The notes under the pieces are model-generated. The model ran no database searches. It was not told where the DNA came from and saw only the letters and a program-made list of their open reading frames with translations. Shown here piece after piece: positions 1-64,000 of a DNA stretch of 64,000 bases. Positions within the stretch are counted from its first letter, which is position 1. Every line of letters begins with the position of its first letter. The DNA lies in the NCBI GenBank assembly GCA_965207885.1, contig OZ242311.1, positions 4,896,001-4,960,000 on the forward strand. The letters are read 5' to 3'. Origin of the DNA: Candidatus Latescibacterota bacterium (lineage in GTDB: Bacteria > Latescibacterota > UBA2968). Both the position numbers and the translations under genes were made by a program.

Positions 1-1
1 G

Positions 2-1651
2 GGACTGGCTTCAGAACACGTAGTTGTTGCAGGCGATTTTCGTCAACTTCCTCCGATCATTATGTCTGACGGCCCTTTGGCAGAAGAATGGCTCAAAAAA
101 GATGTATTCTACAAAGCAGGTATTCCGAAAGCAGTTGATGAGGATAAACCGCCTGAATCATTAATTGATCTTAATCAGCAGTACCGGATGAAGAAGAAAA
201 TCTGTGCAATAATTAATGGTTTATTTTACAATGGTCGTCTAAAAACCCATTGGTCTGTTGAAAACAGAGAAGGAGATCAGTTTCCCTTTGGCGATTCAGA
301 ACTCCTGTATGTAGATACTGAAGCATATCATCCTTGGACTGCCTTGCGTTTGGGAACATTTTCTCGTTACAATCTATTCCACGCACTTTTAATTCGGAAT
401 ATAGCCTGCTATTTGGACAATGAAGGCTATCTAGAGGGTAATCAAGAAGCCCTTGGTATTGTGTCACCTTACGCTGCACAAACGCGACTCATTCAGAGTC
501 TGATCGATGAAAGGTTGACGGATCAGAGACAGTATGCAGCTACTGTCCATCGGTTTCAGGGAAATGAAAAAGATGCGATGTTGATTGACCTGACAGATTC
601 TTTAGGCACGCGGCCCGGACGTTTTGTAACTGCTCACAACATTGAGGACGATGGTGCCAGACTGCTCAATGTCGCATTCAGCAGAGCACGGCATCATATT
701 GTCCTTATAGCTAATTTTGGTTTTTTGCGGGAGAAGATCGGTGATAGTTCAATCGTAGGACAAATTTTGAACCGATTTATTGAAAAAGGCACAGGGCTTG
801 ATATTGAGGAAATTTTACCTTTGAGTAGTGAAGATTGGATTGATGGATTGGGTGCTGTTGATGTGCCGACCATTGCCTTCAATCCCAGCTCTAATGGTAT
901 CTTTACGGAAGGCACATTTTATCCTGCATTTCAAGCGGATCTGAAAAACGCATCTAGATCAATAGTGCTATTTTCACCTTTTATGACATCTTATGGAACG
1001 GGACGATGGATGGATGTCTTGCGTGTGAAGGTGGACGCTGGCTTACCAGTTCGGCTGGTTACAAGACCGCCAGGGAATCACGGAGGAATTCTCGAAAAGG
1101 GTTTGCAAGAACTGATAGAAAGCGTTCAAACACTTGGGGTAACGGTTGATCTCCGACAGGATATGCACGAAAAGTTCGCCATCATTGACGATAAGATTTT
1201 GTGGCACGGTTCATTGAATATCTTTTCACATAGAGATACCAGCGAGAGTATGTTGAGGATACCCAGTCCAGAAGTTTGTGGACAAATGTCACGATTTGTA
1301 ACCTCACCGATTAGGAAAAATTCAAGCAAAGAAGAAAGAGTTAATCTTGCTAAAAAAGAAAATCCTGAATGCCCTGAGTGTGGAGAGTTGATGATATGGA
1401 AAAATGGTCGTTACGGGATATACTTTGAGTGTTTGTTAAGTTGCGGAGGCAAAATTGACCTTGCAAGAACTGGACGACAATTAAGAAGCAGAAGACGAGG
1501 AGGGCATAAAAAAAGAGTCGGAGTTTCGGCTGAACAGGCTTCCCCTACTTGCGAGTGTGGGCGTCCTATGGTATTGCGAAATAGCCGATATGGCCCCTTT
1601 TGGGGATGCTCTGGGTATCCGAATTGCCGAAATACCCAGTCTATTTCATAG
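2..1651 (+). CDS. SF1B (Upf1/DNA2-like, AAA_11/AAA_12) helicase C-terminal half fused to a PLD-family nuclease domain and two C4 topoisomerase-type Zn ribbons; 5'-truncated by the window edge
   Basis: The frame is open from base 2 (GLASEHVVVAGDFRQLPP, motif III). Further helicase motifs: QYRM, GIVSPYAAQ, TVHRFQGNE, LLNVAFSRAR. PLD motif: MHEKFAIIDDKILWHGSLN. Zn ribbons: CPECG...GRYGIYFEC and CECG...SRYGPFWGCSGYPNC. Confidence 0.9.
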   Translation, partial: GLASEHVVVAGDFRQLPPIIMSDGPLAEEWLKKDVFYKAGIPKAVDEDKPPESLIDLNQQYRMKKKICAIINGLFYNGRLKTHWSVENREGDQFPFGDSELLYVDTEAYHPWTALRLGTFSRYNLFHALLIRNIACYLDNEGYLEGNQEALGIVSPYAAQTRLIQSLIDERLTDQRQYAATVHRFQGNEKDAMLIDLTDSLGTRPGRFVTAHNIEDDGARLLNVAFSRARHHIVLIANFGFLREKIGDSSIVGQILNRFIEKGTGLDIEEILPLSSEDWIDGLGAVDVPTIAFNPSSNGIFTEGTFYPAFQADLKNASRSIVLFSPFMTSYGTGRWMDVLRVKVDAGLPVRLVTRPPGNHGGILEKGLQELIESVQTLGVTVDLRQDMHEKFAIIDDKILWHGSLNIFSHRDTSESMLRIPSPEVCGQMSRFVTSPIRKNSSKEERVNLAKKENPECPECGELMIWKNGRYGIYFECLLSCGGKIDLARTGRQLRSRRRGGHKKRVGVSAEQASPTCECGRPMVLRNSRYGPFWGCSGYPNCRNTQSIS

Positions 1652-1693
1652 AGTGTATTAGTGATAGGAAAACCTCTCAAAACCTTGTGAGAG

Positions 1694-2725
1694 ATGATTG
1701 AATTGAGTAGTTTCTCTCGGAAAATCGATATGCAAAGAGATTTGTTTGATATACAAAGGGATATATTTGATGTTGTTGAGCCTCTAAATGAAAAGGGACG
1801 CTGGCAGGCTCGTCCTGTAAAATACTATGCAGGGAGATGGAACGTCTTAGGGGATTTGGTCCCTCAATTTGCTCTGGAGGATTTCCGAGTAGCACAAGAT
1901 ACGCCAGCAAATCCTTATATGAAAATGGTGATACGTTTGCCCAGAACGCAGATTGAACAGAAGATACCGGTCGGGGTCGTTTCAAATACCTATAATCTTG
2001 TACAACACACCAAACTGGCTGACCTATGTTTTGAGGGAATTAAACATGCTGGTGTAGATCATTTCTCACTACGTTGTGAACTCGGTCTAACTGCGTTAGG
2101 TGAGTGGATGAATCTTCGAATTCTATTCCCTAAACAGTTTGATTATATACCTGATGATGGGGAACCAGTTGGCCTTAAACTGAAGTGTTTTAATTCGGTC
2201 AATGGTTCAAGCCGTTTGATCATTTTAATGGGATGGGTACGATTTATCTGCTCAAATGGTATGATAATCGGAAAGACTTTGATCGAACTTCGAGATATGC
2301 ATACTCGGCATCTTGACTTGGGGAGAATACCTCGTATAATTGCTGAAAATCTGTCCAAAACAAAAACCGATCGGAAACGATTGCAGAATTGGGAAAAGGT
2401 GGAAGTTGGCCCGTTAGCTATTCATCCTTGGATCAATAGAGATGTGACCAGGTACTGGGGAAAAAAGGCAGCTTGTCGCGTTTTTCACATTTGTACCACC
2501 GGCTACGATGTTGAGATTACTGATCCATTCGCATCTGGAGAGGCAACTGAAAAACCCGTTAAGAAATTGGACCGCGTTGCGGGGGCTCCCAATAGAGTAA
2601 AGAATCTTTATGATGTGAGTCAGGCATTAGCTTATATTGCTTCTCGTCGTGTAGATTCTATACAGCGGGTGGATTGGCAGATGAGTATTCCTCAATTGAT
2701 CAGAAGGCTTTCAATTACGATATAA
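1694..2725 (+). CDS. DUF932-family protein
   Basis: 343-aa ORF; VGVVSNTY and CFNSVNGSS...VRFICSNGMI match the DUF932 NS(H)DGS...R.(V)C.NG pattern. Confidence 0.7.
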   Translation: MIELSSFSRKIDMQRDLFDIQRDIFDVVEPLNEKGRWQARPVKYYAGRWNVLGDLVPQFALEDFRVAQDTPANPYMKMVIRLPRTQIEQKIPVGVVSNTYNLVQHTKLADLCFEGIKHAGVDHFSLRCELGLTALGEWMNLRILFPKQFDYIPDDGEPVGLKLKCFNSVNGSSRLIILMGWVRFICSNGMIIGKTLIELRDMHTRHLDLGRIPRIIAENLSKTKTDRKRLQNWEKVEVGPLAIHPWINRDVTRYWGKKAACRVFHICTTGYDVEITDPFASGEATEKPVKKLDRVAGAPNRVKNLYDVSQALAYIASRRVDSIQRVDWQMSIPQLIRRLSITI

Positions 2726-2771
2726 GAAATCAGCTTCTGCTATAAGCCAAGGCAATATCGCACGGTGTCTT

Positions 2772-2993
2772 CTATCCTCGTTCTGTGGTTGAGGACTCAT
2801 TGTTAATTTTTTGAAGTTCCCTTTGGATTTCTGGATCAGCGGCCATTTCGCTTAATTGTGCATCGCCATCTGTTTTGTCAGAGATATTTTCTCGTATTCG
2901 GTGGCTTACGCGTTCAATAAGGAGCAATTGTTCATCCAGGGACAACCGGCTGATATTGTCTTCTAATTCAGAAAGAGGAGATGGTGCAGGCAT
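2772..2993 (-). CDS. Small acidic hypothetical protein, antitoxin-like
   Basis: 73 aa; AAGGAG RBS at 3001-3006 (- strand). The LSLDEQLLLIER...MAADPEIQREL pattern recalls small proteins found next to MazF/PemK toxins (recollection, unverified). Confidence 0.6.
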   Translation of the reverse strand: MPAPSPLSELEDNISRLSLDEQLLLIERVSHRIRENISDKTDGDAQLSEMAADPEIQRELQKINNESSTTERG

Positions 2994-3006
2994 GGTTTTT
3001 CTCCTT

Positions 3007-3046
3007 AAATCATCCGCTCAAAATGGGCGCGGATGATTTTTCTTTT
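3007..3046 (+). terminator. Hairpin followed by a T-tract (intrinsic terminator or operator palindrome)
   Basis: AAATCATCCGC (3007-3017) / GCGGATGATTT (3029-3039), running into TTTTTCTTTT. Confidence 0.5.
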
Positions 3047-3153
3047 ACAACATCAAATTGTCTATTAACTTCCTGACCTACACGGCGACATAAAGTATAG
3101 AAAGAATTTTGAAAAAAACAAGACCAGATGTCCTTTCAAACTGGAGAACCTCG

Positions 3154-4485
3154 ATGAGCGGTGTTGCATCTGTGGATTTGCGCGAAGTTCGCAAGCAGGA
3201 TTTGGATCACGTATGGCATCCTTTGATGCAATATGAGGGTAAGAGCGAAGACGATTTGCTCGTTATTGTGTCGGCGGATGGGTGTGAGATCACGGATTCG
3301 GATGGGAAAACGTATCTCGATGCGTATGGCGGGATATGGAATGTCAATGTGGGGTATGGTCGGGATGAGATTGTCGAAGCTGTGTATGAACAGATGAAAA
3401 CACTCCCGTTCTATCCCATGACGCAGATCAATGTGCCTGCGGCGCAACTCGCTGGTCGGTTGGCGGAATTGTCACCGGGCGATCTCAACCATTTCTTTTT
3501 TGTGAATAGCGGTTCAGAGGCTAATGAAACCGCTATTAAAGTTGCGCGACAATACGGCCGGGCGACGCATCCGGGCGAAAGTCGCTTTAAAATTATCTGC
3601 CGGTATAAGGGCTATCACGGCTTTACGATGGGAGCTATGTCTGCGACCGGGCAGGTGAGACGACGCGCGCCGTTTGAACCCCTGGCGCCGGGATTTATTC
3701 ACGTTGAATTGCCCACTGACGATGACCACGGGGCAGATGAGATCGCGCGGGTTATCGAACGCGAAGGTCCCGATACGGTCGCTGCGGTCCTCGCGGAACC
3801 CGTTGTCGGCGGTGGTGGCGTGCATGTCCCGCCAGACGATTATTTCCCCGCTCTGCGCGATGTATGCGACCACTATGGTTGTTTGCTGATGTTTGACGAG
3901 GTGATCACTGGATTTGGGCGTACTGGAAAATTGTTTGCTGCCGAGCACTGGGGGGTTGTGCCTGATGTGATGACAATTGCCAAGGGCGTGTCGAGTGGGT
4001 ACCTGCCGCTGGGGGCCTGTGCTGTTACCGAAAAGGTCTGGTCGGCATTTTTGGGAGGGGCGGATGAGGGAAAAGAATTTGCTCAGGTTTCCACGTATGG
4101 CGGGCATCCGGCATGTTGTGCTGCGGCGCTGGCCAATATCGAAATTCTGACCCGGGAACGGCTGTGGGAAAATTCGGAAACTGTGGGTGCGTACTTGTTG
4201 GCACGGCTCAAAGATATGTCATCGCCTTTGATCAAAGAAGTTAGAGGTCTGGGGCTTATGCTCGCGGTTGAGCTTCAAAGCGAGGATGGATCGGAACTGG
4301 ACAGAGAGAGGACAAACAAGTTTGGCAGTGCGCTTCGAGATGCGGGTGTGATTACCGGGAAGATGAGTCATGTTATGGTCGGGTCAGAGCCTGTTTTTAC
4401 ACTGGCACCCCCTCTGATTCTTACGGAGGAGCAAGCCGACCGAATAGCAGGTGCGTTTGTGACTGCGTTGCGGGCTATAAGCTAA
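3154..4485 (+). CDS. Class III PLP-dependent aminotransferase (omega-amino acid/amine:pyruvate type)
   Basis: YLDAYGGIW, NSGSEANE, YHGFT, FDEVITGFGRTG, TIAKG (PLP Lys), TYGGHP. GGAG precedes ATG 3154. Confidence 0.9.
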   Translation: MSGVASVDLREVRKQDLDHVWHPLMQYEGKSEDDLLVIVSADGCEITDSDGKTYLDAYGGIWNVNVGYGRDEIVEAVYEQMKTLPFYPMTQINVPAAQLAGRLAELSPGDLNHFFFVNSGSEANETAIKVARQYGRATHPGESRFKIICRYKGYHGFTMGAMSATGQVRRRAPFEPLAPGFIHVELPTDDDHGADEIARVIEREGPDTVAAVLAEPVVGGGGVHVPPDDYFPALRDVCDHYGCLLMFDEVITGFGRTGKLFAAEHWGVVPDVMTIAKGVSSGYLPLGACAVTEKVWSAFLGGADEGKEFAQVSTYGGHPACCAAALANIEILTRERLWENSETVGAYLLARLKDMSSPLIKEVRGLGLMLAVELQSEDGSELDRERTNKFGSALRDAGVITGKMSHVMVGSEPVFTLAPPLILTEEQADRIAGAFVTALRAIS

Positions 4486-4544
4486 GTTGATAAATTCGCG
4501 GGTTGTTTAGATTTTTCGCCCCTGCGATCACCACCGGAGTACGC

Positions 4545-6086
4545 ATGCACCTGAGTTGGATTGACTATGCCATCGTTCTCGTCTATGTCGGCGGTACCAT
4601 CGTCGCTGGCACGTTGGCGCAAGGTGCCATCAAGGGCATCTCCGACTTCCTCGTCGCTGGCCGCGGTCTCAAAATCCACATGGCCGTCGCCACTATGGTC
4701 TCAACCGGTCTCGGGCTGGTCACGGTCATGTACATGGCCGAGGAGGGCTTTAAATACGGCTTTGTGCCCTTCGTCTTTGGCCTCATGGCCCTGATCACCA
4801 CCCTGATCATCGGCCGCACGGGCTTCATCGTCAGCCGCCTGCGCCATTTGCAGGTGATGACCGTGCCCGAATTCTACGAACTCAAGTACACGCGCGGTGT
4901 ACGCCTGCTCGGCGGCATCATCCTCACCCTCGCTGGCACCCTCAACATGGGACTTTTTCCCATCCTCGGCAGCAAGTTTATCGTCGGCTTCACCGGCCTC
5001 GACAAGGAATACGTCAACTACGTCATGATCGGCATGTTGCTCATCGTCGTCTTCTACACGCTGATGGGCGGCATGGTCTCGGTGGTGCTGACGGATTTCG
5101 CTCAGTTCGTGCTGCTGGCGCTGGGGTTTTTCTTCGGCACGTATGTCATTCTCAATCATCCGCAACTCGGCTGGGACAACCTCGTCCAGGCCGTGCAAAT
5201 CTACAAAGGTGATATCGGCTTTGACCCCATAGCCAATCCCGGCTACGGCATCTCAATGATCTTATTTCTATTCTGCGTCGGCCTGGTCGGCGTGGTCTGG
5301 CAACCCGAAATGATGCGGCCACTGAGTGCCGAAAGCCCCAAGGTGGCCCGCCGCGTGTTCTGGATTTCTTCTGCCACAGTCATGGGGCGGGCGATGGTGC
5401 CGATGTTTTGGGGCATCGCGGCACTGTCCTATTTTGGCAACCCCGAACTCGACCCCCACTACGCCATGCCCGAAATGCTCGGCAAAATCCTGCCTATAGG
5501 CATCGCCGGCCTGCTCATGGCCGGGATGTTCGCGGCCTTCATGTCCACCCACGACAGCTATCTGCTGGCCTGGAGTGGCGTCATCGTCCGCGATGTGGTC
5601 TCGCCGATCAAGGCCATGCTCGCAAAATCGAGCGGCGAGCGCGAAGCAGACGGAACCTGGGGCGGGCTATCGAGCGAGCGCGAGATCTACTGGACCCGGT
5701 CTATCGTCGTCATCCTTGCCGCCTTCTTGGCCATTTTCGGCGCGCTCTACCAGCTTCCCGAGACGGCCTTCCGCTTTATGTACGTCACCGGCAGTATCTA
5801 CTTCTCCGGCTGCGTCGGCACCGTGGCCCTGGGACTGTACTGGAAAAAGGCCAATACTCCAGGTGCGTACTGTGCCCTGATCCTGGGTGCGCTGGTGCCG
5901 CTCAACTTCCTGATTATGACCGAAAACCAGCACCTGATGCCCGAGTTTTTGTTGCCACTGGTCGAAAGCTCCAACCTCGTCGGGATTACCAGCCTGGCTC
6001 TGGGCGGCCTCGCCATGCTGGTCGTTGCCTCGCTCACGCAGCGCTCGCACCCGCCGCGTCCTTTAGACTTTAGCAACATGGAGTAG
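4545..6086 (+). CDS. Sodium:solute symporter (SSS) family transporter
   Basis: Multiple TM helices; DFLVAGR, YTLMGGMVSVVLTD, AAFMSTHDS, GLYWKKAN. GGAG precedes ATG 4545. Confidence 0.9.
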   Translation: MHLSWIDYAIVLVYVGGTIVAGTLAQGAIKGISDFLVAGRGLKIHMAVATMVSTGLGLVTVMYMAEEGFKYGFVPFVFGLMALITTLIIGRTGFIVSRLRHLQVMTVPEFYELKYTRGVRLLGGIILTLAGTLNMGLFPILGSKFIVGFTGLDKEYVNYVMIGMLLIVVFYTLMGGMVSVVLTDFAQFVLLALGFFFGTYVILNHPQLGWDNLVQAVQIYKGDIGFDPIANPGYGISMILFLFCVGLVGVVWQPEMMRPLSAESPKVARRVFWISSATVMGRAMVPMFWGIAALSYFGNPELDPHYAMPEMLGKILPIGIAGLLMAGMFAAFMSTHDSYLLAWSGVIVRDVVSPIKAMLAKSSGEREADGTWGGLSSEREIYWTRSIVVILAAFLAIFGALYQLPETAFRFMYVTGSIYFSGCVGTVALGLYWKKANTPGAYCALILGALVPLNFLIMTENQHLMPEFLLPLVESSNLVGITSLALGGLAMLVVASLTQRSHPPRPLDFSNME

Positions 6087-6090
6087 TGCA

Positions 6091-6270
6091 ATGGATGTCG
6101 AAACCTGGAAAGTCTTCTGGCAATTCGTCTTTATCGCCGCTAGCGTCCTCTTTTACGGCATTGTCATCGCCGTCGCCTGCAAAGGCTTTGGCGATGTGAT
6201 CAAGATGATCCGCAACATGGCTGCCGGTCGCGGGGCCAGCGAATCCGCCGCAGACTCCCAGAACGAGTGA
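6091..6270 (+). CDS. 59-aa single-TM membrane protein, likely SSS accessory subunit (not in ORF track)
   Basis: MDVETWKVFWQFVFIAASVLFYGIVIAVACKGFGDVIKMIRNMAAGRGASESAADSQNE. ATG follows the SSS stop after a 4-nt gap, has a GGAG RBS, and uses the same C-ending codon style. Confidence 0.75.
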   Translation: MDVETWKVFWQFVFIAASVLFYGIVIAVACKGFGDVIKMIRNMAAGRGASESAADSQNE

Positions 6271-6317
6271 CGCAGCGCATATACTGGCGTTGCGCTAATT
6301 CAATCAAGGAAACCGCG

Positions 6318-6797
6318 ATGATCAATGCGACCTTATGCTATGTCAAAAATGGCAATAAAACGCTGATGCTGCACCGAGTGAAAAAGGAAAATGACATACA
6401 CGAGGGCAAATGGAATGGTCTGGGTGGCAAGATGGAAGCGGGGGAGACGCCTGAGGAATGCGTTATTCGAGAAGTGCGCGAGGAGAGCGGTCTGCAGATT
6501 CAAAATCCCGCTTTAAGAGGTGTGCTCACGTTTCCAAAATTTGATGGGATTAATGACTGGTTGGCGTTTGTGTTTACTGCGGAGAGATTCACGGGTGAGT
6601 TGATCGATTCGAGTGAAGGTATCCTGAAATGGATTGACGACTCAGAACTGCTCGATCTCAATCTTTGGGAAGGCGACAAAATTTTTCTGAAGTGGTTACA
6701 CCAGGATGCGTTTTTTTCTGGGAAATTTACGTATGAAAACAAGCGGTTGATCGATCACGATGTCGTGTTTCACACATTGTCTGGATCTGTGCCATGA
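6318..6797 (+). CDS. NUDIX hydrolase, 8-oxo-dGTP diphosphatase (MutT/MutX-like)
   Basis: Nudix box GGKMEAGETPEECVIREVREESGL; WNGLGG; LWEGD. AAGGA RBS before ATG 6318. Confidence 0.9.
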   Translation: MINATLCYVKNGNKTLMLHRVKKENDIHEGKWNGLGGKMEAGETPEECVIREVREESGLQIQNPALRGVLTFPKFDGINDWLAFVFTAERFTGELIDSSEGILKWIDDSELLDLNLWEGDKIFLKWLHQDAFFSGKFTYENKRLIDHDVVFHTLSGSVP

Positions 6798-6967
6798 ACG
6801 AAAAAGCCGAAGCGATAAAAAAGAGATACCTGTATCGCCGCCTGATTCTCACGGGCAAAATCGGTCTGTCCAGACACGCGGCAGTCAAATTCATCGGCGC
6901 CGATACGGCGTATCACCTGTATGCTCGTGCAACGCCTCGGTCTCGTGCGGCAAAGAAAAGCGCGTAA
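6794..6967 (+). CDS. 57-aa basic hypothetical protein (not in ORF track)
   Basis: ATGA overlap with the NUDIX stop; MNEKAEAIKKRYLYRRLILTGKIGLSRHAAVKFIGADTAYHLYARATPRSRAAKKSA. Confidence 0.55.
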   Translation: MNEKAEAIKKRYLYRRLILTGKIGLSRHAAVKFIGADTAYHLYARATPRSRAAKKSA

Positions 6968-7009
6968 TGCGATGGTCTTATCAGAGCTTCAGCTTTGGGA
7001 GTATGTCAA

Positions 7010-7825
7010 TTAACCGGCAGATCCATACCGAATCTCGTGATAATCGCGATCACTCGTAATCGGAACGGGTTTCCCTTCCAGAAATGCCCATTTTCCCACA
7101 TCACACGACGAAGCGCGAACAAATCCATTGATATACGAACGCCGCGGCTTATCCGTCGTATTTGGTACCGAGCCGTGAACCGTATAAGACGTGAACATCA
7201 CCACATCACCCGGCATTGCCTCGCAAGGTACAGCCGATGACACATCCACCTGATCTTCAATTTCTCCCTTTGCATAGCGCGTCACCTTCAAATTTCCCAA
7301 CTTGTGGCTGCCGGGCACAACGTGTAAACAGCCATTGGCAATCGTTGCCTCATCCACCACAATAATGGTCTGCACATAATTGTTCACCTGATCGCGAAAC
7401 GCAGGCGTAGGGCGGATATCCTGATGCCATGGAAAGTGAATATCTCCCCCAGGCATCTTGAAATTGATCTGATTGATATACTGCTTAAACGATGTACCGA
7501 TCAACGGTTCTAACAGAACGGGAAATTTCGCACTATTCCGAATCTCCTCAAACGCGGGATGAATGAGAGAAGGCCACTGGACTTTTCGCAGATACGGAAC
7601 AGCCTTTGTGCCAACCATCGGTCTGGGCGTCTGCAAGTGAATATGCACCTCGCGGTCTTTGCCCTGAAGAATTGCATCGGGAAGATCTGTCCGCGCTGCC
7701 AGTTCGAGAATATAGTCATATCCTTCTCGCAAACGCGCAATCTCATCCCCATCAAACACGTCTCGCGCAACGTGATATCCCCGCTCCCTGAAAGCCTCGA
7801 CATCTTCTTTGCTCAACGTCTTCAT
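7010..7825 (-). CDS. Phytanoyl-CoA dioxygenase (PhyH) family Fe(II)/2-oxoglutarate oxygenase
   Basis: FKMPGG, PWHQD, NGCLHVVPGSH, HGS.PN...PRR. Confidence 0.88.
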   Translation of the reverse strand: MKTLSKEDVEAFRERGYHVARDVFDGDEIARLREGYDYILELAARTDLPDAILQGKDREVHIHLQTPRPMVGTKAVPYLRKVQWPSLIHPAFEEIRNSAKFPVLLEPLIGTSFKQYINQINFKMPGGDIHFPWHQDIRPTPAFRDQVNNYVQTIIVVDEATIANGCLHVVPGSHKLGNLKVTRYAKGEIEDQVDVSSAVPCEAMPGDVVMFTSYTVHGSVPNTTDKPRRSYINGFVRASSCDVGKWAFLEGKPVPITSDRDYHEIRYGSAG

Positions 7826-7929
7826 TTCATTTCCCTTTGTCATTTTAACTACCGAATAGACCACTTAAGCAGTATAATGGGTCAGTGGTCAGAAATCAAA
7901 CTGGTTCTGAGATCGAATAGTGGATCGCG

Positions 7930-8080
7930 CATTCCATTTGAGATTGTAAAAGAATTAGAACAAGCACTCGCAGAATGGGAATCGCAACTCGTCGCGTCTC
8001 TCTGGCCCTCAAGGCGAATCCTCAAAATCTCCCTCAAGCCCTATGGCCTGGGCGATGAAACGTACGATTTTCCCATCTAA
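7930..8080 (+). pseudogene. Probable C-terminal remnant of a sulfatase-like gene (start approximate)
   Basis: EIVKELEQALAEWESQLVASLWPSRR...YDFPI* resembles sulfatase C-terminal helices; no upstream catalytic domain is present. Confidence 0.4.
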
Positions 8081-8097
8081 AATAAGGAATCATTCAA

Positions 8098-8955
8098 ATG
8101 GACCTCATTATCAACTCCAAATTTTTCGATCAGTATTCCGTGCCTGAACTGGGCGAAAAAGCGATTGAATTGGGCTACGACGGCATTGACCTGTGCGTGC
8201 GTCCGGGCCATCCCATTCACGCAGACAATGTAATTGAGGCATTGCCCAAAGCAGCCGAAATCTGGCGCAGTCAGGACCTGGTCTGCCCTATGATAACCGC
8301 GCCCGTGACACTCGTAGATCCAGAATCACCTGAAATAGAAAAATACTATATCGCCTGTGCCGAAGCCGAAATCCCCCGTCTCAAAATCGGATTCTGGAAA
8401 TATCAGCCCGGCGATGATTACTGGCAGGTTGTGGATACAGCGCGGAGAGATCTGGCAAAAATTGTGGTTCTGAGCGAAAAATACGGCGTGCAGACCTGCT
8501 ATCAGATTCACAGCGGGCCTTGCCTGGGAAGCAACTGCGCGGGATTGATGCACCTCATCAACGGCTTTGACCCACAATACGTGGGCGCGTACCCCGATTT
8601 CGGACACCTCGCACTGGATGGAGAAGACTGGGCAATGGGATTGGCGATGATTCGGGATTATGTCTCAGTCGTGGGCATTAAAGATGCGTATTATCTACCG
8701 CAACCGGAAGGTCAAACACCGCGCTATCGTCCCTGCTTCACAAAAGCTGGAGAAGGATGCGTAGATTGGCATCGTTGCCTGGGGCTATTGCACGAGATGG
8801 GATTTGATGGACCCTTATCCGTCCACACCGAATACAAATTTGACGAAACTATCATCCGTCAAGTCGGTTACGCGCAAACATCGCCTCCAAATTTGGAAGC
8901 ATGGGCAAAAGAAGACGCGACTTATCTGCGAAAAATTATCGCAGACATTGTATAA
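8098..8955 (+). CDS. Sugar phosphate isomerase/epimerase (xylose isomerase-like TIM barrel)
   Basis: GYDGIDLCVRPGH, QIHSG, DFGH, IKD, GEGCVDW, SVHTEY; AAGGA RBS. Confidence 0.85.
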   Translation: MDLIINSKFFDQYSVPELGEKAIELGYDGIDLCVRPGHPIHADNVIEALPKAAEIWRSQDLVCPMITAPVTLVDPESPEIEKYYIACAEAEIPRLKIGFWKYQPGDDYWQVVDTARRDLAKIVVLSEKYGVQTCYQIHSGPCLGSNCAGLMHLINGFDPQYVGAYPDFGHLALDGEDWAMGLAMIRDYVSVVGIKDAYYLPQPEGQTPRYRPCFTKAGEGCVDWHRCLGLLHEMGFDGPLSVHTEYKFDETIIRQVGYAQTSPPNLEAWAKEDATYLRKIIADIV

Positions 8956-8968
8956 AGAGAGGTTCACA

Positions 8969-10285
8969 ATGCGTACAGCAAAAGCCGGTTGGGCGCAGTT
9001 TGATTCAACGCCGCCACTGGGGCTGCCTATGGGTGGTCGCGGTCCGCGGTTTTCACCCGGGTCTGAGGTGCTCGATCCTCTGGCCGCGCAGGCGGTTGTT
9101 ATTGAGGATCAAAAGGGCTATCGCACGGTCTGGATTTCGATTGATATGATTGGGATGACATGGCATGTGACGAGTCGTTTGCGCTGTGAGTTAGCTTCAA
9201 TAACCGGCATACCTTTTGAAGCGATTATTGTCAATTTTTCGCATACGCACAGCGGTCCCATGTCCGGGTTTGAGGGATATGCGACGACTGTGGCTAAACC
9301 TGCAGAACTCGAGGCTTATGAAACTGATTTGCTGTCTCGTACGGTGAAAATGGTGGTCGAAGCCATCGTGAATATGCGAGAAGTCTCTGTTTGTGTGCAT
9401 CGCGGTACGTCGGAGATTGGGATTAACAGGCGCAGGCGGGGTGCCGATGGCAGTATGGGGATGAGGCCGAATCCAGATGGATATATGAATCGGGATCTCT
9501 GGGTGCTCGATCTCGTCGCGGATGATGGACGTTGTGTGCTGTTTAATTATGGATGCCATCCGGTGATGGTTTACGGTTTTGCATGGGATGGCATTTCTGC
9601 TGATTTTCCCGGGGTGTGTCGCAATCGGTTGGTCGAATCTCTCGGCCCGAATACCCACGCGCAGTTTATTCAGGGGCTTGCCGGCAATATTCGACCGCGC
9701 CGTCTCGCGGGGGCAGACACATTTCGCAAATCTACGCCGGAGGATGTTATTGCGACGGGTGCTCAACTCGCGGATGATGTGCTCGCGGCTATGGATGCGG
9801 GCGGTGAATTGCTGGAATTGGATCTCAGTTGCGTTTCGGGATTTGCGCTGGCGCCGCGCGATTGTGATGCGATTCCATCCCTTGCCCATTGGGAAGCACT
9901 TGCCAATGGTGAGGCAGAACTCGAGCAAAATCTCGGTGCTTACTGGGTCGAGCGTTTGGGATCTGGCATACCGCCAGCGCGTTTTTTCCCCTGGGCGGTT
10001 GGTCTTATTCGCCTGACGGGAGAACACACCATCGCGTGGCTTGGCAACGAGGTTGTTGCGGAGTGGCTCCCCTTGCTGAGAACTTATCTCAATGATCCGA
10101 ATCTCATTGCCTGGGGTTATTGTCAGGATGGGCGCAATTACATGCCGACAGACGCGCTTATTCCCGAAGGTGGGTATGAGGTTGATAGCGCGAATGCGTA
10201 CACCAAAGCTGGTCCCGGTCCGTTTCAGGTTGGTATTAACGAGGTGACAAAGAAAGCATTTCTCGAACTGGTCGAAAGGCTGTGA
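8969..10285 (+). CDS. Neutral/alkaline ceramidase N-terminal-like amidohydrolase
   Basis: DPLAAQA, SHTHSGP, INRR, NYGCHP, ISADFPG, EGGYE; GAGG RBS before ATG 8969. Confidence 0.75.
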   Translation: MRTAKAGWAQFDSTPPLGLPMGGRGPRFSPGSEVLDPLAAQAVVIEDQKGYRTVWISIDMIGMTWHVTSRLRCELASITGIPFEAIIVNFSHTHSGPMSGFEGYATTVAKPAELEAYETDLLSRTVKMVVEAIVNMREVSVCVHRGTSEIGINRRRRGADGSMGMRPNPDGYMNRDLWVLDLVADDGRCVLFNYGCHPVMVYGFAWDGISADFPGVCRNRLVESLGPNTHAQFIQGLAGNIRPRRLAGADTFRKSTPEDVIATGAQLADDVLAAMDAGGELLELDLSCVSGFALAPRDCDAIPSLAHWEALANGEAELEQNLGAYWVERLGSGIPPARFFPWAVGLIRLTGEHTIAWLGNEVVAEWLPLLRTYLNDPNLIAWGYCQDGRNYMPTDALIPEGGYEVDSANAYTKAGPGPFQVGINEVTKKAFLELVERL

Positions 10286-10288
10286 CGG

Positions 10289-11380
10289 TTAGTTTTGATT
10301 AGATCGTCTACCTCGTCCGCGACGGCGCTGTTCACGCCACCGTTCGTATGCCTCTTCGTCAAACTCGATAACGGGGACCTCACCTTCCCATACATCGGCA
10401 ATGATGGGCATAATGCGCTGTGTCGCCAATTGGAAATCCCGTCCAAAAGGTCTCGGGTTTGGAAACCATTTCCACAGGAGAGCACCTGTGATACGCGGTT
10501 CGTTTTCAATGGCTTCGAGCGCGACGCGCCAGCACATTTCCTGTAAGGGACGCGCGCCGTCGTCATCCACGCGATAGGTCCACGGTTCTGATGCGGCTTT
10601 ATAAGATTGGTTGTATCCCAGTTCGGTAAATACGATGTTGCGATCCATTTTTTTAGCATAAGTTCGCAGTTCTTTTACCAGACGATCCCATCCTATGCGG
10701 AGGTCGGCCTCTGTGGGGTTCTGGTTTTTTGCAATAGGGAAATAGCCCTGAATACCGATCACATCCAGGGCGTCCCAGAATGGCACGCGCGTGTAATCCG
10801 TCCAATTCGCCGCATAGGTGATCTTCCCTTTATACACCTTTCGCACGTCTGCAATCAGGGCGCGCCATTCGCCTTCGTGATTCAGGGTTTTGTCCAGTTC
10901 TGTTCCTATGACAAATGCATCGGCGTCTTTGCAGGCTTCTGCCACTGCTAAAATCCAGGCGCGATAATCTGCCCAGAAGCGCGTCCATTCTTCCTCAGAG
11001 CGAAACGCAATTTCGCCCCGCCACTCAAATCCCGACCGCCAGTATGCCAGATGGGGCTTGATGCAAATTTTCAATCCCCGTTTGTGGGCTTCTACTATTG
11101 GTCTCGTCCAGTGTGCGGGAGCCAAATCACCGGCGCCTTCAAACCGCCTCACCCTGACCGATCCGTCCTGCGAAATGCCCGCATAGGGATGGGTCGCCAC
11201 CCAGTTTGCTCCCAATATTTCAATATCTCGCAACGTTGAAACTATTTCGTCACTCGCCCAATCTCGCCCACCCCCGTGCGTTGAAATCGTAATCCCCCGC
11301 ATTGATGTATCATCGTCGAATGCATGGGGTTCAAACGCGGTAAATAAGCTGAATAATAGAATGATGCAATAACGGGGCAT
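10289..11380 (-). CDS. Secreted glycoside hydrolase family 113-like (TIM barrel) protein
   Basis: Signal-like N-terminus; IKPHL, WRGEI, IGTEL, ITYAANW, FWDALDVIGIQGYFP, FTELGY. Confidence 0.8.
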   Translation of the reverse strand: MPRYCIILLFSLFTAFEPHAFDDDTSMRGITISTHGGGRDWASDEIVSTLRDIEILGANWVATHPYAGISQDGSVRVRRFEGAGDLAPAHWTRPIVEAHKRGLKICIKPHLAYWRSGFEWRGEIAFRSEEEWTRFWADYRAWILAVAEACKDADAFVIGTELDKTLNHEGEWRALIADVRKVYKGKITYAANWTDYTRVPFWDALDVIGIQGYFPIAKNQNPTEADLRIGWDRLVKELRTYAKKMDRNIVFTELGYNQSYKAASEPWTYRVDDDGARPLQEMCWRVALEAIENEPRITGALLWKWFPNPRPFGRDFQLATQRIMPIIADVWEGEVPVIEFDEEAYERWREQRRRGRGRRSNQN

Positions 11381-11399
11381 GATGGTCTTTCATTTATGC

Positions 11400-11425
11400 A
11401 AAAAAGGCGCAGTGCGAACTGCGCC
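11400..11425 (-). terminator. Intrinsic terminator after gltD
   Basis: On the - strand: GGCGCAGT-TCGC-ACTGCGCC-TTTTTT. Confidence 0.75.
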
Positions 11426-11448
11426 CTCCTGTGGTCTGATTCGTTTTT

Positions 11449-11484
11449 ATCCTGCTCATCCTTAAATCCTGCCCATCCTGATCC
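11449..11484. repeat. Short ATCC(T) periodic intergenic repeat
   Basis: ATCCTGCTC-ATCCTTAA-ATCCTGCCC-ATCCTG-ATCC. Confidence 0.6.
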
Positions 11485-11488
11485 GGTT

Positions 11489-12982
11489 TTACGGCAGGTC
11501 GGTAGATCCCATGAGGTAGCGGTCTGCTTCGCGGGCAGCGCCGCGACCTTCTGCGAAGGCAAAGACAACGAGGCTCATGCCGCGGCGCACATCACCTGCG
11601 ACAAAGAGGCCAGGGATTCTGGTGGTGAACTCGCCTTCGATGGCTTTGACGTTGGAGCGTTCGTCGCGTTCGAGTTCGAGTTCGTCGAGAATGGTATCTT
11701 CGGGACCGAGCCAGCCCATGGAAAGGAAAACGAGATCTGCAGGCCATTCTTTTTCCGTGCCGGGGACTTCGCGGAATGGCGCGCCGTTTTCTGCGGGTAC
11801 CCATTCCACTTGCATGGTTTTTAATGCTTTGAGCGTGCCGTTTTTATCGCCTATAAATTCCGTGGTGCTGATGAGATATTCACGCGGATCTCTACCAAAA
11901 ATGGCGGCGGCTTCCTCCTGTCCATAGTCGGTTTTGAAAATGAGCGGCATTTGAGGCCAGGGGTTGCTGTCGGTGCGCGTTTTGGGCGGCTCGGGAATAA
12001 TGTCGAACTGGTGCAGGCTTTTGCAGCCGTGGCGCATTGCCGTGCCCACGCAGTCGGTTCCCGTATCCCCTCCGCCGAGCACGATAACGTGTTTGTCTTT
12101 GGCGTTTATATAATTGCCGTCTTCAAGATTGGAGTCGAGCAGGCTTTTGGTGTTTTTGTGCAAATACTCAATGGCCTGATGTACGCCGTTGAGTTCGCGG
12201 CCTTTGATGGGAAGGTCGCGGGGTTTGAGTGCGCCAATGCAGAGCACGACCGCGTCGTATTCATTGAGGAGATCTTTTGCCAGCAGGTCTGTGCCAATTT
12301 CGGTATTGGTTATAAACTCGATGCCCGATTCGATCATGAGGTCAATGCGGCGTTGCACGACTTCTTTTTTGTCGAGTTTCATGTTGGGAATGCCGTACAT
12401 GAGCAATCCGCCGATGCGGTCAGAGCGTTCGTACACGGTAACTTTGTGCCCGGCTTTGTTGAGTTGTGCGGCGCAAGAGAGACCTGCGGGACCTGAACCC
12501 ACGACGGCCACGCGTTTGCCCGTGCGTTTGTCGGGTATATCGGGCGTGACCCAGCCTTCTTCCCAGCCTTTGTCAATGATGGAGACTTCAATATTTTTGA
12601 TGGTGACGGCGGGTTCTGTCATGCCCAGCACGCATGAACCCTCGCAAGGGGCTGGACAAACGCGACCGGTAAATTCGGGAAAGTTGTTGGTCTTGTGCAA
12701 TCGCTCGAGAGCTTCTTTCCATAGGCCGCGATATACGAGATCATTCCATTCGGGAATGAGGTTGTTGATGGGACATCCAGAGGGAAAAGGCGTAGATTCG
12801 GGCAGGCGCACACCGGTATGACAAAAGGGTATGCCACAGTCCATACACCGCGCACCCTGTTCCCGAAGTTTTTCATCGGGGTGATGATGGTGAAATTCTT
12901 TCCAGTCTGCGATGCGCTGTGCGGGGTCTCTATCGGCCGGAAGTTCTCGCTGAAATTCCATGAATCCGGTCGGTTTTCCCAT
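11489..12982 (-). CDS. gltD: Glutamate synthase small (beta) subunit
   Basis: [57 protein letters not shown]. Confidence 0.97.
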
Positions 12983-12996
12983 AAGTGCTCCTTTTC

Positions 12997-15900
12997 TCAA
13001 GCCTCAACTTCTACGCCGCGACGGAATGCTTCAAGCCATGCATCTTCGCCTTTCAAACCCTCTTGTTGCGCGGTTTCATAAGCTGCGAGAATGCGCTTGT
13101 AGGGTTTTGGGAAGACTTTGACAAATTTGGGCAACATGTCATCCCAATGGACGAGGATGTGTTGCGCCACGCTGCTCTCGGTGTAGTCGGCGTGCTTGGT
13201 GATCATGCTTTTGAGTTCTTCAATGTCTTCGTCGTTTTGGACGGGTTCGAGATCGACGAGTTCGGGGTTGCAGCGTATGTGGAAGTCACCGTCTTCGTCG
13301 AGCACATAAGCAATGCCACCGGACATGCCAGCGGCAAAGTTGCGCCCGGTTTTGCCCAAAATGACGGCCATCCCACCCGTCATATACTCGCAACCGTGAT
13401 CGCCAATGCCTTCGACGACTGCGCTAACGCCCGAGTTTCGCACGCAGAAGCGTTCGCCTGCCTGACCGCGGATGAAGGCCTGCCCATTGGTTGCACCGTA
13501 GAAGGATACGTTGCCGATGATGATGTTATCTTCGGCTTTGAAGGTGGATCCTTTGCGCGGATAGACAATCAGTTTGCTGCCGCACAGGCCCTTGCCAAAG
13601 TAGTCATTGGCGTCGCCTTCGAGGCGAAAGGTGATGCCCGGTGGCGTAAAGGCTGCAAAAGATTGTCCGGCCGATCCCTCAAAGGTGATGTCAATGGTGT
13701 CTTCTGGCAAGCCATCGGGTCCGAACCTGCGGGTGATTTCACTACCGAGAATGGTGCCGACCACGCGGTTGGTATTTTTGATGTCGAATTTTGCGCGCAC
13801 TTTGCTACCATCTTTGAGGGCGGGTTCGCAAAGTTCGAGCAGGATCTGGTTGTCTATCGCGTTTTCGAGGCCGTGATCCTGCTCAATCTGGCAATAACGG
13901 CCAATTTCAGGATCGGCGTCTGGTTTTTCGAGAATGGGAGACAGGTCCAGATATTTTGCTTTCCAGTGATCGGTTTTTGCCTGGTGGAGCAGGTCGGTGC
14001 GACCGATGAGTTCATCGATGGTGCGCACGCCGAGTTGCGCCATTATTTCGCGCATATTCTGTGCGATAAAACGCAAGAAATTGACGACCTGGTCGGGGTC
14101 ACCCATGAACTTTTTGCGCAGTTCGGGATGCTGTGTGGCCACACCCACAGGGCAGGTGTCGAGGTGGCAAACGCGCATCATGATGCAGCCCATGGCGACG
14201 AGTGCTGTGGTTGCAAATCCAAATTCTTCGGCACCGAGCAGAGCTGCAATGATCACATCGCGCCCGGTTTTGAGTTGTCCGTCGGTCTCGACAATGATGC
14301 GCGATCTCAGATTGTTGAGTACCAGGGTCTGGTGGGTTTCGGCAACGCCGAATTCCCAGGGTAGGCCGGCGTGTTTGATGCTGGTTTGCGGCGATGCGCC
14401 AGTACCGCCGTCGAGGCCTGAGATGAGTACCACATCGCCGTGGCCTTTAGACACGCCCGCTGCGACGATGCCGACATTGATTTCTGCGACGAGTTTGACG
14501 TTAATCCTGGCATGGTGGTTGGCGTTTTTGAGATCGTGAATGAGTTGCGCCAGATCTTCGATGGAGTAAATATCGTGATGCGGTGGCGGTGAAATGAGTT
14601 CTACACCCGGTGTGGAGTGACGAACTGTGGCAATCCACGGATACACTTTATTGCCGGGCAATTCGCCGCCTTCGCCAGGCTTGGCGCCCTGCGCCATTTT
14701 GATCTGCAATTCTTTGGCATTGACCAGATAATTGCTGGTGACGCCAAAGCGTCCAGAAGCCACTTGTTTGATGGCACTATTTTTGGAATCGCCATTGGGT
14801 TCGAGAGTATAACGCGCAGGATCTTCGCCGCCTTCGCCTGTGTTGCTTTTGCCACCGAGACGATTCATCGCGATGGCGAGTGCTTCATGCGCCTCTTTAG
14901 ATATCGATCCATAGGACATGGCGCCGGACTTAAAGCGCCTGGTGATTGCTTCGACGGGTTCGACTTCGTCGAGGGGAATGGGTTCGTTGGCATAGTTGAA
15001 GTCCAGGAGACCGCGCAGGGTTGCCAGATTTTTGGCCTGTTGATCGATGAGGACAGAGTATTCTTTGTACACTGCGTAATCATTGGTGCGCGTAGCGTGC
15101 TGGAGCTTGTGAATCGTAAGGGGATTAAAGAGGTGATATTCCCCACCTTGCCGCCACTGAAAATGCCCGCCCACGTCGAGGGTGCTGCCGTTGACTGAAA
15201 TTTGGGGATACGCATCGCGATGCCGCATCAGAGCTTCTCGGGCAATGACATCGAGGCCAATGCCGTCTATGCGGGAATCCGTCCAGGTAAAGTATTGGTC
15301 AATGACGTTTTTTGAAATGCCAACTGCTTCAAAAATTTGAGCACCCCGATAGGACTTGATGGTGGAGATGCCCATTTTTGCCATGACTTTGACTACGCCT
15401 TTGGTCGCGGATTTGACATATCCTTTGACCGCATCGCGGTAGGCGATATCGGTCAATTGCTTTTCGGCGATCATGTCGGCGAGGCTTTCATAAGCCATAT
15501 AGGGATTGATCGCCTGAGCTCCGTAGCCGATGAGCAAGCAGAAGTGATGCACTTCTCTGGGTTCACCTGTTTCGAGGGCAATCCCGACTTTTGTGCGTGT
15601 ACCTTCGCGGATGAGGTGGTGGTGGAGACCGCTCATGGCCAGGAGTGCGGGAATGGGTGCGTGGTCTTTATCAACACCGCGGTCTGAAAGAATGAGTATG
15701 GTATAACCGTTTTCAATGGCTTTGTCGGCTTCTGCACACAATCTGTGCATGGCCTTTTCGAGACCGGCTTCGCCGTCGGCGACGTCAAAGAGCATGGATA
15801 TGGTGGTGGCTTTGAGGCCCGGTTGGTCAACGCCGCGCAATTGCTCGAGTTCTTCATTGGTCAAAATGGGCGTAGCGAGATGGATTTGCCTGCAACTTTC

Positions 15901-17571
15901 GGGTTCGGGAATCAACAGATTGCGCTCGGGACCAATGGTGGCATCAGCCGAGGTGATGACCTCTTCTTTGAGGGGATCGAGAGGCGGATTGGTCACCTGG
16001 GCAAAGAGCTGTTTGAAGTAGTTGTAGAGCAGGTGTGGTTTGTTGGACAATACCGCCAATGGTGCGTCGTTGCCCATTGATCCGACGGGATCGCGCCCGA
16101 TTTTGGACATGGGACCAACAAAAATTTTGAGGTCTTCAAACGTGTAGCCAAAAGCCTGCTGCCGCATGAGTATTTCAGCGTGATTTGTGGGGGGTGCAAT
16201 GGGCGCGACTGCGGGCAGGTTTTTGAGTGAAATGAGATGGTCGTCGAGCCATTGCTGGTAGGGGTGTTCGGAGACCATTGACTGTTTGACTTCGTCGTCG
16301 GAAATGATGCGGCCCTTTTGGGTATCGACGAGAAGGATGCGACCGGGTTGCAATCGACCTTTGTAAGCGATGCGTTCGGGTTCCAATTCGCAGACGCCCG
16401 CTTCAGAACTGAGGATGAGCAGGTCGTCTTTGGTGACGTAATAACGCGAGGGGCGCAAGCCATTGCGGTCGAGGCAGGCACCTACGATTTCGCCATCGGT
16501 AAAGCCAATAGAAGCCGGACCATCCCAGGGCTCCATAAGACAGGAATGGTATTCGTAGAAGGCGCGCCTTTCGGGGGGCATGCTCTCGTGGTTTTCCCAG
16601 GGTTCGGGAATCATCATGACGGCTGCGTGCGCCATTGAGCGGCCAGATAGAGACAGAAATTCAAAGCAGTTGTCGAAAATTGCGGAATCTGACCCGTCTT
16701 CGTAGAGGATGGGGAATATTTTTTTTATGTCGTCACCCCAAAACTCTGAAGCCAGCATGGCCTGTCGGGTTTTCATCCAGTTTTGATTTCCGCGCAGGGT
16801 GTTGATTTCGCCGTTGTGTATGAGGTAGCGATAGGGGTGCGACCGTTCCCAGGAGGGAAAGGTGTTGGTGGAAAACCGGGAATGCACGAGGACAATCGCG
16901 GCTTCCATGCGGTGATCTTGCAGGTCGGGATAAAATTCGGGTACCTGCATGGGCGTGAGCATGCCTTTGTACACAATGGTGCGCGACGACAAGCTGGGGA
17001 TGTAAAAATTTTCGTCGTGCCCGGTATAGCGGATCGTATTGGTGGCGCGCTTGCGAATGACGTAGAGTTTGCGTTCGAATGCCATGACGTCGGACAAATC
17101 GGCACTGCGACCAATGAAAATTTGCCACACAACGGGTTCACAGGATCTGGAGGTGAGGCCCAGATAGAAGTTGTCGGTGGGCACTTTGCGCCAGCCGAGG
17201 ACTTCCTGCCCTTCTTCTTTGACAATATCCTCGATGATTTGACGCGTTTTTTGGCGGATAGATTGATCCTCGTGATCGGTCATAAAGATCATGCCGACAC
17301 CGTAGTGACCGGGGTCTGGCAGGTCAATGCTGATTCCCTCGCAGGCGTGTTTGAAGAATTGATGTGGAATTTGCATCAAAACACCAGCGCCGTCGCCCGT
17401 GTTGTCTTCGGCACCGCGCGCGCCCCGGTGGTCGAGACAGACCAGGGATTCGAGAGCCATTTTGACGATCTGGTTGGATTTTTCACCTTTGATATTCACG
17501 ACAAATCCAATACCACAGGCGTCGCGTTCGTATTTGGGGTTGTAGAGTCCGTGCTTGCGAGGATATGCCAT
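12997..17571 (-). CDS. gltB: Glutamate synthase large (alpha) subunit
   Basis: [61 protein letters not shown] domain. Confidence 0.98.
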
Positions 17572-17600
17572 AAAAAATGTTCCTTAATCACATGGCGCGA

Positions 17601-17633
17601 AAATGCCAGAACCGCGATCCGGCCCTGGCATTT
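17601..17633 (-). other. 14-bp stem-loop between the ferredoxin gene and the gltB RBS
   Basis: On the - strand: AAATGCCAGGGCCG-GATCG-CGGTTCTGGCATTT. Confidence 0.5.
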
Positions 17634-17657
17634 GAAAACCGGTTGTTTTGTTAGAAG

Positions 17658-17921
17658 CTATTCAAAGGCGACTGCATTGATTTCGATGTACTCCAACCAT
17701 TCGTCCGGCGTGTCTTCTTCGGCGAAGATCGCTTCAACTGGACATTCGGGTTCACAAGCTCCGCAGTCGATGCATTCTTCGGGGTGAATATAGAGCATAT
17801 TGAGACGTTCATCCTCCGGCAAATCGGTTGCGTCGGGTTCGTAGATGCAGTCCACCGGACAGACTTCCACACAGGCCTTGTCCATAACATCAATGCATGG
17901 CTCTGCGATAATATAGGCCAT
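17658..17921 (-). CDS. fdxA: FdxA-type dicluster (7Fe) ferredoxin
   Basis: [22 protein letters not shown] and [21 protein letters not shown]. Confidence 0.9.
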
Positions 17922-17965
17922 TTTTATTTTTCCTTTCCTTTGCTATTGTTCCGACTCATCCGGCG

Positions 17966-18005
17966 TTGACTTTGCCAAATATACTTATTTGGTTGGCTTT
18001 GTCAA
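17966..18005 (-). promoter_or_regulatory. Sigma70-like promoter of fdx(-gltBD) overlapped by dyad symmetry
   Basis: TTGACA (18005-18000), 16 nt, TATATT (17983-17978); inverted repeat CCAAATA-N4-TATTTGG at 17975-17992. Confidence 0.5.
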
Positions 18006-18059
18006 GTATTGTAAGTTAAAATTATGATTGCAGGTACACAAAAGAAGATATTTTACTTT

Positions 18060-18623
18060 TCAGGCCAGATTCTCGAGGAGTGTTGCAACGGACCAATCGC
18101 CCTCTGCGCGAATGTCCAGGGTGAATCGTTGCCTGGTATCTTTTCTGCGTTTGGCAATCACTGCTGAACCGTTGTAAAGCTGGTGTAAAAACGCCTGGAG
18201 ATCGCCATTTATGGCGTTGTGTGTATTTTCGGTGTTGGGGGCATTGAGGCGGTCGTTGAGGATGAGTCTGAGTTCATTTCCTCGAAAAGCGACCGCTTCT
18301 TCTGCTTCAAGACGCTGGCAGATTGCACAGGTTGCACGAACCGCTGAGGACAATTGCTGCGCAAAATTACCTCCGTTGGGTTGCTTGCGGTTGTAGAGCA
18401 GGCCGCGTTTTGCGTCCGTGTCGTCAATGCTGATGTCGTATTCGTGACCGATTAGCAGGGTCACGGGGCCATTGGGTACGTGACTGTAATCGGCTGCATC
18501 GAGCAGCACATCGGATCCATTGTGTGCTGAAATCCAGTTGTTGAAGGTTTTGAACCAGGTCTCAGGCGCGATATTGTGCCCCTGATCGAGATAAAATTTG
18601 ACGCTGATTTTATGGGTTGGCAT
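18060..18623 (-). CDS. Hypothetical protein associated with the nitrite/sulfite reductase
   Basis: 187 aa, 9-nt gap after the reductase stop, AAAGG RBS; DAADYSHVPNGP...NDRLNAPN. Confidence 0.75.
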   Translation of the reverse strand: MPTHKISVKFYLDQGHNIAPETWFKTFNNWISAHNGSDVLLDAADYSHVPNGPVTLLIGHEYDISIDDTDAKRGLLYNRKQPNGGNFAQQLSSAVRATCAICQRLEAEEAVAFRGNELRLILNDRLNAPNTENTHNAINGDLQAFLHQLYNGSAVIAKRRKDTRQRFTLDIRAEGDWSVATLLENLA

Positions 18624-18632
18624 AATTACCTT

Positions 18633-20861
18633 TCAAACCACATTCATTTGACCATAACAGGCATAGGCTTCTTCGATAAAGAGTTGGGCTTCTTCGACGA
18701 CCTGATGGGCAATGTCGCGGGTGTATTCGGCGACTTCCTCTTCGTGAACGCGGAAGAGATAATTGGCAAATTTTGCGCCGGCAAACTGGTTGTAGAACAA
18801 CTCGGTATCGCAAAAGCGCGTGCGAAATTCTTCGACGATGACATCGGCATCTTCTGGTACGTCGAGAAACTGCGTTTTGACCAGTGCTTTGGCGGCGTGC
18901 AACATCGCGCCGAAAGCCGTTTTGTACGCAGCTTCGTAGTCGCCTTCCTCCAGGTAAATCTGCGATTCAAAGGATTCGGTTTCGCAGCCGGATAGTTCAA
19001 ATTGCACCAGTGAAACCACTTCGCCAGCGCATTCGCCTTTGCCCATATCGCCGATGGTAAATTCGCGTGTATCGCCCCAGTCCGTATAGTAGGAGGGGTC
19101 TATTTCGTGCATGGGAACCTGCGTGAGGCCCTGAAGCAGGTCTTTGACGTCTTTTTTTCCGATACGCTGAATATAGGCCTGGAAGCTTTCGTCTTTTTCG
19201 CGGTTTTCAACATAATTGTCGGTGATGCGTTCGATGACGGCCGGAATATTTTTGGAGGGAATAGCGCCCATGGCCAGGCCGTAAGAGGCCGCATTTTCGG
19301 TCCATTGTCCGCCGAGTACGACCTGGAAGTGCGGTACGGTATAGCCATTGATTTTTCGGCTGTTGCCGTAAAACCCGAGATCGGCTACGTGGTGTTGCCC
19401 GCAGGAATTAAAACACCCGCTGATTTTGATGCGGAAGTTTTTGATGGCGTCGTCGAGTTGGAGATTCTGTTGCGCCAATTGCGTTCGCAACTTCGCAGCG
19501 AGACCGCGCGATGAGGAAATGCCCAATTTGCAGGTGTCGGTGCCCGGGCAGGCGGTGACATCGACGATGGTACCAGCTCCTGGTTCAGCTAATTCCAGTT
19601 CACAAAGGTCATTGTAGAGCGAAACGACATCGGATTCGCTGACCCATCGAAGGATGATGTTTTGCTCGACGGTGGCGCGAATGGTGTCTTTGACGTATTT
19701 GCGCGCGATATCGGCGAGGTTTCGCATCTGATCGGATGTGATATCTCCCAGAGGCAGACATATTGTTGCGACCACATAGCCTTCTTGCCGCTGTTTGTAG
19801 ATATTGGTTTCTGCCCAGGCATCAAATGCTTCGGAACGCGCAACCCCATTGAGAGGAGCAGCGATTTTGAGGGGTTCTTCACCGTAGCTGTCCAGGTCGT
19901 CGAGATAGGCTGTCCACGCAGGGTCTTCGGGCAGGATTTTGCGTTCTTCTTCGACAAGGCGAATAAATTCTTCGATGCCGAGCTTGGCGACGAGAAATTT
20001 GATGCGCGCACGGGCGCGATTTGTTTTTTCACCCAGGCGGGCAAACACGCGGCATATTGCCTGCGCTGTGGGCAAAAGCTCTTCGGGAGGCAGAAATTCC
20101 GAGTAGAGTTTGGCCTGGTGGGGCACGGCTCCCAAGCCGCCGCCGACGTAGGTTTCGAACCCGCGTTTGCCGTCTTTGATGCGTGCGATCATGCCCATGT
20201 CGTGCATGCTGGTCAAGCCGCATGCTTCCTGGGCACATCCGGAAAAGGCGATTTTGAATTTGCGACCAAAGTCCTGGCAGTCGGGGTGTCCGAGGAGGAA
20301 TTGGGCGAGGGCATGAGAATACGGCGTGACATCAAATGTTTCGGTGTGACACACGCCCGAAAGCGGACAGGCCGTGACATTGCGGATGGAGTTTCCGCAG
20401 GCTTCTCGGGTGGTAATATCCACGGCGGCGAGGCGGCGCATGAGGTCGGGTGTGTCTTCGATGTGTACGTAGTGAATTTGAATATCCTGGCGCGTGGTGA
20501 TGTGCAAAATGCCGTCAGAATATTCTTCGGCTATGTCGGCCAATACATCCATTTGATCGGTGGTAAGACCGCCATAAGGGATTTTGATGCGCTGCATACC
20601 CGGCGCATCCCAGACCGTGTCCGGCCCTTTGAGAAGATCGCCGCTGGGATAGTGAAGTGGTTTGGTTACCTGGCCGTCAAAGCGTTGCCCATTGTCGTAG
20701 CGCTGGCCGTAAACACCGCGGCGAAGACGGGTTTCTGCAAAGACGCGGTCGTCAATTTGTCCCTGTTTTTTTTGTTCGATCTGCGCTTCAAATGTATCGA
20801 TTTCAGCACTTAGATCTTCCGGGATCAAATCGCGCAATTCTTCTTTCCAATTTGTGGCCAT
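18633..20861 (-). CDS. Ferredoxin-dependent siroheme nitrite/sulfite reductase with a C-terminal HEPN-like helical extension
   Basis: RGVYGQR, HITTRQDIQ, EACGNSIRNVTACP, RKFKIAFSGC, ACPGTDTCKLG, SGCFNSCGQH; extra ~130 aa after GECAG. Confidence 0.9.
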   Translation of the reverse strand: MATNWKEELRDLIPEDLSAEIDTFEAQIEQKKQGQIDDRVFAETRLRRGVYGQRYDNGQRFDGQVTKPLHYPSGDLLKGPDTVWDAPGMQRIKIPYGGLTTDQMDVLADIAEEYSDGILHITTRQDIQIHYVHIEDTPDLMRRLAAVDITTREACGNSIRNVTACPLSGVCHTETFDVTPYSHALAQFLLGHPDCQDFGRKFKIAFSGCAQEACGLTSMHDMGMIARIKDGKRGFETYVGGGLGAVPHQAKLYSEFLPPEELLPTAQAICRVFARLGEKTNRARARIKFLVAKLGIEEFIRLVEEERKILPEDPAWTAYLDDLDSYGEEPLKIAAPLNGVARSEAFDAWAETNIYKQRQEGYVVATICLPLGDITSDQMRNLADIARKYVKDTIRATVEQNIILRWVSESDVVSLYNDLCELELAEPGAGTIVDVTACPGTDTCKLGISSSRGLAAKLRTQLAQQNLQLDDAIKNFRIKISGCFNSCGQHHVADLGFYGNSRKINGYTVPHFQVVLGGQWTENAASYGLAMGAIPSKNIPAVIERITDNYVENREKDESFQAYIQRIGKKDVKDLLQGLTQVPMHEIDPSYYTDWGDTREFTIGDMGKGECAGEVVSLVQFELSGCETESFESQIYLEEGDYEAAYKTAFGAMLHAAKALVKTQFLDVPEDADVIVEEFRTRFCDTELFYNQFAGAKFANYLFRVHEEEVAEYTRDIAHQVVEEAQLFIEEAYACYGQMNVV

Positions 20862-20972
20862 GATATATCACCTGTAGTTAGGAGATTTTTGGTTGAGCAC
20901 GATCAAAAATGAATTTGAAACTTAGTGTATTATGGGGATTTGTCAAGGGTAAAAGGTAAGACGTGAGAGGTA

Positions 20973-21983
20973 TTATCCCCCGATTTGATACATTTCGATT
21001 TTGCGAGTTGCAGGGGTGTGTTCAGAGCGGATTTCGGAGTAGCGGTCCGCGCGGTGGCGCCATATCTGGATGATCTGGTCGCGGAGGTCGGCGTTGGATG
21101 CGCCTTGTCGCAGGGCATCGCGCAGGTCTGTTCCCTCTGAAGCGAAGAGACAGGTGTAGAGTTTGCCGTCAGTGGATAAGCGGGCGCGCGTACAGTCGCC
21201 ACAAAAGGGCTGCGTGACAGAGGCGATGACGCCGATTTCACCGCCGCCATCGATATAGCGATAGCGTTTTGCGACTTCGCCTATGTAGTTGGAGTCAAGG
21301 GGCTCGAGGGGTAAGACGGTGTGAATGCGATCGATAATTTCTGCTGCAGGTACGACCTGATCCATGTTCCAGTTGTTGCGATTGCCCACGTCCATAAACT
21401 CGATGAATCGCAGGATGTGGCCCGTGTTGTGGAAGTGTTGGGCAAGGTCGATAACGAGGTGGTCGTTGATGCCTTTTTGAACGACTGCGTTGATTTTTAT
21501 GACCTGGAAGCCCGCCTTTTCAGCAGCGCGGATGCCTTCGAGTACTCGCTCGGTGCCATGGGTGCGACCACTCATGAGATTAAAGGTCTGGTCGTCAATC
21601 GCATCGAGGCTCACGGTGAGGCGGTGCAGGCCGGCGTTTTTGAGGCTCTGTGCTTTGGTGCCGAGGAGGTAGCCATTGGTTGTGAGGGTGAGATCTTGAA
21701 CGCCACTGATCTGCGACAGCTTGGCGATGAGGGTTTCGAGGTCTCGACGCAGAAGGGGCTCACCGCCGGTGACCCGGATCTTGGTGACGCCGAGATCGAC
21801 AAAAATTCTGGCGAGGCGGGTGATTTCTTCAAAGGTGAGGATTTCTGCTTTGGGAAGAAATTCGTATTTTTCGCCAAAAATCTCGGCGGGCATGCAATAG
21901 GGGCAGCGGAAATTGCATTTGTCGGTGACCGAAATACGCAGGTCGCGGATGGGGCGTTGCAATGTGTCGAGGAGGTCGGGCAT
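20973..21983 (-). CDS. moaA: GTP 3',8-cyclase (molybdenum cofactor biosynthesis)
   Basis: CNFRCPYC radical SAM motif, TGGEPLLR, FCGDCTRARL...LYTC, C-terminal MYQIGG. Confidence 0.97.
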   Translation of the reverse strand: MPDLLDTLQRPIRDLRISVTDKCNFRCPYCMPAEIFGEKYEFLPKAEILTFEEITRLARIFVDLGVTKIRVTGGEPLLRRDLETLIAKLSQISGVQDLTLTTNGYLLGTKAQSLKNAGLHRLTVSLDAIDDQTFNLMSGRTHGTERVLEGIRAAEKAGFQVIKINAVVQKGINDHLVIDLAQHFHNTGHILRFIEFMDVGNRNNWNMDQVVPAAEIIDRIHTVLPLEPLDSNYIGEVAKRYRYIDGGGEIGVIASVTQPFCGDCTRARLSTDGKLYTCLFASEGTDLRDALRQGASNADLRDQIIQIWRHRADRYSEIRSEHTPATRKIEMYQIGG

Positions 21984-21993
21984 TTTGAGATTA

Positions 21994-23010
21994 TTAGAAT
22001 TTTAAGATTGTCCACACGGGCACGTGATCCGAAGCCAGGTCACCGCGTATGGTATAGACGATTTCGCCGTCAGAGAAACGGATGCGTGAGCGGGTTCCCT
22101 TCACGGCTTCGGCGTGGGTGAAAATGCCCGATGATTGGACGTGATTCTTCAGGTTTTGGGACACGAGGATTTGGTCAAAAAGGATTGCTTTGACTTTGAC
22201 GTCCCGGGCAAAATTGTGTGGTTTGTCCCGCCATTTGTTGTTTTCTGCGCGCGCACCTGGGACTATGGGTTCGAAGATATCGCTTTCGTTTTTTTCGTAT
22301 ATATCATGGTATCCATAAGAACAATAGTCCCGATCTAACAAGGCTTCGGATGTGTTGTAGAGAAAAGCATCGGGTACCTGGTCAATTCCGGCAAGTGCGT
22401 CGGGATTGCCGGATTCGAGAATGTTGAGCGAACGGTCGTCAGGATTGTCGTTGAAGTCGCCGAGCAATATAATGTGGTCGTATTTCACGCGGCTGGTGAG
22501 ATAATGCATGGTCATGGTCGCGCTGGCTTCTCGGCGCGCGTTGGTTTTGGCGCGACCACCCGATCGCGATTTGGCGTGGTGAACCAGAACAATCAAGCGG
22601 TGGCCATATCCCTCGACATAAGCCTGGAGGAGATCGCGTTTTCGGGGAAATGCCTGGTCGTGTACTTTTTCTGGAAAGACCATTTTGAGGTCGGTAATTT
22701 CAAATGGCTCGCGTACTGCTATGGCGAGTTCCTGGAGTTCTTCGGGATCATCGAGCATGCCGATGGTATAGTTGTCGGGCAAAATGCGCTTGAGCGCGGA
22801 TTTTGATTGGATTTCCTGAAAGCCGATGATGTCCGCATTGAGTTCGTGCACAACTGTTTGCAGGCGTTCCTGACGCGCATTGGAAATGCCATCGTCGAGC
22901 CAATAGATATTGTAAGTCGCGATCTTGATTTCGGCGGGCTGTGGGCCACACGCAAAAAATAAGAGCAGAATCAGGGAGGCGAGATATGTCCTCTTTACTC
23001 GTTTTTGCAT
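21994..23010 (-). CDS. Endonuclease/exonuclease/phosphatase (EEP) family lipoprotein
   Basis: Lipobox FFA-C; ATYNI, FQEI, HAKS, GDFND, FDQI, SDHVPV. GGAG before ATG 23010. Confidence 0.85.
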   Translation of the reverse strand: MQKRVKRTYLASLILLLFFACGPQPAEIKIATYNIYWLDDGISNARQERLQTVVHELNADIIGFQEIQSKSALKRILPDNYTIGMLDDPEELQELAIAVREPFEITDLKMVFPEKVHDQAFPRKRDLLQAYVEGYGHRLIVLVHHAKSRSGGRAKTNARREASATMTMHYLTSRVKYDHIILLGDFNDNPDDRSLNILESGNPDALAGIDQVPDAFLYNTSEALLDRDYCSYGYHDIYEKNESDIFEPIVPGARAENNKWRDKPHNFARDVKVKAILFDQILVSQNLKNHVQSSGIFTHAEAVKGTRSRIRFSDGEIVYTIRGDLASDHVPVWTILKF

Positions 23011-23068
23011 GCAAATCTCCAAATAGAGTAGGGATAAGGCTATCTGCCCAATAATATACACGATTGCG

Positions 23069-23107
23069 AAAAAAATAAAAGGGCGACGGTATAAACCGCC
23101 GCCCTTT
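23069..23107 (-). terminator. Intrinsic terminator after smc
   Basis: On the - strand: AAAGGGCGGCGGT-TTAT-ACCGTCGCCCTTT-TATTTTTTT. Confidence 0.8.
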
Positions 23108-23128
23108 GTGTTGTCCGAGGTTGGGCAA

Positions 23129-26100
23129 TCAATCATCATCTGCGGGTTGTGCCACGGCTTCGGTGAACGAGTCAACACTATCGACCTGGTTTTCGCTGTC
23201 GCTGGATATTTTGACGGAAACGAGCCTGGAGACGCCGGGTTCTTCCATGGTCACGCCGTGCAGGGTTTCGCCAGATTCCATCGTCCCTTTGTTGTGGGTG
23301 ACAACGATGAACTGCGATTGTTTGGCGAATTTTTGGATGACTTTTACAAAGCGCGCGATATTGGCATCATCAAGAGGCGCATCGACTTCGTCGAGGACGC
23401 AAAAGGGACTGGGTTTGACCAGGTAAATTGCAAAGAGAAGGGCAATAGCCGTCAGGGCGCGTTCGCCGCCCGAAAGCAGATTAATGCTCTGCAGGCGTTT
23501 GCCCCATGGGCGCGCTGTGATGATGATGGGTGCCTCGAGGGGATCTTCGTCGGGGGGCATGGTCAGGTCGGCTTCGCCGCCTTCAAAAAATTCCTGGAAT
23601 GTGGTCTGGAAATTTTCTCGAATGCGGCCAAAGGTATCGAGAAAGCGCTGGCGCGCCGTGCGGTCGATGCGCGTGATGGTGCGCTTGACGATTTCCTCGG
23701 CCTCCAGAAGGTCGTCGCGCTGGTGCGTGAGAAATTCAAGACGTTCTTTTTGAACTTCGTACTCTTCGAGCGCCGCCAGGTTGACAGATCCCATGCGCCG
23801 CATACGCTCTTGCAGTTCGTGGGTCTTTTTTTCTGCCATATCCGCGTTAAATTCGGGATCCTTAAAACGCCCCTGTTCGACAATATCGACTTCGTAATCG
23901 CGCTTGAGGCGTTGGATAATTCCCTCGCCGCGCTCTTTGATATGCGCCATGGCGACTTGAATTTCGCTTAAACGCTCGCGGTGTTGTGTTGTGCGGCGAT
24001 TTTTTTCCCGCAGCTTTTCTTCAATGGCGCGCGCTGCCATCACGATTTCGTGTTGTCTGTGCGCTTGTGCATCGCGTTTGTGCTCAATGCGGGATTGTTG
24101 CTTGTGCAGGACTTCCAGTTCGCCCGACGCTGTTCCGATGTTTTCTTCGCGTCCTTGTTTGCGTTTTTGGCTTTCATCGGCCTCGCCGGACAATCGCTCG
24201 ATTTCGCGGGCAATGGCTTCGCGCTCTCGACCCTGGCGCACAGCTTCGTGTGCGAGGCTTTCGATGCGTTCTTTCAAAGAGGCAATTTCCACGCGCACAG
24301 CAGCGACGCCATCTTGAAGTACGCGCCGCTGGTGTTCTTTTTCGCGCAAGTCTTCATCTGCACGGCGAACCACGTCTTCGAGGGTCTCGCGTTTGACATC
24401 GAGCTTTGTTTGCGCCTCTTCTGCTTGGGAAATCAAATGCATCAATTCGCTTTCTCGCTGTGCGAGTTGTGCGGTTTCCCGGTCGAGTTCTATCACTGAC
24501 TGAGCCTGGCGTTTGGCTTCTGTTTCGGCGTTTTGTCGGTCTCTTTGAAGGCCCGCACGGCGGTTGTGCAAATCGGCCAATGCGTTATCGCAGGCTTCGA
24601 TTTGCGCGAGGTGTTTGTCGAGTGTTTCGAGCGAGCGAGCCAGTTGTGTTTCGCACTTTGAGAGTGCAGTTTGGGCGGATTCTATGGCCGACTGGAGGTC
24701 GTCAATTTGTTGCTGGCGACCAATGAGGCCCGATTCTGAGGTTGCATCTGCACCGCCATATACCGTGCCATCTGCGGAAAAAACTTCGCCGCTGAGTGTC
24801 ACAATTTCAATGCCTCTGTCATGCATGGCACCGCTGTGAACAATCGCGGTTTGTGCATCGCTTACAATCAGGGTATGGCGCAGCAGCGCAGATACGGCAC
24901 CGTGTATATCGCGCTGTGGATTTAACAGATCGCTTGCCAGCCCGACAATCCCCTCTCCTTTGGGTACTTCGCTGTGTACGCCATTGGTAGAGATGATGCG
25001 TTCAAGGGGCAAGAATGCAGCAGCGCCGTGTTCTCCTTGTCTGAGAAAGTCAATGGCCCAACGCGCGTCGTCGGTATTGCTGACGATCAAACATTCCAGT
25101 GCACGTCCCAGCGCGGCTTCAATGGCGGTGACGTATTCGGGTTTGACATCGACCATGTCGGCGACAACGCCCTGAATGCGATTGGAAAAAGGCGAATCCA
25201 CGGCCAGAGCACGCACGCCTTTGGAATAGCCTTCAAAGCCTTCTCTCAGTTTTTGGAGGAGGGCGACCCGCGCCTGATCGGCTTCGATATTTGCGCGCAA
25301 GCGGTTGCGCGATTCGATTTGTTCATCTCGCTGGGCAATACAGCGATCACGACCCGCGATCTGTTGTTGTCGTTCTTCTGTGCGTTGGGCAATTTGACTT
25401 TCAACTGAGGCGATTTGTTCTGCGGACTGATTGGCAGTTTCGTCAGCCTCCTGGCGGCGTGCAGCCACGCGCTCAATATCCTGAGTCAATCGCGCCTTGC
25501 GCTGTACAATGCCTTCGCGCTCGGCCTGCATGCGCTCGAGGCTCTTGCCCTGATCGCTATTTTGGCGCAATAGATCCATCAACTGAGATTTTTGGGCATC
25601 GACTTGTGTGCGCTGTGTGTCCAGATCCCGGATTTCTGCTTCGAGTTTGGCGGTTTTCTCTTCGAGTTTGACTTCTGCGGATTTGAGTCTTTTACCGGCT
25701 TCACGCCCGTCTTGCTCGGCGGCTTTTTGGCCTTTTTGGGCGTTGTCAAGACGCACCTTGAGCGATTTTTGCTGATACTCGGCGCGTTCTAAAAATGCGT
25801 GAATGTTGCGTAACTCTTCGCGTGCAACGAGTATCTCGCTGTCTTTGCCGTGTACGCGCTCGACGTGTTGCGATAGCTCGATATTGGCCTCGGCCAGTGC
25901 GCGATCCTGGTCGGTTAGTTCGACGCGCATTTCTTCGAGTTGGGCCTCGAGAGTGGTCATGTCGGTTTCTGAAATTTCGATATCTTCTTTGAGAAAGACC
26001 ATTTCCTCGCGCAGCGGCCCAGATTGGTCGGCCAGATCGAAGTATTGGAATCTCGCCAGTTTGATTTCGAGGTCGCGCAATTCATCTGACAGTGTTTTAT

Positions 26101-26743
26101 AGAGCCTTGCCTTGCGCTCTTGCCGCTGTAGCGATGCGACCTGACGCTGGATCTCTCCGAGCCAATCTTCCATTCTCTGCAGGTCTTGTTGAACGGCGAT
26201 GAGCCTATTCCACGCGGATCGTCGGCGAATTTTGTACCGCGTCACACCGGCGGCTTCTTCAAAGCACCGGCGGCGTTCTTCGGCATTGTCGCTGATGATT
26301 TCATCCACCATACCCTGTTCGATAACATAAGAAGACTGCGTGCCCAGCCCGGTGTCCATCAGCAAGTTTTGAATGTCTTTCAGGCGGCACGGAATTTTAT
26401 TGAGCAGGTAGTCGCTTTCGCCGGATCGGAACAGACGGCGGGTAATGGTGACTTCGGAAAATTCGGTGGGTAAAACTTTTTGTGAATTATCGAGTGTGAG
26501 CGATACTTCGGCCATACCGAGGGGTTTGCGCGAGCGCGTACCGGAAAAAATTACGTCTCCCATACTGCCGCTACGCAAAGATCGGGGGCGCTGTTCGCCC
26601 AGTGCCCAGCGCAGCGCATCAACCACGTTGGACTTGCCACAACCATTTGGTCCCACGACACATGTAATGCCTTTTTGAAAGGGCATGTCGAGCTTTTGTG
26701 CAAAGGACTTAAAACCCAGTGTTTGCAAACGAGTCAGGTGCAA
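23129..26743 (-). CDS. smc: Chromosome segregation protein SMC
   Basis: GFKSF, Walker A GPNGCGKSN, coiled coils, hinge (YVTAIEAALG), LSGGE, LDEVDAPLD. TTG start with AGGAGG RBS. Confidence 0.97.
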   Translation of the reverse strand: MHLTRLQTLGFKSFAQKLDMPFQKGITCVVGPNGCGKSNVVDALRWALGEQRPRSLRSGSMGDVIFSGTRSRKPLGMAEVSLTLDNSQKVLPTEFSEVTITRRLFRSGESDYLLNKIPCRLKDIQNLLMDTGLGTQSSYVIEQGMVDEIISDNAEERRRCFEEAAGVTRYKIRRRSAWNRLIAVQQDLQRMEDWLGEIQRQVASLQRQERKARLYKTLSDELRDLEIKLARFQYFDLADQSGPLREEMVFLKEDIEISETDMTTLEAQLEEMRVELTDQDRALAEANIELSQHVERVHGKDSEILVAREELRNIHAFLERAEYQQKSLKVRLDNAQKGQKAAEQDGREAGKRLKSAEVKLEEKTAKLEAEIRDLDTQRTQVDAQKSQLMDLLRQNSDQGKSLERMQAEREGIVQRKARLTQDIERVAARRQEADETANQSAEQIASVESQIAQRTEERQQQIAGRDRCIAQRDEQIESRNRLRANIEADQARVALLQKLREGFEGYSKGVRALAVDSPFSNRIQGVVADMVDVKPEYVTAIEAALGRALECLIVSNTDDARWAIDFLRQGEHGAAAFLPLERIISTNGVHSEVPKGEGIVGLASDLLNPQRDIHGAVSALLRHTLIVSDAQTAIVHSGAMHDRGIEIVTLSGEVFSADGTVYGGADATSESGLIGRQQQIDDLQSAIESAQTALSKCETQLARSLETLDKHLAQIEACDNALADLHNRRAGLQRDRQNAETEAKRQAQSVIELDRETAQLAQRESELMHLISQAEEAQTKLDVKRETLEDVVRRADEDLREKEHQRRVLQDGVAAVRVEIASLKERIESLAHEAVRQGREREAIAREIERLSGEADESQKRKQGREENIGTASGELEVLHKQQSRIEHKRDAQAHRQHEIVMAARAIEEKLREKNRRTTQHRERLSEIQVAMAHIKERGEGIIQRLKRDYEVDIVEQGRFKDPEFNADMAEKKTHELQERMRRMGSVNLAALEEYEVQKERLEFLTHQRDDLLEAEEIVKRTITRIDRTARQRFLDTFGRIRENFQTTFQEFFEGGEADLTMPPDEDPLEAPIIITARPWGKRLQSINLLSGGERALTAIALLFAIYLVKPSPFCVLDEVDAPLDDANIARFVKVIQKFAKQSQFIVVTHNKGTMESGETLHGVTMEEPGVSRLVSVKISSDSENQVDSVDSFTEAVAQPADDD

Positions 26744-26944
26744 TGAAAACCTCCTACTCGAATTTTTCTAAGAGCATAAGACGCGAAAAAACAAGGAGAT
26801 GTAGTAATAAAAGTCAGGACATCTGCGTGTCAAAACTCAATGGGGAAAATAGAGGACGCTCTTTGGACTGCATTTACAAACAACAGCCCGGGGGGAGATT
26901 CGGGGAACTACATTTTGTGGAGGGGAAGGTTGTTACACGCCGCT

Positions 26945-26973
26945 ATAATACTATATCTTGTGGCAGTCGTCAA
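26945..26973 (-). promoter_or_regulatory. Sigma70-like promoter about 200 nt upstream of smc
   Basis: TTGACG, 17 nt, TATTAT on the - strand. Confidence 0.5.
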
Positions 26974-27114
26974 GGGTAAAAAACGGGGCAGTCCCCCCTG
27001 TGTTCGTCCATTGAAGTGGTGGGGTTCTTTGGCGATTGACATTATCTCATGGGCAATCTAATTTAGGCATGGTGTTTCGCACTGAGCAGCACTTTCACAG
27101 AATAGGAGTTTTTT

Positions 27115-28242
27115 ATGCTGAATTTACACGGTGAAAAAATTATTCGGATTGAAAAAGTGGTTATGAAATTTAAGCGGCCCCGCCTGATCGGTCGCAATGC
27201 GCGAATTGGCGTTCACGGGGATATGGTGACGGATCCCGTGGTTCGCATTCATACAAGTAGCGGTGTTATTGGCGTTGGGTGGTCGCGGTTGGGTCGGGAA
27301 GAAGCCGAGTCATTGGTGGGCAAAGCCGTTGGGGATGTGTTCCAATTGCCGGGGGGATCAAACGAAGCTGGAACGGTGATTGATTTGCCTCTGTGGGATC
27401 TGGTAGCCAAATTGTCGGATCAGCCGTTGTACAAACTCCTGGGTGCTCGGGGATCTCGGGCAGTCGAGTTGTACGATGGTTCGGTTTATATCGACGATCT
27501 GGATGCCTCGGACGCGGAGGCTGTGGAGATATTCCGGGACGAAGTCAAGACAGGGCACGATTACGGGTATAAAAATTTCAAAATTAAAATTGGTCGCGGC
27601 GCGCGCTGGATGCCTGTTACAGAAGGTACGGATCGGGATGTGCTGGTTATTCACATTGTTCGTGAAGCCGCTGGCGCAGATGCAAAGATACTCGTTGATG
27701 CAAATAATGGCACGACGCTCAATATTGCAAAAGATATTCTCGAGCGTTGTGAAGATGTGGGGATTTACTGGTTTGAAGAACCGTTTCCCGAAGATGGGGC
27801 TTTTAACGAGGATTTTAAGCAGTTCATCGTCGAGAAAGGATACGATACGCTCGTCGCCGATGGGGAATCGGGTCCTCCGCCACCCAGTTATTTTGATATG
27901 GTCAAAAGGGGATGGATCGATGTGGTGCAACACGATTTTCGCGCCAAGGGGCTTACGTGGTGGCGCGAGACTGCCGCGATGATCGAACCCTGGGGAGGCC
28001 AATGTGCGCCTCATTGCTGGGGCAGCTTGATCGAGCGCTATGCCCACGCGCATTTTGCAGCTTCCGTCCCCCATTTTGCGCTTCAAGAAGCCGCTCCTGC
28101 AGATATGCCGGGTGTTGTGCTGGATGGCTGGACAATGCAGGATGGATGTTTGATGGTGCCAGATACGCCGGGTACGGGATTTGACCTCGAGGCAGATGTG
28201 ATTGAAGAGGGGGTGAAGCGGGAAGATGGGTTCAGGGTGTAA
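27115..28242 (+). CDS. Mandelate racemase/muconate lactonizing (enolase superfamily) enzyme
   Basis: DLPLWDL, FKIKIG, VDAN, WFEEP, ADGE, PHCWG; AGGAG RBS. Confidence 0.85.
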   Translation: MLNLHGEKIIRIEKVVMKFKRPRLIGRNARIGVHGDMVTDPVVRIHTSSGVIGVGWSRLGREEAESLVGKAVGDVFQLPGGSNEAGTVIDLPLWDLVAKLSDQPLYKLLGARGSRAVELYDGSVYIDDLDASDAEAVEIFRDEVKTGHDYGYKNFKIKIGRGARWMPVTEGTDRDVLVIHIVREAAGADAKILVDANNGTTLNIAKDILERCEDVGIYWFEEPFPEDGAFNEDFKQFIVEKGYDTLVADGESGPPPPSYFDMVKRGWIDVVQHDFRAKGLTWWRETAAMIEPWGGQCAPHCWGSLIERYAHAHFAASVPHFALQEAAPADMPGVVLDGWTMQDGCLMVPDTPGTGFDLEADVIEEGVKREDGFRV

Positions 28243-28254
28243 TGGAGACAATAT

Positions 28255-29292
28255 ATGGATATGACATTTCCAGGAGCAGAATGGGAGACGAGACCGCCTG
28301 GCGACCTCGGGTTTGACGCGGAGAAACTCGCGCGGGTGCAGAGGTGGTTGCGCGAGGTGGCAGGTGACAGGTCCTTTCAGGTGGGGATTGCGCGTTATGG
28401 GTATCTCGCTGCGGAGTGGCGGCAAGGTGTTGCGGCTGATTCTTCGCACTCACAGGCGTCCGCGGCTAAGTCGTATTATTCGACGCTTTTGGGTATTATA
28501 GTGGCCGAGGGCAAGTTGTCTTCGCCAGATGAAAGAGTTGTCGATTACTACCCAGAGATGATGGATGTGGGAGAGCAGGAGGGACCAAAGCCCGGACGGT
28601 ATGCGTTCGAGAAAGATCGCGATATTACTTTTCGGCATTTGATATGCAATGTGTCGGGCTATATGAAGCCGGGGGAGAAGCCGGGGAAAGTTTTTCACTA
28701 TCAGACTTATGGGATGAATATTCTTACCCACGCTATGGCTAAAATTTATGGGTGTTACGATGCAGATGATCCCGAAGGTTTGCCGGGATGCGGGAAGGTG
28801 ATCGAAGAAAAGTTGCGCGATCCCATTGGTGGCATATGGACGCATTCGCATTCTAATTTTGATCTGTGGCCCAGTGCGAGATTAAATATTTTTGGGTATT
28901 ACACGCAGGTGCATACCACACTGCGAGATCAATTGCGGGTGGGACACTTGTGGGCCAATTACGGCAATTGGAATGGGGTTCAGGTTGCGCCCGAGAGTTA
29001 CCTGCGCGAGGCAACGGTGACGAATGATTTTATTCTGGAAAACGAACCCAAAGAGAACTGGAAATACGGGCACGGATTTTGGTGCAATGATCGCGGGATG
29101 CAGTGGAAAGATGCACCGAGAGACTCTTTTGCCGCATCGGGCGCTGGTGCAAAGCATATCTGGATGTGCCCGCGGTTGGGGCTGGTTATCGCGCAAAATC
29201 CAGGTCTGTGGGATCAGTTCAGGGAAGAGCAAGATAAGATCGGAAGTCAGAATGAGGTGATTGCGCGAGTTGTGAATGCGGTAAAGGAATAG
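28255..29292 (+). CDS. Serine hydrolase, beta-lactamase/AmpC-like family
   Basis: SxxK (SAAKS), ITFRHL, PGKVFHY, YGHGFW, FAASGAG. Confidence 0.8.
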   Translation: MDMTFPGAEWETRPPGDLGFDAEKLARVQRWLREVAGDRSFQVGIARYGYLAAEWRQGVAADSSHSQASAAKSYYSTLLGIIVAEGKLSSPDERVVDYYPEMMDVGEQEGPKPGRYAFEKDRDITFRHLICNVSGYMKPGEKPGKVFHYQTYGMNILTHAMAKIYGCYDADDPEGLPGCGKVIEEKLRDPIGGIWTHSHSNFDLWPSARLNIFGYYTQVHTTLRDQLRVGHLWANYGNWNGVQVAPESYLREATVTNDFILENEPKENWKYGHGFWCNDRGMQWKDAPRDSFAASGAGAKHIWMCPRLGLVIAQNPGLWDQFREEQDKIGSQNEVIARVVNAVKE

Positions 29293-29305
29293 GGAGGATA
29301 TATAG

Positions 29306-30628
29306 ATGGATGCAAAAACCAAAAAGTTGCAGGTGGATCAGGCTGTGAAATCGCAATCGCGGCGGGCGTTTAATCTGTCGCGGAGTATTCACGGCTGGGC
29401 AGAGCGGCCGTTTCAAGAATACGAGTCGTCGAAGGCATTGGCGGCGTATTTGGAGGAGAACGGATTTCAAATTGAATTTCCGTGGAAAAATATCCCAACG
29501 GCTTTTCGCGCCACATGGGGCACGGGCAAACCCACTATTGGCATGTTGGGGGAGTACGATGCATTGCCCAATTGCGGTGCTGAAGAGGGCACCTGGGGCC
29601 ACGGCTGAGGCCATAATCTTTTGGGCGTTGCCCCGGCCGCAGGTGCGGTTGCTGCAAAAACAGTATTGGAAAATTTGAAATCGTCTGGTCAGATCATTTA
29701 TTACGGCTGTCCGGCCGAAGAGACGCTGGCGGGCAAGGTGTATATGGCCCGCGATGGTGCATTTCGAGATCTGGATGCGGTGCTGGCATGGCATCCAGGA
29801 TCGGGTACGGGTGTTAGCAATTATGGCGGTTCGTCACTGGATTCGCTGGTGTATGAGTTTTTTGGCAAGACGTCTCACGGCGCGAGTGCTCACAATGGGC
29901 GGAGTGCATTAGACGGGGTGATGTTGATGGATGTTGCGGCGAATTATTTGCGCGAGCACGTTCCCGAAAATGTGCGTATTCACTGTGTGATTCGAGATGG
30001 TGGGGATGCGCCCAATGTGGTTCCGGCTTATGCGAAGGTGTGGTACTATGTGCGGGGGAAGGATCGTGAACAGGTGAATAAAGTACGCAAGCGATTGACC
30101 AAATGCGCCAGGGGTGCGGCGATGGCCACGGAAACGACTATGAAATGGCATCGTATCACGGCTGTGTACCCGCGTTTGCCAAATGATGTGATGTGCGAAA
30201 CTGTGCGTCAAAATCTCGAATTATTCGGTCCACCTCGTGCGTCAAAAAAAGATAAGGAACGCGTAAAGGAATTGGGATACAAAGGTGAATTTGACGGGAA
30301 GATCAAAAAGGGGAAGGGTTCACAGGGCCGCGGGTCTTCGGATGAAGATAATGTGTCGTGGCTGGCACCGATGGGTCGGTTTCAGATGGTGTGTTATACC
30401 AAGGGCACGCCGGGTCATCACCGCGATATGACCGCACAGGCAATAATGCCTTATGCCGAGCGCGCGGTTTTGCAAACGGCCAAGGTTTTTGCGGGATCGG
30501 CTATTGATCTGATTTTGGACAAAAAGGTGTTGCAAGCAGCCCGTGCGGAATTTGTGAAGGGAACAAAGGAGTTTGAGTACGATCCGCTGATCCCAAAACG
30601 CCAGAAGGTTCCCGTGGACCCTCCGTAG
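29306..30628 (+). CDS. M20D/AbgB-like amidohydrolase, 440 aa with in-frame TGA (29606-29608) predicted as selenocysteine
   Basis: ORF-track pieces 29306-29608 and 29621-30628 are in the same frame. Joined they read EYDALP...GHG-[TGA]-GHNLLG, followed by intact CPAEE, WHP, GRSALD, NYLREH, APNVVP, GSSD and TPGH motifs. Confidence 0.85.
29609..29650 (+). promoter_or_regulatory. Candidate bacterial SECIS element
   Basis: GGCC (29609-12)/GGCC (29635-38) lower stem with a GGGC-GUU-GCCC (29623-33) apical hairpin 18 nt after UGA; alternative GGCCGC-AGGU-GCGGUU (29635-50). Confidence 0.55.
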
Positions 30629-30641
30629 AAGGAGAAAAGAT

Positions 30642-31634
30642 TTGAAAGCACAACGATTAATATGCACAGATGTCCGGCGGATTGAATTAGAGGATTTTGA
30701 TTTGCCGCGTGTGCCAGATAATGGCATTTTGGTGCAAAACGATTATACCGCCATGAGTGTTGGTACGGAAATTTACAATTATGCGCACGGGGGTGAACCG
30801 TCGCGTGCAAGGACATTTCCGCGGCCAACAGGGTATTGCAATACGGGTGTGGTGCTCGAGGTGGGCAATGATGTAAAGGGGTTGGAGCCCGGCGACCGCA
30901 TTGCCGCGCAGGGCAATCACGCCAGTCATGCGGTTATGAGCGGGAATTTTTTTAGAGCGCCCGAAGGTGTTTCGCCCAGGTCCGCGGCTTTTATGGTTAT
31001 GTGTGCTATTGCCATGCACGGGCATCGGGTTGGGCGTCCGGAATTGGGTGAGGTTGTTGCGATTACCGGTATGGGGATTGTGGGCCAGTTGGCTGCGACC
31101 TTTGCGCGGTTGGCCGGTGCGCTCTCGGTTATTGCGATTGATCTGGATGATTTTCGGTTGGGTAAAGCGAGAGATAGGGGGGCAGATATTTGTATTAACC
31201 CCAATACTGCAGGGGATGTCGCCGAAGTGGTGCGCGAGCATTGCGTGGGCGATGGGGTCGATCTGGTGATTGAAGCGACGGGTATTCCGGCGGTTTATCC
31301 CATGGCATTGACCTTGCCTCGGCTGGGTGGCCGTCTGGTCGCGCTGGGGTCTCCGCGCGGTAGTGTGGAAGTGAGTTTTTTGCCCGAGGTTCACTTGCGC
31401 GAGATCACGGTTTTGGGCGCGCATCAGCCCAAGACACCGGATGATGACCATATTTATTATCCTTGGAGCAAGCGCAGAGATCGCGAACTAATTTTGCGTT
31501 TGATGGCTGCGGGCAAGTTGCCCATCGAGGATCTGATTACCCATGTCGCCAATCCCGCCGATTGCCAGGCTACCTACGACATGCTCGCCGATAATCCGAG
31601 AGAAGTGTTGGGCGTGGTATTTGAGTGGGGGTGA
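30642..31634 (+). CDS. Zinc-binding (MDR) dehydrogenase, BchC-like subgroup
   Basis: SVGTE, GYCNTG, GMGIVG Rossmann motif, IEATG, LITH. TTG start with AAGGAG. Confidence 0.85.
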   Translation: MKAQRLICTDVRRIELEDFDLPRVPDNGILVQNDYTAMSVGTEIYNYAHGGEPSRARTFPRPTGYCNTGVVLEVGNDVKGLEPGDRIAAQGNHASHAVMSGNFFRAPEGVSPRSAAFMVMCAIAMHGHRVGRPELGEVVAITGMGIVGQLAATFARLAGALSVIAIDLDDFRLGKARDRGADICINPNTAGDVAEVVREHCVGDGVDLVIEATGIPAVYPMALTLPRLGGRLVALGSPRGSVEVSFLPEVHLREITVLGAHQPKTPDDDHIYYPWSKRRDRELILRLMAAGKLPIEDLITHVANPADCQATYDMLADNPREVLGVVFEWG

Positions 31635-31684
31635 TCTCGCCTGCTAAAATAAAATTCCTGTCAGAACCATAGAGGAGATCGAAT

Positions 31685-32509
31685 ATGAGATGTCACTCTT
31701 TTAAAAATTACAAGTACGGCCCCCATGAGCGGAACGTATTTGATTTTTATCCGGCACAATCAGACGAACCCACCCCTGTTGCAGTGTATATTCACGGCGG
31801 CGGTTTTAGAAATGGCAGCAAGGATGGGATTGGTAATGAGACATTGAAAGCTTTATTAGATGCGGGCATTTCTGTCGCGGCTTTTAACTATCGTTATGTC
31901 CAGCAGGCTCCTTTGCCTGCTGCGCACTACGATTGCCGACGAGCGCTTCAGCTTCTGCGTTCCAAAGCCACCGAATGGAACATCGATAAAAATCGGATCG
32001 GTGCATTTGGCGGATCGGCCGGAGCACAAATTTGCATGTATCTTGCTTTTCACGAAGACATGGCCCGTCCAGACAGCGGTGATCCAATCGAACGCGAATC
32101 TACCAGACTTCAGGCCGTGGCTACATCTGGCGGTCAGACCACGATGGACGTTGCCTGGTGGAAGAAGAATATTCCTGGATACGCCGAATCCCATCGAGAT
32201 TTTTATCAGACATTGGGCGCAACGACCCAGGAAGAATATCAGAATCGCGTAAGCGAGATTTCGGCGCTTGATCTGGTATCAAAGGACGACCCCGCTATTT
32301 ATATGAGTTATAGAATGTCACCGAAAGACCCTGTGCCAGAAGGACAGACTGCTCGTGGTTGGAAAGTGCATCACGTGCAGTTTGGTGTTGCTTTAAAAGA
32401 AAAAATGGCAGCGCTTGGTATAGAATCTGATCTGGTTTATCCAGGTTCAAAAAATAAATATCAAAGCAATGTTGACTACTTTATCTCAATGTTAAAAAAT
32501 AGGAAATAG
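31685..32509 (+). CDS. Alpha/beta hydrolase (HSL/BD-FAE-like esterase)
   Basis: IHGGGF, NYR, GGSAGA, late HH candidate catalytic His; GAGGAG RBS. Confidence 0.85.
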   Translation: MRCHSFKNYKYGPHERNVFDFYPAQSDEPTPVAVYIHGGGFRNGSKDGIGNETLKALLDAGISVAAFNYRYVQQAPLPAAHYDCRRALQLLRSKATEWNIDKNRIGAFGGSAGAQICMYLAFHEDMARPDSGDPIERESTRLQAVATSGGQTTMDVAWWKKNIPGYAESHRDFYQTLGATTQEEYQNRVSEISALDLVSKDDPAIYMSYRMSPKDPVPEGQTARGWKVHHVQFGVALKEKMAALGIESDLVYPGSKNKYQSNVDYFISMLKNRK

Positions 32510-32624
32510 ACGAATTTGAGGCACCAGTTTGGCCCTTTTTTCTTTGACAAGTCGCTCTTGGAGCGCAATTATAGGGGTTGTAAAAATGCAGATTCAATGT
32601 TTAAAGATATTTACGAGGTGATCA

Positions 32625-33122
32625 ATGGCTTTCAAGACCACTGATTTGTGCGATGAACACGAAACCGACCCGGCACTTCAAGTTGCCGAGCCGATATTCA
32701 ACGACTACGGCGGTGTTACGGCATTTTGCGGTCCGATTGCCACGGTCAAAGTTCACGAAGACAATGTGCTCGTGCGCGAGATACTCGAAACGCCGGGCGA
32801 GGGGCGCGTTCTCGTCGTCGATGGCGAGGGTTCGATGTGGTGCGCGCTTTTGGGGGATATGGTCGCTGAAATCGCCAGCGACAACGGCTGGTCGGGGATT
32901 GTCATAAATGGCGGTGTGCGCGATGTGTCTGAACTTGCACAAATTGAAATAGGCGTCAAAGCGCGTTTTGCTGTGCCGCGCCGCAGCCGAAAAGAAGGCA
33001 AGGGCCGCCAGGATACGCCTCTTGCTTTTGCCGGTGTCGCCTTTCTTCCGGGCGATTATCTCTACGCCGATGAAGACGGTATTTTGATTGCCACGCGAGA
33101 TTTGTTAGAAGCGCAGGATTGA
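32625..33122 (+). CDS. rraA: RraA family protein (RNase E regulator / HMG aldolase-like)
   Basis: TTDLCD, FCGPIATVK.HEDN, VLVVDG.GS..CALLGD, GGVRD, YADEDG. Confidence 0.9.
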   Translation: MAFKTTDLCDEHETDPALQVAEPIFNDYGGVTAFCGPIATVKVHEDNVLVREILETPGEGRVLVVDGEGSMWCALLGDMVAEIASDNGWSGIVINGGVRDVSELAQIEIGVKARFAVPRRSRKEGKGRQDTPLAFAGVAFLPGDYLYADEDGILIATRDLLEAQD

Positions 33123-33156
33123 CTTGCAATACAACCCTTACACTATGGAGACAACT

Positions 33157-34524
33157 ATGCCGCAGACAGATCGACCCAATATTCTCTTTATTATGGACGA
33201 CCAGCATCGTTTTGATTATATGGGCTGTGCAGGTGCTGATTTTGTTCGCACGCCCAATATTGACCGCCTGGCAAAGCAGGGGGTGCATTTTACTCAATGC
33301 ACGACAAATTGCCCTGTTTGCGCACCTTCGCGCATTGCACTGGCTTCTGGCATGCAGCCCTCGCGCCTCGGTTGCGTTGGGAACAATTGCTTCTTGCCTC
33401 GCAGCCAACCGACTTATTACCAGCAATTGCGCGATTACAATTATTACGTGGGTTGTGTGGGTAAGCTCGATCTGGCCAAACCCGATGGGTACAACGGACG
33501 CGATGGCGATAGGCCAGCTACGTATATGTGGGGCTTTACTCATCCGGTCGAATGCGAGGGCAAAATGCACGCTGGGCACTCCAAAACACCGCAGGGTCCT
33601 TATAACCACTTTTTGGAGGAAAGAGGGTTGCTCGGTGCTTTTGTCGATGATTATACCCGTCGCTCCAACGAGGGTTATCACGCTTCCTGTCACGATTCGG
33701 TCTTACCCACCGAAGCTTTTGAGGATGTGTATATTGGGCAGCGATCTGTCGAGTGGATTGAGAATATTCCCGGGGATTTTCCCTGGCATTTATTTGTGAG
33801 CTTTGTGGGGCCTCACGATCCTTTTGATCCGCCAGCCGAATACGGGGAGAAGTACCGCGATGCAGAGATGCCACCCGCTACGCCTGCAAATTTGCCGGGT
33901 AAGCCCGCTTACTTGAAAGATCGCATCAAAGACATGACCCCTGAAAAAATCGCAGAGACCCGACGGCAATATTGCGCGGCAATTGAAGTTATTGACGATC
34001 AGATCGGCGAGATGCTCGCGGCAGTAGAACGGCGGGGGATGACCGATAATACGTATGTTATCTTTTCCAGTGACCACGGAGAAATGCTGGGCGATCACGG
34101 TTTGTACACCAAAAGCGTGCCTTACGAAGCATCGGTACATGTTCCGCTCATTGTTGCGGGTCCCGGTATTGAAGGCGGTCGCGTCTCAGATGCTCTTGTT
34201 GAACTCATTGACATGAATCCAACGATATGTGATCTCGCTAGCGTGCCTCCGCTTTCGGATATCGATGCGCGATCAATTGGCGCGGTGCTTCGCAGAGAGG
34301 CAGAGGAACACCGCACGGAAACCGTGAGTGGCATACAAAATTTCAGGTGTATCCGTACGCGGGAGTACAAATTGGTCGAGAACTACAACGATGTTACGGA
34401 ACTCTACGATTTGATTGCAGATCCGACAGAAGAACACAATATTGCCGAACAGGAGCCAGAGGTACGGCGCGAATTGTCTCGCCGTCTCTCAGCGCGTTAT
34501 TTAGAAGGCACATGGTATCGGTAG
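33157..34524 (+). CDS. Cys-type formylglycine-dependent sulfatase
   Basis: PNILFIMDDQ, TPNIDRLA, CAPSR, GPHDPF, SDHGE, ELYDL.ADP.E; GGAG before ATG 33157. Confidence 0.9.
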   Translation: MPQTDRPNILFIMDDQHRFDYMGCAGADFVRTPNIDRLAKQGVHFTQCTTNCPVCAPSRIALASGMQPSRLGCVGNNCFLPRSQPTYYQQLRDYNYYVGCVGKLDLAKPDGYNGRDGDRPATYMWGFTHPVECEGKMHAGHSKTPQGPYNHFLEERGLLGAFVDDYTRRSNEGYHASCHDSVLPTEAFEDVYIGQRSVEWIENIPGDFPWHLFVSFVGPHDPFDPPAEYGEKYRDAEMPPATPANLPGKPAYLKDRIKDMTPEKIAETRRQYCAAIEVIDDQIGEMLAAVERRGMTDNTYVIFSSDHGEMLGDHGLYTKSVPYEASVHVPLIVAGPGIEGGRVSDALVELIDMNPTICDLASVPPLSDIDARSIGAVLRREAEEHRTETVSGIQNFRCIRTREYKLVENYNDVTELYDLIADPTEEHNIAEQEPEVRRELSRRLSARYLEGTWYR

Positions 34525-34533
34525 GAGGGAATC

Positions 34534-35517
34534 GTGAAATACACCAAACTGCCCGGCACGGATATCGATGTTTCCGTTATTGCTCTGGGCTGCTGGCCTT
34601 TTGCTGGTGGTGATGTTTGGGGAGAGCAAGACGACGATGTGTCTATCGCGACGGTGCATGCCGCACTCGATGCGGGTATTACCTTTTTTGATACGGCAGA
34701 AGGCTATGGTAAGTCCGAGCGCGTGCTGGGACAGGGTCTCAAAGGTCGTCGGCAAGACGCGGTGATTGCCACCAAAGTTGGCGGCGGTCATCTTTCTTCC
34801 GATGATTTGCCCAGAGCCTGCGAACAGAGCTTGAAAAGTCTGCAAACAGATTATATCGATCTATACCAAATTCACTGGCCCAATCACAATATTCCCATCG
34901 CAGAAACAGCAAGCGCGCTTCAGCGTCTCCGCGATCAGGGAAAAATTCGGGCTATTGGCGTTTGCAATTTTGCTTGCGGCGATTTGCGCGACTTGCTCGC
35001 TGTTGTCGATATTGTCACCAATCAGTTGTCTTTTAGTTTGCTCTGGCGCATTATTGAACGCGAGATTCAGCCGATGTGTTTGGAAAACAATATTGGCATT
35101 ATCTGTTATAGCCCGCTGATGCAGGGGTTGCTTACCGGACGTTATGCCTCTGCGGATGATGTGCCAGATGGTCTGGCGCGAACCCGCCTGTTTTCGGATG
35201 ACCGCCCCATGGCCAGACACGGTGAAGAAGGCTGTGAGGCCGAAGTGTTTGACGCGCTGGAAAAAATTCGCGATGTTGCCGATGAAGCAGGCGTGGCAAT
35301 GGCAGAGATTGCCCTTGCCTGGGCACTACAACAACCCGGTATTACATCGCTTCTGGTGGGCGCGAGAAATCCCGATGAAGTGCAATGGAATCTCCCTTCG
35401 GTTGATCTCGCATTGTCAGAAGATATATTGCAACGCTTATCTGAAATTACAGAGGGTGTTAAAGACAAACTCGGCAATAATCCCGATATGTGGATGTCGG
35501 AGTCGAGGATGAGGTAG
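34534..35517 (+). CDS. Aldo/keto reductase
   Basis: FDTAEGY, IATK, DYIDLYQIHWP, GKIRAIGVCN, YSPL. Confidence 0.92.
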   Translation: MKYTKLPGTDIDVSVIALGCWPFAGGDVWGEQDDDVSIATVHAALDAGITFFDTAEGYGKSERVLGQGLKGRRQDAVIATKVGGGHLSSDDLPRACEQSLKSLQTDYIDLYQIHWPNHNIPIAETASALQRLRDQGKIRAIGVCNFACGDLRDLLAVVDIVTNQLSFSLLWRIIEREIQPMCLENNIGIICYSPLMQGLLTGRYASADDVPDGLARTRLFSDDRPMARHGEEGCEAEVFDALEKIRDVADEAGVAMAEIALAWALQQPGITSLLVGARNPDEVQWNLPSVDLALSEDILQRLSEITEGVKDKLGNNPDMWMSESRMR

Positions 35518-35592
35518 TTTTTCGAAACAAATTTTACTCGTATTTGTCTCATTTTTTAGATACGCTACGTTAAAGACGATCAGGAGGCTCTC

Positions 35593-35940
35593 ATGGCTCA
35601 TCTTCAGATTGACGACCCAGAAACATTTTTTCGCACATTTGCAGATCTTTTGGCTGCTGGCGAAGACGACAAGCACATGGCCCGAAAATTGGGATGCTCG
35701 CGGGGCGAAAGCAAGCGCAGGCGACAGGCATTTCAAAAAGGGGGCATTGTGACTGAAAAAGGCGTATCGAAAGAAAAATTGGATGCGTGGCTGTCTTCAA
35801 GTGACGGCCAGCGCGCACAACGCCAGTGGGAAGGCCATCACAAGCGTCAACAAGCTATGGGAGCAACGGGTACCAAACCGCAAAAGGGATTTCGCAGACA
35901 GCCCGAAGTCAAGCGCGGTTGGATGCGGCAAAAGATTTGA
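35593..35940 (+). CDS. Basic hypothetical protein, possible HTH
   Basis: 115 aa with AGGAGG RBS and a terminator downstream; MARKLGCSR resembles an HTH turn. Confidence 0.65.
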   Translation: MAHLQIDDPETFFRTFADLLAAGEDDKHMARKLGCSRGESKRRRQAFQKGGIVTEKGVSKEKLDAWLSSSDGQRAQRQWEGHHKRQQAMGATGTKPQKGFRRQPEVKRGWMRQKI

Positions 35941-35960
35941 GGTAGTACAATACCATCAAA

Positions 35961-35997
35961 ATAAAAGGCCGATGGGCAATGTCCATCGGCCTTTTAT
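35961..35997. terminator. Bidirectional terminator between convergent genes
   Basis: ATAAAAGGCCGATGGGC-AAT-GTCCATCGGCCTTTTAT. Confidence 0.85.
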
Positions 35998-36010
35998 ATT
36001 TCTATATCTC

Positions 36011-36985
36011 TCATCGGTCGTCGCGTTTTAAGTCCAGCCAATTGAGTTCTTCTGGTGTGAGTTTTAAGTTGAGGGCTTCGATATTGGCCTTGCACTCATC
36101 GGGATGGAATACGCCGATGAGTGAAAAGAGATTCAGGGGCTGATTCAGGTTAAATGCCAGCGCGATTTGTGGCACGGTTAGCCCTTTTTCTTTTGCCAAT
36201 TCTCCCGCGCGGTCCAGGCGTTTGAAATTTTGTTCGTAACAATAGGCTTCAACACAAGAGCCGGGCAGGTTTGCCTTGTAGTCTTCAAAGGTTTCGCGCG
36301 TGAATCTGCCTGAGAAAAATCCCTGTGCGAGACTCGACCAGGTAAACAGGGGCATGTTTTGTTCCGCATACCACGCGCGGTCCGCCTCGTTGTTGGGCCC
36401 ACTGATGCTGATACAGCCTCTCCAGGGTTCTTTCACTTGTTCTGCAAGGCTGTAATTGGGACTGCTCACGGTAAATGGTTCCAGGTTGTGCTTATATGCG
36501 TATTCATTGGCTTCTTGAATGCGCGGCACTGTCCAGTTCGATCCGCCAAATAGTCCGATTCGACCCGCTGCTTTGTGTTCGTTTAGTATCTCTACTATGG
36601 GACCAACTTCGACATTGGGATCGTCGCGGTGCAATACGTAGATGTCGATAAAATTCGTTCGGCAACGTTCCAATGACGTGGTCAGGTCTGCCGTAATATC
36701 AGGCGGGGTGACTTTATTTTTGTTTCCAGTGTGGTGCGCCCCCTTTGTTAAGATGACGGCTTCTTCGAATATGCCGCGCTCGTCGAGCCATTGGCCCAGA
36801 ACACGCTCACACTGCCCGCCGCCGTAAATATATGCTCCGTCAAAGCCGTTGACGCCGAGTGCCCATACGCCGTCTAACAGGTCAAATGATTCTTGCAGGT
36901 GATCTTCGCGCAACATCATTGTACCTTGCAAAATGCGCGAAACTTTTTTGTTCATTCCTTCAATTGTGCCGTATTCCATTGGCAT
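36011..36985 (-). CDS. Aldo/keto reductase
   Basis: FDGAYIYG, LTKG, IDIYVLHRDD, GGSNW, WSSLAQG. Confidence 0.9.
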   Translation of the reverse strand: MPMEYGTIEGMNKKVSRILQGTMMLREDHLQESFDLLDGVWALGVNGFDGAYIYGGGQCERVLGQWLDERGIFEEAVILTKGAHHTGNKNKVTPPDITADLTTSLERCRTNFIDIYVLHRDDPNVEVGPIVEILNEHKAAGRIGLFGGSNWTVPRIQEANEYAYKHNLEPFTVSSPNYSLAEQVKEPWRGCISISGPNNEADRAWYAEQNMPLFTWSSLAQGFFSGRFTRETFEDYKANLPGSCVEAYCYEQNFKRLDRAGELAKEKGLTVPQIALAFNLNQPLNLFSLIGVFHPDECKANIEALNLKLTPEELNWLDLKRDDR

Positions 36986-36989
36986 AATA

Positions 36990-37976
36990 TTATTTCCTTT
37001 CCATCGGATATTTCAATCCCCATTGTTCTCGAATCGCGTCCAGGGTCTGCATATTGGCAAGTGTATCATTGTGTGACATGAGATCGCTTTCCAGCTTGCC
37101 TTCTCTTACGCAGCGGGCCACTTCGGCAGCTTCACACTCGTATCCATTGCCAGCGCATTCCAGTGTCACCTCTTCTTCTTTGTCGCCTGTAGATAGGATT
37201 GCCGTGCGTCCATCCCAAAACCGCGGTACGGTGATCATGCCATCTGTGCCGAGGATTTTTGCCTCGTGCGGGGTCTTGATTCGCACGCCGCATGAAATCA
37301 ATGCGAGTTGCCCTTTGTCGTAGCCAAATACTATAGCCGCCTGTTCATCTACTCCGGTTTCGCCAATATGCGCCTGGCTCGAAATGGTGGCGGGTTGTGT
37401 GTCGAAGATCATGGACGCATAGGAGATGGGGTAGATACCGATATCGAGCAGGCCGCCGCCGCCGAGTGCGAGATCGAATAAGCGTCCTTTGGGATTGATA
37501 CGGGCGCGAAATCCAAAATCGGCGTATAACATCCGAACTTCGCCAATTGCGCCGTCTGTGACCCACGCCTTTACCTGTTGGGTGATGGGCAAAAAACGGG
37601 TCCACATGGCTTCCATCAAAAACACGCCTTCGCCGCGGGCGACTTCGATAACTTCTATGGCTTCGTGCTGGTTGATTGTAAATGGTTTTTCGCACAACAC
37701 GGGCTTGCCCGCTTTCAGGCATGAGATGCTGTTCTCTTTGTGAAAGGGGTGGGGCGTTGCCACATAAACAGCATCGACTTCTGGATCTTCGGCGAGTGCT
37801 TCATAAGAGGCGTGGCGATTGGGTACATCATACGCATCGGCAAAGGCGTCGGCGCGTTCCTGACTGCGCGATCCCACAGCGACGATTTGTGCATCGTCGA
37901 GGGCGCGCAATCCCGTGGCGAACTTGTGTGCGATACTACCGGGACCGATAATGCCCCAGCGGAAAATATTACCCAT
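36990..37976 (-). CDS. Gfo/Idh/MocA oxidoreductase (dihydrodiol/xylose dehydrogenase-like)
   Basis: WGIIGPGSIA, YVATPH, LCEKP, MEAMWTRF, GGGLLDIGIY. Confidence 0.92.
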   Translation of the reverse strand: MGNIFRWGIIGPGSIAHKFATGLRALDDAQIVAVGSRSQERADAFADAYDVPNRHASYEALAEDPEVDAVYVATPHPFHKENSISCLKAGKPVLCEKPFTINQHEAIEVIEVARGEGVFLMEAMWTRFLPITQQVKAWVTDGAIGEVRMLYADFGFRARINPKGRLFDLALGGGGLLDIGIYPISYASMIFDTQPATISSQAHIGETGVDEQAAIVFGYDKGQLALISCGVRIKTPHEAKILGTDGMITVPRFWDGRTAILSTGDKEEEVTLECAGNGYECEAAEVARCVREGKLESDLMSHNDTLANMQTLDAIREQWGLKYPMERK

Positions 37977-37993
37977 TGTTTATCCTCTTCTGA

Positions 37994-38722
37994 TTATGAG
38001 GTGAAATATAGAACGTATAAAATCATGCGCACGGCGAGGAGGGTTATCAACCACCTCAAAAGTACGCGAAAATGGTGCTCGGGCACGCGCCCGCGAATCA
38101 GGGTTCCCAGATAAGATCCAAGAGATGCCGAAGCGATCATGCCAATGACCAATTTCCAATAGGGTGCAAAGGCAAATCCCAAAAACCCAAATGTCAAAAT
38201 TTTCATCGCATGGCTCGATGCCATCTGTACCGAATGCGTGATTACCATGCGATCTCGGGGCAGGTTTTCTCGCAAGAGAAATGGCATATTGAGCGGACCA
38301 CTTACACCGAAAAAAAGGGATAATGCCGTTTGAAAAGCACCCAGAAGTGTGAATTTTGCGGGTATATCGGGCGTGCGAGAAAATTTGGGCATCCACGTAA
38401 TGAGTAAAATAAAAATACCCAAAAAGAGGGGCATGGTATCCCATTCAATGTCGGCAATAAAACGAGAACCCAACACGGCGCCAATCACTGTTCCGATTGC
38501 GTATTGCCCCACAAGACGCCATTCGGTATGCTTGAGGCCAATGAGCGCGCGGCTCAAATTGCTGGCAATTTGCACCAGTCCGTGAACCGGGATAATCGCT
38601 GCTGAGGGGAGAAAACCCGGCATAATCGCAATGAGTACAACGCCGCCGCCAACGCCCCCCACAGCCGCGATCATTGATGTTATACACGCCGCCCCAATTA
38701 AAAACCAATCCGCTATTGCCAT
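37994..38722 (-). CDS. Sulfite exporter TauE/SafE family protein
   Basis: Hydrophobic; GVGGGV, IPVHG.VQ..SN.SR, GVSGP. Confidence 0.82.
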   Translation of the reverse strand: MAIADWFLIGAACITSMIAAVGGVGGGVVLIAIMPGFLPSAAIIPVHGLVQIASNLSRALIGLKHTEWRLVGQYAIGTVIGAVLGSRFIADIEWDTMPLFLGIFILLITWMPKFSRTPDIPAKFTLLGAFQTALSLFFGVSGPLNMPFLLRENLPRDRMVITHSVQMASSHAMKILTFGFLGFAFAPYWKLVIGMIASASLGSYLGTLIRGRVPEHHFRVLLRWLITLLAVRMILYVLYFTS

Positions 38723-38729
38723 GCACTTA

Positions 38730-40178
38730 TCACCAGGTCATATAATGCGTTACAGGTTCGCCCTGTTTGGCGGTAAAGCGATCATAACGCGGATGGATGA
38801 AATCTTCGGTTGCATCCATGTGGGCGTAAAAAGCCCGCGTCATCTCTTTCCTTTTTTGCGGCTGTGTATCGTATAAGTTGTCCAATTCAAAGGGATCGTC
38901 GATTAAATTGTACAACTCGCCGTAATTTTTTGCCGGGTAGTGAATATATTTCCATTCCCGCGTGCGGATGCAGCGTTTATCGACCGCTTCGGCAAAAATT
39001 ACGTCTCGTATTTCCGATTGTTCGCCATTCATCAGCGGTGATAAATCCGTGCCCTGCACGCATTCGGGCGCGTCAAAACCCGATAGCTGCGCGATTGTGG
39101 GAAATAGATCCACGGTTTCGATCAGGGCGTCGTAGTCGCCGCCTGCACGACCGGGTATAGCGATAAAACACGGTATATGTAACATGCAGTCGAGGAGAAA
39201 TGGCGCTTTGGCCGGGATACCGTGATCGCCTAAAAATTCACCGTGGTCCGATAGAAAGACCACGATGGTCTCATCTGCTATGCCTTTCTTTTCAAGTGTT
39301 TCAAGGATTAGACCCACTTGATGGTCAATTTGCGAGACCATGCCGTAATACGCCGCCTTCATCTTGCGAAATGTCTCGTCGGAAGCCTGGTCAAATCCGC
39401 GGTATTTGTGGTGTTCTGCTTTGAAATACAAACCGTATTCGGGCGGCTTTTTTGCAATGTCGTTTTCTGCACGTCGAAAGGGTGGCATCGCATCGGGATC
39501 GTACATATTTGCAAAGCGTCCAGAGGGAACATAAGGGTGATGAGGTCCGTAGAATCCCACCCATAAGAAAAAGGGATTGCCCGTATCCAGACCTTTGAGG
39601 TATTCAATGCTTTTCATTCCCACATAGGCATTGATGTGGCAATCTTCGGGGAGATCGGATGGCACGGCGCCGAGGTTTTTGCGAAAATTGGGCAGGGCGT
39701 ATCCCGTTTTATACTCGTATCCCCGGTCGCGAACATATTGCTCAAATGGATTGGGATCGGTGACTGTATAATTTCCATCTGCGCGCTCTTTCCATCCCCG
39801 CCGTATTCCCACGGCGTCCATGTGGTCGAGTATCTGTTGAAAACGCTGCTGCCCAATGCCGTGTTTGCCCACGCTGGCGGTTGTATAGCCCTGATTTTTG
39901 AATGCTTCTACCATTGTAATTTCATTTTCGTTGAGCTTTGACCCATTCCATTTTACGCCGTGATTTTTGGGATAACGCCCGGTCATGAATGTCGCACGCG
40001 ATGGTGAACACACGGGATTTTGCACAAAGCATTTTGAAAATCGCGTACTCTTTTCAGATAAGGCATCAATCGCAGGCGTTTGTATGACGCGATCCCCTGT
40101 GCATCCCAGCGTATCATACCGCAAATGGTCTGTTGTGATAAATACAATATTGGGTCGTTTAATCATCGCATACCTCAT
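38730..40178 (-). CDS. Cys-type sulfatase
   Basis: PNIVFITTD, CSPSR, GKH, GPHHPY, SDHGE. ATGA overlap with the upstream gene; alternative start at 40166. Confidence 0.9.
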   Translation of the reverse strand: MRYAMIKRPNIVFITTDHLRYDTLGCTGDRVIQTPAIDALSEKSTRFSKCFVQNPVCSPSRATFMTGRYPKNHGVKWNGSKLNENEITMVEAFKNQGYTTASVGKHGIGQQRFQQILDHMDAVGIRRGWKERADGNYTVTDPNPFEQYVRDRGYEYKTGYALPNFRKNLGAVPSDLPEDCHINAYVGMKSIEYLKGLDTGNPFFLWVGFYGPHHPYVPSGRFANMYDPDAMPPFRRAENDIAKKPPEYGLYFKAEHHKYRGFDQASDETFRKMKAAYYGMVSQIDHQVGLILETLEKKGIADETIVVFLSDHGEFLGDHGIPAKAPFLLDCMLHIPCFIAIPGRAGGDYDALIETVDLFPTIAQLSGFDAPECVQGTDLSPLMNGEQSEIRDVIFAEAVDKRCIRTREWKYIHYPAKNYGELYNLIDDPFELDNLYDTQPQKRKEMTRAFYAHMDATEDFIHPRYDRFTAKQGEPVTHYMTW

Positions 40179-40915
40179 AGCAAATCATTGCTTAAAATTG
40201 TTGGGCACCAGAATTTTTCAATAAACGAGATTACCAATTGCGTGCCCGCTTCATGGCTCACATAAGGCGGCTTTGCGGGGTTGTACATCGCGTCGGTCAA
40301 ATCTCGAATTAGCGCGACCTGAATACCCCAGCGCGTCATTTGTTTGATTGCAAATGTGCGATGCAATACGCACATGTTGGTATGCACACCCATGATGAGC
40401 ATTTTGTCGATTTCCCGGTGCTGCATATAGCTGTAAATTTCTTGTCCCTGATCGGAAATAATATCCCGTTCCTGGTCAATATCTATCCCCGCGTGTTGTC
40501 GCGTCCAGACCTGCGTGTTAATTTTTTTGGGGTCTTCACCCGTGTCTGACCCACCATCTGAATCGTCAATTGGCAGTGGGGGATCAGCGAGATCCAAATT
40601 TTCAGGCGGTTCAACGGGTGGGACATCCAATACCCGTCTCCGCGCAGGCGTATTGGCATAAACATCGAGCGTGCCCGAGGGTGCGTGAATAATGGTCACA
40701 CCTTGCTTGCGCGCACTTTGCACAACGGCGTTCATGCGGGGGATCATTGCCTCCAATCGCTCGACTGCACCGCGACACCAGTGGTTGTTCCACACATCGC
40801 ATAATAACAGGACTGTTTGCTCGGGAGGCCAATAGACGCGTTCTGTTATTGTTTCCCAAACTGTGTGTTCACTGTCGTCCCACAATAAGGTCTGATGCTG
40901 CACGGTTAGATTCAT
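40175..40915 (-). CDS. Isochorismatase/cysteine hydrolase family protein
   Basis: LLCDVWNNHWC, IIHAPS, GVHTNMC, RDLTD; GGAG before ATG 40915. Confidence 0.82.
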   Translation of the reverse strand: MNLTVQHQTLLWDDSEHTVWETITERVYWPPEQTVLLLCDVWNNHWCRGAVERLEAMIPRMNAVVQSARKQGVTIIHAPSGTLDVYANTPARRRVLDVPPVEPPENLDLADPPLPIDDSDGGSDTGEDPKKINTQVWTRQHAGIDIDQERDIISDQGQEIYSYMQHREIDKMLIMGVHTNMCVLHRTFAIKQMTRWGIQVALIRDLTDAMYNPAKPPYVSHEAGTQLVISFIEKFWCPTILSNDLL

Positions 40916-40935
40916 GGTGCTCTCCATATCAAAGA

Positions 40936-41757
40936 TCAGGTTTCCCACACCAACCGAGGCCCCTCGTCCATCCCGCATACCACCCCCAATTGTCTTTCGC
41001 GCTGATAGCCCAGACAATGAGAAATATACGTCACACCCTCGATTTCTCGACACCGATTGCGATGCTGATGGCCGTATATGTGAATCGATGAACCGAGTTT
41101 TCGCAATAGGCGATCTAAGGCTCTTGTGCCAGCCACCCGACTGAAATTGAAATTCGACGCGCTCGTCAATGGGCGCGGGCGGGGAGGGGAATGGGACCTG
41201 CCAAAGATCAACTCCCGTCTGGGCAAAAAGTGGCTAAAGGTAATGACTGGCCCATCGCCCTGAACAGGCGCGGTATTTTGGGCGAGCATATAGCGTGCAA
41301 TGGGTCGCTCACCCTCGGTCCAGCGAATCAGACGGTTGTCCGCCCACATGTGCAAGGCTGCGTCTTCTCCTTCCTGGGGCACGTACAAACTGTCGGTACT
41401 TTCTTCGGGTTTTTCATACCACGACAAAAGCGGTACAATTTGTACACCCGGCAATTGCGCCCACGAGGTTTCTATGTCCAACACGTTGCACAAAGCCATA
41501 AGCGCGTGGAATTTCTCCAACGAGTCACATCGCTCATTGGGCCTCACCCACAAATCGTGATTGCCCGGTACAAAAAAAACGCGTGCAAATTTTTGCTTCA
41601 GTTCGCACAGGGTATCGCGCATCGGGTCGGCGCGGTCAGTTACATCTCCGGCCACAATCACCACATCATCGGTAAAATCGCAATTGGAAAGCCGCTGCAC
41701 CCACCGATGGTTTTCCTTGTAATCGATGTGCAAATCAGAAATGGCAAAAACGCGCAT
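40936..41757 (-). CDS. Calcineurin-like metallophosphoesterase
   Basis: SDLH, AGD, GNHD, FSH, GHQH. Confidence 0.88.
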   Translation of the reverse strand: MRVFAISDLHIDYKENHRWVQRLSNCDFTDDVVIVAGDVTDRADPMRDTLCELKQKFARVFFVPGNHDLWVRPNERCDSLEKFHALMALCNVLDIETSWAQLPGVQIVPLLSWYEKPEESTDSLYVPQEGEDAALHMWADNRLIRWTEGERPIARYMLAQNTAPVQGDGPVITFSHFLPRRELIFGRSHSPPRPRPLTSASNFNFSRVAGTRALDRLLRKLGSSIHIYGHQHRNRCREIEGVTYISHCLGYQRERQLGVVCGMDEGPRLVWET

Positions 41758-41804
41758 GGGTTATCCAGTTGAAATAGCCATAAAAATCACAAAAGAAATC
41801 GCGC

Positions 41805-42599
41805 TCAATACCTCACATCGACCAGCCACGCGCTTTTGGGATTTTTTTCCCAGTATTGGCGCAATACCTGTTCGTTTGGACAAAATTCACCGCGATAGGC
41901 GACTCCACCATGAGAAATATTAAAGCTCATGGCGACTTCATCTTCGCCCGCATCAACCCAGTGGGGCGTTAATAACTGGTTCCACAGCAAATCCCCGGGT
42001 TGCATGTCATAGGTCAAGATATCTACCGGATCTATTTGGGGAATATCAATGCGCGTAACGCCCGTTTGATCTTCCACGAGTTTCTGAACAGGTTCGCGTT
42101 TTTCCGGTTCCAAAAACCCGTGAAAGTGTTTTTCCCCATAAACTTGCCACGCGAGTACATGCGAAGAATCTGCGTGATAGGTCGAACTGCACCCTTTTCC
42201 AGAGATAAATATAATGGGATAACATCTTTGCCACGTAAATCCGAGTTGAGAGAGGAATGTGCGCCAGGGAATCATCACACATTCTTGAAAGTGTTCGAGA
42301 AATTGTCCTGCGCCATAAAAATTTTGCAGATGAAAATGCGCCAGACTAATCGGCATTTCGACGGCTTTTTCTATGGGTGCAGCCTTAAACTTTTCGACCA
42401 GATTATTTTGCTCTGCATCGCTCAAGCTGTCATCTAAAAATTGAATGCGCGCCTCGGAATTGCGCCGCAAAATATCTATAATTTCTTCGGCGGAGATGAG
42501 TGGCATTTCAAATTTGAACAACGCAGAATGGATAAGAAAATTTCGTTCGCCATTCCAGAACTGGCGAAACTCGTCTCCTGTCCTGGCAATCAGGTGCAT
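41805..42599 (-). CDS. JmjC/cupin-like Fe(II)/2OG oxygenase
   Basis: YHAD (HxD), WQVYGEK, PGD, PHWV. Confidence 0.7.
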   Translation of the reverse strand: MHLIARTGDEFRQFWNGERNFLIHSALFKFEMPLISAEEIIDILRRNSEARIQFLDDSLSDAEQNNLVEKFKAAPIEKAVEMPISLAHFHLQNFYGAGQFLEHFQECVMIPWRTFLSQLGFTWQRCYPIIFISGKGCSSTYHADSSHVLAWQVYGEKHFHGFLEPEKREPVQKLVEDQTGVTRIDIPQIDPVDILTYDMQPGDLLWNQLLTPHWVDAGEDEVAMSFNISHGGVAYRGEFCPNEQVLRQYWEKNPKSAWLVDVRY

Positions 42600-42781
42600 T
42601 GTTTGCTCCAGTGGTTAGTGGTTAGTCGTTCGTCCACCCAGTCCTTTGTCCCTTACCTCTCTAACATACATCATCCCCCAAAGAGATTCAAGCGATCAAG
42701 ACAGGGCGGGATGAAGTTACTTGACAGTTAATTTTCTTGCATTCATTATGTACTATCAATTCCCACATATAGGAGGCTAAG

Positions 42782-44005
42782 ATGAAAATCACCGATATTG
42801 AAGTTATTCCCATTGCGATGCCTTTGGCAAAACGCTACGACAACCACCACGGGCGCACGCGTATGTACGATATCGATCAGCATGTGGTGGTCAAAATCCA
42901 TACGGATAACGGGCTGATTGGCTATGGCGATTACGAAGACCGCTCTGCGATTGCTTCTGAGGAAATCGAGCCGTTAATTGGGCGCAATCCCTTTGACTTT
43001 CTGCACAATAATTTCAATATGGCTCTTGGCATGGCGCTCTACGATGTCATGGGCAAGTACCTCGAAGTGCCTGCCTATAAGCTCCTGGGGCAAAAGGTGA
43101 GGGATGCGGTGCCTGCGGCGGCGTGGACACGGCCCTGTTCACCTGAAGTGTTTGCAGGAGAAATCCAGCGCGCTGCCGATCAGGGATATCGCATTTTCAA
43201 AATGCATTCCGACGCACGTTATGATGTTATTGAACAAACGCGCGCCGCTGCCGAGGTCGCACCAGAGGGCTTTAAGCTCCACTGGGATTTCAACCACAAC
43301 CGCACGATGGGTGTTGTGCTTCCCATTGTAGCCGAACTCGAACGCAATTATCCGGTGGTCGGTTTTATTGAAGACCCGCTGCCATGGGCCGATATTGATG
43401 GCTGGCGCACATTGAGACAAAAAACGCAACTGCCGCTTATTATGCACAATCCTCAACTCGGCGGCATGCAGGAGGTTTTACACGGCACTGCCGATATTTA
43501 TATGATTGGCGGTCGCATTGGCGATACTATGCGAAAGGGATTTGCTTACGGTCAGGCCAATATCCAGACGCTTCTTCAGCAATCGGGCAATACCCTGATG
43601 AAGGCTTTTACGCTGCATCAGGCGGCGGTCTTGCCCACGGCAACCGCGCATATTATCACTCTGGACGATCAATACGAAGACGATATTACCACGTCGCAAC
43701 TGCTACCGACAGAGGGTTTCTGTCGCGTGCCCGAGGGTGCGGGACTCGGTGTTGAGGTCGATGAGGAAAAACTCAAGCAGGCCGCCCAACGCGAACATAT
43801 TCCCAAACTCGACGTTATTGGCGTGCTCCACCTGCCTTATGGACGCAAGTATTATACCCGCGGGGAACCCAATGTTATAAATCTTACTGGTTTTGAAGAA
43901 GGCGCGTTGCGCGGTATCCATTGCGAACGCCTCGTCAGAGGCGAGTCTCCCGACTTTGAGCGCGTTCACAAACGGCTGGAAGAGGAGGGGCCATTTGTTG
44001 AGTAG
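42782..44005 (+). CDS. Mandelate racemase/muconate lactonizing (enolase superfamily) enzyme
   Basis: MKITDIE, MALYD..GK...VP.Y.LLG, FKMH, WDFN, IEDP, GAGLGVEVDE. Confidence 0.87.
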   Translation: MKITDIEVIPIAMPLAKRYDNHHGRTRMYDIDQHVVVKIHTDNGLIGYGDYEDRSAIASEEIEPLIGRNPFDFLHNNFNMALGMALYDVMGKYLEVPAYKLLGQKVRDAVPAAAWTRPCSPEVFAGEIQRAADQGYRIFKMHSDARYDVIEQTRAAAEVAPEGFKLHWDFNHNRTMGVVLPIVAELERNYPVVGFIEDPLPWADIDGWRTLRQKTQLPLIMHNPQLGGMQEVLHGTADIYMIGGRIGDTMRKGFAYGQANIQTLLQQSGNTLMKAFTLHQAAVLPTATAHIITLDDQYEDDITTSQLLPTEGFCRVPEGAGLGVEVDEEKLKQAAQREHIPKLDVIGVLHLPYGRKYYTRGEPNVINLTGFEEGALRGIHCERLVRGESPDFERVHKRLEEEGPFVE

Positions 44006-44011
44006 AAAAAT

Positions 44012-44045
44012 CAACAGGACATTTCTTTATAGAGATGTCCTGTTG
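44012..44045. terminator. 15-bp hairpin between convergent genes
   Basis: CAACAGGACATTTCT-TTAT-AGAGATGTCCTGTTG. Confidence 0.7.
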
Positions 44046-44069
44046 TGTTGCGGGCTGTATTATGCAATT

Positions 44070-45515
44070 TTAAAAGAATCGATCTGCATCGCGAGGTGGT
44101 GTGGTGGCGAAAGATACGAGGATGAGGATGAGCGCGGAAACAGGGACGATAATGCCGGCGGGGATTAAGCCGGTTCCACCAATGCTGTACGCGCCTTCTA
44201 CATTCAGGGAATCTGCATAAAAAAATAGCCATAGACCAATTACACTCAGGATTGCTGCAGTTGCGCCCTGCTTTGTGCTGCGCTTCCAGTACAGTGCGCC
44301 GACGAATACGGGTACCAGTCCCGCAAAACCCGTGAGTGACCAGGCACCGAGTTCAAAAATTGACCGCGTTGTAAATAGCGACGCGACAAAGGCCAATACG
44401 AGGAATGCAGCGACGAATAGACGCCCGAACAAGACCTGCTGTTTTTCTGACAATTGATCGTCAAAACCGTAAAATCGCACAATATCTTCGGTAAACATTG
44501 CGCCCAGGGCAAGGGTTTGGGAGTCGAGCGAAGACATAATTGCCGCAAAAACACCTGCCGCCAGGCATCCTGCCAGCACGCCGCCTGTATGTGCCAGAAT
44601 TAATTCAATCAGAATGGGGCCGTTCAGCGGCGCCGTAAAATCAATGCGACCGACCATTCCCAGGGTGACGCTGGGTACCCACACGGCGGCGATACACAGG
44701 GGATAGAATACAATGGGCGTTTGAAATGACCGCGCGGTTCGCGCAGAGAGCCAATGGCCGTAAATATGGGGAAATGCCGCAACACTGATGGGTAGCATGA
44801 GATAGGAGAGTATTTTGAATACGGTATAAGAGCCGCTGCCAAAAATCACAAATTCGGGGTGCGTCTCGCGCAGCGTTGCCATAGCCTTACCGATCCCGCC
44901 GTAGTGGTCCATAATGACGAGATAGGCAATGATGCCTACGAGAATAAATACCGTTGTTTGAAAGGTATTTGCCCAGGCTGTACTTCGCATCCCGCCATAG
45001 GTTACGTACAGAAATGTCACCCCACATACGAGCAAGCTACCTGCCCAACTCGGCCACTCACCGCGCGTGATTGCCGCGAGCGCATCGCCCCCGCCTTTGA
45101 CCCCTATCAGGATGTAGGGCAGCATCAACAACACTGCGACGACAAATAAGAGCGTTCCCAGTGCTGGGGATGTATAGCGGTCCCTGATCATTTGGATTTG
45201 GGTGACATAAGAAAACCGTTTGCCCAACCACCAGCTTTTTGTGCCGAGATAATAAAAGAGAAATGGAATCAGAATAGACGAACTCGCGCCCATCAAACCG
45301 AAGACGATAATCCCCAGGCGATAGGCTTCTCCGGATGCTCCCAGCATTGTAAATGCCGTTAGATTGGTGCCCAGCAGTGTCATCAGCAGGACTACAGGGC
45401 CAATGGTTCGGCTTGCGACAAAGTAATCTTCTGCGGTATTGCGAAACAGCCGATGTCCCAGGGTGCCGACCACTATAACCAGCCCCAGATAAATTGCGAC
45501 AACCGCAATAATCAT
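44070..45515 (-). CDS. Sodium:solute symporter family transporter
   Basis: DYFVASR, GASGEAY, YVTYGGMR, AAIMSSLDSQ, LYWKRST. ATGA overlap with the upstream small gene. Confidence 0.9.
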   Translation of the reverse strand: MIIAVVAIYLGLVIVVGTLGHRLFRNTAEDYFVASRTIGPVVLLMTLLGTNLTAFTMLGASGEAYRLGIIVFGLMGASSSILIPFLFYYLGTKSWWLGKRFSYVTQIQMIRDRYTSPALGTLLFVVAVLLMLPYILIGVKGGGDALAAITRGEWPSWAGSLLVCGVTFLYVTYGGMRSTAWANTFQTTVFILVGIIAYLVIMDHYGGIGKAMATLRETHPEFVIFGSGSYTVFKILSYLMLPISVAAFPHIYGHWLSARTARSFQTPIVFYPLCIAAVWVPSVTLGMVGRIDFTAPLNGPILIELILAHTGGVLAGCLAAGVFAAIMSSLDSQTLALGAMFTEDIVRFYGFDDQLSEKQQVLFGRLFVAAFLVLAFVASLFTTRSIFELGAWSLTGFAGLVPVFVGALYWKRSTKQGATAAILSVIGLWLFFYADSLNVEGAYSIGGTGLIPAGIIVPVSALILILVSFATTPPRDADRFF

Positions 45516-45727
45516 TCCCGATTCTCCATATCTAAATGATGGGGCCAGGCCAGGCGTACAATCACGAGCATACAGAGTGTGGTCAGGACGCACAGGCCGA
45601 TGTGGTAAAGCAAATTGATTGGCAATCCCAGGATTAGTGTGTCGTTATCCCACATCCAGATATTAAAAAATAGAATCAGCAAGACGAGCAAAACACTCAG
45701 GGGCCAGATTTTTGTTTGTCGTGACAT
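45512..45727 (-). CDS. Two-TM small protein (DUF3311-like), SSS partner
   Basis: WMWD..LILGLP..LLYH; translationally coupled to the SSS gene. Confidence 0.8.
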   Translation of the reverse strand: MSRQTKIWPLSVLLVLLILFFNIWMWDNDTLILGLPINLLYHIGLCVLTTLCMLVIVRLAWPHHLDMENRE

Positions 45728-45755
45728 AATGTTATCCTTTTTGTTTTGCTCGATA

Positions 45756-46727
45756 TTACGGTCTCTGCGCGCCCTTTGTTTCGACGTACACTGAGTACAA
45801 ACACATCCCGCCGGTCATGAAGAGGCGGTTTCTCTTTTGTCCGCCAAAGCAGAGGTTGGAACACACTTCGGGCAGGTGAATTTTGCCAATGAGGTCGCCA
45901 TTGGGCGCGAAAATTTTGACGCCGTTATCTTCGGGATTGCCCCAGCCCGAGCTGCTCCACAGGTTGCCGTCAATGTCGCAGCGAATGCCATCGGCGAATC
46001 CGGGCGCCATGTCGGCAAAGATGCGACTGTTTTTGAGGCGGCCATTTTCGACATCAAAAGCGCGAATATGCGCGGGACCTCCCAGGCCATGAGAGGAGCC
46101 GGTATCGGTGATATAGAGAATTTTTTCATCGGGAGAGAAGCACAGTCCATTGGGGCGCACAAAATCATCGGCAACAACTGTGGCATTTCCCGTGGTGGGA
46201 TCGAGGCGATAGACGTTGGTGGGCAGTTCATAGTCGGCAATGTGACCTTCGTAGTCGAGCATGATGCCGTATCCTGGATCAGTGAACCATATACTGCCAT
46301 CGGAATGCGCGGTGACGTCATTAGGGGCGTTGAGAGGCTTGCCCTCAAAGCTGTCGATGAGCACGGTGATGGTTCCGTCGTATTCGGTGCGGGTGACGCG
46401 GCGCGTGCCGTGTTCACAGGTAATCAGACGGCCTGCTCGGTCTCGGGTGTGTCCATTGCAATAATTGGAAGGTTGGCGATAGACGCTGAGGCTGCCATCG
46501 CTTTCGTCCCAGCGCATAATGCGATTATTGGGTATGTCGCTGAAGAGCACACAACGCGCGTCTCCAAACCACACCGGGCCTTCGCCCCAGCGCAGGCCAG
46601 TACAGAGACGCTCGACCGCGGCGTTGCCAATGGCGTATTTTTCAAAGCGCGCGTCCAGAATTTCAATGGCGGGATCGGGATAGGGAACAGGACTGCCGTC
46701 CCACGGACGGGTTTTCCAATCGGACAT
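45756..46727 (-). CDS. SMP-30/gluconolactonase family protein
   Basis: WGEGPVW, FSDIPN, NAPND, FTDP.YG, PNGLCFSPDE, DGIRCD. Confidence 0.92.
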   Translation of the reverse strand: MSDWKTRPWDGSPVPYPDPAIEILDARFEKYAIGNAAVERLCTGLRWGEGPVWFGDARCVLFSDIPNNRIMRWDESDGSLSVYRQPSNYCNGHTRDRAGRLITCEHGTRRVTRTEYDGTITVLIDSFEGKPLNAPNDVTAHSDGSIWFTDPGYGIMLDYEGHIADYELPTNVYRLDPTTGNATVVADDFVRPNGLCFSPDEKILYITDTGSSHGLGGPAHIRAFDVENGRLKNSRIFADMAPGFADGIRCDIDGNLWSSSGWGNPEDNGVKIFAPNGDLIGKIHLPEVCSNLCFGGQKRNRLFMTGGMCLYSVYVETKGAQRP

Positions 46728-46826
46728 TTTTTCTCCTTAGAGGTGTTTGATGCCTGCGCGTACAAGGGGCGTATGGCGAAAGGGCTACGCTGCGATTGGG
46801 TAGAAGAGGAGATGGAAGGAGGGGAT

Positions 46827-47573
46827 CTAATCCAACGAAAATTCTATTGGCATGATCATCCAGACTTTGCGGCGTTCGCCCTGGTGTTTCCCAGGGCGAA
46901 ATCGAAATTGCCACGCTGCGTCTAATGCCGCTTTCCTGAACATTTCTGGGCCGTGAATAAACTGGACGTCTTCTACATTGCCTACCTTGTCAACCAGCAC
47001 TTTGACCGTGACTTTGCCTTCAATGCGTTTTTTTCGCGCTTCGGCGGGGTATTCAGGCGTGACAATTCGGCTTGGATGTGGTTTGTAGTCGATCTCCATA
47101 TAGTCGAGCGGTTCGTCTAAGTCTGTTCCCGTTGTGCTTGCTAAATTGGGTATAAATATTTTGTCGAGGTCCAACTCGGTTGATTCAATCGTCACATCCT
47201 CAGGGACCTCGTCGCCTTCAACTGCCAGGGGCACTTGAGGGCGCGGTGGCGGTGGCGGGCGCTTTTGTTGGCTCGTTTCGGGAATATCAACTCTGAGAAT
47301 TTTAGGGACGGATTGCGTCAGGTGTACGGTGGGATGGTATTCGGGATAGAGTCCAAAAACGGCGATGAAGAGTATGAGATTCAACAAGCTCGCGCGCATC
47401 ATGTTCGGCCAATAGGGCAACTTTAAGTCAGCATCGGGTTTTTTTGTGCGCGTCTCTATCTGAACATCGCAGGGCTGGGCAGATAGTCTTTTTTGAAATT
47501 CGCGCTGCGTCTGGCGCGCCTGATAAATTTGACCGCTTAACGTATTCCCAAATCTGATCTGGACGAGGTTCAT
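46827..47573 (-). CDS. tonB: Energy transducer TonB family protein
   Basis: Single TM, PPPPPRP linker, C-terminal YPAEARKKRIEGKV...FRPG domain; start uncertain. Confidence 0.85.
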   Translation of the reverse strand: MNLVQIRFGNTLSGQIYQARQTQREFQKRLSAQPCDVQIETRTKKPDADLKLPYWPNMMRASLLNLILFIAVFGLYPEYHPTVHLTQSVPKILRVDIPETSQQKRPPPPPRPQVPLAVEGDEVPEDVTIESTELDLDKIFIPNLASTTGTDLDEPLDYMEIDYKPHPSRIVTPEYPAEARKKRIEGKVTVKVLVDKVGNVEDVQFIHGPEMFRKAALDAAWQFRFRPGKHQGERRKVWMIMPIEFSLD

Positions 47574-47799
47574 GCGATTCCCATTTAATGAACTGTGCTG
47601 TATGCAGGCGTACTTTAGATTTTTAACTTAAGAGAAAGTTCCAATTCCACTGATGTAGATGGGGGACATGGAGCAACAATTTATATGAGTCTGTGGCGTT
47701 TGTCCAGACGAATCCGTATCAAACCAGTTGTATTTTGAAGCTATGGATTGTAATATAAAGGGGATATTTGGGTTATGACAAAAATCATTGGAGGAAGAG

Positions 47800-48801
47800 A
47801 TGAATCGTCAGATTACGCTTGCTGCACGTCCTGAAGGGTTTCCCGTGCCGGAGGATTTTAAGCTTGTTGAAACGCCTATTCCAGAACCGGGGGAAGGCGA
47901 GGTGTTGTCGAGAACGCTGTTTATGTCGGTTGATCCCTATATGCGCGGGCGGATGAATGATCGGGCATCGTATGCGGCAAATGTGCAAATTGGCGATGTG
48001 ATGGTGGGCGGCACGGTGGGGGAGGTGATCGCGTCGAATGATCCCAATTTTGAGGTTGGCGATATTGTCCAGGCGCAAATCGGGTGGCAGGCTTATGGCG
48101 TGTCTAAGGGATCGAATTTGCGCAAGGTCAATCCAGATCTTGCACCTGTATCAACGGCTTTAGGAGTGTTGGGGATGCCCGGGCTTACGGCGTATTTTGG
48201 ATTGCTGGAAGTTGGGCAGCCCAAAGAAGGCGAGACTGTACTGGTGACGGGTGCTGCGGGTGCTGTGGGATCAATTGTGGGGCAGATTGCCAAAATCGTG
48301 GGTTGTGGCGTTGTGGGTGTGGCGGGGTCGGATCAAAAGATCGCCCATGTGGTTGACGAGTTGGGTTTTGACGCCGCTTTCAATTACAAGGCGGTCGATG
48401 ATTACAGTGCCGAATTGCAACGCCAGTGTCCCGATGGCATTGACGTATTTTTTGACAATGTGGGTGGCGCAGTTTCCGATGCGGCCTTTCCCCTGATGAA
48501 TGTGCGTGGTCGTATTTCTGTTTGCGGGCAAATATCGCAATACAATTTGACCGCTCCAGAACAGGGGCCGCGGATGATGTGGTACTTTATTTCTCAAAGA
48601 TTGACGATGCGCGGTTTTCTGGTTTTTGACTTTGAAGACCAGCACGCCGAGGCCCTCAACCAGATGGCTATTTGGGTCAATGAAGGGCGGATTAAATATC
48701 GGGAAGATATCTGGGAGGGGTTGGAGAATGCCCCCGAGGCATTTATCGATATGATGCGGGGTGGGAATACTGGCAAGCGCGTAGTAAAGGTGGCGGAGTA
48801 A
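47800..48801 (+). CDS. NADP-dependent oxidoreductase, CurA/YncB (LTB4DH-like)
   Basis: SVDPYMRGRM, LGMPGLTAYFGL, AAGAVGS, FDNVGG, CGQISQYN, GLENAP. Confidence 0.93.
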   Translation: MNRQITLAARPEGFPVPEDFKLVETPIPEPGEGEVLSRTLFMSVDPYMRGRMNDRASYAANVQIGDVMVGGTVGEVIASNDPNFEVGDIVQAQIGWQAYGVSKGSNLRKVNPDLAPVSTALGVLGMPGLTAYFGLLEVGQPKEGETVLVTGAAGAVGSIVGQIAKIVGCGVVGVAGSDQKIAHVVDELGFDAAFNYKAVDDYSAELQRQCPDGIDVFFDNVGGAVSDAAFPLMNVRGRISVCGQISQYNLTAPEQGPRMMWYFISQRLTMRGFLVFDFEDQHAEALNQMAIWVNEGRIKYREDIWEGLENAPEAFIDMMRGGNTGKRVVKVAE

Positions 48802-48802
48802 G

Positions 48803-49567
48803 ATGGGTATGACAGATTATCAGATTGAACATTTTCATCGCAATGGATTCTTTTTTGTTCCAAATCCGCTGGACGATGATGCTATGTTTGAGATTGACCG
48901 GCACCAGCGAGCGGTTGAACCGGGGTGGTCAAAGGCCGAGTGGGCAGAGGGTTTTAACCGGGGGGCTTGTCAGTTTTTTATGGTGGGCGAGCCGTTGTTG
49001 CAGGCGGTGGAGTGCCCGGAATTTTTGGGTATGGCACGGCGCATTTTGGGGTGTGAAGATGTGCATGTGGGCGCGTGTGGGTTGGGCGATGCGTCGAAAA
49101 TTGTTTCGGCGGATGGGCGTTTGCTGCAGCAGGTTCACTGGCACGCGGATGGGGGACCAGATGTTCGGCAGGTGTCGATGCGTACGGCATTGGATCGGCA
49201 CGATCCATCTAATGCGCCGTTGCGCGTATTGCCCGGTACACATGTTAGACCCCTGGAGGAAGTCATCGAAGAATTGCGACAAATCGAACTTGCGACCGGG
49301 CAGCACGATGAGATGCCCGAGTTGTTATTTGCCTCACATCCCCGCGAGGTAGAAGTGATTCTGGATCCGCGATGGACGCTGGTGTGGACGCCGAGTTGTT
49401 GGCATGCGACGGGTGTGAAGACGGCGGCTGGTCCAAGGCGTGCGATGGCGTGGAATTATTTCCCGAGCGGGGGGCGCAAGCGCGATATGGAGGCGCTGAA
49501 GTACGTGATTGAAGGCTGGGAGGATTGGTCCGATGATCGGAAGCAGTTATGGGGGCTTGTGGCGTGA
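48803..49567 (+). CDS. PhyH family Fe(II)/2OG dioxygenase
   Basis: F.RNGF, HWHAD, LRVLPGTH, WHATG, PRR. Confidence 0.75.
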   Translation: MGMTDYQIEHFHRNGFFFVPNPLDDDAMFEIDRHQRAVEPGWSKAEWAEGFNRGACQFFMVGEPLLQAVECPEFLGMARRILGCEDVHVGACGLGDASKIVSADGRLLQQVHWHADGGPDVRQVSMRTALDRHDPSNAPLRVLPGTHVRPLEEVIEELRQIELATGQHDEMPELLFASHPREVEVILDPRWTLVWTPSCWHATGVKTAAGPRRAMAWNYFPSGGRKRDMEALKYVIEGWEDWSDDRKQLWGLVA

Positions 49568-49602
49568 AGGCTATGCGGGTAGATGCAGACGAGAGGCTGT
49601 CT

Positions 49603-49641
49603 GGGAGCGGCGCACAGGTTTGGTGCCGCTCTTATTTTTTT
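49603..49641 (+). terminator. Intrinsic terminator
   Basis: GGGAGCGGCGC...GTGCCGCTCTT-ATTTTTTT. Confidence 0.65.
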
Positions 49642-50777
49642 ACTGCAATTACCAGTGCGCCGATGGCATATATTCCACCGCCAATGAGAAAAATCCAGTC
49701 CGATGGCAAATGTACCTGCTGTGTCATCCATCCGAGCATAGGGCCTGTTGCGGAGCCGAGATCAGATGCTGTTACGTATCCCGCAACAGAACGCGAACCG
49801 CGCATTCCCGCCTCGGCGTGCATGACTACTGTTGCGCCAACACCGCACAGGAAGAACACGACCACGCACAAGATCAACAATCCCGTATTGGATGTGATTG
49901 ATGCCGAGAGCAGAGCTAATGTCCCGGTGCCAAAATAAATGGCTGCACTCCACCGCCGTCCCAACCGATCGCTGATATGGCCCAGAAAAGGACCACCGAG
50001 CGCGTCGGCAATCCACCGTGAAGATAGCAACAGACCGTTTAATGTGGCTACGCCAATGGCCATACCCAACAGGTTCAGAGATGTGCCCACGGTTTCGACG
50101 AGGACCACCCCCAGGGTGGACATTAAAATGCCCGGTCCAACGCACCCGATCACAAATCCGCAAATCATTAATTTGGGTACCCAGCCCGAGTCCTCGACGC
50201 CTTCTTTATTTATATTTTTTTCGAAAACAGCGCGTCGCGCGATCCATCCCAGGGGTGTTCCTATCAACGAGATGATGGCGAATAAAAAGAGTGTGAGTGT
50301 AAATCCAATGATGTCGTGAGCCAGCCCGCCTAAAAAATTGCCTCCCACCGACCCGAGGCGCGATACGCCGTTGTAAAATCCCATTTTCTGACCGATCATA
50401 GATGGCGGTGTGGTATCTACTACGGTCATCAAACCAATCTGGCGTATAAATGACCAGGATAATCCCCATAGCATGCGCGCGATAAGCAAGATGGGGAAGG
50501 AGGTGACAACGCCGTAAACCGCTGTCAATACGGCTCCGAGAATCAGGGAGCCTGTCATCAAAGCCGTCAGATTATAGCGCTGGCACAATTTTTCGGCCAG
50601 GGTGTTCGTTATCAGGCGCACCCAGCGATTTACCGAGAGAATGAGGCCAACCTGATAAGGCATCAACCCAATTTCGGCATAATGCGTTGGCAACACGGAG
50701 TACAGCATCTGGTCGCCCAGCAGTGAAAATGCCGTAGCCAGTGCAATGAATACAACAGCCTGTGACGATTGCATCAT
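49632..50777 (-). CDS. MFS transporter
   Basis: About 12 TM; LGDQMLYSVLP, SDRLGRR, DLGSATGP. Confidence 0.88.
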   Translation of the reverse strand: MMQSSQAVVFIALATAFSLLGDQMLYSVLPTHYAEIGLMPYQVGLILSVNRWVRLITNTLAEKLCQRYNLTALMTGSLILGAVLTAVYGVVTSFPILLIARMLWGLSWSFIRQIGLMTVVDTTPPSMIGQKMGFYNGVSRLGSVGGNFLGGLAHDIIGFTLTLFLFAIISLIGTPLGWIARRAVFEKNINKEGVEDSGWVPKLMICGFVIGCVGPGILMSTLGVVLVETVGTSLNLLGMAIGVATLNGLLLSSRWIADALGGPFLGHISDRLGRRWSAAIYFGTGTLALLSASITSNTGLLILCVVVFFLCGVGATVVMHAEAGMRGSRSVAGYVTASDLGSATGPMLGWMTQQVHLPSDWIFLIGGGIYAIGALVIAVKK

Positions 50778-51499
50778 GGATGATGTTCGACATTTTCTCC
50801 GCGATGCTCGCCGTCGATAAATGCCTGCGTAAATGCCGTTACCTGTGTTATTGCATCTTCCACGAGTGCTGCACCGGCTTCTGCGGTGGCTTCCAGAGGT
50901 TCCTTATCTACTTGATCCTGCATTGCATCGTGGCGCACGTTTTCGGGCCACAGTGCCAGCGCGAATGCCGTTTCAAATTCCTGTGCGTGTCCCGGATAGC
51001 GTTTTGTTTTTAAATTTTGCTCGGCCACATCTTTTGACATGAGATCCCAGTAAGAAGTCCATTGCAGATTTACGTCGGGGCGGTCGATCTTGAAAAACAA
51101 CCGCCATTGACCAAATATGCCCCGCAAGGGAGCTACATTGCCGCCGTGACCATTTAGCACAATGACATTTTTTACGCCATGGCGCACCAGGCTTTCGACT
51201 GCATCGAATAACACGGCCAACCACGACCCGGGTTTGGCTGTCACGGTTCCTTTGTGTACCATGTGGTGTTCGGAGATGCCCACGGCCATCGGTACATTGA
51301 CAATTACCTGGGGATACAATCGTTTGGCGGCCTCCACCGCGACATGGGCTGACGAAGCGGTATCGTGCTCCATTGCCAGGTGCTCTAAATGCTGCTCGTT
51401 GCTTCCTACCGGAATAATCGCCGTTTGAAATTCCCCGCGTTCCAGTGCTTCCCGAAATTCGCGTCGCGTCAATTTTGCCAGCAGAACTTGCTCGCTCAT
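50774..51499 (-). CDS. Creatininase family amidohydrolase
   Basis: PVGSNEQH..HL, GISEHH, NGHGGN, GHA.EFET. Confidence 0.9.
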   Translation of the reverse strand: MSEQVLLAKLTRREFREALERGEFQTAIIPVGSNEQHLEHLAMEHDTASSAHVAVEAAKRLYPQVIVNVPMAVGISEHHMVHKGTVTAKPGSWLAVLFDAVESLVRHGVKNVIVLNGHGGNVAPLRGIFGQWRLFFKIDRPDVNLQWTSYWDLMSKDVAEQNLKTKRYPGHAQEFETAFALALWPENVRHDAMQDQVDKEPLEATAEAGAALVEDAITQVTAFTQAFIDGEHRGENVEHHP

Positions 51500-51519
51500 C
51501 GCGTTTCTCCTTATGTTAA

Positions 51520-52227
51520 TTAATCTTGTGAATAATACTCCGCGGTCTGGTTAGATGATGCCTCTGTGCCATTACGTCTCTGAATTAATCCCCTCATCGC
51601 CCTGTACATGAAATAAATCGAAATAGCAGCCCAAACAAATGCAATTGGATATGCCAATATCTCTATGCCGAAATACCGCGCCAATATTCCCGCATCGGTG
51701 CGTTCTGTCTGCATCCACAAATCCGTGCGAAAATCGTACAAACTGTACAAACACAAGACAATACCAACCCACGTTGCCAACACATGGGATAAGCGACCAA
51801 ATCGAATCGTTACGACAATCAGTACGAGACCGCAGGTTGCGCCAAACCAGAAATCGAGTGCCCCAAATGGTGTGTACAGTGCAGCCATTCCAATTTGCAG
51901 AACACCGATCAATCCGAGCAATATTCTTTGCGTGCCCAGCCATCGACCCGTGTAAATCAGCAATGCACCGAGAATGGCCGATCCCACATAACCCGCTGAA
52001 CTGATGAGTGGAAATATTCCCCCTCGGCTGATCACATGCCCCGATTCATTCCACCGTACGCGCAGTTCCTCTACTTCACCACCTGTTGCAATCGCCATAC
52101 TCGCATGACCCATTTCGTGTATCCAGACCACAAATACGCGAAATGGTTTTACGAATGGCGTGTCCCACAATACCAGAGCGATAACTGCCAATAGCAGATG
52201 CAGCCAGAATGTTCTTATTATGATCAT
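51520..52227 (-). CDS. M50B-like membrane metallopeptidase
   Basis: HEMGH, AGYVG, TDA; multiple TM helices. Confidence 0.85.
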   Translation of the reverse strand: MIIIRTFWLHLLLAVIALVLWDTPFVKPFRVFVVWIHEMGHASMAIATGGEVEELRVRWNESGHVISRGGIFPLISSAGYVGSAILGALLIYTGRWLGTQRILLGLIGVLQIGMAALYTPFGALDFWFGATCGLVLIVVTIRFGRLSHVLATWVGIVLCLYSLYDFRTDLWMQTERTDAGILARYFGIEILAYPIAFVWAAISIYFMYRAMRGLIQRRNGTEASSNQTAEYYSQD

Positions 52228-52240
52228 TGCCAATACAAAC

Positions 52241-53215
52241 CTATCGTCCGGATTCCAGATTTACGGAAACGGCGTCCAATTTATCTCGCAATGCGGCATC
52301 CAGAATCCATCCCACGCCCCCGATATTGTCCTCTAAATGCGCGATGGTGTCGCCACCTGTAATTGCCACGGTCACTTCGGGATGCGACAGGACCCAGGAT
52401 AGGGCGACTTGTCCCGGTGTTTTGTCCAGTTCATCTGCGATATCAAATAGGGTTGTTAGCACTTTTCCCTCTGCGCCCGCCATCATGGTTTCGTATTGGT
52501 CCATTCGGCGTTTTTCCCATAGTGAACCTTCTGGAGGTCGTGCGTCGGGTTTGTAAAATCCGCTCAATAGTCCCACGGCTAATGGACTGTAAACCATTAC
52601 TCCCAGGCCCTCGCTTCGCACAAAGGGGAAAATTTCTCGCTCCAATGCGCGATGTAGCAGATTGTATGGATTTTGCATGCACATATAAGGCGCCAGATTC
52701 AATGTGTGTTGAATCCAGAGGGCTTTGCACGCTTGCCATGCCGAATGGTTGCAACACCCGATATAGCGCACTTTGCCCTGATGTACCAGGTCGTCCAATG
52801 CGCGTGCGGTTTCTTCAATCGGTGTCGATTCATCGAAGTTATGCACGAGATACACGTCGATGTGATCAGTGTCCAACCGGTTCAGCGAGCGCTCTACTTC
52901 CCGCATGATGTGATAGCGGGATAGACCCTGATCATTTGGTCCTATGCCGATGCGGCTAAATACTTTGGAGGTGATTACCACATCGTCTCGTTTGCCCTTC
53001 AAGGCTTTGCCCAACACGACTTCCGAACGCCCGATATGCGTGCGATCATCACCGGGACCATAGGTATTGGCGCAGTCGATCAAATTTATGCCCAGGTCTA
53101 TCGCCTGCTCAATAACCCTTTGCCCTTCTGCCTCATCTGCCTGTCCGCGAAATCCCAGACCCAGTGCCAGCCGACTTACTTTCACACCTGCTGAACCAAA
53201 ATTGACATATTCCAT
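52241..53215 (-). CDS. Aldo/keto reductase
   Basis: IDCANTYG, ITSK, DHIDVYLVH, GKVRYIG, YSPLA. Confidence 0.92.
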   Translation of the reverse strand: MEYVNFGSAGVKVSRLALGLGFRGQADEAEGQRVIEQAIDLGINLIDCANTYGPGDDRTHIGRSEVVLGKALKGKRDDVVITSKVFSRIGIGPNDQGLSRYHIMREVERSLNRLDTDHIDVYLVHNFDESTPIEETARALDDLVHQGKVRYIGCCNHSAWQACKALWIQHTLNLAPYMCMQNPYNLLHRALEREIFPFVRSEGLGVMVYSPLAVGLLSGFYKPDARPPEGSLWEKRRMDQYETMMAGAEGKVLTTLFDIADELDKTPGQVALSWVLSHPEVTVAITGGDTIAHLEDNIGGVGWILDAALRDKLDAVSVNLESGR

Positions 53216-53237
53216 AATATGTGCTCCCATTAATTAT

Positions 53238-54515
53238 TCATATTTTCGCCAATAAAATTGGGGCGAGTTTATCTCTTGTTTTGTCTGCCCAGGCTTGCAG
53301 GTGGGTTTTTAAATTTGCAACGGTTTCAGAGCTTGCCATTTCTTGCCAGCGATTTTGACGTTCACCCGAGTCGCTGGGCAAGTGATACAGTTCGGGTTTT
53401 CGCACGGTTGACAAAATCAGTTTCCAATCGCCTGATACCACACACCGCTCTTCTCCTTTATCGAGTTCGGGCTGATTGGGACCTTCGCCTTTTTTATCGA
53501 TAAATGGCGTATTTACTATGACAAGCGCCTCGCGTCCTGTTTTGCCACCCTGTCGGATTGAATCGCTGAGGTCTATACCATCGAGGCCCTCGGAGACTAC
53601 ATATCCCAGGAGGCCGAGAATCGTCGGTATCAAATCGACCGAACTGATGAGGGATTCGTCGATTTCGCCGCTGGAAATCGCTGAAGGAAATCGCATGAGC
53701 AGGGGGATGCGCGCGACGGTATCATAACAGAGGCGTTTGCTGTGGTCATTCCACCGGTGGTCAAAGAGGTGACCGTGTTCGGAGGTAAAGACGACGAGGG
53801 TATTTTCTGCTATTCCTTTGTCATCGAGTGTTTTCAACAGGTCGCCAACTGCATCGTCAATCGCTGTACACATCGCGTAGTATTTGCGCCGTTTTTCGTC
53901 CTCGGGGTAGAGTTTTTGATAAAGTGCTTCGTATTTTTCGGGGACAGAATAAGGCGGATGCGGGGGATAATAGGATACATAAGCACAGAATGGACGCGCG
54001 TCATCTTTGCGAATAAAATCAATGGCGTCTTGTGCCAGCACATCCGTTTGATACACTTTTTTCTCGCCAATGGTGTAATAATGCCCTTGTCCCCGGCCAT
54101 CGCGGGGATATGTGGGCATTGTCTCCCAGGCGTCTCTCGATGGATCTCCCAGATGCCATTTGCCAAAGTAGGCACACCGATATCCCACAGCTTTGAGGAA
54201 ATCGGGAAAAAGCGGTATTTCTGGATCTATATCCCATGTGTTTTCGAGCACGCCGTGATTGTGCGGATAAAGGCCCGAGAAAATTGTGCCGCGATTTGGC
54301 GCGCAGACGGGTTGTGCGGCATAAGCTCTGTCAAATCGCATTCCGTCCGATGCCAACCGATCCAGATTGGGTGTTATAATGCCCTTTTTGCCATAACATC
54401 CCACGCCATCCCGGCGCTGTTGGTCCGTTAAGATGAATAGCAGATTGGGAGGCTCTGCGGTAGCCGCGCTGCCAACTGATCCTGAGAAATTTCTGCGTGA
54501 TACATTTTGTGCCAT
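53238..54515 (-). CDS. Cys-type sulfatase
   Basis: PNLLFILTDQ, CAPNR, GKWHLG, PPHPPY, SEHG; GGAG before ATG 54515. Confidence 0.88.
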   Translation of the reverse strand: MAQNVSRRNFSGSVGSAATAEPPNLLFILTDQQRRDGVGCYGKKGIITPNLDRLASDGMRFDRAYAAQPVCAPNRGTIFSGLYPHNHGVLENTWDIDPEIPLFPDFLKAVGYRCAYFGKWHLGDPSRDAWETMPTYPRDGRGQGHYYTIGEKKVYQTDVLAQDAIDFIRKDDARPFCAYVSYYPPHPPYSVPEKYEALYQKLYPEDEKRRKYYAMCTAIDDAVGDLLKTLDDKGIAENTLVVFTSEHGHLFDHRWNDHSKRLCYDTVARIPLLMRFPSAISSGEIDESLISSVDLIPTILGLLGYVVSEGLDGIDLSDSIRQGGKTGREALVIVNTPFIDKKGEGPNQPELDKGEERCVVSGDWKLILSTVRKPELYHLPSDSGERQNRWQEMASSETVANLKTHLQAWADKTRDKLAPILLAKI

Positions 54516-54516
54516 A

Positions 54517-55530
54517 TCAACTCCCATTACATTTCACCAATCGCTTACCAATATTATCACCTCGCAGCATGCCGATGAATGCCTGTGGCGCGTTTTCCAA
54601 TCCCTCGACTATATCTTCCCTGTAATTGAGCCGGCCTTCCTTTAGCCAGACCGACATCTGCTGTAATCCCTCGGCGTGTTGATCTGCGAAATCGCCCACC
54701 AGGAATCCCTGCATGTGCAACCGCTTGCCAATAAAGCCGCCCATCATCCGGGGTCCCATTTCCGGTTCGATGAGGTTGTATTGTGAAATTTGTCCACACA
54801 CCGAAATTCGGCCCCACATGTTCATGAGGGAAAAAACCGCATCGGTAATGCTTCCGCCCACGTTGTCGAAGTACACATCGACGCCATTGGGACATAAGCG
54901 TTGCAATTCGGCGCGGTAATCCGCTGTGGTTTTGTAATTGAATGCGCCATCAAAACCCAGACCGTCAATGGCATAGCCCACTTTTTCATCGCTGCCAGCT
55001 ATGCCAATGGCGCGGCATCCTTTGATTTTTGCAATTTGCCCGACCAGCGATCCCACAGCACCGGCGGCTGCCGAAACCACGACGGTCTCGCCAGCTTTGG
55101 GTTTGCCGACTTCCAGTAAGCCAAAATAGGCTGTCAATCCCGGCATGCCGAGAATGCCGAGTGCGGTTGAAATGGGTCCCAGTGAAGGATCTATTTTTCG
55201 GAGGCCCTGTGCTGAAGAGACCGCGTAAGCCTGCCATCCGTGATCTGCCCAGACAATATCTCCGGGCTGAAACTCAGAATGGTTGGATGCGATTACTTCG
55301 CTTACACTCCGCCCAATCATAACCGCACCAATTTCTACATTTGGCGCGTAGGATTTCCGGTCATTGATGCGCCCGCGCATGTAGGGGTCAACGGAGAGGT
55401 ACTGCGTTTTCAAGAGCAGTTCCCCTTCGCCGGGTTCGGGAATGGGCGATTCTCCAATTGAGAAATCGGATGTTTTGGGATATCCGACTGGACGCGCTGC
55501 CAATCGAATTTGAATATTTTTCTCTACCAT
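54517..55530 (-). CDS. NADP-dependent oxidoreductase, CurA/YncB (second paralogue)
   Basis: Same motifs as 47800-48801: SVDPYMRGR, LGMPGLTAYFGL, FDNVGG, GLENAP. Confidence 0.93.
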   Translation of the reverse strand: MVEKNIQIRLAARPVGYPKTSDFSIGESPIPEPGEGELLLKTQYLSVDPYMRGRINDRKSYAPNVEIGAVMIGRSVSEVIASNHSEFQPGDIVWADHGWQAYAVSSAQGLRKIDPSLGPISTALGILGMPGLTAYFGLLEVGKPKAGETVVVSAAAGAVGSLVGQIAKIKGCRAIGIAGSDEKVGYAIDGLGFDGAFNYKTTADYRAELQRLCPNGVDVYFDNVGGSITDAVFSLMNMWGRISVCGQISQYNLIEPEMGPRMMGGFIGKRLHMQGFLVGDFADQHAEGLQQMSVWLKEGRLNYREDIVEGLENAPQAFIGMLRGDNIGKRLVKCNGS

Positions 55531-55568
55531 AGAAATAGTGCTCCTGATTTTTCGGTGGTTTGGATATT

Positions 55569-56597
55569 TTATTCTGCATAAACCGCTTCTCGTATGCCCT
55601 TCAAATATCCGACGGCAAATAGCCGCGCGATGCCTTGTTCGTCGCCAAATTGATCATCTCCCATTTTGGGATAGTGGTCTGGGCGGCACACGCCGTCAAA
55701 TCCGATGTCTCGATACGCGCGCAAACATTCGACGAGGTCTGTTTTGCCATCGTCGTGAAATGTTTCTTCAAATTTATCGGGTTGACCAACGACATCGCGG
55801 ATGTGTAAGAAATGGATTTTTTTCTGTTCGCCAAAGTGCCGGATGACCGAGGGCAAATCGTCTGTCATCAGTGTAAAATTGCCCTGGCAAAGCCCAATGC
55901 CATTCATCGGACTCGGTACGAGGTCAACGAGTTTTTGGTAGTTTTCTACGTTGCTCATAATGCGCGCAATGCCGCGGATGGGCGATAGCGGTGGATCGTC
56001 GGGATGCAGGGCCAGTTTGACATTGGCTTCTTCGGCTACGGGTACAATGCGCTCGAGAAAATACTTCAGGTTGGCCCACTGTTGTTCCTCTGTCACGGTT
56101 TCCGCAGAGATCTCTTGCTGGGCTATTGGTACGCCGTCAATATTGTGTATGGGACGCTCGGCGGGATCGCCTTGCGATTCCAGGGCATTGAGATCAAATC
56201 CACTTACATGCGCGCCGCCTCGAGATGAAATGGATCGGGATGTGCGCATGACCCCCAGAATGGGCATCCACGCATAACACCACACAGGGATTTCGAGCTT
56301 GCCCATGTTCCGAAGCAGTTCACAGACCACCTCAATTTCTTCGTCTCGTCCGGGCAATCCCAGTTTGATCTTTTCCATGGGGGGGCGCGATTCGATGACT
56401 TCAAGAGGTATTCCGGCCGCTTCGTAAGCGGCTTTTGCTTTTGCCAGCGATGTGTGACTCCATGGCTGTTCTTCTGGATCTGCGTCCGGTTTTGGGCGCA
56501 GTGTTATGCCTCCAACCGCGCCTTCGACTCCGCATTGTTTCATGAGTGTCCACCTCTGACTGGCTTGTGGCGGTGCCAGGATAGCAATTCTCAGCAT
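55569..56597 (-). CDS. uxuA: Mannonate dehydratase family protein
   Basis: [35 protein letters not shown]. Confidence 0.85.
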
Positions 56598-56786
56598 GAC
56601 TATTTCCTTTCGCTGTTGGTGTTTTTGCCATTTTTACGCTGCCCAATATATGCAGACCGGATGCGACATGCTATAAAAAATCCATCGCCAGAAGCGCGCT
56701 CTAAATGGCTTTTGAGAAGCTGTGCTCTTGCATATATTGACAATGATAAAAGGCGATCACTAATCGGCATACAAGGAGGCTCTGCT

Positions 56787-57920
56787 ATGACCTATAAACT
56801 GCTGGCGCAGTTGTATCCCGCTTGGAAAATTCTCGCTGTCATCCTGCTGTTCATATCACCTCTTTTTGCTCAGGAGCAAGCTGAAAACCGCTTCCAGAGC
56901 GCGGCGGAGCGTTTTTTTGCGCGCAATGACAAAAATAAAGACGGCAAATTGTCACGAGAGGAATTTCCCGAACGACAACGCCGTCTGTTTGAGCGAATTG
57001 ACACAGATAAAGATGGCTTTGTCACACTCGAAGAAGATATTTTTTATCGCAACAACCGACGGAGGAATACCGTGAATATTCCAGAAGGTGTAACTGTCCA
57101 CCGAGATCTGATCTACGGACGGGTTGGGGAAAGGGAACTCCCCCTCGATCTCTATCTTCCTCCCGATACATCATCTCCTGTGCCCGTGGTGATATGGGTT
57201 CACGGGGGTGGTTGGCGTGGGGGATCTAAAGGCAATGGCGGGCGGGCGCTCAATATGACCAGGCGCAGATTTGCCGTTGTTGATGTGGAATATCGACTTA
57301 GCGGCGAAGCCCTCTTTCCTGCGCAAATAGAAGATTGCAAAACAGCCGTGCGATGGGTGAGGGCAAATGCAAAGAAATACAATCTCGACCCCGACCGTAT
57401 CGGCGCGTGGGGATCGTCTGCTGGGGGGCATCTCGTGGCGATGATGGGTTTAACGCATGATGAAAATGTATTTGAGACGGATGATCACAGCCAATATTCG
57501 AGTCAGGTGCAGGCGATATGCAACTGGTTTGGTCCTACAGATTTTTTGCGTATGAATGATTTTGAAGGTCGAATTGATCACGACGCAGCCGATTCTCCCG
57601 AGTCCAGACTAATTGGTGGTCTCATTCAGGAAAATAAGGAGAAAGTCGCCGCGGCCAATCCCATTACTTATGTCAGCAAAAACGATCCGCCCATGTTCAT
57701 CATGCACGGGGAGAAAGATCTGTCGGTTCCGTATAACCAGAGTGAGTTGCTCTATGCTGCGATGCAAAAAGCGGGTTTGGATGTCACGCTCTACAAGGTT
57801 GTCAATGCCGATCACGGCTTTCGCAATGCCACGCAAGATAGCGCGGCATCGCTCTTTGAAATGTCCGCTCAATTTTTAGAAAAGCATCTCAAACCCCAAA
57901 CGGATGCCGCATCGCCATAA
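56787..57920 (+). CDS. Secreted alpha/beta hydrolase (BD-FAE-like) with an N-terminal EF-hand pair
   Basis: Signal peptide ..LFA-Q; [12 protein letters not shown] and [12 protein letters not shown]; [30 protein letters not shown]. Confidence 0.88.
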
Positions 57921-57940
57921 AGGGTATAATGTGAATGAAT

Positions 57941-57979
57941 AAGCCCTGGAGAACTCAATCTCCAGGGCTTTTGTTTTTT
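57941..57979 (+). terminator. Intrinsic terminator
   Basis: AAGCCCTGGAGA-ACTCAA-TCTCCAGGGCTT-TTGTTTTTT. Confidence 0.85.
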
Positions 57980-57996
57980 GAAGAGACCGCAGTCAG

Positions 57997-58602
57997 CTAA
58001 CGAAACTCCAAACTCGCCACAATTTGCTCATATTCGGTTAGTGGATAGCCTGCATCCCGGCTACCGTTGCCGATCATGTAATACCCCACCCCATTGTGGA
58101 TGGCTATGGCTACGAGAAATCGGGTGCCGGGATATGCTCGGTTGGAGCGTTCTATTTGAGAATAGCGAAATTGCCACTGAATCGCCTCGCCCACCTTGAG
58201 TTGGATGCGATGTTTTTCGCCGATAACGCGATATTCATCAAATGCTGGTACCAGGAATCGGTCTTCAAAAGCCTGAACGAGTTGATCCAGTGTCATTGTG
58301 TTGAATTCGGCTCGTAGTGCTTGTGGCTCCAGGCGCATTTGTGGACGAAAGTCACTCGTAAGCCCAGGACTGAGAATGCGTACGGTTACGGGCGATAAAC
58401 CATTGATGTCTCTTTGTGATGTAATAGTTGCGACATCGATACCCCACTGTTCGCTGGGACGACTGACTCGAAATCCCCATGAGTTGTTGGTATAAACAAG
58501 CCCGTCTAAACTGGGTTCAGGCTCTGTGGGGATTGGTTTACACCCAGAAGTTGCCAACAGGCTACACAGAGCCAAAGCGCAAAATATTCGGATGTGTATC
58601 AT
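57997..58602 (-). CDS. Lipoprotein, PsbP/Mog1-like fold suspected
   Basis: Lipobox TSG-C; YTN..WGF....P..W and IVASLEF termini; AAGGAG RBS. Confidence 0.7.
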   Translation of the reverse strand: MIHIRIFCALALCSLLATSGCKPIPTEPEPSLDGLVYTNNSWGFRVSRPSEQWGIDVATITSQRDINGLSPVTVRILSPGLTSDFRPQMRLEPQALRAEFNTMTLDQLVQAFEDRFLVPAFDEYRVIGEKHRIQLKVGEAIQWQFRYSQIERSNRAYPGTRFLVAIAIHNGVGYYMIGNGSRDAGYPLTEYEQIVASLEFR

Positions 58603-58646
58603 ATCGATCTCCTTTTCGATCAATCGCGAAAGCAAACAGGTACTGA

Positions 58647-61562
58647 TTATTTGACGCCAGATGGCCTGGCTGTGTTCCTGTCGCGTTGGAGCAATTCTGG
58701 ATGCAGGCGATAAAATATCGCTTCTATCTGCTTCAGACCCTCTGCTTGCACCACAAAACGCCCATCGATTACGACAGTCGGTGATCTTGTCGGTATCACG
58801 CCCAGTGCTCGAGCAGTGGCGTGTATTTCTGTTCTGTTGTCTGTTCCGCTGACGTCAATGCCCATCTGTTTTAAGCAGTTTACTACAGAAGATGTGTCGG
58901 AAGTAGTCTTCTGTTTGTGGCATAATAGCGCGTCAACTATCCGCTCTGGAGCGGTCTGTTGTGCCTGCCGAAATAGCGCGTTTTGTTTGTCATTGCCCAC
59001 AAAATGCAGGCGTAAGCGCTCGGGTGCATTAACTTTTTTGCCCCATTGCAAGAGTCGTTCTGCTATTTGTAGTGCTGGAGACACACTAACATCCATAAAC
59101 AGGTCCATACCATCTAATTTCTGGCCTTGAAAAACCCGCGCAATGGGTGTCAATAGCACAGTTGGTACAAAATGATCGCCAACGCGCTGCATCAGGTGTG
59201 CAAACCGATTAAAATGGGCTGTTTTCTCAAATTCATTATTCAGCACATAAGCTGGCACCCGATCCAGCCTATAACGCGCAATCAGGTTCTGTCCCATCTC
59301 GCTGTTCACATCTACGGTTTGGAACTCAGCACCGGGAAAGAGCGATAGTGTGGATCGAATAAACGAATATGTATCACACACTGCACAGGTCGCGTCGTTG
59401 AGAATGGCCGTTTGAAAGGAAATGGGATCGCGCACTTCGCATTGCGCGCGCGGTGTTCCGCCGTTTAAGCACAGGCCAACTTTGCCCGTATGTACACAAT
59501 CCCGATCGCTGATGCACTCGGGAACATCGGCGCAAAAGGGTAAATTTTTATTGTTGCGACAGATGAACTGCGCCACCTCAGGAGAAGAAGTTTTGACATC
59601 GCGCCCATTTACGCGCAATGTGGGCGATGCGTTGATCCCCAGCAGATTGGCTCTGCGAATATTTTCGGCAAATAATGCTTCACCCGCATCGCTTTCGGAC
59701 AACTCGGCGATTTTGTCTGTGTTCATGTTCACCTGTGTTGCACAAACGCGCCAATCGGTTGCAATGCCCGATTTATTGCGACACAAAATGTAATCCCAGA
59801 ACCGATCGGGATAAAGCGACATCACAACGGTTTGTCGAATGCCTTCGGCTATTTCTCTATCGCCGTGTAAACTGCGAAAGCGACCCGATCCCGTCGAGGT
59901 CGTCGCCTGACATCCCGGCTGTGTTGTCCGTGTCGTGCGTGCGGCAGGAGGAGGCGATGCGTCATGCTTTGCACTTGCTTCGTCTGCGATAAAATACAGA
60001 TGAAAGTCGATTTGATCCCTCAGTTTGCGAAACAGAGGGGCAAGGGTTTGTTCTGCATGTATGCCATAGGGACAATCTGCCATCACAAATAGCTCGACGA
60101 GGGGGCGACCATTTTGGCTCTGCCCTGTTTCACCGTGCCCTGTGTCCAATTTGGTTATTGCGTGCGAAGAGCCGTGCCCCTTGTGATTCACTTCTGCCAG
60201 CATATCAGCAAATCGGGTGTCAAAGTCGGGCGTCTGGTTTGCATCGTGACAGCGCTGGCACAAATCGGGAGATGGCGTGCGGCGAATATTGCGGGTTTCT
60301 GGACGCCGAGCGTGTTGTTCTCCCGGTCCGTGGCACACTTCGCATTGCACATTTGTAAGCCGTTTGACATCTTTGCCAATTTTGAACCCCGTGGGATATC
60401 CAAATCCCGTTGTATGACACGTTACGCAGTCGGGCTGATAGTGTTTTTGTTTTTGCAACAAGCGATTAAATGCATTTGCATGATGCGACTGTTCCCAGTC
60501 TGCTACCTCGGCAGCGTGACATCCTTTACACGTTTCTACCCCGACATATCTATTGGTGCCCTGACGCACCTGATCTTCCAGTGCAAATCCCGCAAATCTC
60601 GGTCGCGCTGTCTGCTGCAACGCCGAATTTTTTTGAACCAGATTGTAGAATTCATCCACGAGCCGCTTTACTGTGCGGTCTTCGCCAATGGATTCTGAGA
60701 GCAATACAGAGGTGATTTTTTCTGCTGTCACCCGTCCATTTTCTACGTTTAAGATCGCCTGTCCAATTGCCTTGCCCTGAGGCTGGATGCCCAGCAACAG
60801 GGTATTGCCGATCCGATGGGTTGTCTCGGTAGATCGCGTGCTGATCACGATATCTATATCGGCGATATTTTGTACGAGGTCGCGTTCTGTCTCTCGATCC
60901 AAATCGCTCAATACAACTATGAGATCGGTCTTTTGACGCACAGATGCGACCGCTTCCTGGATGCCATCGAGTTTAACATCTATGCCATCGGGCATATTTA
61001 TGTGTGAGGTACCTGCCCCCATTGCCATACCGTGTACTTCAATGTCCCGTTCACCCGCCACACCTATGATACCTACGCGCACATCGCCCGCGTCCAGAAT
61101 TCGTACGGGTGCCCCCATTTGCACATCGTTTATCTTCAAGTTTGCACTTACAAAAGGGACGCCGATCGAATCGCGCATGGTTTCAAAGAACGCTTGTCCA
61201 AATCGCAATTCTCCCACACCGATATTGGCGGCGTCGTAATGGATGGCTTTCATGGCTTTCAAATGTATTTTGCAACGCAATTGGTCCAATACAGTATCGC
61301 CTGCAAATAGACCGCCGGCATCTAATAACAGGGCATTGGGATACGATCGCTTTAAGTCATTTACCATTGTCGCACGCCGCGCAATGCCGCCGAGCTGATT
61401 GTCCGCACAACCACACACTTCCAGAAAACTCTGTGTGTCTCCTGTATAAAGCAATACTACTTCCGCCGCTCTACTTTGCCCGATGAGACAAAAGACAGCT
61501 AATAGGAGACACAAAACGAAGGGAGATCTTTCACAATCCCATCTGTGTTCATCTGTGTTCAT
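58647..61562 (-). CDS. Exported multidomain protein: UshA-like metallophosphoesterase + tetraheme cytochrome c (c554-like) + thioredoxin/DsbA-like domains
   Basis: YTGD....LEVCGC...LGGIARR, DAG, SAN; CKGCH, CVTCH, CEVCH, CQRCH; ELFVMADCPYG, SLHG..E, SPTL; Cys-rich CISDRDC..C..C; CAVC. Start uncertain. Confidence 0.85.
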   Translation of the reverse strand: MNTDEHRWDCERSPFVLCLLLAVFCLIGQSRAAEVVLLYTGDTQSFLEVCGCADNQLGGIARRATMVNDLKRSYPNALLLDAGGLFAGDTVLDQLRCKIHLKAMKAIHYDAANIGVGELRFGQAFFETMRDSIGVPFVSANLKINDVQMGAPVRILDAGDVRVGIIGVAGERDIEVHGMAMGAGTSHINMPDGIDVKLDGIQEAVASVRQKTDLIVVLSDLDRETERDLVQNIADIDIVISTRSTETTHRIGNTLLLGIQPQGKAIGQAILNVENGRVTAEKITSVLLSESIGEDRTVKRLVDEFYNLVQKNSALQQTARPRFAGFALEDQVRQGTNRYVGVETCKGCHAAEVADWEQSHHANAFNRLLQKQKHYQPDCVTCHTTGFGYPTGFKIGKDVKRLTNVQCEVCHGPGEQHARRPETRNIRRTPSPDLCQRCHDANQTPDFDTRFADMLAEVNHKGHGSSHAITKLDTGHGETGQSQNGRPLVELFVMADCPYGIHAEQTLAPLFRKLRDQIDFHLYFIADEASAKHDASPPPAARTTRTTQPGCQATTSTGSGRFRSLHGDREIAEGIRQTVVMSLYPDRFWDYILCRNKSGIATDWRVCATQVNMNTDKIAELSESDAGEALFAENIRRANLLGINASPTLRVNGRDVKTSSPEVAQFICRNNKNLPFCADVPECISDRDCVHTGKVGLCLNGGTPRAQCEVRDPISFQTAILNDATCAVCDTYSFIRSTLSLFPGAEFQTVDVNSEMGQNLIARYRLDRVPAYVLNNEFEKTAHFNRFAHLMQRVGDHFVPTVLLTPIARVFQGQKLDGMDLFMDVSVSPALQIAERLLQWGKKVNAPERLRLHFVGNDKQNALFRQAQQTAPERIVDALLCHKQKTTSDTSSVVNCLKQMGIDVSGTDNRTEIHATARALGVIPTRSPTVVIDGRFVVQAEGLKQIEAIFYRLHPELLQRDRNTARPSGVK

Positions 61563-61570
61563 CTGTGGTT
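61540..61570. repeat. 10-bp tandem repeat (CATCTGTGTT)2-CATCTGTGGTT
   Basis: Read directly; overlaps the apparent start codon (MNTDEHR) of the multiheme gene. Confidence 0.8.
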
Positions 61571-61589
61571 GCTTTCTGAATTTACCTTG

Positions 61590-61619
61590 AAAAAAAGGCC
61601 CGATAAGAATATCGGGCCT
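61590..61619 (-). terminator. Intrinsic terminator after lepB
   Basis: On the - strand: AGGCCCGATA-TTCT-TATCGGGCCT-TTTTTT. Confidence 0.8.
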
Positions 61620-61640
61620 CACAGATACCATTTTTTTGGG

Positions 61641-62306
61641 TTATTCCAACAAGCCCAACCTGCTCCAACGGATTTTTTCAAAAATATTCCACAGAGGCTT
61701 TTGGCTATCCCAGGAATAATAAATAAATAATGGGTGGGCTTTTACTTTTTCCAGGGAGACCATCCCCCAAAATCGGCTGTCGTAACTGCTGTCGCGATTG
61801 TCTCCCATCGCAAAAAAGTGTCCCGGTGGCACTGTGCGAGGTCCGTAGTTGTCTCGTGGGCTATGCTGTTTGTGTTCTACTCTGGGGTCTTCGTGCTTAA
61901 CGCCTTCTGGATTCTCAAATCGCTTTCCATCTACATATACAATTTTGTTTTTGATTTCCACTGTCTGCCCTTCAACCGCAATACACCGCTTGATAAAATC
62001 GCGCGACTCATCCCGGGGAAATTCAAAAATCACCAGATCTCCCGGTTGAGGGGTTGAAAATCCCGGTACGCGAAATGAGGGCAATTTAGTGTTCAGAATC
62101 GGCACACGGTCGGGTATTTGCGTGCCGAAGGTCAGTTTATCACCCAGTACATAATCGCCTTCTAATAGCGTATCTTCCATCGATCCCGAGGGAATGTGAT
62201 ACGCTTGTACAAGCGTCCCCCGGATCAAAATGGCTAAAAATATGGCGATTCCAAATTCTCGCAAGTTACTCCGTTTTCGCTTCTTTTTATTCTTTCTCTT
62301 TAGCAT
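61641..62306 (-). CDS. lepB: Signal peptidase I
   Basis: IPSGSM, GD, FIKRC, MGDNRDSSYDSRFWG. Confidence 0.95.
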   Translation of the reverse strand: MLKRKNKKKRKRSNLREFGIAIFLAILIRGTLVQAYHIPSGSMEDTLLEGDYVLGDKLTFGTQIPDRVPILNTKLPSFRVPGFSTPQPGDLVIFEFPRDESRDFIKRCIAVEGQTVEIKNKIVYVDGKRFENPEGVKHEDPRVEHKQHSPRDNYGPRTVPPGHFFAMGDNRDSSYDSRFWGMVSLEKVKAHPLFIYYSWDSQKPLWNIFEKIRWSRLGLLE

Positions 62307-62384
62307 AGTCCTTCCATTGTGGTGAGTTGTCGGTTATACTGTGTCGTGCCCTGCAAGGGCGGTAACTGATCTGGCTGCTTTCTT

Positions 62385-63362
62385 TCAACGATTTTGCGAA
62401 AAATAAGTTCGTTCGGGTTGGCCTGTTTCAGCAGATTTGTTTGCCGCGAGCGAAATATCGAGGCTGCGCAAACCGTCTTCAAAGTCAGACAAGATTCCCG
62501 ATCCATCTCCCGAACGAATTGCTGCCATAAATACTTCGTCAATATCTTCCGATTCGAGCATTTCGCCGATCTCAGCTGCACTGCCTGGAAATACAGTTAC
62601 GCCATTTCCATCGACGGTCGCTCGCATATCGCGCATGATGATATCAATGCCATTTGAGCCACCGCCATTGCGGAGAACGCATGTGGAACTCAGCGTGCCC
62701 ACAGCACCCTTTTCAAATTTGAGCGATAGGGCATATACATCGGGGATATCGAGATTTTCGACATCGTTCAATGCGCGGGTGGCGTAATACGCGTGTACTT
62801 CTGCAACATCGCCCACGAGGTAACGCAATAAGTCGATCTGATGTGTGGTCTGTTCGACAATCTGCCCACCCGACTGCGCCATCACGCGCCACCACGGCGT
62901 GCCCGGCAAACCGCCCCAGCGATAGGCCAGGGCCATGGCGACGGTCTTGTCTTTTAAAAATTCACGCCCCTGTTTTGCCCATCCCGTATATCGCTGTTGA
63001 TAGCCCACAGATGTCAGCACACCCGATTTTTGAATGGCTTCCAGAATTTCCAATCCCTTTTCCATTGACGGCACTACGGGTTTTTCCAACAACATGTGTA
63101 CGCCCTGTTGCGCCGCCAAAATCTCTGCATCATAATGTGCAAATGTCGGCACGACCACATACATCGCGGTCAAATTTTCACTGTCCAGCATCACGCGATA
63201 GTCGGTATAAGCCGTGCCACCAAATTCCGAAGTTGCGCTTTGTGCGGTTTCTTCTTTTATGTCACAAATTGCAACGATCTCGACATCTTCTATATTGGCT
63301 AACGCGCGCATGTGCGACCGCGCACGCCCTCCAGCGCCCACAAAACCCACATTAATGCCCAT
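62385..63362 (-). CDS. Gfo/Idh/MocA oxidoreductase
   Basis: VGAGGRA, LEKP, VGYQ.RY, GGQIVEQTTHQIDL. Confidence 0.9.
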   Translation of the reverse strand: MGINVGFVGAGGRARSHMRALANIEDVEIVAICDIKEETAQSATSEFGGTAYTDYRVMLDSENLTAMYVVVPTFAHYDAEILAAQQGVHMLLEKPVVPSMEKGLEILEAIQKSGVLTSVGYQQRYTGWAKQGREFLKDKTVAMALAYRWGGLPGTPWWRVMAQSGGQIVEQTTHQIDLLRYLVGDVAEVHAYYATRALNDVENLDIPDVYALSLKFEKGAVGTLSSTCVLRNGGGSNGIDIIMRDMRATVDGNGVTVFPGSAAEIGEMLESEDIDEVFMAAIRSGDGSGILSDFEDGLRSLDISLAANKSAETGQPERTYFSQNR

Positions 63363-63460
63363 TTATATCCTCCATAGTATTCTTTTGTTCAAAAATAGAC
63401 TGCATGGCCAGAACTGTCAAGAGGCATGCTTTTTATTAAGCTGTGTTGTAACAAATTGTA

Positions 63461-64000
63461 TTATTTTTTTACCACTGGACCTGTAGGCGCCTCCTTGCTA
63501 TACAATGTACTACCTCGCTCGTAAGACGCGACGACTGAACCGTCGGCAATTTCCAATCTGGGTACGTTTTTTTCGAACACATCGCGGTCGGGGCCGCGCA
63601 TGACTGCCATCTGTTCATCGCTCATGCCCGAGACGAGATCGCCCCACCGTTTTTCCGAGTGGGTCAATTCTCCGCCGCTGCGATTGAAGTTGCGCGATGA
63701 GTATTTGTGCAAAATCCCCCGCCGCGAGATGTCGCTTTTCCACGCCAATGTGCCATGTGTGGTGCCGCCATCCATGAAGAAGAGCACGTCGCCCGCTTTC
63801 ATTTCGACGTGTTTTACCAATCCCATGTGGTCATCGCAGGTGCGCACGCCTGGGGGGAGTGAATAATACGCTTTGTGCGATCCCGGCACACACGCAAACC
63901 CACCGTCGGCTTCGGTCACGTCGCGCAATTGCCATGTCACAGTTACGGCTTCACAATAGCTTCGCCCATTTTGATAGATATATCCGCGCCCTGGATTGAG
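63461..64000 (-). CDS. PhyH family dioxygenase, 5'-truncated by the window edge
   Basis: Frame open to base 64000; WQLRD...DGGFACVPGSHK, GDVLFF, THGT, RR. Confidence 0.8.
   Translation of the reverse strand, partial: LNPGRGYIYQNGRSYCEAVTVTWQLRDVTEADGGFACVPGSHKAYYSLPPGVRTCDDHMGLVKHVEMKAGDVLFFMDGGTTHGTLAWKSDISRRGILHKYSSRNFNRSGGELTHSEKRWGDLVSGMSDEQMAVMRGPDRDVFEKNVPRLEIADGSVVASYERGSTLYSKEAPTGPVVKK

Follow-up and report, generated by a model that had tools for sequence, protein, structure and literature searches.

A probable selenocysteine codon at the metal-bridging cysteine position of an M20D amidohydrolase gene in Latescibacterota

The window analyzed here, a whole stretch of 64,000 nt of DNA from a sponge-associated bacterium in which no tRNA genes were found, carries a gene for an M20D-type amidohydrolase whose reading frame is crossed by a single TGA codon. 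The gene and the features immediately around it are as follows (f1, f2 and, below, f4 denote three families of Latescibacterota):

27115–28242, + strand: gene for an enolase-superfamily (MR/MLE) protein, upstream, syntenic with the amidohydrolase gene in f1 and f2 (Pfam; synteny)
28255–29292, + strand: gene for a beta-lactamase-family serine hydrolase, immediately upstream (Pfam; synteny)
29293–29299, + strand: Shine-Dalgarno-like sequence GGGAGGA, 6 nt 5′ of the ATG and following the TAG (29290–29292) of the upstream gene (read from the sequence)
29306–30628, + strand: candidate selenoprotein gene of the M20D/TIGR01891 amidohydrolases, 440 residues via UGA101, closed by TAG (frame, family models, homologs, dN/dS)
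30642–31634, + strand: Zn-dependent dehydrogenase family gene, downstream, syntenic in f1 and f2 (Pfam; synteny)

The frame opens with the ATG at 29306, runs for 100 codons to the TGA at 29606–29608 and continues for 339 codons to the TAG at 30626–30628. An earlier sequence-only reading had proposed that this TGA interrupts the GHG-GHN motif of an M20D gene that has a good ribosome-binding site (RBS) and is otherwise free of lesions. When we read the sequence back (GGC CAC GGC TGA GGC CAT AAT CTT TTG GGC, 29597–29626), the TGA indeed fell exactly on the Cys of GHGCGHN, the RBS was in place ahead of the ATG, there was no further stop within 29306–30628, and the CPAEE (residues 135–139), WHP (162–164), GSSD (342–345) and TPGH (368–371) motifs were all intact. 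Two sponge metatranscriptome runs yielded RNA contigs over 29769–30035 and 30417–30750, with the UGA outside both. Promoter and terminator scans returned sites no more numerous than in shuffled sequence.

The MR/MLE gene was syntenic at 6 of the 8 f1/f2 loci examined. The beta-lactamase-family gene adjoins the amidohydrolase gene at one further locus of this genus (L155) and lies about 4 kb away at another (L156), and the 13-nt gap before the Zn-dependent dehydrogenase gene holds an AAGGAG RBS. In family f2 the neighbors encode an Iso_dh enzyme and an M19 dipeptidase. Neither an abgA-like second M20D gene nor an AbgT transporter was present among the eight neighboring genes scanned. We considered an N-acyl-amino-acid racemase paired with an aminoacylase, but the only NCBIfam models matched by the MR/MLE neighbor were those of acid-sugar dehydratases and racemases, all far under their cut-offs, so this pairing is unsupported. 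The neighborhood genes indicate no firm substrate for the enzyme.

The family assignment rests on a match of residues 24–374 to the NCBIfam model TIGR01891 ‘amidohydrolases’ (196.9 bits; cut-off, 153.75) and of residues 183–269 to the dimerization/lid domain M20_dimer (PF07687; E = 2.4e-7). Pfam Peptidase_M20 (PF01546) was not reported for the protein at E ≤0.001; many close homologs have a precomputed match to it. The structures matched by sequence were S. aureus HmrA (3RAM; E = 1e-41) and the Xaa-Arg dipeptidase PM20D2 (7YH4/8XZC; E = 3e-37), and those matched by the family profile included the N-acyl-glutamine aminoacylase CsAga of C. striatum (6SLF; E = 4e-16) and an ‘aminobenzoyl-glutamate utilization protein’ (3IO1; E = 2e-19), the latter far worse than HmrA and PM20D2. 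A PDB search with a 75-residue segment did not have 6SLF among its matches. The zinc site of CsAga is described in PMC11511702 and PMC7209930: the Cys-105 sulfur is bound to each of the two zinc ions, and the other ligands are His-107, Glu-141, His-168 and His-370. PMC7209930 documents, for CsAga, the bridging role that the sequence-only reading had ascribed to the family Cys. Matching residues by motif spacing and the profile match gave the following codons, with roles predicted from the CsAga site:

29606–29608, + strand: UGA as putative selenocysteine, residue 101, at the metal-bridging Cys of GHGCGHN (homolog columns; role of CsAga Cys-105, PMC7209930)
29612–29614, + strand: His103, predicted metal ligand, corresponding to CsAga His-107 (invariant in 41 of 41 sequences; motif spacing)
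29717–29722, + strand: Glu138-Glu139 of PAEE, predicted general base and metal ligand, corresponding to CsAga Glu-140/Glu-141 (invariant in 41 of 41)
29792–29794, + strand: His163 of WHP, predicted metal ligand, corresponding to CsAga His-168 (invariant in 41 of 41)
30416–30418, + strand: His371 of TPGH, predicted metal ligand, corresponding to CsAga His-370 (at least 90% conserved in 41 sequences)

Position 101, either Cys or UGA, was likewise invariant in the 41 sequences, and U101, H103, E139, H163 and H371 are spaced like the CsAga ligands. Judged by these motifs, a CsAga-like ligand set is present, consisting of a bridging Cys/Sec-x-His, Glu-Glu, His and His. Because the equivalent Cys sulfur of CsAga binds both zincs, Sec101 would be a metal-bridging selenolate.

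We then compared the column of codon 101 among homologs. In the 168 Latescibacterota genomes searched, all 55 matches at ≥70% identity (70–100%) contained exactly one TGA; they come from 55 species-level genomes, 31 of them in family f1, 18 in f2 and 6 in f4. The GHG-U-GHN column held TGA in 44 of the 44 TGA forms (hereafter Sec forms) that were fetched, and also in two metagenome contigs (L167 and L168). Cys codons occupied the same column in other relatives, as the sequence-only reading had anticipated: TGC in a homolog of 68–69% identity from the same phylum (G154), TGC throughout loci L169–L203, and TGC or TGT at 76 of 80 homolog loci on genome contigs, the remaining four, with TGA, being of the Latescibacterota type. 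Seventeen of the 20 database proteins fetched were Cys forms, 16 of them full length (≤83% identity to the Sec form) and one a 401-aa call. Two Cys forms, P0002 (the 83%-identical type) and P0003, are nested within the Sec clade. Close homologs (E ≤1e-120) occurred in 1 of 401 Verrucomicrobiota and 8 of 401 Planctomycetota genomes, all without stops; thus, among the genomes searched, the TGA form turned up in Latescibacterota alone. Two independent sponge-metagenome assemblies kept the TGA, with no change at 29606–29608 among 40 listed differences (11 more were unlisted), which speaks against an assembly error as far as the listed differences go. Selection was purifying on both sides of the TGA (dN/dS 0.07–0.13 wherever dS was computable, and 0.07–0.10 on the 3′ side). 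Conservation in 55 of 55 matches excludes a chance origin of the in-frame TGA, which is thus no singleton nonsense mutation; since the 55 genomes are kin, it may reflect one inherited event rather than 55 independent ones. The in-frame TGA is not a lesion, and the observation of an interrupted M20D frame is confirmed.

The sequence 3′ of the UGA was examined in a consensus of 20 sequences (RNAalifold) and in 9-codon windows of synonymous differences. Three overlapping or adjoining features were found:

29623–29633, + strand: small hairpin GGGC-GUU-GCCC just 5′ of the candidate SECIS stem (4 pairs invariant in 20 of 20 sequences)
29624–29650, + strand: codons +6 to +14 past the UGA, with the strongest synonymous constraint of the gene (9-codon windows)
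29634–29651, + strand: candidate bacterial SECIS hairpin, CGGCCGC / loop AGGU / GCGGUUG (RNAalifold consensus, 20 sequences)

The candidate SECIS hairpin has a 7-bp stem and an AGGU loop starting 32 nt past the UGA, and the 28-nt stretch that contains it folds at −10.1 kcal/mol. It thereby fits the bacterial SECIS (bSECIS) model of a loop of 3–9 nt with a G in its first two positions, a stem of 4–16 bp, a spacing of 16–37 nt and an MFE no higher than −7.5 kcal/mol (legend to Fig. 2 of PMC13188914). A comparable 7-bp stem occurs in selD of this genome, where the loop is GGU and begins 20 nt past that gene's own UGA. Covariation was thin because the hairpin is so strongly conserved: pair 36–51 was GC in 15 sequences, GU in 2, AU in 2 and AC in 1, pair 41–46 was CG in 12 and UG in 8, and double changes affected only one pair, in 2 of the 20 sequences, plus one broken cell. 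The four pairs of the small upstream hairpin, being invariant, show no covariation either way; this hairpin may be part of the SECIS element. In 19 representative Sec forms the synonymous-difference fraction of codons +6 to +14 was 0.14, the lowest of any 9-codon window, against a gene mean of 0.538. By contrast, the same window in 9 Cys forms stood at 0.68 against a mean of 0.54, with 407 of 435 windows at or below it, showing that the constraint is specific to the Sec forms. A plain fold of 29600–29680 was no stabler than shuffled sequence (z = 0.29), so that single-sequence folding by itself does not reveal the candidate element, and an Rfam scan of 29000–31000 gave three chance-level matches and no matching family.

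The machinery for selenocysteine insertion was found in the source genome, comprising selA (575 bits), selB (386 bits), a selD with its own TGA (369 bits) and tRNA-Sec (70 bits), the last also called by ARAGORN as tRNA-SeC with anticodon tca. Among the 55 genomes with the TGA form, 54 had selA; the lone genome without a selA match (G013, 430 contigs) had tRNA-Sec, a Sec-type selD and, where one contig ends, part of selB. The closest Cys form within the phylum, that of G154, belongs to a genus (g29) in which neither of the two genomes had selA, selB or selD over the cut-off. TGA ends 1457 of the 3487 stop-to-stop frames of ≥300 codons in the source genome and is its commonest stop, indicating that it is an ordinary stop there. 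A crude genome scan for a TGA followed by a hairpin gave 152 matches, 34 of them with long flanks, and recovered both the M20D gene and selD. Ten further long-flank matches were tested; two of them each proved to be two distinct genes sharing a frame, and seven were without a Pfam match. The tenth (L228), likewise without a Pfam match, stood out as a lead.

Taken together, these results make it very probable that the locus encodes one M20D metallo-amidohydrolase of 440 residues, in which UGA101 is decoded as selenocysteine by means of the hairpin at 29634–29651 and the selenolate bridges two catalytic metals. The sequences show the conserved in-frame UGA at the Cys column, selection on both halves of the gene, a SECIS-like element whose synonymous constraint is Sec-specific, and the Sec machinery with its co-occurrence; that selenium is inserted, how it would bridge, and which metals and substrate the enzyme takes are inferred. 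Every condition under which the sequence-only reading would have failed turned out in its favor. Four other explanations were weighed against this one. It is improbable that UGA101 is read by a near-cognate or suppressor tRNA (Trp, Cys or Arg), with the hairpin serving as a read-through stimulator. Sequence data are silent on the residue inserted at UGA101, and the little covariation in the hairpin would suit such a role; yet the codon aligns with Cys alone in homologs, Sec machinery stands beside nearly every TGA form whereas a Cys form occurs in a genus in which none was found, the hairpin fits the bSECIS model and is similar to that of selD, and TGA otherwise serves as the main stop of the genome.

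We give very little credence to a split gene, in which translation would stop at UGA101 and restart, yielding two pieces, of 100 and about 335 residues, which would come together as an enzyme without a bridging ligand. The sequence-only reading had maintained that the downstream half has no RBS of its own. This needs qualifying in that a GAGG (the TGA plus GG) lies 10 nt 5′ of a TTG at 29621, which would favor a restart, as would the products of 320–336 residues predicted by gene callers and entered in GenBank. The TTG, however, is not conserved. Over the 44 Sec forms the first in-frame ATG, GTG or TTG past the TGA falls at +5 in 22, +46 in 10, +11 in 6, +4 in 3 and elsewhere in 3, so there is no conserved restart codon. 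Moreover, the break would fall exactly at an otherwise invariant metal ligand while the flanking GHG and GHN are kept, and the synonymous constraint lies 3′ of the putative restart, not where its RBS would sit. A pseudogene arising by nonsense mutation, sequencing error or assembly error would explain the interrupted frame and the fragments in databases, but it is hardly credible given the TGA in 55 species-level genomes and two independent metagenome assemblies, the low dN/dS downstream of it and the absence of other stops or frameshifts. A changed genetic code with TGA as a sense codon (Trp or Gly), for which the open frame speaks and nothing further, is just as implausible, as TGA ends so many long frames, the homolog column is Cys rather than Trp or Gly, and the TGA-plus-hairpin scan gave only 34 long read-through frames, in which the others checked were separate gene pairs or lacked Pfam matches.

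If UGA101 is decoded as selenocysteine, the product would be an M20D-type metallo-amidohydrolase of the dipeptidase or N-acyl-amino-acid hydrolase class. SelB and Sec-tRNA(Sec) would be recruited by the hairpin to insert selenocysteine at codon 101 in the usual bacterial way, and between the two catalytic divalent metals the Sec101 selenolate would stand in for the bridging thiolate of Cys-type M20D enzymes. His103, Glu139, His163 and His371 would complete the site, with Glu138 as the general base. By analogy with the account of FDH and [NiFeSe] hydrogenases in the 2026 review, one may speculate that the likely benefit is a bridging ligand more readily restored after oxidation, or else an altered metal preference. 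A single origin of the Sec form in Latescibacterota is suggested by the near identity of the SECIS element in all Sec forms. It seems likely that this is the first natural metallohydrolase with a selenolate-bridged dinuclear center, a non-redox, structural-catalytic use of selenocysteine that arose once in Latescibacterota, was kept in lineages living with sponges and gave way to Cys again on several occasions, one or more of them in a lineage that yielded no Sec machinery.

The putative Sec enzyme shares GH-x-C-GH-N (with UGA for the Cys codon), PAEE, WHP, the C-terminal His and the M20 dimerization domain with the Cys-type M20D enzymes HmrA, PM20D2 and CsAga, but its gene encodes the bridging residue by UGA and carries a SECIS-like hairpin inside the coding sequence; its neighbors also differ from those of the hmrA/ldmS operon (PMC9486568). 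E. coli AbgB (p-aminobenzoyl-glutamate hydrolase subunit B) is likewise an M20D enzyme, and JGI gives several of the homologs the name ‘aminobenzoyl-glutamate utilization protein B’; the Sec gene, however, lies beside enolase-superfamily, beta-lactamase-family and Zn-dehydrogenase genes, with no abgA-like or AbgT partner among the neighbors scanned. The closest parallels in the use of selenium are the formate dehydrogenase FdhA (Mo/W-Se) and the [NiFeSe] hydrogenases, in which Sec also takes the place of a metal-ligand Cys and for which Cys-form orthologs exist. These are redox enzymes with selenium on a single redox-active metal, whereas the M20D enzyme is hydrolytic and its selenium would bridge two Lewis-acid metals. 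Selenocysteine has been suggested to guard the FdhA and [NiFeSe] hydrogenase sites against irreversible over-oxidation (PMC13188914, section 7). Other computationally defined Sec/Cys families also lie outside the thioredoxin-fold oxidoreductases, none of them an M20 peptidase or amidohydrolase.

Further selenoprotein families keep being described in bacteria. A 2026 table that covers 119 such families of prokaryotes does not list this one, for which NCBIfam has no dedicated model either. The terms amidohydrolase, peptidase, hydrolase and M20 are not mentioned in the main texts of PMC13188914, PMC12013277, PMC2398784, bioRxiv 10.1101/2022.07.06.499078, PMC1976440, PMC5029168 and PMC9312934, whose supplements could list more candidates, and the literature searched held nothing relevant on a published M20 or amidohydrolase selenoprotein. 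The main text of PMC13188914 is also free of the terms deacylase, aminoacylase, carboxypeptidase, deacetylase, amidase and TIGR01891. The one seeming precedent, PMC5658510, was rejected, as it is about selenium genes being absent and about a hippuricase that is unrelated. Selenium use in an M20D hydrolase was thus not found in the selenoprotein catalogues checked, and the novelty claimed by the sequence-only reading holds for their main texts. Selenoproteins are for the most part thiol-type oxidoreductases, and why cells use Sec rather than Cys has been argued in terms of redox chemistry (2026 review, PMC13188914). If our interpretation is true, a Sec bridging two Lewis-acid metals in a hydrolase offers a natural test case outside that frame, and the Sec and Cys orthologs at ≤83% identity allow a direct comparison of metal affinity, selectivity, pKa, Lewis acidity and resistance to oxidative inactivation. 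It would also mean that a fairly abundant enzyme of sponge-associated bacteria has been systematically mis-annotated. As had been predicted, annotation pipelines truncate such genes: their GenBank products are fragments of 320–335 residues named ‘peptidase dimerization domain-containing protein’, with the consequence that the Sec enzyme would be missed in metaproteomics databases. One cluster of these fragments comprises 217 member sequences.

The gene at window positions 29306–30628 (+) is very probably a true selenoprotein gene. It starts at an ATG (29306), with GGGAGGA read 5′ of the start codon at 29293–29299, runs for 100 codons to a TGA at 29606–29608 within G-H-G-stop-G-H-N, and continues in frame for 339 codons to a TAG at 30626–30628 with no further in-frame stop, as the sequence-only reading had described it. 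The 440-residue read-through product scored 196.9 bits against the NCBIfam model TIGR01891 'amidohydrolases' (cut-off 153.75) and matched Pfam M20_dimer. Its best solved relatives were HmrA (3RAM; E = 1e-41) and PM20D2 (7YH4; E = 3e-37), deposited under the title Xaa-Arg dipeptidase; both have GHACGHN aligned with GHG-TGA-GHN of the window. A family-profile search added matches to YxeP, ILL2, CsAga (6SLF) and 4EWT.

Use of TGA as a sense codon in this organism, whose genome is a single contig of 6.23 Mb, was ruled out because TGA closes 1457 of the 3487 frames that run from stop to stop over at least 300 codons and is thus the commonest stop. Nor is the TGA at 29606–29608 a lesion. The complete stretch also occurs, with 47 and 49 differences, in a pair of independent sponge-metagenome assemblies produced by separate studies, and none of the 40 differences listed (11 more lie beyond those listed) falls within 29585–29679. 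A search of 168 Latescibacterota genomes gave 83 matches with E of 1e-40 or lower, and all 55 matches at 70–100% identity, from genomes of families f1 (31), f2 (18) and f4 (6), carried exactly one TGA. When 44 of these 55 were compared at the sequence level, the GHG-U-GHN column was identical in every one, and all except L052 (...DLP) shared the frame end ...DPP. Comparison of selection on the two sides of the TGA, a check that had been proposed from the sequence, showed Nei-Gojobori dN/dS values for divergent pairs of 0.09–0.21 upstream and 0.07–0.12 downstream wherever dS was computable; in pairs of deeper divergence synonymous sites were saturated, with pN of 0.28 or lower. Stop-free homologs in the phylum comprised one at 69% identity, in genome G154, and 26 matches at 34–47%. 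A distant homolog in family f6 (G046, C295:3296-4459; 34% identity) had one in-frame TAG.

The TGA homologs stand alongside Cys homologs, as the sequence-only reading had proposed to verify. Among the homologs examined, column 101 was always Cys outside the TGA clade, encoded by TGC in G154. When a single genome was scanned for each species, 76 of the 80 loci kept had TGC/TGT and four had TGA, three of the latter labelled Latescibacterota or Latescibacteria and one 'uncultured bacterium'. Metagenome loci (n = 37) had TGC in 35 cases and TGA in two, a count biased towards Cys forms because a peptide pattern containing Cys served as part of the seed. The TGA form was not found in 401 Verrucomicrobiota and 401 Planctomycetota genomes, where all nine close matches were stop-free. 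In the protein collection, full-length 440-residue Cys forms reached 83% identity (P0002, P0003), and many calls of 320–336 residues started just past the TGA position, such as P0007 (98% identical, in a cluster of 217 sequences). Standard annotation had been expected to yield such fragments, and the GenBank entries are indeed fragments, two of them named 'peptidase dimerization domain-containing protein' by NCBI. One member of the P0007 cluster is labelled as a Gemmatimonadetes/Gemmatimonadota MAG in NCBI, whereas genome records with the gene are labelled Latescibacterota; this probably reflects a difference in MAG classification.

The genome encodes the machinery for Sec insertion that had been suggested for checking, namely selA (575 bits), selB (386 bits), selD (369 bits, with one TGA) and, adjoining selD, a tRNA-Sec (70 bits; called tRNA-SeC with anticodon tca by ARAGORN):

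G000:C1:5699077-5700198 (−), selD (L014/L017), itself a selenoprotein gene with UGA in CGGUASK; tRNA-Sec about 100 nt downstream
4303107–4306366 of the same genome, selA and selB, adjacent to each other and apart from selD

Within the phylum, 131 of 168 genomes yielded selA, among them 54 of the 55 with the TGA form; the remaining one, G013, an assembly of 430 contigs at 91% completeness, has a Sec-containing selD, tRNA-Sec and a selB fragment truncated by a contig end. In genus g29, which holds the Cys form of G154, neither of two genomes had selA, selB or selD over the cut-off, and the best tRNA-Sec scores (46–49.5 bits) were comparable to those of the secondary matches, not tRNA-Sec, that the genome of the window itself gives (48.4 and 47.3 bits).

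Synonymous variation, measured in 19 representative Sec forms as the fraction of same-amino-acid codon pairs with different codons, had its lowest 9-codon value in the whole gene (0.14; gene mean 0.538) at codons +6 to +14 after the TGA (29624–29650). In nine Cys forms, part of which encode identical residues there, the same codons gave 0.68 and ranked with the most variable of the gene (gene mean 0.54; 407 of 435 windows at or below). Low variation in Sec but not Cys forms, some with the same residues, shows that the constraint acts on the RNA and is specific to UGA forms. RNAalifold, applied to 20 sequences, placed two hairpins at the constrained zone, GGGC-GUU-GCCC and a 6–7 bp stem CGGCCGY / RGGU / GCGGUYG, the latter being the candidate SECIS:

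29634–29640 and 29645–29651 (+), stem of the candidate SECIS hairpin, with the loop AGGU beginning 32 nt past the UGA

Stem variation preserves pairing (pair 36-51: GC 15, GU 2, AU 2, AC 1; pair 41-46: CG 12, UG 8), and covariation support is thin because the hairpin varies so little. The passages of PMC13188914 that describe a bacterial SECIS model specify a loop of 3–9 nt with a G among its first two nucleotides and then G or U, a stem of 4–16 bp, a spacing of 16–37 nt and an MFE of −7.5 kcal/mol or lower; the hairpin at 29634–29651, contained in a 28-nt stretch that folds at −10.1 kcal/mol, agrees with the model as given there on all four counts. Its layout resembles that in selD of the same genome, where a 7-bp stem carries a GGU loop beginning 20 nt past the UGA.

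Sec and Cys forms were interleaved in a quick-search tree (LG+G4, 39 rows), with four Sec/Cys changes on the best tree and at least two forced by the starred branches; the Cys proteins P0002 and P0003 grouped with f1 Sec forms in a clade of 98% SH-aLRT support. An AU test on 42 rows rejected a single Sec clade (p = 0.0011), with the group named after the tree had been seen and with a quick search and simple model. Since all Sec forms share a near-identical downstream nucleotide element, the probable history is one gain of Sec and then several reversions to Cys. One Cys form on a metagenome contig (L171:1501-2823) retains a hairpin close to the Sec-form SECIS (GCCGUGGGCGCGGU). Its frame is broken by a TAG in place of the conserved Ser of DEDNVSW, which may mean that the copy was converted recently and is now decaying, or that the read is in error.

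In CsAga, according to PMC7209930 and the review PMC11511702, the Cys-105 sulfur is a ligand of both zinc ions, and His-107, Glu-141, His-168 and His-370 bind alongside it. Residues U101, H103, E138-E139, H163 and H371 have the same spacing as the ligand set of CsAga, and in a 41-sequence alignment C/U101, H103, E138, E139 and H163 were invariant and H371 at least 90% conserved. By this correspondence, the Sec101 selenolate would bridge the two metals. Passages on HmrA in PMC9486568 describe a preference for Met-X dipeptides. Since the closest relatives of known function cleave dipeptides or N-acyl-amino acids, the predicted substrate class is most likely one of these two. The M20D assignment made from the sequence holds by the TIGR01891 score; its AbgB part, a name that JGI also gives to homologs, lacks backing from the context, with no abgA or abgT among the eight neighbouring genes scanned. 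The Sec gene belongs to a compact run of genes on one strand (27115–35517, +) with very short gaps, downstream of a divergent SMC gene:

27115–28242 (+), enolase-superfamily (MR/MLE) protein, upstream of the beta-lactamase-family gene
28255–29292 (+), beta-lactamase-family hydrolase, directly upstream of the Sec gene
30642–31634 (+), Zn-dehydrogenase (Zn-ADH), directly downstream of the Sec gene
after the Zn-dehydrogenase, to 35517 (+), BD-FAE esterase, RraA(-like) protein, sulfatase and aldo-keto reductase, in that order

The MR/MLE protein came nowhere near the cut-off of any NCBIfam equivalog. At eight other f1/f2 loci MR/MLE was near the Sec gene in six and Zn-ADH in all eight; one f2 locus had an Iso_dh-family dehydrogenase and an M19 dipeptidase as flanking genes, and two f4 loci had a context unlike that of f1/f2.

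New selenoprotein families are reported regularly. The claim of novelty stands against the sources consulted: Table 1 of a 2026 review, with 119 prokaryotic selenoprotein families and subfamilies (PMC13188914), has no M20, peptidase or amidohydrolase entry, M20/amidohydrolase terms do not occur in the main texts of the selenoproteome papers searched, that review among them, a full-text literature search for an M20/amidohydrolase selenoprotein returned nothing on point, and none of the models in NCBIfam release 20 (June 2026) is specific to the Sec M20D form. To bridge the two metals of a hydrolytic site would be a new role for Sec.

Public runs containing window 29000–31000 span 11 studies and are mostly labelled sponge metagenomes, and in 12 of them half or more of the sampled words are present. 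This fits a lineage that lives with sponges. Two sponge metatranscriptome runs yielded short contigs from parts of the Sec gene and the end of the upstream gene. The same genome holds a second candidate selenoprotein, L228 (G000:C1:3450263-3451537, −), of 425 residues with an in-frame TGA in G-C-T-U-N-N-G. It had no Pfam match and a faint one to NCBIfam NF041383, VPGUxxT thioredoxin-like (seleno)protein (19.4 bits; cut-off 275). A search of 31 relatives gave 23 matches, of which 22, with identities as low as 41%, retain the TGA; the other is partial and ends short of the site.
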